DNA from: Candidatus Saccharimonadota bacterium
GTDB taxonomy: Bacteria > Pseudomonadota > Gammaproteobacteria > Enterobacterales > Enterobacteriaceae
Length of the DNA stretch: 32,000 bases
Assembly (NCBI RefSeq): GCF_964059045.1
Contig: NZ_OZ060402.1
Location: 240,001-272,000, forward strand
Reading direction: 5' to 3'
Within the stretch, counting starts at the first letter, position 1. Every line of letters starts with the position of its first letter. Positions 1 to 32,000 of the stretch are shown here, one piece after another. Below the pieces are notes generated by a model. That model made no database searches and was not told the origin of the DNA. It saw only the letters and a list, made by a program, of their open reading frames with translations. Made by a program: the position numbers and the translations under genes.

Positions 1-148
1 CAAGATGAGTAAATTTATGAGTGAAATTTCTTTATTAGAGCAAGATTTTATTTTAGATACTAAAATAAAAGTAAAAGATTTTTTAAATCAACATTCAGGA
101 AGAGTGGAATCTTTTGTTCGATTTGAACTTGGCGATTCAATTAAATAA
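1..148 (+). CDS. tsf: Elongation factor Ts, 3' end only (5' part lies outside the window)
   Basis: Frame 2 reads KMSKFMSEISLLEQDFILDTKIKVKDFLNQHSGRVESFVRFELGDSIK and stops at TAA 146-148. This resembles the C-terminus of enterobacterial EF-Ts as I recall it (..FIRFEVGEGIEK..). It sits directly upstream of pyrH-frr, as in E. coli tsf-pyrH-frr. Confidence 0.8.
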   Translation, partial: KMSKFMSEISLLEQDFILDTKIKVKDFLNQHSGRVESFVRFELGDSIK

Positions 149-231
149 TTATTTTTAAAAATTTTTAATTATTACTTCTATTTTTATGAATATACATTTT
201 CATATTTTTATTTAATTAGGTTTACACAATA

Positions 232-975
232 ATGACCATTATGAAAAAAAATAAACCTATATATCGACGTATTTTATTAAAAATAAGTGGTCAAACATTA
301 CAAAAAAACATTAATGGATTTGGAATAGATATTCAATCAATTGATCGTCTTGTCAAAGAAATTAAAATTTTAGTAGATTATGGTGTAGAAATTGGATTAG
401 TTATAGGTGGTGGTAATTTATTTCGAGGTTTTCATTTAAAACAATTAGGAGTAAATAAAATTATTTCTGATCAAATAGGCATTTTATCTACTGTGATCAA
501 TAGTTTAGCCGTGAAAGATGCAATTCATAGAGCATCTATGAATGTTCATTTAATGTCTGCAATTAAAATTAATGGTATTTGTGAAGGTTATGATTATGAA
601 AAAGCTATTCATTTATTATCAAATCAACATGTTGTTATTTTTGCAGCAGGAATAGGAAATCCGTTTTTTACTACTGATTCAGCTGCATGTTTAAGAGGAA
701 TTGAAATTCAAGCTGATATTCTTCTTAAAGGAACTAAAGTCAATGGAGTATATAATTTAGATCCAGAAAAAAATTTAAATGCTGTTATGTATAAACAACT
801 AAGTTATCATACGGTATTAAAACATGAATTTCAAGTAATGGATTTATCAGCTTTTACTTTAGCCAGGGATCATTGTTTGCCAATTCGTGTTTTTAATATT
901 AATAAATCTGGAGCTTTGCATCGTATTATATTAGGAGAAAATGAAGGTACATTAATTACTACTTCTAATAATTAA
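232..975 (+). CDS. pyrH: UMP kinase
   Basis: 247-aa ORF colinear with E. coli PyrH. Shared motifs include [38 protein letters not shown] and [18 protein letters not shown]. Synteny with tsf and frr supports the call. The true start could be the Met at 241. Confidence 0.95.
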
Positions 976-1113
976 ATTCATTTGAGTTTTTTAGATAATT
1001 AATAATTTTAAATAAAAAAATAATTTTTTTATTTTTTATTAGTAATAAAAATTGTCTTTAGTAAATATTTATATATTTTATTAAATAAAAATAAATCTTG
1101 GATAGGTATATAT

Positions 1114-1671
1114 ATGATATTGGAATTACAACAAGATGCTGAGAATAAAATGATTCACTGTGTTACGTTATTTAAAAATAATATTAATAAATTAAGAACT
1201 GGTAAAGCTTCACCAGAAATATTAGATAGTATTCATATTAAATATTTTGGTGTAAATAAATTATTAAGAAATATATCTAATATATCTGTCGAAGATTCTC
1301 GTACTTTAAAAGTGCATGTTTTTGATAAATCAATTAGTATTTTAGTACAAAAATCCATTATAAATGCTGATTTAGGTTTAAATATTAGTCTTTTAGGAGA
1401 TATAATTCGTGTTTCATTTCCAATTTTAACAGAAGAAAGAAGAAAAAAATTAATTAAATTAGTTCGTTTAGAAGCTGAGCAAAGTAGAATTGCTATTCGT
1501 AATATTCGTAGATTATTTAATGAAAAAATAAAAAAACTTTTAAAGAAGAATATTATAACTAAAGATTTAGATCATAGTAGTCAAATAAATATTCAAAATA
1601 AAACTAATCAATATATAAAAAATATAGATTGTGTTTTACTTAGTAAAGAAAAAGAGTTAATGACGTTTTAA
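1114..1671 (+). CDS. frr: Ribosome recycling factor
   Basis: 185-aa ORF, the same length as E. coli RRF, with an RRF-like sequence (LRTGKASPEILD, LTEERRKKLIKLVR.EAEQSRIAIRNIRR). It follows pyrH as in E. coli. Confidence 0.95.
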   Translation: MILELQQDAENKMIHCVTLFKNNINKLRTGKASPEILDSIHIKYFGVNKLLRNISNISVEDSRTLKVHVFDKSISILVQKSIINADLGLNISLLGDIIRVSFPILTEERRKKLIKLVRLEAEQSRIAIRNIRRLFNEKIKKLLKKNIITKDLDHSSQINIQNKTNQYIKNIDCVLLSKEKELMTF

Positions 1672-1868
1672 ATTTAGAATTGATGTTCTATGTTAGAAAA
1701 AGTATTATATTAATTTTTTATCAATATATAACATTTCATATATTAATGATAATGAATAATTTATTTTTATTTTGGAATGGCATTTTTTTTTTATAAATAA
1801 TTATTTTTGTTACATTTAATAAATTCTTAATTAAATGATTATTTTTAGAAGGGTATTATTTTTTATTT

Positions 1869-1929
1869 TAAATATATACAATATTTTTAAAAAATTTTTT
1901 CAATTTTTTAAAAATATTGTATATATTTA
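1869..1929. repeat. Perfect palindrome: 28-bp arms (1869-1896 / 1902-1929) around a 5-nt loop ttttc
   Basis: I paired the bases by hand and all 28 positions are complementary. Pairing fails at 1868/1930. The only G:C pair is 1879/1919. It lies in the 362-bp frr-bamA spacer. Confidence 0.9.
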
Positions 1930-2033
1930 TTTATCATTAACATTATTTAGAATTTTATATTTTTTAAAAAAATTAAAAATATTAATATTTAATAAAAATA
2001 ATATATAGTAATAAATTACTGTAAGATAATCAT

Positions 2034-4469
2034 ATGACCATTTTAATCAAAAAAATATTTTTAGTATTTTTAATATTATTTATGATAAGTATCAATCATA
2101 ATATTCAAGCTAAAAATAAATGGAAAGTAGATAAAATTCAAGTTTTTGGTTTGCATAGAATATCATTGATTCATGTTTTGCATACAATTAAAATTCATGT
2201 TAATCAATTTATTTCACAAAAGAATATTGATGATTCTATTTATGCATTGTTTTTAACAAAAGAATTTGAAAAAATTAAAGTATTTAAGTCTAATCATACT
2301 ATTATTTTTCAATTACAAGAAAGATTAATTATTTCAAAAATTGATTTCTATGGTACAAAAATTTTTTCTTTGAAAATTTTAAAACAAAAATTAAAGGAAT
2401 TAGGAATTGTTCAAGGTCATAGTTTTGATTTGTTTGCTATTGATGTTTTTAAAAAACAAATAAAAAATTTTTATCAGAAAATAGGAAAATATCAATTTAA
2501 AATACAGATTTTATATAAAATATTACCTAATAGTTGTGTTGATTTAAAAATATCTTTATTTGATGGTTATTTTTATATATTAAATGAATTAGAAATTACA
2601 GGAATCAAACATTTTTCATTAATAAAAATTAAAAATTTATTAAATACTAAAAAAAAAATATCAAAGTGGAATATTATAGGAGATAAATATTATTATCCTA
2701 ATAATATATCAGAAGATTTGCAAAAAATACAAAATTTTTATTTCAATCATGGTTACATTCATTTTTTTGTTCATTCAATAAAATTACCTGTTATTAATAA
2801 TAAAAAGATGATTTCAGTATTTATAAATGTACATGAAGGATATAGGTTTAATCTTTCTGATATTTTAATACATGGTGATTTATCATATTATTGTAATAAA
2901 ATTATTAGAAAATTTCATTTTAAACATGGAGAACCTTATAATTTAATTAAGATTAATTATTTAAAATATGAATTATTAAAAATTTTTGTACAAAATGGAT
3001 TTAATGATGCAAAAATAATTATTATTCCTGAAATAAATGAAGATAAACATGATGTAAAAATTCATGTGAATCTTTATACTGGTATTCGTTATATGATTCA
3101 TAAAATTTATTTTAAGGGTAATCAATACACTAAAAATTCAATTTTGCGTAATATAATAGGAATTTCTGAAGGAGATGTTTTTAGAAAAAAAGATTTTTAT
3201 CATGCACAACAAATATTACAACAAACAGGTTTTTTTAAAAATATTAATGTTGATATACATACTATTCCTAATTTAAATAATCAAGTAGATATAATATTTG
3301 ACATAAAAGAAAATAATACTGGTTCGTTCAATTTTAGTTCTGGTTATGGATTTGAAACTGGGGTTAATATAAATTTAAATTTAAATCAGAATAATTGGTT
3401 TGGTTCAGGACAATTATTTTCAATTAATACATTAAATAATAATTACCAAACTTATGGAGAAATAGTATTAGATAATCCTTATTGGTCTAATAACAATAAA
3501 ACATTAACAAATCGTATTTTTTATGATCAATTCAAAGGTGGTTATAGTCATTTTTCAAATTATACCGATACTAGTTATGGTTTTGATTCTAATATAGGAT
3601 ATGTTTTAAATGAAAATAATAAATTGCAGTTTGGAATAGGGTATGTGCATAATGGAATAGCTTATATTAAATCTACAGTATTGACCGATTATGATTTTTT
3701 TAAAAAACACAAAAGATGGAAAGTGAAAAAAAATGTATATCATATTACTGATGATTTTACTTTAAATTTTTTTTTAGATAGTTTTTATCCCTTTTTTTAT
3801 AATTCAGATTGGTTAAAAAATTTTTTTAATATAACTGGCAAAATTACTATTCCTGGATCAGATAATAATTTTTTTAAGTTATTAGTGGAAAACCAACAAT
3901 CGTTTTTTTTAGATAAACAAAAATTATTTAGATTGTTATTTCATTCTCGTTTAGGAATCGGTGATTCATGGATATCAGATACAAAAATGCCATTTTATGA
4001 AAATTTTTATGCTGGTGGATCGCATTCAGTACGTGGTTTTGCAATTAATAGTATAGGTCCAAAAATTAATACATATAATACTAATATTCATTCTTGTTCA
4101 AAATCGAATAAAAATGAAAATTGTTATATTTATAATTTTATTGGAGGAAATCGAATGCTGATCACGAATTTAGATTTATTTATAACTAATTTATTTTGTA
4201 AGAATGTAAATCAAAATAAATTTAATACTTCACTTTTTTTCGACTTAGGAACAGTTTGGGATACAAATTGGAAAAACATGTTAAATAATAATACTTCAAA
4301 TAATTCTTTAAGTTATAAAAACCCTAATAAAATTCATAGTTCTGTTGGTTTATCATTAAAATGGAAATCATCATTAGGAGAAATATCTCTTTCTTATGCA
4401 GAACCAATAGGTACTTATAATAAGTATAAAATAGAAAAGTTTCAATTTAATATAGGGAAAATATCTTAA
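2034..4469 (+). CDS. bamA: Outer membrane protein assembly factor BamA (YaeT/Omp85)
   Basis: 811-aa ORF (E. coli BamA is about 810 aa). It has a hydrophobic signal-like N-terminus and a long POTRA-length N-terminal part. Barrel motifs FYENFYAGGSHSVRGF and the C-terminal EKFQFNIGK match E. coli BamA as recalled. It lies upstream of fabZ as in E. coli. Confidence 0.93.
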   Translation: MTILIKKIFLVFLILFMISINHNIQAKNKWKVDKIQVFGLHRISLIHVLHTIKIHVNQFISQKNIDDSIYALFLTKEFEKIKVFKSNHTIIFQLQERLIISKIDFYGTKIFSLKILKQKLKELGIVQGHSFDLFAIDVFKKQIKNFYQKIGKYQFKIQILYKILPNSCVDLKISLFDGYFYILNELEITGIKHFSLIKIKNLLNTKKKISKWNIIGDKYYYPNNISEDLQKIQNFYFNHGYIHFFVHSIKLPVINNKKMISVFINVHEGYRFNLSDILIHGDLSYYCNKIIRKFHFKHGEPYNLIKINYLKYELLKIFVQNGFNDAKIIIIPEINEDKHDVKIHVNLYTGIRYMIHKIYFKGNQYTKNSILRNIIGISEGDVFRKKDFYHAQQILQQTGFFKNINVDIHTIPNLNNQVDIIFDIKENNTGSFNFSSGYGFETGVNINLNLNQNNWFGSGQLFSINTLNNNYQTYGEIVLDNPYWSNNNKTLTNRIFYDQFKGGYSHFSNYTDTSYGFDSNIGYVLNENNKLQFGIGYVHNGIAYIKSTVLTDYDFFKKHKRWKVKKNVYHITDDFTLNFFLDSFYPFFYNSDWLKNFFNITGKITIPGSDNNFFKLLVENQQSFFLDKQKLFRLLFHSRLGIGDSWISDTKMPFYENFYAGGSHSVRGFAINSIGPKINTYNTNIHSCSKSNKNENCYIYNFIGGNRMLITNLDLFITNLFCKNVNQNKFNTSLFFDLGTVWDTNWKNMLNNNTSNNSLSYKNPNKIHSSVGLSLKWKSSLGEISLSYAEPIGTYNKYKIEKFQFNIGKIS

Positions 4470-4551
4470 ATAAATATTTTAAATTTTACAAAATTGTTTT
4501 TATTAATTCATGTATCTATTGATTATTGATTTTATTTTAATGAGTATAATT

Positions 4552-4995
4552 ATGTATGAAAATAATATATTCGATTTAGATTTTATTTTTAATGCATTAC
4601 ATCATAGATATCCTTTTTTATTAGTAGATCGTATTATAAAATTTGAAAAAGATAATTTTATTATATCTATTAAAAATGTTACTATTAATGAATATTATTT
4701 TCAAGGACATTTTCCAATAAAAAAAATTGTTCCTGGTATTTTATTAATAGAATCTATAGCTCAAACAGCAGGTATTTTTTTATTTCAAAATAATATTTCT
4801 CAAAAATGTGCTAAAAAATATTATTTATCTAGCATTCATAAAGCTCAATTTAAAAAACCAGTAATTCCAGGAGATCAAATGATTATTAAAGTCATATTAG
4901 ATCAATTTTTTAAAAATTTTTACAAATTTAATGCTTTGATAAAAGTTGATAATAATATTGTTTGCAAATCTATTATCACGTGTACTAATTTTTAA
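4552..4995 (+). CDS. fabZ: 3-hydroxyacyl-ACP dehydratase FabZ
   Basis: Motifs HHRYPFLLVDR, FQGHFP (catalytic His) and PGILLIESIAQ (catalytic Glu) match E. coli FabZ. The ORF is open from 4510. I place the start at ATG 4552 (MYENN..) because that gives the same spacing to the HRxPFLLVDR motif as in E. coli. The start is uncertain (4510, 4540 or 4552). Confidence 0.88.
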   Translation: MYENNIFDLDFIFNALHHRYPFLLVDRIIKFEKDNFIISIKNVTINEYYFQGHFPIKKIVPGILLIESIAQTAGIFLFQNNISQKCAKKYYLSSIHKAQFKKPVIPGDQMIIKVILDQFFKNFYKFNALIKVDNNIVCKSIITCTNF

Positions 4996-5116
4996 ACATC
5001 ATAAAATTATATTTATTAAATATATTGATAAAAATATTTTTAAAAAATTATTTTTTTATCGATTCAATAAGATTAATATCGTTTAATATTAATTTTAATT
5101 AAAATAAGTTAAAAAT

Positions 5117-5704
5117 ATGATTCAATATAATTTTTCTATAAAATCTTGTTTAACTGCTGGTGTAGATGAAGTGGGTTGTGGATCATTAGTAGGTAATATT
5201 GTAAGTGCTGCAGTTATTTTGAATAATATTAATTTTATTAATAATCTGAAGGATTCTAAAAAATTATCTATTAAAGAGCGATCACAGATATCTATTGAAA
5301 TAAAAAAAAAATCAAGATGTTGGAGTCTAGGTTACGTCAACACTGAAGAAATAGAAAGATTAAATGTTTTTTATGCGAGATTATTAGCTATGTCTCGTGC
5401 CATTCAAAATTTAACGATATCTCCTGATTTTATTTTTTTTGATGGTAAACATATTCCTCAAGTTTCTATTCCATCGATGGCTATAGTTCGAGGAGATAAT
5501 ATTATTCCTGAAATTAGTGCTGCTTCAATTTTAGCAAAAGTAGAAAGAGATAATGAAATGATTAATTTACATAAACATTACCCAGAATATAATTTTAAAA
5601 AAAATAAAGGGTATCCTACTAAAGCTCATTTATCCGCTTTGTCAAAATATGGTATAACTATTTTTCATCGATTTAATTTTTCTCCTGTTAAAAAATTTTT
5701 ATAA
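5117..5704 (+). CDS. rnhB: Ribonuclease HII
   Basis: 195-aa ORF with AGVDEVGCGSLVG..VSAAVIL (E. coli AGVDEVGRGPLVG..), KDSKKLS and GYPTKAH. It lies immediately upstream of dnaE as in E. coli. Confidence 0.93.
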   Translation: MIQYNFSIKSCLTAGVDEVGCGSLVGNIVSAAVILNNINFINNLKDSKKLSIKERSQISIEIKKKSRCWSLGYVNTEEIERLNVFYARLLAMSRAIQNLTISPDFIFFDGKHIPQVSIPSMAIVRGDNIIPEISAASILAKVERDNEMINLHKHYPEYNFKKNKGYPTKAHLSALSKYGITIFHRFNFSPVKKFL

Positions 5705-5759
5705 AACATATGGTATAAAAATAATACATTACAAATAAAAATAATTGGTAAGATAAAGA

Positions 5760-8700
5760 ATGTATAATACTCAATTTGTTCATCTTCGTATACATAGTGA
5801 TTATTCTTTAATAGATGGATTGTCTAAACCGGATAAATTAGTTCAACATGTATCTAATTTAAATTTTCCAGCGATGGCTATAACCGATTTTGGAAATTTT
5901 TATGGTATTATTAAATTTTATAAATCTGCTTATCTTGCAGGAATTAAACCAATTATTGGTGTTGATGTTAATATTCGGTCAAACATATTTCCAAATAAAT
6001 TAACTAAATTAACTTTATTTGCTGCTAATAATCAAGGATATTATAATTTAATTATTTTAATATCTATGTCTTATCAGAAAGGTTATAAAAATTCTATTTT
6101 ATCAGTATATATTGAACAAGAATGGTTATTAAAATATAAAAATGGATTAATTATTTTATCTGGAGGTATTTTTGGTGATTTAGGGATGAGTTTATTAACA
6201 AATAATAATAAATTAATTTTTAATTGTATATCTTTTTATAAAAAATATTTTCCTGATAATTATTATATTGAATTAACTAGAACTAATCGTATTAATGAAG
6301 ATATTTATTGTAAAAAAGCTGTTTTAATAGCATTAAAAACTCATATTCCTGTTGTTGCAACAAATGATGTTCGTTTTATAAATAAAGAAGATTTTGATGC
6401 TCATAATGTACGTGTAGCTGTTCAAAAAGGTATTTCAATTAATAGTGCTTATTTATTACAAGAATATACATGTGAACAATATTTAAAAACAGAAGATGAA
6501 ATGTGTAAATTGTTTTCAGACATTCCTCAAGCTTTATTTAATACTGTTGAATTAGCAAAAAGATGTAATGTAACAATTCGTTTAGGAGAATATTTTTTAC
6601 CTCAGTTTCCTACTGGAAAAATGAATACTAAAAATTTTTTAATTTTAAAATCTAAAGCTGGATTAGAAAAAAGATTAAAAATTATTTATCCGGATAAAAA
6701 TTTAAGAATATTAAAAAGAAAGAAATATGATTTAAGATTAGACAACGAGTTAAATGTAATTAATAAAATGGGTTTTCCTGGTTATTTTTTAATTGTTATG
6801 GAGTTTATACAATGGTCTAAAAATAACAATATTCCAGTTGGACCAGGAAGGGGTTCAGGGGCTGGATCATTAGTAGCATATGCTTTAAATATTACAGAAC
6901 TAGATCCTTTATCTTTTGATTTGTTATTTGAAAGATTTTTAAATTCTGAAAGAATTTCTTTACCAGATTTAGATATTGATTTTTGTATTCAAAAACGAGA
7001 TCAAGTAATTGAACATGTTGCTAGTATTTATGGTCGTGATTCAGTTTCTCAAATTATTACATTTGGGACTATGACTGCTCGAGCAGTTATTAAAGATGTA
7101 GGTAGAACATTAGGTTATCCGTATGGATTTTTAAATAGAGTTTCTAAATTAATTCCATTAGATCTTAGAATAACATTAGATAAAGCTTTATCTACATGTT
7201 CGGAATTAAATAATTTATATAAAATTAATCCAGACGTAAAAATATTAATTAATATTGCAAAAAAATTAGAAGGGGTGACTCGTAATATTAGCAAACATGC
7301 TGGTGGTGTTGTTATTTCTCCTACTAAAATTATTAATTTTTCACCATTATATTATGATGAAACAGGAAATAATCAAGTTACACAGTTTGATAAAAATGAT
7401 ATTGAAAATGTTGGTTTACTTAAATTTGATTTTTTAGGTTTAAGAACTTTAACAATTATTCATTCTGCTGTTAAAATGATTAATAATAATTATTATAATC
7501 AAGAAAAAAATAATTATGTTGATATAAATTTAATTTCTTTAAATGATAAAAAATGTTTTAATTATTTACAAAAAGCAAAAACTACTGCTGTTTTTCAATT
7601 AGAATCAACAGGAATGAAAGATTTAATTAAAAGATTAAAACCTGATACGTTTGAAGATATTATTGCTTTAGTCGCTTTATTTAGACCAGGTCCTTTGCAA
7701 TCTGGAATGGTGGATAATTTTATTAATCGAAAACATGGTTTAGAAAAGATATATTTTCCAGATAAAAAATGGCAACATATATTATTAAAACCAATTTTAG
7801 AATCTACTTACGGTGTTATTTTATATCAAGAACAAGTAATGAAAATAGCTCAAGTTTTAGCTGGTTATACATTAGGACACGCTGATATTTTTCGAAGAGC
7901 AATGGGTAAAAAAAATCCAGAAGAAATGTCTAGACAGCGTTCTATATTTCAAGCAGGAGCACAAAAAAATGGAATTAATAGTAATTTATCGATTAAAATT
8001 TTTGATTTGTTGGAAAAATTTGCTGGATATGGTTTTAACAAATCACATTCGGCGGCGTATGCTTTAGTATCTTATCAAACTTTATGGTTAAAAGTAAATT
8101 ATCCATCTGAATTTTTATCTTCAGCAATGAATTCTGAGATAGACAATACAAATAAATTAATGATTTTAATTGATGAAGTCTTTACAATTGGTATTGTTGT
8201 ATTGCCTCCAGATGTAAATTATAGTGAATTTTATTTTTATGTTAATCAAAAAAAAGAAATTATTTATGGTTTAGGAGCAATTAAAGGAATAGGTAAAAAT
8301 ATTATATTGTCTATTTTAGAATCTAGAAAAAAATTCGGAAAGTTTAATGATATTTTTGATTTTTGTTTACGTTTAGATTCAAAAAAAATAACTCGTAGAA
8401 TTTTATTAAAATTGATTATGTCTGGATCATTTGATTCTTTTAATATTCATAGATCTGCTTTAGTCGATATCTTAAATAATGTTATATATGCTACAAAACA
8501 ATATATTATCGAAAAAACCAATAAACAAAATAACATATTTGGTAATATACATTATGAGTTTCAAAAAATTACAAAAAGTATTATTCAATCATCTTCTACT
8601 TGGTCAGAAAAACAAAAATTAAATTTTGAAAAAGAAACATTAGGGATTTATCTTACTGGACATCCAATTAATGAATATTTATATGAATTACTTCATTATA

Positions 8701-9257
8701 CTCGTGGCTTTCGTATTAAAGATGTATTTTTAATTATACGTAATAAAACAAGTTGTATTATTGCTGGTATAGTAACAGATATTAAAAAAAAAATTACTAA
8801 AAATAATGATAATTTTTATATTTTACAAATAGATGATAAATCACATAGAATTGAAGTGATTATTTTTTCTAATTTAATAAAAAAATATCATAATTTATTG
8901 TTTAAAGATAATATATTAATTATTAAAGGTTATGTTGTAATTGATAAGGTAGCTAATTATTATAAAATAATTGCAGTACATATTATTAATTTAGATACTG
9001 CTAGACAAAAATATGTAAAAAAGATTGTTCTCTTCTTAAACATAGAAATGAATGAATTATTTTTAAGTAAATTATATAAAATATTAGAAAAGTATGTTGG
9101 TGGTCCTATTCCAATTTATATTAGTTATCAGAATAAAAAAAAAGTTTTTTTAAAATTTCCGTTAAATATTCAATGGTGTGTTTTTCCAAATGAAAAATTA
9201 ATTTCTGATATTAATATAATGAAGGATATAAAAAAAATTCAATTTGATTTTAAATAG
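5760..9257 (+). CDS. dnaE: DNA polymerase III alpha subunit
   Basis: 1165-aa ORF (E. coli 1160 aa). It carries the PHP-domain N-terminus FVHLRIHSDYSLIDG, then GPGRGSGAGSLVAYAL.IT..DP, FDFLGLRTLT and GYGFNKSHSAAYAL. Confidence 0.97.
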   Translation: MYNTQFVHLRIHSDYSLIDGLSKPDKLVQHVSNLNFPAMAITDFGNFYGIIKFYKSAYLAGIKPIIGVDVNIRSNIFPNKLTKLTLFAANNQGYYNLIILISMSYQKGYKNSILSVYIEQEWLLKYKNGLIILSGGIFGDLGMSLLTNNNKLIFNCISFYKKYFPDNYYIELTRTNRINEDIYCKKAVLIALKTHIPVVATNDVRFINKEDFDAHNVRVAVQKGISINSAYLLQEYTCEQYLKTEDEMCKLFSDIPQALFNTVELAKRCNVTIRLGEYFLPQFPTGKMNTKNFLILKSKAGLEKRLKIIYPDKNLRILKRKKYDLRLDNELNVINKMGFPGYFLIVMEFIQWSKNNNIPVGPGRGSGAGSLVAYALNITELDPLSFDLLFERFLNSERISLPDLDIDFCIQKRDQVIEHVASIYGRDSVSQIITFGTMTARAVIKDVGRTLGYPYGFLNRVSKLIPLDLRITLDKALSTCSELNNLYKINPDVKILINIAKKLEGVTRNISKHAGGVVISPTKIINFSPLYYDETGNNQVTQFDKNDIENVGLLKFDFLGLRTLTIIHSAVKMINNNYYNQEKNNYVDINLISLNDKKCFNYLQKAKTTAVFQLESTGMKDLIKRLKPDTFEDIIALVALFRPGPLQSGMVDNFINRKHGLEKIYFPDKKWQHILLKPILESTYGVILYQEQVMKIAQVLAGYTLGHADIFRRAMGKKNPEEMSRQRSIFQAGAQKNGINSNLSIKIFDLLEKFAGYGFNKSHSAAYALVSYQTLWLKVNYPSEFLSSAMNSEIDNTNKLMILIDEVFTIGIVVLPPDVNYSEFYFYVNQKKEIIYGLGAIKGIGKNIILSILESRKKFGKFNDIFDFCLRLDSKKITRRILLKLIMSGSFDSFNIHRSALVDILNNVIYATKQYIIEKTNKQNNIFGNIHYEFQKITKSIIQSSSTWSEKQKLNFEKETLGIYLTGHPINEYLYELLHYTRGFRIKDVFLIIRNKTSCIIAGIVTDIKKKITKNNDNFYILQIDDKSHRIEVIIFSNLIKKYHNLLFKDNILIIKGYVVIDKVANYYKIIAVHIINLDTARQKYVKKIVLFLNIEMNELFLSKLYKILEKYVGGPIPIYISYQNKKKVFLKFPLNIQWCVFPNEKLISDINIMKDIKKIQFDFK

Positions 9258-9296
9258 ATTATTTTTAATATATTTTATTCAAGATAAAATTTTATT

Positions 9297-10997
9297 TTAT
9301 AGTATTTCTTTAATAAAATTATTTATATCGTTTATATTAATCATATTTTTTATAGTACTATTCCTGTAATGATATTCAATATTGTTGTTTTTTAAATTTG
9401 TCTCGCTAATAATTAGTTGATGAGGAATCCCGATTAAATCCATTTGAGAAAAAATTATTCCTATTTGTTCGTTTTTATCATTAAATAAAACATCAATTTT
9501 ATTATTAATTAATGTTTGATATAATGATTCTGAAATTTTTTGAACTATTTTTGATTTATATAAATTAATAGGTATAATTGCAATTTGAAATGGAGCTATT
9601 AAATTTGGCCATATAATTCCTTTATTATCATTGTTTTGTTCGATAATTGCAGCAACAATTCTAGTTATTCCTATTCCATAGCATCCCATACTTAAATTTT
9701 TATTTTCACCTCTTTTATTTTGTATATTTGCTTTAAAAATAGAAGAATATTTATTTTCTAATTGAAATATATGTCCAATTTCTATACATTGTTGTATTTT
9801 TAATATTTCTTTTTTTTCATTAAAAATATTTTTATCAAAATTGGTATCAATATTTTTGCTTATATCTAGAATCTGAGATTCTTTAAAAAAATTTTTCCAA
9901 ATTTCATTAATATTAATCAAATGTTCATTTATTTTAATCCAATTTATATTTTTTAATGAATTTATAACAGATAAATCAGTAATAAGGAAAATATTATTTA
10001 ACGTTTTTTTTAGATCTTGTTTTTGATTTTTAATAAATTCATTTTGTTCATCCTTTGAAGCATATTCAAGTGGGTTAATAATTATATCAATTTTCTCTAA
10101 TTGTTTAAAATTTATTATGTGATTATTTTTTATGGCTACAGCAATAAATTTATCTTTTAGTTGATTTTCTTTTGCTTTTAATAAAATAATTTTTATTATT
10201 TTATTCAAATATAATTGATTTATTGTACTGATAATATTTTTTTGATTTTTTTGTATAATATTCTTTAAAAGAGATTGTGTAATTGATGGGTTGATATTAA
10301 TATTTTCTGTATAATTAGATTCTTGAGAATACATAATCGTATCTTCTCCATTTTTTGAAAAAGCTTGAAATTCATGTGAAATTTCTCCTCCCATTATGTT
10401 TGAATCAGCTTTGACTGATCTATATTGTAATTTTAATTTATCAAAAATTTTTATATAAGTCTCGTGCATTATATGATACATTTTTGTTAATGATAATTTA
10501 TTTAAATGAAAAGAATATGCATCTTTCATAATAAATTCACGTGATCTAATGACTCCTGAACGTGGTCGAATTTCATCTCTAAATTTATTTTGTATTTGAT
10601 ATAATAATATAGGTAGTTGTTTATAAGAATGTATTTCATTTTTTATTAAATAAGTAACTATTTCTTCATGTGTAGGAGCAAGAACAAATTGATGATTTTT
10701 ACGATCGCATAATTTAAATAATTCATTCCCATATGTTGTCCATCTTTTACTTTCATGCCATAAGTTAGCAGGTTGAATAGCAGGCATATATATTTCTATT
10801 CCTCCTATTTTTTGTATTTCTGTATGTATAATTTTTATAATTTTATTTAATACTTTTATACCTGTTGGTAACCAAATGTATATACCGGAAGATAATTGTC
10901 TTATCAAACCAGCTCTTAACATTAATGTATGACTATCATTTTCTATATTTATTGGTTTTTCTTTCATAGTAAAAAGTAAATATTTGGTTGTTTTCAT
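9297..10997 (-). CDS. proS: Prolyl-tRNA synthetase
   Basis: 566-aa ORF. Class II core motifs are conserved (FRDEIRPRSGVIRSREFIMKDAYSF, IEIGHIFQL..KYS, GCYGIGITRIVAA). The central INS region is very divergent (see findings). Confidence 0.95.
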   Translation of the reverse strand: MKTTKYLLFTMKEKPINIENDSHTLMLRAGLIRQLSSGIYIWLPTGIKVLNKIIKIIHTEIQKIGGIEIYMPAIQPANLWHESKRWTTYGNELFKLCDRKNHQFVLAPTHEEIVTYLIKNEIHSYKQLPILLYQIQNKFRDEIRPRSGVIRSREFIMKDAYSFHLNKLSLTKMYHIMHETYIKIFDKLKLQYRSVKADSNIMGGEISHEFQAFSKNGEDTIMYSQESNYTENININPSITQSLLKNIIQKNQKNIISTINQLYLNKIIKIILLKAKENQLKDKFIAVAIKNNHIINFKQLEKIDIIINPLEYASKDEQNEFIKNQKQDLKKTLNNIFLITDLSVINSLKNINWIKINEHLININEIWKNFFKESQILDISKNIDTNFDKNIFNEKKEILKIQQCIEIGHIFQLENKYSSIFKANIQNKRGENKNLSMGCYGIGITRIVAAIIEQNNDNKGIIWPNLIAPFQIAIIPINLYKSKIVQKISESLYQTLINNKIDVLFNDKNEQIGIIFSQMDLIGIPHQLIISETNLKNNNIEYHYRNSTIKNMININDINNFIKEIL

Positions 10998-11300
10998 AAA
11001 AGTATCTCTAATTATTTTCTATAAGTAATTTTATATGTATAAAACATTATAAATTTATTTTAATTTGTATTAGAATGTTATTTTAAAATTTTTAATCTAA
11101 AATATATCAAGTATATATTTTGATCATTATTTTTAATGTAATCACCGCTATATATATCATATTTTATAAATAAAATATTTATTAATGAATATTTAATATT
11201 TTTAATTAGTGTAGTTATAAAAATATTTTATATAAACAGTTTTGATTTTTATTTTATTATAATCAGTGATCTTTATAGTAAATTAACAAAGGGAGTAATT

Positions 11301-12458
11301 GTGCATCGTGATAATAATGAAGAAAAAACAGAACAACCTACTAATTATAGATTACTTAAGGCTCAAAAAAAAGGAATAGGTAATAAGTATTCTCGTGAAT
11401 TAAATTCAATCTTAATTTTGTTGATGGCTTTAATTAGTTTTAAATTATATATTCCAAATATTTTTTTTGAATTAAAAAAAATTATGTTTACTTGTTTTCA
11501 TTTTAATGATTTTAATTTAAATGATTATAATTATACTATATTAATGTTATTGAATATGTTAAAAAAAATTTTTTTTATTTTTACACCTATAATAATATTA
11601 TTAATTTTGATTATTGTGATTACTCCATTATTATTTAATAGTAAAAAATTAAATTTTTTATCTTTAAAATTTAATTTAACTATCTTAAATCCTATTAATG
11701 GATTGAAAAAAATTTTTTCATTACAAGTTATTATAGAATTTTTTAAAACAATATTAAAAGTATTTTTTATAATGAGTGTTTGTTTATTTTATTTATGGAC
11801 ATATATGCCAAATATATTATCATTATTATTTATAGATAGTATATTAGATGCATTGTATTTTGGCATTCATCAACTATTTGTTTGTTCTTTATTATCTATA
11901 ATAAGTATGATACCAGTAGTTTTTTTTGACGTTATTTTTCAATATTTTAATTATTATAAAAATTTACGTATGAGTCGTCAAGATATACGTGATGAATTTA
12001 AACAAATCGAAGGTGATCCATTAATCAAACTTCGAATTCGTCAAGTGATGAAAGCTAATATACAAAAACGTATGATGATAGATTTACCTCAAGCGAATGT
12101 AATAATCAAAAACCCGATACATTATGCAGTAGCATTACAATATAATGAGAAAAAAATGAATGCACCGAAAATTTTAGCTAAAGGAGCTGGTGAATTAGCA
12201 TTAAAAATTTGCAAAATAGGAGAACAGCATAGTATTCCAATACTTTCTTCACCAGCATTAGCTCGTACTTTATATCTTTATACAGAAATCGGACAATATG
12301 TTCCTAGTAAATTATATACTATGGTTGCAGAAGTATTAGCATGGGTATGGAAATTAGAAAAATGGAAAAAAGAAGGAGGAGATTATCCTTTGAAACCAAA
12401 CATTTCTTTTGTTCCAGATGACATTAATTATATTAGAGAGAATACAAAAGATGGCTAA
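11301..12458 (+). CDS. flhB: Flagellar type III export gate protein FlhB
   Basis: 385-aa ORF with a GTG start, preceded by the Shine-Dalgarno-like aagggag at 11290-11296. The N-terminus EEKTEQPT..RL.KA matches FlhB. Four hydrophobic segments follow. The C-terminal domain is strongly conserved (NPIHYAVALQY...KILAKGAG..A..I...HSIP....P.LAR.LY...EIGQ..P..LY..VAEVLAWVW). Confidence 0.93.
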   Translation: MHRDNNEEKTEQPTNYRLLKAQKKGIGNKYSRELNSILILLMALISFKLYIPNIFFELKKIMFTCFHFNDFNLNDYNYTILMLLNMLKKIFFIFTPIIILLILIIVITPLLFNSKKLNFLSLKFNLTILNPINGLKKIFSLQVIIEFFKTILKVFFIMSVCLFYLWTYMPNILSLLFIDSILDALYFGIHQLFVCSLLSIISMIPVVFFDVIFQYFNYYKNLRMSRQDIRDEFKQIEGDPLIKLRIRQVMKANIQKRMMIDLPQANVIIKNPIHYAVALQYNEKKMNAPKILAKGAGELALKICKIGEQHSIPILSSPALARTLYLYTEIGQYVPSKLYTMVAEVLAWVWKLEKWKKEGGDYPLKPNISFVPDDINYIRENTKDG

Positions 12459-14562
12459 TTTTGTTTCTTTTTTTCAACAATTAAAAAATTTTAAAAATTC
12501 TCAATGGCAAATATTAGTTGGTCCTATATTAATATTAATAATCTTGTCTATGATGGTTTTACCGTTACCATCTTTTTTGTTAGATATTTGTTTTACATTT
12601 AACATAGCTTTATCCATTATTATATTACTAGTTTCAATATTTACTAGAAATACATTAGAATTTACAGCTTTTCCAACTATTTTGTTGTTGTCTACATTAT
12701 TAAGATTAGCTTTAAATGTGGCATCTACTAGAATTATTCTTTTAAATGGACATACTGGTTCTACTTCTGCTGGTTATGTTATTGAAGCTTTCGGTCATTT
12801 TTTAGTTGGTGGAAATTTTGCAATAGGTACAATTGTTTTTATTATTTTAGTAATTATTAATTTTATGGTTATTACCAAAGGTGCTGGGAGAATTGCAGAA
12901 GTTGGTGCTCGTTTTGTTTTAGATGGAATGCCAGGAAAACAAATGGCAATTGATGCAGATTTAAATGCTGGTTTAATTGGTGAAAAGGAAGCAAAAATTC
13001 GAAGACAAGAAATTAGTCAAGAAGCAGATTTTTATGGTTCTATGGATGGTGCGAGCAAGTTTGTGAGAGGAGATGCTATGGCTGGGATATTAATTATGGT
13101 AATTAATATTTTTGGTGGTTTAATTATTGCCATAGGACAACATCATATGATTTTAGAACAGGCAGCTAAAGTATATACATTATTAACCATCGGAGATGGA
13201 TTAGTTGCTCAAATTCCAGCTTTAGTTATTTCTACTGCATCAGGTGTAATTGTTACTAGAGTTAGTACGCATCAAAATGTTGGAGAACAAATAATTAGTC
13301 AATTATTCTGTGATTTTCGTGTAATTTTTTTAAGTTCATTAGTATTGGGGGTATTCGGATTAGTACCAGGTATGCCTAATATGGTTTTTCTTTTATTTAC
13401 ATGTTTGTTATTATTTTTATCTTGGAAATTATATATTCATTATGAAAAATTACAATTATCTCAACTATCATTAGATCATAATGGATCAGAAAAAAATGAG
13501 TCTTTAATAAAGGATGCTTCATGGAATGATGTAGATTTAGAAGATGTAATAACAATTGAATTAGGAGAAAAGTTATTACCTATGATTGACATGGATATTG
13601 ATGGAGATTTACAAAAACGCATTCGTTCAATTCGTAAAAAATTTGCTAAAGAAATTGGTTTTCTTCCTCCTCGTATACATATTTATCATAATAATGGATT
13701 ATCTAGTAGTAGTTATAAAATTTTTATTAAAGGTTTAGAATTAGGATCAGGGGAAGTTTTTTATAACCGTTTTATGGCTATTGATCCAGGTAATTTAAAT
13801 TTTGTTTTATCTGATGAGTTTACGAGAGATCCTACGTTTAATTTGCCAGCATATTGGATTGACTTGGATTTAGTAGAAGATGCTAATAAAAAAGGATTTA
13901 CTGTAGTAAAACCTAGTATTATTATTGCAACTCACTTAAATGATTTAATATTCAAATATATTCATGAATTATTTGGCAGACAAGAAGCGCAGTTTTTATT
14001 AGAACATATTTCTAAAAAAATGCCAAAATTGATAGAAGATTTTATTCCTAATGTAATTAGTTTAACAGTATTTCATAAAATAATTTATAATTTATTATCG
14101 GAAAATATTTCTATTCGAGATATGAGAACTATTATAGAAACTATATTAGAACAGAATGTTAATATTAATAATCAACATCAAGAATTAACATCTATAGTTC
14201 GTATAGCTTTAGGAAAAACTATTACACAAAAATTTTTCCCTAAATCATTAAGTGTAATAAAAGTAATAGGTTTACATATAGAATTAGAACGTATATTATT
14301 ACAAATTTTGCAATCTAGTAGTGGATGTATTGAACCTAATTTATCAGAAAGGTTATTAAATCAAACAGAAATTGCTATTAATCAGCAAAAATTACTTAAC
14401 TTATCTATTATTTTATTAGTTAATCATTCATTGCGTTTGTTTTTGTCTAATTTTTTACGTCAAAAATTTCCTGAATTAGTAGTTTTGTCTCATATGGAAA
14501 TTGTTGATAATCGTGAAATAAAAATTACTACTGTTATTGGTTCTTATCAATCAGACGTATAA
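12451..14562 (+). CDS. flhA: Flagellar type III export gate protein FlhA
   Basis: MANFVSFFQQLKNFKNSQWQILVGPILILIILSMMVLPLP.F.LD..FTFNIALSI is colinear with the E. coli FlhA N-terminus. The ORF track begins at 12409, but ATG 12451 matches the homologue's N-terminus and overlaps the flhB stop by 8 nt. Confidence 0.93.
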   Translation: MANFVSFFQQLKNFKNSQWQILVGPILILIILSMMVLPLPSFLLDICFTFNIALSIIILLVSIFTRNTLEFTAFPTILLLSTLLRLALNVASTRIILLNGHTGSTSAGYVIEAFGHFLVGGNFAIGTIVFIILVIINFMVITKGAGRIAEVGARFVLDGMPGKQMAIDADLNAGLIGEKEAKIRRQEISQEADFYGSMDGASKFVRGDAMAGILIMVINIFGGLIIAIGQHHMILEQAAKVYTLLTIGDGLVAQIPALVISTASGVIVTRVSTHQNVGEQIISQLFCDFRVIFLSSLVLGVFGLVPGMPNMVFLLFTCLLLFLSWKLYIHYEKLQLSQLSLDHNGSEKNESLIKDASWNDVDLEDVITIELGEKLLPMIDMDIDGDLQKRIRSIRKKFAKEIGFLPPRIHIYHNNGLSSSSYKIFIKGLELGSGEVFYNRFMAIDPGNLNFVLSDEFTRDPTFNLPAYWIDLDLVEDANKKGFTVVKPSIIIATHLNDLIFKYIHELFGRQEAQFLLEHISKKMPKLIEDFIPNVISLTVFHKIIYNLLSENISIRDMRTIIETILEQNVNINNQHQELTSIVRIALGKTITQKFFPKSLSVIKVIGLHIELERILLQILQSSSGCIEPNLSERLLNQTEIAINQQKLLNLSIILLVNHSLRLFLSNFLRQKFPELVVLSHMEIVDNREIKITTVIGSYQSDV

Positions 14563-14779
14563 TTTTTATTAATAATAATACAATATCATTGCGATTGTTA
14601 TTAATAATTAAATTTAATATAAATATTTTTATAGATAAAATATTCTTACATCAGTTAAACACGTAAACATAATAAAAAACTAGTTTTTAATCTTTTTGAT
14701 TTTAAAATAAAAATTATTTTTTTTTATGAACGTGTTTTTACTTTATTAATATATTAAATATATAAAAAAATATATAAAA

Positions 14780-16516
14780 TTATAAAAAACGTATTGTTTT
14801 AATACCTAATAGATATAATCCTTTTTTAATTGTTTTAGCAGTTAATAAAGATAATTTTAATCTACTTAAAGTGACATTGCTTTCGGATAAAAAAAGAATT
14901 GGATAATTTTGATAAAAATTAGAATATAATACTGATAATTCATATAGATATTGACATATTAAATGGGGGTATCCGCTTTTTTTTACTTGTTCTATTGTTT
15001 CTTCAAATTGTAAAATTTTTAATCCTAATTTTTTTTCTAGTTTTTGTTTTAAATTAATCCCATTTGGTAATTTGAACATAGATATATTACCTTTTCTAAA
15101 AATAGATAATATTCTAGTATAAGTATATTGAATATATAGAGCAGTATTACCTTCCAGTAATAAAATTTGATTCCAATTAAAAATATAGTTACTTGTTCTA
15201 TTTTTTGATAAATCTGCATATTTAATGGCTCCAATACCTATTTTTGCAGATTTATTTTGAATTTCTTCTTCAGATAATAAAGGATTTTTGTTTTTTATAA
15301 TAATTTTAGTTCTTTCAATAGATTCTTTGATTAAATCTGTTAATTTTATAGTATTACCACTTCTAGTTTGAAATGGTTTGTTATTGTTAGATAATATCAT
15401 TCCAAAATAATGATGTATAATTTGAATATTATCATTAATGTAACCTGCTTTTTTTGCTATTTCACATATATTTCTTAAATATGGCACTTGTCTAGAGTCA
15501 GTATAATAAAAAATTTTATGTGCATTTAAAATATTAGAACGATATTTTAAACAAGCAAGATCGATACTAGCATATAAAGAAGCACCGTCTTTTTTTTGAA
15601 TGACTACACCCATAGTATGATTTTTTTTATTTTTCATATTATCAATTAATACGACAATAGAATTATTTTTTTCTACTGCTAATTTTTTTTTTTTTAAATC
15701 TTGTATGATATCAGGTATCATATTATGATATGCACTCTCTCCTTTTATATCTTTATTTCTTAAAGTGGTATTTAATATTTTATATATTTTTTCATTTTCT
15801 ATTATTGTTACATTGACTATTCTTTTCCATAGTAAATATATTTTTTTGTCTTTTTTTTGTAATTTAACTACATATTTTCTAGATAATTCTGCAAAATATT
15901 CATTATCTAAATACATTTTTTTTGATAATTTATAATATTTTTCTAATGCTTTTAAATTAATTTTTTTTAATGTATTGATTTTTTTTTCATTCTGTAAATA
16001 CGCTAACAGTATTCCAAATTGAGTCCCCCAATCACCGATATGATTTGCTCTAATAACTTTATGACCATAAAACTCCATAATTTTTACCATAGTATCTCCA
16101 ATTATTGTTGAACGTAAATGTCCAACATGCATTTCTTTGGCTATATTTGGAGAAGAATAATCTATAACAATTTTTTTTGGGTTTTTAGAATGATAAATGC
16201 CTAAACGAGAACATTGTATAATTTCTTCTAATTTTTTTTCAATCCAAGTGGTTTTTAAATAAATATTTATAAAACCTGGCTCAGATATTTCAATATGATC
16301 ACAAATATTATATAAACAAATATTCGCAATAACTTTTTTAGCTAAGATCATTGGTGAAATTGTTAAATTTTTAGCGATTTTCATAATTCCATTGATTTGA
16401 TAATCTCCTTTTTGTTTTTTTAATGATTGAATTATCACCGGATCATAGTGTTGTGGAATACCACTATTAATTAATGCTAATTTAACATGTTTAGATAAAA
16501 TTTTTTGTATATTCAT
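14780..16516 (-). CDS. argS: Arginyl-tRNA synthetase
   Basis: 578-aa ORF (E. coli 577 aa) with the class I HIGH-type motif KEMHVGHLRST and an ArgRS-like C-terminal anticodon-binding region. It is convergent with flhA, as in the E. coli argS / flhBAE neighbourhood. Confidence 0.95.
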   Translation of the reverse strand: MNIQKILSKHVKLALINSGIPQHYDPVIIQSLKKQKGDYQINGIMKIAKNLTISPMILAKKVIANICLYNICDHIEISEPGFINIYLKTTWIEKKLEEIIQCSRLGIYHSKNPKKIVIDYSSPNIAKEMHVGHLRSTIIGDTMVKIMEFYGHKVIRANHIGDWGTQFGILLAYLQNEKKINTLKKINLKALEKYYKLSKKMYLDNEYFAELSRKYVVKLQKKDKKIYLLWKRIVNVTIIENEKIYKILNTTLRNKDIKGESAYHNMIPDIIQDLKKKKLAVEKNNSIVVLIDNMKNKKNHTMGVVIQKKDGASLYASIDLACLKYRSNILNAHKIFYYTDSRQVPYLRNICEIAKKAGYINDNIQIIHHYFGMILSNNNKPFQTRSGNTIKLTDLIKESIERTKIIIKNKNPLLSEEEIQNKSAKIGIGAIKYADLSKNRTSNYIFNWNQILLLEGNTALYIQYTYTRILSIFRKGNISMFKLPNGINLKQKLEKKLGLKILQFEETIEQVKKSGYPHLICQYLYELSVLYSNFYQNYPILFLSESNVTLSRLKLSLLTAKTIKKGLYLLGIKTIRFL

Positions 16517-16688
16517 TGTTTTCCTAATATATATTGATATTTTAATTTAAATATGTATTAATCATAAAAAATATTTTATAAAAAATATTAAAAATGATTC
16601 ATTGTTTAATGATATACGTATATTATAAATTTTAAAAATTAAAATATATATAATTTTGTATTTTTAACAAAATAAAAAGATAAAAAGA

Positions 16689-16716
16689 TTGACTTTTATA
16701 ATAAATAATGTATTAT
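16689..16716 (+). promoter_or_regulatory. Candidate sigma70 promoter of the rrs operon (TTGACT, 16-nt spacer, TATTAT)
   Basis: TTGACT lies at 16689-16694 and TATTAT at 16711-16716. The promoter is about 20 nt upstream of the boxA-like element and about 130 nt upstream of mature 16S. TTGAC is rare in the intergenic DNA of this window. Confidence 0.55.
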
Positions 16717-16737
16717 GAATAAAGTTTCATTATCTGT

Positions 16738-16750
16738 TGCTCTTTAAAAA
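16738..16750 (+). promoter_or_regulatory. rrn antitermination boxA-like element (tgctctttaaaaa)
   Basis: Matches the E. coli rrn leader boxA TGCTCTTTAACAA at 12 of 13 positions. It is followed by atcaga.aatct.tgtgggcact, as in the E. coli leader (boxC-like tgtgggcact at 16765-16774). Confidence 0.7.
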
Positions 16751-16785
16751 TATCAGAAAATCTATGTGGGCACTTAAAAAATTAA
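16748..16785 (+). promoter_or_regulatory. 5' half of the 16S precursor processing stem (RNase III-type)
   Basis: Leader aaatatcagaaaatctatgtgggcacttaaaaaattaa is complementary to trailer 18415-18451. The reverse complement of the trailer reads aaatatcagataatttatgtggacactttaaaattaa. There are only a few mismatches, one G:U pair and one bulge. Confidence 0.75.
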
Positions 16786-16845
16786 TTGATTAGTTATTTT
16801 AAATTTATTTAAATCTCATTTTATTGGGATTAAAACAATTTTTTC

Positions 16846-18401
<1,556 letters not shown>

Positions 18402-18414
18402 CAAAAATACACTT

Positions 18415-18451
18415 TTAATTTTAAAGTGTCCACATAAATTATCTGATATTT
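18415..18451 (+). promoter_or_regulatory. 3' half of the 16S precursor processing stem
   Basis: ttaattttaaagtgtccacataaattatctgatattt pairs with leader 16748-16785 (see that feature). Confidence 0.75.
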
Positions 18452-18465
18452 ATTTATATTTATAC

Positions 18466-18542
18466 AGGCTTGTAGCTCAGTTGGTTAGAGCACACCCCTG
18501 ATAAGGGTGAGGTCGGTGGTTCAAGTCCACTCAGGCCTACCA
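18466..18542 (+). tRNA. ileT: tRNA-Ile (anticodon GAU), CCA encoded
   Basis: aggcttgtagctcag..cccctGATaagggtg..ggttcaagtccactcaggcctacca is nearly identical to E. coli tRNA-Ile(GAU). It is 77 nt with a complementary acceptor stem, in the spacer position after 16S. Confidence 0.96.
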
Positions 18543-18556
18543 ATATCACAAAAAAT

Positions 18557-18629
18557 GGGGCTATAGCTCAGCTGGGAGAGCGCCTGCCTTGCACGCAGGA
18601 GGTCAGCGGTTCGATCCCGCTTAGCTCCA
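18557..18629 (+). tRNA. alaT: tRNA-Ala (anticodon UGC), CCA not encoded
   Basis: ggggctatagctcagctgggagagcgcctgccttGCAcgcaggaggtcagcggttcgatcccgcttagctcca is nearly identical to E. coli tRNA-Ala(UGC). The G3:U70 context is retained. The 3' end is followed by an A run, not CCA. Confidence 0.96.
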
Positions 18630-18636
18630 AAAAAAA

Positions 18637-19377
18637 TTATTTATAATTGTTTTTTATTGTTCTAATCAAAATAAAATTGTCATATGATTTCTTTTCTAAT
18701 TTTTTATTTTTTATTCTAGACAAATGCAGAAAAACATTTATTTTTTTTTCTAAACCTATTGTGCTTGGTAAAGTTATTTTTTTGTATTTTATTTTATTTA
18801 TTAAATTATAGTATTCGATTATATTTTTTTCATTTGGAAATAATTTTTTTGAAAATTCTAAATTTTTTTTTGTATATTCGTGAGCAGGACATATAATTGT
18901 TTTATTAGGTAAAATTGAAAATTTTTTTAGGGATAAAAACATCATCATATAATTTTTTTTGTATATATTACCACATCCTCCTGAAAATAATGTATCACCA
19001 CAAAACAAATATGGATTTATATAATAAGATAAATGTCCGATTGTATGTCCAGGAGTGTATATTACATGGAATATTTTATCTAATAAATAAATTTTTTCCC
19101 CTCCAAAAAGAACATTATTTATTCCAAATTTTATAGATTCTATTGGTCCATATACTTTTATTTTTGGAAAACAAAAAATTAATTCATTAATTCCAGCAAC
19201 ATGATCAATATGATGATGAGTGATTAATATTGCTTTTGGTTTCAAATTTAATTGAATAATTTTTTTAAATACTGGTAAAAAATCTCCAGGGTCTATAATT
19301 ACACATGATTGATCTGATTGATTTAATATCCATACATAATTATCATTGAGAATAGAAACTATATTTAAATTCATCAT
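18637..19377 (-). CDS. gloB: Hydroxyacylglutathione hydrolase (glyoxalase II)
   Basis: 246-aa ORF (E. coli 251 aa). It has the metallo-beta-lactamase motif ILITHHHIDHVAG, then TPGHTIGH and CGDTLFSGGCG. Confidence 0.93.
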   Translation of the reverse strand: MMNLNIVSILNDNYVWILNQSDQSCVIIDPGDFLPVFKKIIQLNLKPKAILITHHHIDHVAGINELIFCFPKIKVYGPIESIKFGINNVLFGGEKIYLLDKIFHVIYTPGHTIGHLSYYINPYLFCGDTLFSGGCGNIYKKNYMMMFLSLKKFSILPNKTIICPAHEYTKKNLEFSKKLFPNEKNIIEYYNLINKIKYKKITLPSTIGLEKKINVFLHLSRIKNKKLEKKSYDNFILIRTIKNNYK

Positions 19378-19480
19378 CGAATTAATATTTTTATTAATAT
19401 ATCACATATTATATATTATTTGTTAAAAATAATATATAATATGTGATATATTAATAAAAATATTAATTCGATGATGAATT
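19368..19480. repeat. Perfect palindrome: 54-bp arms (19368-19421 / 19427-19480) around a 5-nt loop gttaa
   Basis: I paired the bases by hand: 54 of 54 positions are complementary (6 G:C pairs). Pairing fails at 19367/19481. It spans the entire 85-bp rnhA-gloB spacer, the first 10 nt of gloB, and the last 5 codons plus stop of rnhA. Confidence 0.95.
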
Positions 19481-19948
19481 ATTAATATTATCTATATATC
19501 CAAAATCTATCAATGATGGATTTTTTGCTGACATTTTTGCTAATAAATCACATTTCTCATTTTCAATATATCCTGAATGACTATTAATCCATATCCATTG
19601 AATTTTATGAATTTTCATTATTGTGTTTAATTTAGTCCATAAATCTAAATTTTTTATTAATTTGTTGTTATTGTTTCTCCAATTTTTTTTTTTCCAATTT
19701 TTTAACCAAATGGATACACCTTTTTGAACATATTGACTATCAGTAATAATTTTTATTTGACACATTTCCTTTATTTTTTCTATTCCTATAATAACACTCA
19801 TTAACTCCATACGATTATTGGTAGTCCAATAAAATCCATTTTGAAATATTTTTTCATGTTTTTTATACCGCATTAATATTCCATATCCACCAGGTCCTGG
19901 ATTGCCTAAACATGATCCATCTGTAAAAATTGTAATTGATTTTAACAT
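19463..19948 (-). CDS. rnhA: Ribonuclease HI
   Basis: 161-aa ORF. ITIFTDGSCLGNPGPGGYG matches E. coli VEIFTDGSCLGNPGPGGYG, followed by TTNNRMEL and DSQYV. It is divergent from dnaQ as in E. coli. Confidence 0.95.
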   Translation of the reverse strand: MLKSITIFTDGSCLGNPGPGGYGILMRYKKHEKIFQNGFYWTTNNRMELMSVIIGIEKIKEMCQIKIITDSQYVQKGVSIWLKNWKKKNWRNNNNKLIKNLDLWTKLNTIMKIHKIQWIWINSHSGYIENEKCDLLAKMSAKNPSLIDFGYIDNINNSSSN

Positions 19949-20028
19949 ATTATTATTTTTTTGATTGTATGAATATATTTATATTTATCAAATTCAATTT
20001 TAAAAATCTATATTTTAATTATATTATT

Positions 20029-20766
20029 ATGAATAAATTACAAAAAAGACAAATTGTATTAGATACTGAAACTACAGGAATGAATATTACAGGTGTTCAT
20101 TATCTTGGTCATAAAATTATTGAAATAGGTGCAGTGGAAATTATTAATAGAAAATTAACTGGTAATAATTTTCATGTATATATTCAACCTAATCGAATTA
20201 TAGAACAGTCAGCATTTTTGATTCATGGAATTTCTAATGATTTTTTATTAAATAAACCAAAATTTATTAATATTGTAAATAATTTTTTAAATTATATTAA
20301 AGGAACTGAATTAATTTTACATAATGCAAATTTTGATATTAGTTTTATTGATTATGAATTAAAATTATTAAATATGAATTTTCCTTTAATAAAAAATATT
20401 TGTAAGATTACTGATAGTTTATCTATTGCTAGAAAAATATTTCCAGGAAAAAAAAATAATTTAGATGCATTGTGTTTACGTTATAATATTCCAGTTAATA
20501 GAAATACCCATAGTGCTATTTTAGATGCAAAAATTTTAGCAAAAATATATTTATTAATGACTTTGAATCAAGAACAAATAAATTTTTCTAATTTGATTAA
20601 AAATGATAATTTAATAGATTATAAAATTAAACATAATCCATGTTTATCAAAATTATTAAAAAATGCAAATCCAATAGAAATAAATAATCATGAAATATAT
20701 TTAAAAAATATGATAAAAAAATCTGGAAAATGTATTTGGAAAGAAAAATTATCAATTAAACATTGA
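20029..20766 (+). CDS. dnaQ: DNA polymerase III epsilon subunit (3'-5' proofreading exonuclease)
   Basis: MNKLQKRQIVLDTETTGMN aligns with the E. coli DnaQ N-terminus (..TRQIVLDTETTGMN). ExoII (HNANFDISF) and ExoIII (HSAILDAKILAKIY) motifs are present. The track ORF starts at 19936, but that extension overlaps rnhA and has no homologue counterpart. Confidence 0.93.
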   Translation: MNKLQKRQIVLDTETTGMNITGVHYLGHKIIEIGAVEIINRKLTGNNFHVYIQPNRIIEQSAFLIHGISNDFLLNKPKFINIVNNFLNYIKGTELILHNANFDISFIDYELKLLNMNFPLIKNICKITDSLSIARKIFPGKKNNLDALCLRYNIPVNRNTHSAILDAKILAKIYLLMTLNQEQINFSNLIKNDNLIDYKIKHNPCLSKLLKNANPIEINNHEIYLKNMIKKSGKCIWKEKLSIKH

Positions 20767-20773
20767 ATAGATA

Positions 20774-20801
20774 TTGACTTGTTAATAAAAAAATGTATAA
20801 T
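20774..20801 (+). promoter_or_regulatory. Candidate sigma70 promoter of tRNA-Asp (TTGACT, 16-nt spacer, TATAAT)
   Basis: TTGACT lies at 20774-20779 and a consensus TATAAT at 20796-20801. The -10 element ends 34 nt upstream of the tRNA 5' end. The promoter begins 8 nt after the dnaQ stop. Confidence 0.55.
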
Positions 20802-20835
20802 TTTATTTTTATTATAATAAATATTTTTATTTTTA

Positions 20836-20909
20836 GGTGCGGTAGTTCAGATCGGTAGAATACTGGCCTGTCACGCCAGGGGTCACGGGTTCGAACCCCG
20901 TCCGCACCG
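20836..20909 (+). tRNA. aspV: tRNA-Asp (anticodon GUC), CCA not encoded
   Basis: The 74-nt sequence ggtgcggtagttcag..ctggcctGTCacgccagg..acgggttcgaaccccgtccgcaccg has an acceptor stem ggtgcgg/ccgcacc and a T-arm acggg/cccgt. It is similar to E. coli tRNA-Asp and follows dnaQ as E. coli aspV does. Confidence 0.95.
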
Positions 20910-21103
20910 AAATAAAAAATTTTATTTTATATATATTATTATTTAAATTAAATTCAATATATTTATATATGTATATATATTTTTATTTTTGTATAAAAAT
21001 AAAAATTTTATGAATTGCATTGATTTAATAAAAAGTTTTATTTTATGTGAAATAAATAAATTATAGTTAATTTAACAATAGTATTATTTTAGGATTTTGT
21101 TTA

Positions 21104-21559
21104 ATGACTAATAAATACATTGTTACTTGGGATATGATTCATATTCATGCTAAAAAATTAGCTAGAATTTTAATATCTATTAAAAAATGGAATCGTGTTA
21201 TTGCAGTTAGTCGTGGAGGATTAGTTCCAGCTGCCATTTTATCCAGAGAGTTAGGAATTCGTTGTGTTGATACAGTTTGTATTTCTAGTTATGATTATAA
21301 GACCATTCGTGATTTAAAAATAATAAAAATAGCTGAAGGGGATTGTAATGATACTATTATTATAGACGATTTAGTAGATACAGGTGGCACAGCAAAAATT
21401 ATTCGTAAGATATATCCAAATTCTTATTTTGTTACAATTTTTGCAAAACCAAATTCTCGTTTATTAGTTGATAAATATATCATAGATGTTCCTCAAAATA
21501 TATGGATTGAATTACCATGGGATATGTCTATTAATTATGTTGAACCAATGATAAAATAA
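21104..21559 (+). CDS. gpt: Xanthine-guanine phosphoribosyltransferase
   Basis: 151-aa ORF (E. coli 152 aa) with [28 protein letters not shown] and the PRPP-binding loop [13 protein letters not shown]. Confidence 0.94.
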
Positions 21560-21609
21560 ATTATTTATTTACAATAGAAAACTATGTCCTATTTTATAGG
21601 AATTTTATT

Positions 21610-22224
21610 ATGATTGATATTAAAAATTCAGAATTGGAAGAAAAAAAAATTTTTGATGAAAAAAATGATAGTGGATTTTTTGATCAAAATAATCAAATCA
21701 TTGATAATAATGATTTGAATAATCAAATCATTGATAATAATGATTTGAATAATCAAATCATTGATAATAATGATTTGAATAATGATCTTATATTAATTAA
21801 AGAAAAATTTTTAAATTTAAAAAAATTATCAGAAAAAGAGATAAATAATACTCTTGTTAGAGTACAAAAAAATAATGAATTAAATTATAAATTTGCTTTA
21901 GAAAAAATTATCATTGCTTTGTTACCAACTATTGATAGTTTAGAACGTGCTTTGAATTTGTCTAATGATGCTGATTTGAATATGAAAAAATTCAATTGTG
22001 ATATCAATTTAATTTTAGAAAAATTTTTGAATGTATTGATTGAATTTAATGTAACCATTATTAATGAAAAAAATGTTCCATTTAATCCAGAATTCCATCA
22101 AGCAATGTCTGTAATTAACTCAACAAAAAATAAAGATAATTATGTCATGGATATTATTCAAAATGGATATTTATTACATCAACGGTTGTTAAGACCAGCT
22201 ATGGTCATTGTTTCTAAAAACTAA
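21610..22224 (+). CDS. grpE: Nucleotide exchange factor GrpE, with an N-terminal repeat expansion
   Basis: 204-aa ORF. YKFALEKIIIALLPTIDSLERAL and the C-terminal GY.L..R.LRPAMV.VSK match E. coli GrpE ([23 protein letters not shown] ... RPAMVTVAK). Confidence 0.93.
   Translation: MIDIKNSELEEKKIFDEKNDSGFFDQNNQIIDNNDLNNQIIDNNDLNNQIIDNNDLNNDLILIKEKFLNLKKLSEKEINNTLVRVQKNNELNYKFALEKIIIALLPTIDSLERALNLSNDADLNMKKFNCDINLILEKFLNVLIEFNVTIINEKNVPFNPEFHQAMSVINSTKNKDNYVMDIIQNGYLLHQRLLRPAMVIVSKN
21691..21780 (+). repeat. Perfect 3 x 30 bp tandem repeat inside grpE (aatcaaatcattgataataatgatttgaat)
   Basis: Segments 21691-21720, 21721-21750 and 21751-21780 are identical. The repeat is in frame and encodes NQIIDNNDLN three times. 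Degenerate partial copies flank it (tgat....aat at 21681-21690, aatgat at 21781-21786). Confidence 0.97.
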
Positions 22225-22264
22225 TTTTAACAAAATATAAAATATTCATTTAGTTATTTTATAT

Positions 22265-22561
22265 TTATTTAATATTGTTATATAAAATGTTTTTTCTTCT
22301 TTGTTCCATTGGGCTAAAAATTAAATTTCTATAAATTTCAATTCTATCATTATTGTTTAATTTATGATTTAAATTAACTAATTGACCATAAATTCCAATT
22401 TTATTTAAACAATTTTTATTATTTTTTATTTTATAAATTATTTTTGATTTTAAAATTGCTTGTATTACAGTACTGTTTTTTTTTATTTTTATTGAATATA
22501 TAAATTGTTCTTCAGGTAATGCATATACTACACTTACATTAATTGGATTCATAAAATACAT
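22265..22561 (-). CDS. yfjF: RnfH/YfjF (UPF0125) family protein
   Basis: 98-aa ORF. INVSVVYALPEEQF......K..STV..AI..S......KIGIYG......H.L...DRIEIYR.LI..P...RR is colinear with E. coli YfjF/RatB as recalled. The start may be the Met at 22552. Confidence 0.85.
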   Translation of the reverse strand: MYFMNPINVSVVYALPEEQFIYSIKIKKNSTVIQAILKSKIIYKIKNNKNCLNKIGIYGQLVNLNHKLNNNDRIEIYRNLIFSPMEQRRKNILYNNIK

Positions 22562-22701
22562 TATTGATTAAAAATGATATTTTGATTATATATAATTTAT
22601 ATAATAAATTCATTAATTAATATTTATTTAGTGAATTTATTATATTTATGTTATAAATATTATCATATATATTTTGAAGTCTAATATTAAAATATTATTT
22701 T

Positions 22702-23187
22702 ATGATAAAAAAAAAATCAAATCTTAATGTATTAGAAATACAATCAAACCAAAAAGCTTATTTTAATTTTTTTATAGAAAAAAAAATTGAAGCTGGCTTA
22801 ATTTTAAAAGGTTGGGAAGTTAAAAGTTTAAGATTAGGTATAGTAAATATTAATACTGCATATATTACTATTAAAAACAGTGAAGTATTTTTGTGTGGTT
22901 CATATTTTGAAAGATTATCAACAATATCTAAAAATATTTTAAAAAAAAAAAACGATCGTCAATGTAAGTTATTATTAAATAAATATGAAATTAATTTTTT
23001 GAAAAGTAAAATATATCAAAAAGGTTATACAATTATTCCTTTATCTATTTTTTTGAAAAAATCATGGTTTAAATTAAAGATAGGATTGGCTATAGGTAAA
23101 AAAAATCAAGATAAACGTATGGATGATAAAAAAAAACAATGGATAAGAGATAAAAATAGATTAATCAAAAATAAAAATTTAAATTGA
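22702..23187 (+). CDS. smpB: SsrA-binding protein SmpB
   Basis: 161-aa ORF (E. coli 160 aa) with NKKAYFNF.IE...EAGL.L.GWEVKSLR, KLLL.K.EI..L and GYT..PL motifs and a basic C-terminal tail. Confidence 0.92.
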   Translation: MIKKKSNLNVLEIQSNQKAYFNFFIEKKIEAGLILKGWEVKSLRLGIVNINTAYITIKNSEVFLCGSYFERLSTISKNILKKKNDRQCKLLLNKYEINFLKSKIYQKGYTIIPLSIFLKKSWFKLKIGLAIGKKNQDKRMDDKKKQWIRDKNRLIKNKNLN

Positions 23188-23219
23188 TTTTTAATATATA
23201 TATTATTTAAAAATAAAAT

Positions 23220-23696
23220 ATGACAAGTAATAATTCTGATGAATATTGGATGAAACAAGCCTTGAGATTAGCTAAATTATCTGAATTAATAGGTGAAATT
23301 CCTATCGGGGCTGTTTTAATTTTAGATAATAAAATTATTGGTAATGGTTGGAATTCTTCTATCAGCAAATGTGATCCCACTGCACATGCTGAGATTATTG
23401 CATTACGTGAAGGAGGTTTGTTTTTAAACAATTATCGTTTATTAAATACTACTTTATATGTTACATTAGAGCCTTGTTTAATGTGTTTAAATGCAATATT
23501 TTATAGCCGTATTTCAAATTTAGTATATGGTGCTAAAAATAATCGATATTGTTTTTTTAAAAAAAAATTAATAGATAACAATCTTTTTGCTAAAAAAATT
23601 ACTATTCATGGTGGTGTTTTAGAATTAACTTGTTCATTATTATTAAAAAATTTTTTTAAAAATAAAAGAAAAAATAAAAAAAATAATTTATTATAA
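23220..23696 (+). CDS. tadA: tRNA-specific adenosine deaminase TadA
   Basis: 158-aa ORF with the deaminase zinc motifs HAEIIALR and TLEPCLMCLNAI. The N-terminus EYWMKQAL.LA matches E. coli TadA (YfhC). Confidence 0.92.
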   Translation: MTSNNSDEYWMKQALRLAKLSELIGEIPIGAVLILDNKIIGNGWNSSISKCDPTAHAEIIALREGGLFLNNYRLLNTTLYVTLEPCLMCLNAIFYSRISNLVYGAKNNRYCFFKKKLIDNNLFAKKITIHGGVLELTCSLLLKNFFKNKRKNKKNNLL

Positions 23697-23698
23697 TT

Positions 23699-24079
23699 TT
23701 ATGTTTCAATAACGACTACTGCAAAAGTATATAATTCATCATGTGTTAATGATACATGAATAGATTTTATTTTTGATTGATTTAATATATTTATATTATT
23801 TTTTAATAAATTTATTTTTGGTTTTCCTAATTTATCATAATATAATTCAATATGTTTAAAAAAAATTCCTTGTTGTATTCCTGTTCCTAATGCTTTAGAA
23901 GTGGCTTCTTTAATTGCAAACCTATTAGCTAAAAAATTAATTGGATGATTGTTTTTTATAATTTCTTGATATTCATTTTTAGATAGAATTTTTTTATAAA
24001 ATTGGTATTTAAATTTTTTTTTTATTCTTTCAATTCTTTTTAAAGAAACAATATCAGTTCCAATACCAAATATAGTCAT
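23699..24079 (-). CDS. acpS: Holo-ACP synthase
   Basis: 126-aa ORF, the same length as E. coli AcpS. Shared motifs are IFGIGTDIV...RIE, FLA.RFA.KEA.SKA.GTGI and VSLTHDE.Y..A.V.IE. Confidence 0.92.
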   Translation of the reverse strand: MTIFGIGTDIVSLKRIERIKKKFKYQFYKKILSKNEYQEIIKNNHPINFLANRFAIKEATSKALGTGIQQGIFFKHIELYYDKLGKPKINLLKNNINILNQSKIKSIHVSLTHDELYTFAVVVIET

Positions 24080-24238
24080 AAAGTAATATTTTATTGTTAT
24101 ATAAATTATTTAATTATATTACTGTAATTATTTTATATTGTACATTTTATTTTTAAAATATATTGATATATTTCAATTTTTTATTTTTATATAAATATTT
24201 TTATAAATAATAAATAAAAAAAATTTTTTAATAATTAT

Positions 24239-25099
24239 TTATGTAATATTATTTATTTTAACCCATATTGTTAAAAATATTTTTTTTTGTAATTTTTTTT
24301 CTATTTCTTTTCTAGATAAAGTACTTAAAATTTTTATTTTTTGTCCTTTTTTTCCAATGATAATTTTTTTTTGATTATTATTATTGACTATCAATAAAAC
24401 TTTTATACTATAATTTCCATTTTTTTGAACATCAATAGATTCTATTTTAATTTTTATAACATATGGAATTTCTTCTTGAAAATTTTTTATAATTTTTTCT
24501 CTTATTATTTCAGATATTGTAAATTTAAGTGAGTTTTGAGTGTTAATGTTTGAAGAATATTCATGTTCTGAAAGAGGTAGTATTGTTTTTATTTCTTGAA
24601 TTAAATAATTGATATTACTTTTATTTTTTGCTGAAATAGGAATGATTTGATTGCAATTATTAATTTTCCCTTTAATGAATGCAATGAAAGGTAACAATAA
24701 TTTTTTGTTTTTAATCAAATCAATTTTATTAATGACTATAATGATAGGTTTGTTAAATTTACTTATATTTTGAAGGATTTTTTGATCTTCAATTGTAAAA
24801 TTTTTTGGATTAAGTATGAATAAAATTATATCAGCTATTTTCATCGTATTTTTTGTTTCTTTATTTAAATCACAAGTATTAAAATATTTATTGTTTGTAT
24901 TAATTCCGGGGGTGTCAAAAATAATATATTGATAATTTTTTTTTGTTTTTATTCCTGTAGTTTTTGTTTGAGTTGTGTTTTTTTTATGCGATACAATTGA
25001 AATTGTATCTCCAATTATTTGATTGAGCAATGTAGACTTTCCTACATTACTTTTTCCTAATAAAATAATTTTTCCACAAAAATTATTATTGATATTCAT
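24239..25099 (-). CDS. era: GTPase Era
   Basis: 286-aa ORF with G motifs [20 protein letters not shown] and SA.. It has a KH-domain signature ([11 protein letters not shown]...EIPY; [10 protein letters not shown]). Its start ATG overlaps the rnc stop (ATGA). It is shorter than E. coli Era at the C-terminus. Confidence 0.92.
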
Positions 25100-25776
25100 T
25101 CTAATCCTAGTTTTACTAGTGCATGTTGAGCTGCATTTTGTTCAGCTTTACGACGGCTAGCTCCAATTCCAATAAAATGTTCATTTAAACCAGTAATAAT
25201 GCAATGAATGGTGAATAATTGATTATGAGCTTCTCCATATACTTGCATAACTAAATATGATGGTAATGGTAATTTTCTTGCTTGTAAATATTCTTGTAGT
25301 CTTGTTTTAGGATCTTTTTGCTTATCTCCTGGGCTAATTTTTTTTAATCTTTTTTTATACCATTGTAAAATTAATAATTCTATTGTTGTTATATTACTAT
25401 CTAAAAAAATTCCACCTATAATTGCTTCAATAGTATTAGCCAGGATAGATTCTCTACATCCTCCTCCACTTTTTAATTCCCCTTGTCCTAATTGCAAATA
25501 TTCACCTAAATCAAATTCATATGCTAATTCAGCTAAAGTATGACCTCTGACTAAAGTTGCTCTCATTCGACTCATATCGCCTTCATTAACATATGGAAAA
25601 TCATGGTATAGTGCATTAGCAATAACAAAACTTAGAATTGAATCTCCTAAAAATTCAAGACGTTCATTATGTTTGCTATTTGCACTTCTATGTGTTAATG
25701 CTTGTTTTAAAATTTCTTTTTGTATGAAAGTATAACCTAGTACTTTTTGTAGTCTATCTATTGTGATATGATCCAT
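25096..25776 (-). CDS. rnc: Ribonuclease III
   Basis: 226-aa ORF, the same length as E. coli RNase III and very similar along its whole length. Shared blocks include [34 protein letters not shown]...[20 protein letters not shown] and [19 protein letters not shown], with a dsRBD ending in SRRKAEQ.AA..AL.KL.LE. Confidence 0.97.
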
Positions 25777-25888
25777 ATTGTACCAATATAAATATTTTTA
25801 ATATTGTTGTATAGAATAAAAAATAAAAAAATAAAGTAAGGTAAATATCTTACATGAATATTTTTTAATTAACTACATGGTATTATTT

Positions 25889-26794
25889 TTAATTAATTTT
25901 TCCTATTCTCAGAAAACGAAATGAAAAAGGCCATAAATTATATGTTTTTTTGATGCTCATCCAAATATGTGTAGCTTTACCTATTAAATTTTTTTCAGGA
26001 AGAAAACCCCAAAATCGACTATCAAAACTATTATCTCGATTATCACCCATGACAAAATATTTATTTTTAGGAACAATCCATACTTGATTTTGGTTTTTTT
26101 GATTTGTTAAATTATGATTATTGTGATTAAAAAAATAATTTAATACAAGAATATTATGCTGGTGATGATCAATATTTTCTTGTAATTCTTGTAAATAGAA
26201 AAAATATTTGAATAATTTTTTTTGTATTTTACTATGATTTTGAAAAGTATTAAATTCTTCTTTACATAAGATATTAATATTTTTATTTGTTTGGTTAATA
26301 TTTTTATATGTAATATTAATCACTGGACATGATTTTAAATTTATACATGATGGGATTATTTTTAATTTTTTATTTTGAGTATCATAAATAATTTTATCTC
26401 CAGGTAAACCAATAATTCTTTTTATATAATTTAATTTAGTATTTTTAGGATATCTAAAAACAGCAACATCTCCTCTTTTTGGTAAATTCATTTTTATAAG
26501 CGTAAAATGAAAAATAGGATCTTGAATATTATATGCAAATTTTTTTACTAAAATATAATCTCCTGTTAATAAAGTAGGAATCATGGATCCTGAAGAAATT
26601 TTAAATGGTTCATAGATAAAAGAACGAAAAAATAAAACAATAATAAATATAGGTAACATTGATTTAATTATTTCTAATAATTGTTTTTTTTTTGAATAAT
26701 TTTTGTTAAGTTGATGTCTAATAAAATTAAAAGAATATATGACAACGATTATTGATATTCCTAGTAATAAAAATTTATAAATTAAATTTATCAT
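25889..26794 (-). CDS. lepB: Signal peptidase I
   Basis: 301-aa ORF with N-terminal transmembrane segments. It carries the catalytic Ser box SGSMIPTL, the Lys box YIKRIIGLPGD, and GDNRDNSFDSRFWGF. Confidence 0.93.
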   Translation of the reverse strand: MINLIYKFLLLGISIIVVIYSFNFIRHQLNKNYSKKKQLLEIIKSMLPIFIIVLFFRSFIYEPFKISSGSMIPTLLTGDYILVKKFAYNIQDPIFHFTLIKMNLPKRGDVAVFRYPKNTKLNYIKRIIGLPGDKIIYDTQNKKLKIIPSCINLKSCPVINITYKNINQTNKNINILCKEEFNTFQNHSKIQKKLFKYFFYLQELQENIDHHQHNILVLNYFFNHNNHNLTNQKNQNQVWIVPKNKYFVMGDNRDNSFDSRFWGFLPEKNLIGKATHIWMSIKKTYNLWPFSFRFLRIGKIN

Positions 26795-26818
26795 TAATAC
26801 ATCCTTTTATTGATTGAA

Positions 26819-28606
26819 TTAATAAGTTTTTAAAAGAGATAAAAATGCTTCTTTAGGAATTTGTATATTGCCAATTTTTTTCATTTTTCTTTTTCCATCT
26901 TTTTGTTTTTGTAATAATTTTTTCTTCCTGGAAATATCTCCACCATAGCATTTTGCTAATACATTTTTTCTAAGTTGTTTAATAGTAGCACGAGCTATAA
27001 CATGATTACTAATAGCAGCTTGAATAGAAATATCAAACTGATGTCTTGGAATAATTTTTTTAATTTTTTCTACAATCATTCGACTATATAATTGAGAATT
27101 ATCACGATGTGTAATAACAGATAATGAATCAATTTTTTCATTATTGATTAAAATATCTAAACAAATTAGATCAGCTTTTTTAAAATATTTAAAATTATAA
27201 TCTAATGATGCATAACCACTAGAAATAGATTTTAGATGATCAAAAAAATTTAAAATAATTTCTGAAATAGGAATGTAATAAGTAATTGAAACTTGGTGAT
27301 TATGATAAATTATATTTTTTTGTATACCACGTTTTTCTTCACATAATTTAATAATATTACCTACATATTTTTGTGGTACTAATATGTGGCATTCTGCAAT
27401 AGGTTCTCTTAATTCTCTAATAGTATTTGTTAATGGTAAATTAGAAGGTGTATTAAAATATAAAACTTTTTTATTTATTAGTTCAACTTGATATACTACA
27501 CTAGGAGTAGTTGAAATTAAATCAAGATCATATTCTCTTTCTAATCTTGCTTGAATAATTTCCATATGTAATAAACCTAAAAAACCGCATCTAAAACCAA
27601 ATCCTAATGCAGAAGAATTTTCAGGTTCATAAAATAAAGAAGTATCATTTAAACTTAATTTGCCTAGTGCGTTTCTAAAGTTTTCATATTGATTAGAATT
27701 AATAGGAAACAAGCCAGCATATATTTGTGGTTTGACTTTTTTAAATTTTAACAATGGTTTTAAAGCTGGATTATTAAATGAAGTTAAAGTATCTCCTACA
27801 GGTATAGCTGTAATATTTTTAATACCACATGAAATCCAACCGACTTCTCCAGATTTTAAAATATTTTGCATAATTCTTTTTGGAGTAAAAATTCCAATTT
27901 GATCAATTTGATAATTTTTTTTAGTACTCATTACTTGAATTTTATCACCTTGATGTATTATACCATTTTTAATACATACTAATGACATAACTCCTAAATA
28001 ATTATCAAACCAAGAATCGACAATTAATACTTGAAGTTTTTCATCATTATCTCCATTCGGATGAGGAATATCACTAATAATTTTTTCTAAAACTTGAGTA
28101 ATTCCTTCACCAGTTTTTGCTGAACATTGCACTATATTATTAATTGGAATTTTCATAATTGCTTTTATGTCTTGTTCTACTTTTTTTGGATTTGCAGTAG
28201 GAAGATCAATTTTATTTAATACTGGTATGATTTTTAAATTCATATTAATTGCTGTATAGTAATTAGATAAAGTTTGAGCTTCGATTCCTTGTGTAGCATC
28301 AATGACTAGTAAAGCTCCTTCACAAGCTGATAATGATCTTGATACTTCATAAGAAAAATTTACATGACCCGGAGTATCTATAATATTTAAATGAAATATT
28401 TTCCCATTCTTGGCCAAATAATTTATTTTTACACTATGAGCTTTTATAGTGATACCTCTTTCTTTTTCTAATTCCATTGAATCTAATATTTGTGAAGATA
28501 TTTTTTGTTTTGATAATGGTTTGCAATTTTGAATAAATCGATCAGCTAATGTAGATTTTCCATGATCGATATGTGCAATGATAGAAAAATTTCTTATATT
28601 TTTCAT
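26819..28606 (-). CDS. lepA: Translation elongation factor 4 (LepA)
   Basis: 595-aa ORF with [51 protein letters not shown] and NKIDLP. The LepA-specific C-terminal domain is present. lepA-lepB-rnc-era order is as in E. coli. Confidence 0.97.
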
Positions 28607-29061
28607 ATTTAATAATTCACTTTTAATTAATTTTTTTATTTTTATGATGTATTTTAAAGTACTATATTAAAAAAAAATATTAATGTATATTATTTAAAAT
28701 AAAATATATATTATAGATCAAAATCAATATAAAATTAAAAAATAAAAAAATAATTATATTTATATAATTGTTTTAACATTATAAATATTTATATTGATAG
28801 TTATATATTTAGTATTTTTATATTAATATATAAAAATTATATAAAAATTATAGATTTAAAAAATTATATAATAGTATTCACAAAAAATGATATTATTAAT
28901 AAATTTTAAAAAAAATAATTATTATGATTAATTTTTTTAATTTTGATTCATGTTGATTATAAATTTCAAAAAAATATAAAATTTTATTAAATCGACTATC
29001 TAAATTAGTGATTTAATTCTTTATTTCATCAATTTTTATTAAAAATTAGAAAATTTCCATT

Positions 29062-30183
29062 ATGTTAATCAATAAAAAAAATAAAGTTATTGTAGCAATG
29101 TCCGGAGGTGTGGATTCTTCTGTTTCTGCTTGGTTATTGCAACAACAAAATTATCAAGTAGAAGGTTTGTTTATGAAAAATTGGGAGGAAAATGATAATA
29201 AACAATATTGTTCATCTAAAAAAGATTTAGAAGATGCTCAAAGAGTTTGTGATCAATTAGGTTTATATTTACATACTATTAATTTTTCTATTGAATATTG
29301 GGAAAAAGTATTTTTAAATTTTATTAATGAATATAAAAGAGGAACTACACCTAATCCAGATATTTTATGTAACAAAGAAATTAAATTTAAATTATTTTTA
29401 GATTTTGCTATTACTGAATTAGGTAGTGATTTTATAGCAACTGGACATTATGTCAGAAAAAAAAACATAGATAATCAAGAAATATTATTAAGAGGGATTG
29501 ATAAAACGAAAGATCAAAGTTATTTCTTATATACTTTAAATCAATATCAATTGAAAAAAAGTTTATTTCCTCTTGGAGAATTAAAAAAACAATCAGTTCG
29601 TGAAATTGCACATAAACTAAATATGAGTATAGCTAACAAAAAAGATTCTACTGGAATTTGTTTTATTGAACCAAAAAATTTTCAAAATTTTTTAAGTCGT
29701 TATTTTAATATTGTTAAAGGAAAGATTATTACTGTTTATAAAGAAGTTATAGGAATACATTCAGGATTAATTTATTATACTTTAGGTCAACGTAAAGGAT
29801 TAAAAATTGGAGGCTTAAAAAATAAAAAAAAATTACCATGGTATGTTGTTGATAAAATTATTCATTTAAATCTATTAATAGTAGCACAAGGAAAAAATAA
29901 TCCTTATTTGATGTCTATTGGTTTAATAGTTAAAAATTTACATTGGATTAATAAAAATTATTTTTTTAAAAAAAATATGATTTGTAGAATTCAAATTAGA
30001 CATCTTCAATCAGCGGTATTATGTCAATTAATACCTATAGATGATAAATATATTAAAGTTTTATTTCAATCTCCAATATCATCGGTGACACCGGGTCAAT
30101 CTGCTGTTTTTTATTTTTCTAATATATGTTTAGGAGGAGGGGTAATTTCATCTAGATTGCCTTATGTTTCATTATATATATAA
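29062..30183 (+). CDS. mnmA: tRNA 2-thiouridine(34) synthase MnmA (TrmU)
   Basis: 373-aa ORF with the PP-loop [18 protein letters not shown], then [19 protein letters not shown] and KDQSYFLY. Confidence 0.94.
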
Positions 30184-30426
30184 AATATATATAAAAATAT
30201 AATACATAGTAAAGTATAACTATATAAAAATCAAACTATATGAGAATTCAAATTATCAATTTGTAATTTTTTAAAATGATTAAAATAATTATTGATTTTA
30301 TGTTTTTAAATTTTTAATATGAATTCCAATTATTGATATATTAAAAACAACGTAAAGAATTTTAAATTTTATAATTATTACATCAGAATTAATTTTAGTC
30401 TTTAATTAAACATTAGGTATAATATA

Positions 30427-31797
30427 ATGAATGTCTTTTCTATAACTGCAATTTCACCAATAGATGGTCGTTATTTTGAAATGACATCTATTTTAAAAAA
30501 ATTATTTAGTGAATATGGATTATTGAAATTTCGTATAAAAATAGAAATTTTATGGCTAAAACAATTATCTATGCATGCTGAATTAAAAGAATTACCATCT
30601 TTTAATCAATCAATAATAAAAATATTAACAGAAATTGAAGAAAATTTTAATGAAGAAGATGCATTATATATAAAAATATTAGAAAAAAAAAATCAACATG
30701 ATGTTAAATCAATAGAATATTTTTTAAAAAATAAAATTCAAATGCAATTAAATTGTTCTATCAATTTAGAATTTATTCATTTTTCATGTACTTCTGATGA
30801 TATTAATAATTTAGCATATGCATTAATATTAAAAGATACAAGAAAAAATATATTAATTCCATTATGGGATAATATTATTCAAGAAATAAAAAAAATGGTT
30901 TTTAAATATAAAAACATTGCTATTTTATCTCGTACTCATGGTCAAGCCGCTACTCCATCAACCATGGGTAAAGAAATAGCTAATTTTTTATATCGCATGA
31001 TGCGTCAATTAAAAATATTTAAAAAAATAGATATATTAGGGAAAATAAATGGTACTGTTGGAAATTATAATGCTCATCATGTTGCTTATCCAAATATAAA
31101 TTGGCATAAATTTAGTCAAGAATTTGTTACTGGATTAGGTATAAAATGGAATCCATTTACAACTCAAATAGAACCACATGATTATATTTCAGAATTACTA
31201 GATTGTATTATTAGATTTAATAATATTTTATTAGATTTTAATCGAGATATTTGGAGTTATATATCAATCAATTATTTCAATCAAAATGTTAATGAAAACG
31301 AAGTAGGTTCTTCAATTATGCCTCATAAAATTAATCCAATAGATTTTGAAAATTCTGAAGGAAATTTAGGATTATCAAATTCTATAATGCAACATATGTC
31401 AAATAAATTATTAATCTCTAGATGGCAACGAGATTTAAGTGATTCAACTGTGTTAAGAAATTTAGGAGTAGCTGTTTCTTATTCTGTTATTGCATATAAA
31501 TCTGTTTTGTCAGGCATAAGTAAATTACAAATTAATAAAAAAGTTTTATTTACAGATCTAGAAATGCATTGGGAAATATTAGCTGAACCAATACAAACTA
31601 TGATGAGAAAAAATAATATTAAAAATTCATATGAAATTCTTAAAAAAATGACTAGAGGTAAAAAAATTAATCAAAAATTAATTAGAGATTTTATTAATAC
31701 ATTAAACATACCTGATCAAGAAAAGAGACAGTTACAATTATTAACACCTCATAATTATTTAGGATATGCTTCAAGAATTGTTGATGAAATTATTTAA
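30427..31797 (+). CDS. purB: Adenylosuccinate lyase
   Basis: 456-aa ORF, the same length as E. coli PurB. It has LTAISPIDGRY-type N-terminus, TSDDINN, THGQAATP.T.GKE and the fumarate-lyase signature GSSIMPHKINPIDFEN.EGN. Confidence 0.96.
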   Translation: MNVFSITAISPIDGRYFEMTSILKKLFSEYGLLKFRIKIEILWLKQLSMHAELKELPSFNQSIIKILTEIEENFNEEDALYIKILEKKNQHDVKSIEYFLKNKIQMQLNCSINLEFIHFSCTSDDINNLAYALILKDTRKNILIPLWDNIIQEIKKMVFKYKNIAILSRTHGQAATPSTMGKEIANFLYRMMRQLKIFKKIDILGKINGTVGNYNAHHVAYPNINWHKFSQEFVTGLGIKWNPFTTQIEPHDYISELLDCIIRFNNILLDFNRDIWSYISINYFNQNVNENEVGSSIMPHKINPIDFENSEGNLGLSNSIMQHMSNKLLISRWQRDLSDSTVLRNLGVAVSYSVIAYKSVLSGISKLQINKKVLFTDLEMHWEILAEPIQTMMRKNNIKNSYEILKKMTRGKKINQKLIRDFINTLNIPDQEKRQLQLLTPHNYLGYASRIVDEII

Positions 31798-32000
31798 TAT
31801 TTTTTATTGAGCAATAAATTATTATTTTAAAATATTTAAAATATATATTTTTATCAAAATATATAAATAAATACATTAATTTTTATGAATCACACATAAT
31901 AGTAACATAATCAACATTATGTAAAAAAATAATTTTTAAATATATTGTATTATGATGCATATTTAAATTTTTATGTGTTCAAGGTTATTAATAATGAAAT

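Follow-up and report, generated by a model that had tools for sequence, protein, structure and literature searches.

A 113-bp perfect palindrome spanning the rnhA-gloB junction of a Buchnera genome and its possible origin by template switching

We report here that the spacer between rnhA and gloB in Buchnera aphidicola of Eriosoma grossulariae lies entirely within a perfect palindrome of 113 bp, which supplies the last codons of the one gene and the start of the other. On balance, this structure is probably a real, lineage-specific feature that arose in one mutational event, a template switch in DNA replication or repair synthesis. It is a striking and unusually clean case of a known replication error and not a new kind of element. 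The analysis was carried out on a window of 32,000 nucleotides, meaning the whole stretch of DNA under study, and the source lineage was recognized by RnhA and ProS, which are both 100% identical to the entries of Buchnera (Eriosoma grossulariae) (accessions CAL4321333.1 and WP_367676772.1; contig of 606,948 bp). If the palindrome is real, one template switch would have generated a 54-bp perfect hairpin, recoded the C-terminus of a protein and rewired how the following gene is translated, all in a genome regarded as structurally static and recombination-free. It would also extend to Buchnera the long intergenic palindromes of Blochmannia and provide a testable case of whether selection or a mutational mechanism keeps palindromes perfect. 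The annotation of the rnhA stop and the gloB start, as well as the assembly at the palindrome, merit a check against the reads.

Geometry, stability and departure from chance

Both genes are encoded on the minus strand with rnhA upstream of gloB (Table 1). The pairing described in the first-pass annotation was recomputed and is exact with regard to the centre, the 54 of 54 paired positions and the 6 G:C pairs, and its reading of the gloB start codons and the last rnhA codons within the arms was also correct throughout. There is no mismatch across the 108 paired nucleotides. The edges of the palindrome are sharp, as just 1 of 7 flanking positions beyond the outer ends could pair, and the 85-bp spacer is contained in full between them. 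The region is 89% A+T and the stem 11% G+C.

On the minus strand, positions 19480-19463 read AAT TCA TCA TCG AAT TAA, the last five codons and stop of rnhA, and the outer 18 nt of the rnhA-side arm encode RNase HI residues 157-161 (NSSSN) followed by TAA. At the opposite end, minus-strand positions 19377-19369 read ATG ATG AAT, the start of gloB, whose first 10 coding nucleotides (19377-19368) complete the gloB-side arm; on the minus strand this arm terminates in ...TTAATTCG ATG ATG AAT T. The hairpin holds the gloB start codon together with the 44 nt upstream of it (19421-19378). The Pfam RNase_H domain covers RnhA amino acids 3-141, and the tail encoded by the palindrome lies outside the catalytic domain.

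Table 1. Features of the window and the rnhA-gloB spacers of the related Buchnera compared
Feature	Position or locus	Strand	Details
gloB (hydroxyacylglutathione hydrolase)	18637..19377	-	246 aa, intact; ORF and Pfam
Palindrome arm, gloB-proximal	19368-19421		54 bp, perfect inverted repeat; inferred source
Palindrome centre (hairpin loop)	19422-19426		asymmetric, 5 nt; GTTAA on plus strand, TTAAC on minus strand
Palindrome arm, rnhA-proximal	19427-19480		54 bp, perfect inverted repeat; inferred copy
rnhA (RNase HI)	19463..19948	-	161 aa; ORF and Pfam
Second perfect palindrome	1869-1929		61 bp, 28-bp arms, 5-nt loop; frr-bamA spacer
Slightly imperfect palindrome	22599-22645		22 pairs, 2 mismatches
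rnc	25096-25776	-	Ribonuclease_3 and dsrm domains (Pfam)
E. lanigerum Buchnera	L001/L003		rnhA-gloB spacer 85 bp
E. harunire Buchnera	L002/L004		rnhA-gloB spacer 78 bp
Logan sample SRR23797614 Buchnera	L089		rnhA-gloB spacer 61 bp
Pemphigus obesinymphae Buchnera	L088		rnhA-gloB spacer 50 bp
Tetraneura ulmi Buchnera	L087		rnhA-gloB spacer 10 bp

A stem of this length is not a product of base composition. When the window was simulated 30 times with a first-order Markov model and searched for perfect stems with loops of up to 200 nt, the longest stem in each simulation measured 12-18 bp, and the longest hairpin-type perfect stem (loop of 12 nt or less) in 1.56 Mb of other fetched loci was 20 bp, 1.45 Mb of this control DNA coming from 80 non-Buchnera gammaproteobacteria recovered in a scan with a Buchnera ProS alignment. 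A chance origin is thereby ruled out, and so is the possibility, raised beforehand as a potential refutation, that random sequence would yield comparable stems. Folding of the 113 nt, which had been proposed as a check, gave a very stable hairpin both as RNA (-69 kcal/mol, z = -17) and as single-stranded DNA (-49 kcal/mol, z = -18).

Direction of copying and the proposed template switch

The rnhA-gloB junction was compared in five other Buchnera, and a palindrome or notable hairpin was found in the spacer of none of them (0/5). These relatives are distant, the nearest ones sharing 59% identity in ProS and 75% in RnhA, and their intergenic DNA is unalignable, which confines the comparison of the arm to its 10 gloB coding nucleotides; BLAST of both palindrome-bearing spacers against the sister loci returned only AT-rich noise on both strands. 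Over these 10 nucleotides the gloB start, ATGATGAATT, agrees with the gloB starts of the relatives at 7-8 of 10 positions (aligned with ATGATAAAAT in SRR23797614, ATGATTTATT in E. harunire and ATGTTATATT in E. lanigerum), and in all genomes compared the conserved DNY motif lies equally far from the start codon. The NSSSN* tail has no counterpart among 25 other RNase HI sequences. Because the gloB-side arm is homologous to the gloB starts of the relatives, while the NSSSN* tail is unique, we infer that the gloB-side arm is the original and that the rnhA-side arm is a copy that overwrote the native end of rnhA. The arm owes its G and C positions to the pair of ATG codons at the gloB start, and on the rnhA side they give the unusual series TCA TCA TCG.

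The comparison agrees with the first-pass annotation in that an inverted duplication appears to have overwritten the 3' end of rnhA, and the inspection of related junctions that it had recommended revealed rnhA tails that end differently in the absence of the palindrome. The extra length of the 161-aa RNase HI, which it had also attributed to the palindrome, is not explained in this way. In Buchnera the RNase HI proteins are 152-163 aa long, a conserved GY being followed by 2-13 residues that are not conserved, and that of the E. lanigerum sister reaches 160 aa with no palindrome; variable tails and a palindrome-free sister of this size rule out the palindrome as the cause of a longer RNase HI. 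It is correct that RNase HI of E. coli has 155 aa and that yafS lies between rnhA and gloB there (the order in K-12 is gloB-yafS-rnhA-dnaQ), and in this sense the junction does mark a gene deletion. However, since yafS is absent from every Buchnera examined, its loss is old and unrelated to the palindrome.

A reverse-complement copy situated 5 nt from its source, with sharp ends and absent in relatives, carries the signature of a template switch. Two of the properties by which such switches are recognized were found: a reverse-complement copy next to its source, and an ancestral arm facing one that replaced unrelated sequence, with outgroups (here five distant relatives) free of the palindrome. 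In the event that we propose, a nascent strand would have passed the gloB start region, run on for 5 nt and then folded back on what it had just copied. The 54 nt with the gloB leader and the first 10 coding nucleotides of gloB would have served as template, and their reverse complement would have been synthesized before the strand rejoined the normal template within the 3' end of rnhA. As an alternative to snapping back on itself, the nascent strand may have crossed to the other strand, copied it and returned. For the return switch, the strand may have used as microhomology the outermost AATT, which is self-complementary. Two stretches were replaced by the copy: the spacer's upstream half and the C-terminal tail of RNase HI, which is unconstrained and thereby gained its new ending NSSSN*. 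GC skew is positive over 22 of the 32 kb of the window, so the plus strand is probably the leading strand, and in that case leading-strand synthesis would reach the source before the copy, which is the order that a snap-back calls for. It has been documented that template switching creates perfect hairpins and can maintain or re-homogenize their stems (Monttinen and Loytynoja 2022, PMC8794818).

With regard to its persistence, the palindrome may have been tolerated in Buchnera for want of RecA-dependent recombination and, probably, of a palindrome-cleaving activity. Buchnera is devoid of RecA and almost all recombination proteins (PMC1193525); in our literature search, no explicit statement on SbcCD in Buchnera was found. 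A selected function seems not to be needed to explain the palindrome.

Elements that spread as palindromes provide another way to place such a structure between two genes. Some palindromic elements, such as the Rickettsia palindromic elements, invade the ends of genes, and a mobile element of the REP/BIME, RPE or MITE type inserted between rnhA and gloB was therefore considered. The arm includes gloB's own start, which is homologous to those of the relatives; the window has no second copy of it beyond AT-rich 13-mers, and the second palindrome (Table 1) is dissimilar. Searches of a metagenome collection with the rnhA 3' end and with the palindrome arm gave 0 matches, so that the arm has no exact match there either. 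Mobile elements are not known from Buchnera genomes. We rejected this candidate on account of the native gloB start and the lack of dispersed copies in both the window and the metagenome collection, and regard insertion of a mobile element as very improbable indeed.

Predicted effects on RNA and on translation of gloB

The template switch that we favour would have had consequences for gloB expression. The opening cost of the gloB initiation region (-20 to +12) was modelled in a 351-nt rnhA-gloB co-transcript. The computed cost is 36.4 kcal/mol, compared with 2.9-9.0 kcal/mol for 22 other genes of the window and 3.2-7.7 kcal/mol for gloB in the five relatives, which agrees with the burial of the gloB initiation region anticipated by the first reading of the sequence. 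If gloB is important, blocking an intact copy of it by 36 kcal/mol would seem costly, and this counts against the template-switch reading. The last codons and stop of rnhA pair with gloB positions -8 to +10, and for this reason the computed cost is just 6.4 kcal/mol, instead of 36.4, once the nucleotides from -15 to +15 around the rnhA stop are kept single-stranded to mimic a terminating ribosome. Since a ribosome terminating on rnhA would open the gloB start, translation of gloB would depend on that of rnhA. This model predicts that translation of gloB occurs only along with that of rnhA, the exception being a promoter inside the downstream arm from which transcripts lacking the upstream arm would start, and the arrangement by which translational coupling is recognized at the level of structure is present in the computed co-transcript.

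The RNA may also be processed. A perfect stem of at least about 20 bp and an rnc gene, which together define a candidate RNase III hairpin, are both present here; smpB is encoded in the window as well. It is plausible that the 54-bp perfect double-stranded stem would be an RNase III substrate. A role as a 3' end for rnhA, also suggested at first, is not borne out as far as intrinsic termination is concerned. The stem is AT-rich and is followed in gene orientation by UAAAUAUAGUUUC, with no U-tract, and the terminator scan yielded 0 terminator-like sites and nothing above the shuffled expectation; a Rho-independent terminator was rejected on these grounds. The promoter scan also gave nothing that exceeds shuffled expectation. 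In a search of Rfam 15 at the gathering score, the window matched only the 16S rRNA and three tRNAs, none of them at the palindrome.

These predictions raise the question of whether a hairpin of the same origin is now under selection, whether as a device coupling gloB to rnhA, as an RNase III site or as a stabilizer of the rnhA message at its 3' end; a selected role of this kind has been suggested for the palindromes of Blochmannia. The pairing of the rnhA stop and last codons with the gloB start has a geometry exactly suited to coupling, the fall in opening cost with a ribosome on the rnhA stop is what such a device would show, and both an intact gloB and an rnc gene are at hand. Moreover, both palindromes of the window are perfect and few decayed ones accompany them, and the authors of the Blochmannia study argued that palindromes decay without selection (PMC3017870). 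On the other hand, the relatives have no hairpin and open gloB starts, and the genes work without it; a single sequence offers no support from covariation; and neither a terminator signature nor an Rfam family was found. The 54 perfect pairs go far beyond what coupling or processing needs, and one-step copying fits this excess better. We therefore consider it unlikely that selection now holds the hairpin in place.

Other repeats, the assembly, age and known systems

The palindrome is not the only perfect repeat in the window. The frr-bamA spacer measures 362 bp in this genome, against 1307 and 1711 bp, all non-coding, in two sister genomes, and it contains a second palindrome with no mismatch in 56 paired nucleotides (Table 1), which probably stems from the same process as the one between rnhA and gloB. 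In addition, grpE carries a 30-bp tandem repeat present in 3.2 copies, 100% identical, which encodes NNQIIDNNDL three times. In about 21.7 kb from each of two sisters, hairpins scoring at least 14 and perfect tandem arrays were both absent. As a separate observation, smaller palindromes do occur in the genus, since the Buchnera of P. obesinymphae has a perfect one of 36 bp (L088 9021-9056).

As inverted and direct misalignment products share a mechanism, the two palindromes and the grpE repeat suggest an active misalignment process in the lineage; a common technical cause is less likely. If the window were typical, there would be roughly 40 palindromes per genome. One might go further and suppose that the E. 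grossulariae Buchnera has an unusually active strand misalignment that makes and keeps perfect repeats and rewrites gene ends, and that a single step of it made gloB translation subject to an obligatory ribosome-dependent switch. We put this forward tentatively, as a doubtful but conceivable extension of the template-switch reading; loss or weakening of a single-strand exonuclease or of a hairpin nuclease may be the cause of such activity.

The same perfection, three flawless repeats in 32 kb, also resembles what artefacts look like, and the genome is represented by a single assembly. The E. lanigerum and T. ulmi genomes have neighbouring accessions (OZ0603xx), from which we infer that this genome came from the pipeline of the aphid co-obligate symbiosis project, in which sonicated DNA was taken through 12 PCR cycles, sequenced as 2x251-nt HiSeq reads and assembled with SPAdes at k up to 127, with no whole-genome amplification (bioRxiv 10.1101/2022.08.28.505559). 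A fold-back chimera might have entered the consensus by way of end repair, PCR, graph resolution or manual finishing. A region that is 89% A+T is liable to coverage loss over the 12 cycles, and the project authors note sequencing artefacts of low complexity close to the start of replication. If this were the case, the true rnhA tail and upstream spacer would be missing from the assembly.

However, the 251-nt reads and k = 127 both exceed 113 bp, there was no multiple-displacement amplification, and a chimera would require reads or k-mers across both outer junctions. The palindrome is contiguous with intact ORFs on either side, and its 85-bp spacer is the same length as in the E. lanigerum sister. 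Furthermore, the E. lanigerum and T. ulmi genomes of the same submission batch have no such structures in about 42 kb. In Blochmannia, palindromes of similar size hindered assembly and Sanger sequencing and were nonetheless validated by Illumina reads (PMC3017870). An artefact of assembly or library preparation is thus quite improbable in our judgement, and we continue with the palindrome as the product of a template switch.

It appears that the event was very young, or that repeated template switching between the arms erases their differences. The arms differ nowhere, even though neutral sites are saturated in relation to the nearest sampled relatives, and therefore either youth or some means of keeping them identical is called for. 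From a Poisson argument, the age would correspond to about 1% substitutions per site or less, as an order of magnitude. The view, expressed at the outset, that the palindrome is either very recent or actively maintained is consistent with its absence from the five relatives and with two unchanged arms. Decayed palindromes are scarce: the window has two perfect palindromes versus a single slightly imperfect one (Table 1), and about 0.2 hairpins scoring as the latter would be expected in the window by chance. Given that birth followed by decay through point mutation predicts more decayed copies than this, the model needs a further component, whether homogenization, rapid deletion or a burst in the recent past. 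The scarcity counts against a simple template-switch model of birth and decay and is unexplained by it.

The predicted behaviour of gloB has counterparts in known systems. Translational coupling through mRNA structure operates in rpmI-rplT and in the long-range pairing between coat and replicase of phage MS2. As in these systems, the downstream start would be paired with the end of the upstream ORF and opened by a ribosome. In contrast, those systems have conserved and modest stems, while here the stem is a brand-new, perfect one of 54 bp and coupling is predicted only.

Long palindromes in E. coli are cleaved by SbcCD and unstable (Darmon et al. 2010, PMC3315005). The palindrome described here resembles those processed by SbcCD in E. 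coli, in that it is perfect and interrupted, is found in a chromosome of enterobacterial type and could form a hairpin on the lagging-strand template. Its persistence, set against the cleavage of such palindromes in E. coli, would imply that an SbcCD-type activity is missing or ineffective in this Buchnera.

As a one-event, adjacent reverse-complement copy, it also resembles the template switches of the quasipalindrome type (the Ripley model; the E. coli hotspots of the Lovett laboratory; PMC8794818), and it shares with template-switch mutations the perfect stem, the short asymmetric loop, the sharp ends and, possibly, a later re-homogenization of the arms (PMC8794818). In most documented cases, a short imperfect repeat is corrected or lengthened by anything from a few nucleotides to some tens of them; here, by contrast, 54 nt were apparently copied, and no pre-existing quasipalindrome was detected in the relatives.

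The closest comparison is with Blochmannia, a related symbiont of ants, whose genomes contain 6-20 palindromes each, 62-136 bp long with small gaps and nearly all at least partly intergenic (Williams and Wernegreen 2010, PMC3017870). If palindromes of this type are defined as inverted repeats of at least 30 bp with a gap of no more than 20 bp and no more than 3 mismatches, at least partly intergenic and located in a reduced, AT-rich endosymbiont genome, the rnhA-gloB palindrome belongs among them, with its 113 bp, gap of 5, 0 mismatches and full coverage of an 85-bp spacer. The hosts are also alike, as both are AT-rich, RecA-less, reduced insect endosymbionts of the Enterobacterales. In our literature search, we found no earlier account of such long perfect palindromes from Buchnera. 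Unlike those of Blochmannia, the palindrome described here occurs in another symbiont lineage, overlaps two coding sequences, taking in the stop codon of the one and the start codon of the other, and is absolutely perfect, and the direction in which it was copied can be inferred.

Flanks of gloB and rnhA

The 3' end of tRNA-Ala, which belongs to a 16S-tRNA-Ile-tRNA-Ala unit convergent with gloB, lies 6 nt from the gloB stop codon, the two facing each other at 18630-18637 of the window, and read-through of the rRNA operon would therefore cross gloB antisense and reach the palindrome at the rnhA-gloB junction. On the other side, the dnaQ reading frame as mechanically called begins with TTG at 19936 and overlaps rnhA; its true start is likely the ATG at 20029 (MNKLQKRQIVLDTETTG). 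In the Buchnera of Tetraneura ulmi, translation of the called rnhA does not give the database protein, and this span (see table) suggests either a frameshift or a gene that depends on slippage.

Features in the window and in the loci from the Buchnera of T. ulmi (L087) and Pemphigus obesinymphae (L088)
Feature	Locus	Position	Strand	Description
Perfect palindrome	window	1869-1929		28-bp arms, 5-nt loop TTTTC; second in window
proS	window	9297-10997	-	
Tandem repeat	window	21688-21783		in frame, 30 bp x 3.2, 100% identical; inside grpE, 21610-22224 (+)
Imperfect hairpin	window	22599-22645		47 bp; 22-bp stem, 2 mismatches, 3-nt loop
rnhA, as called	L087	10001-10464		464 bp, not divisible by three
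proS	L087	18625-19818		
Perfect palindrome	L088	9021-9056		36 bp, loop-less; halves TTTAATACAAATATTTTA and TAAAATATTTGTATTAAA
proS	L088	18786-20081		

Editing domain of ProS

In the Buchnera from three Eriosoma hosts, ProS is 566-576 aa long and has no match to the editing-domain family PF04073, which is kept in ProS of other Buchnera. The called ProS is only 397 aa long in the Buchnera of T. ulmi and 431 aa in that of P. obesinymphae. It seems that the proline-tRNA editing domain is degenerate or lost across this group.

Other repeats and palindromes

The grpE repeat encodes three copies of NNQIIDNNDL in the N-terminal region, ahead of the Pfam GrpE domain, and every 30-bp unit has its own 9-bp inverted repeat; the loci of the Buchnera of E. 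lanigerum and E. harunire contain no perfect tandem arrays. The imperfect hairpin, located in the spacer between the divergent genes rnfH and smpB, is absent from the corresponding spacers of these two sisters, and it may be an older palindrome in decay.

The second perfect palindrome, A/T nearly throughout, is located in the frr-bamA spacer, which measures 362 bp in the window versus 1307 bp and 1711 bp, all non-coding, in the Buchnera of E. lanigerum and E. harunire, respectively. It folds as RNA at -25 kcal/mol (z = -8.5) and is followed on the + strand by TTTATTTAT. The loop-less palindrome of the P. obesinymphae symbiont has gpt on one side and dnaQ on the other and adjoins a tRNA-like sequence; thus, other Buchnera also have perfect palindromes, though smaller ones.
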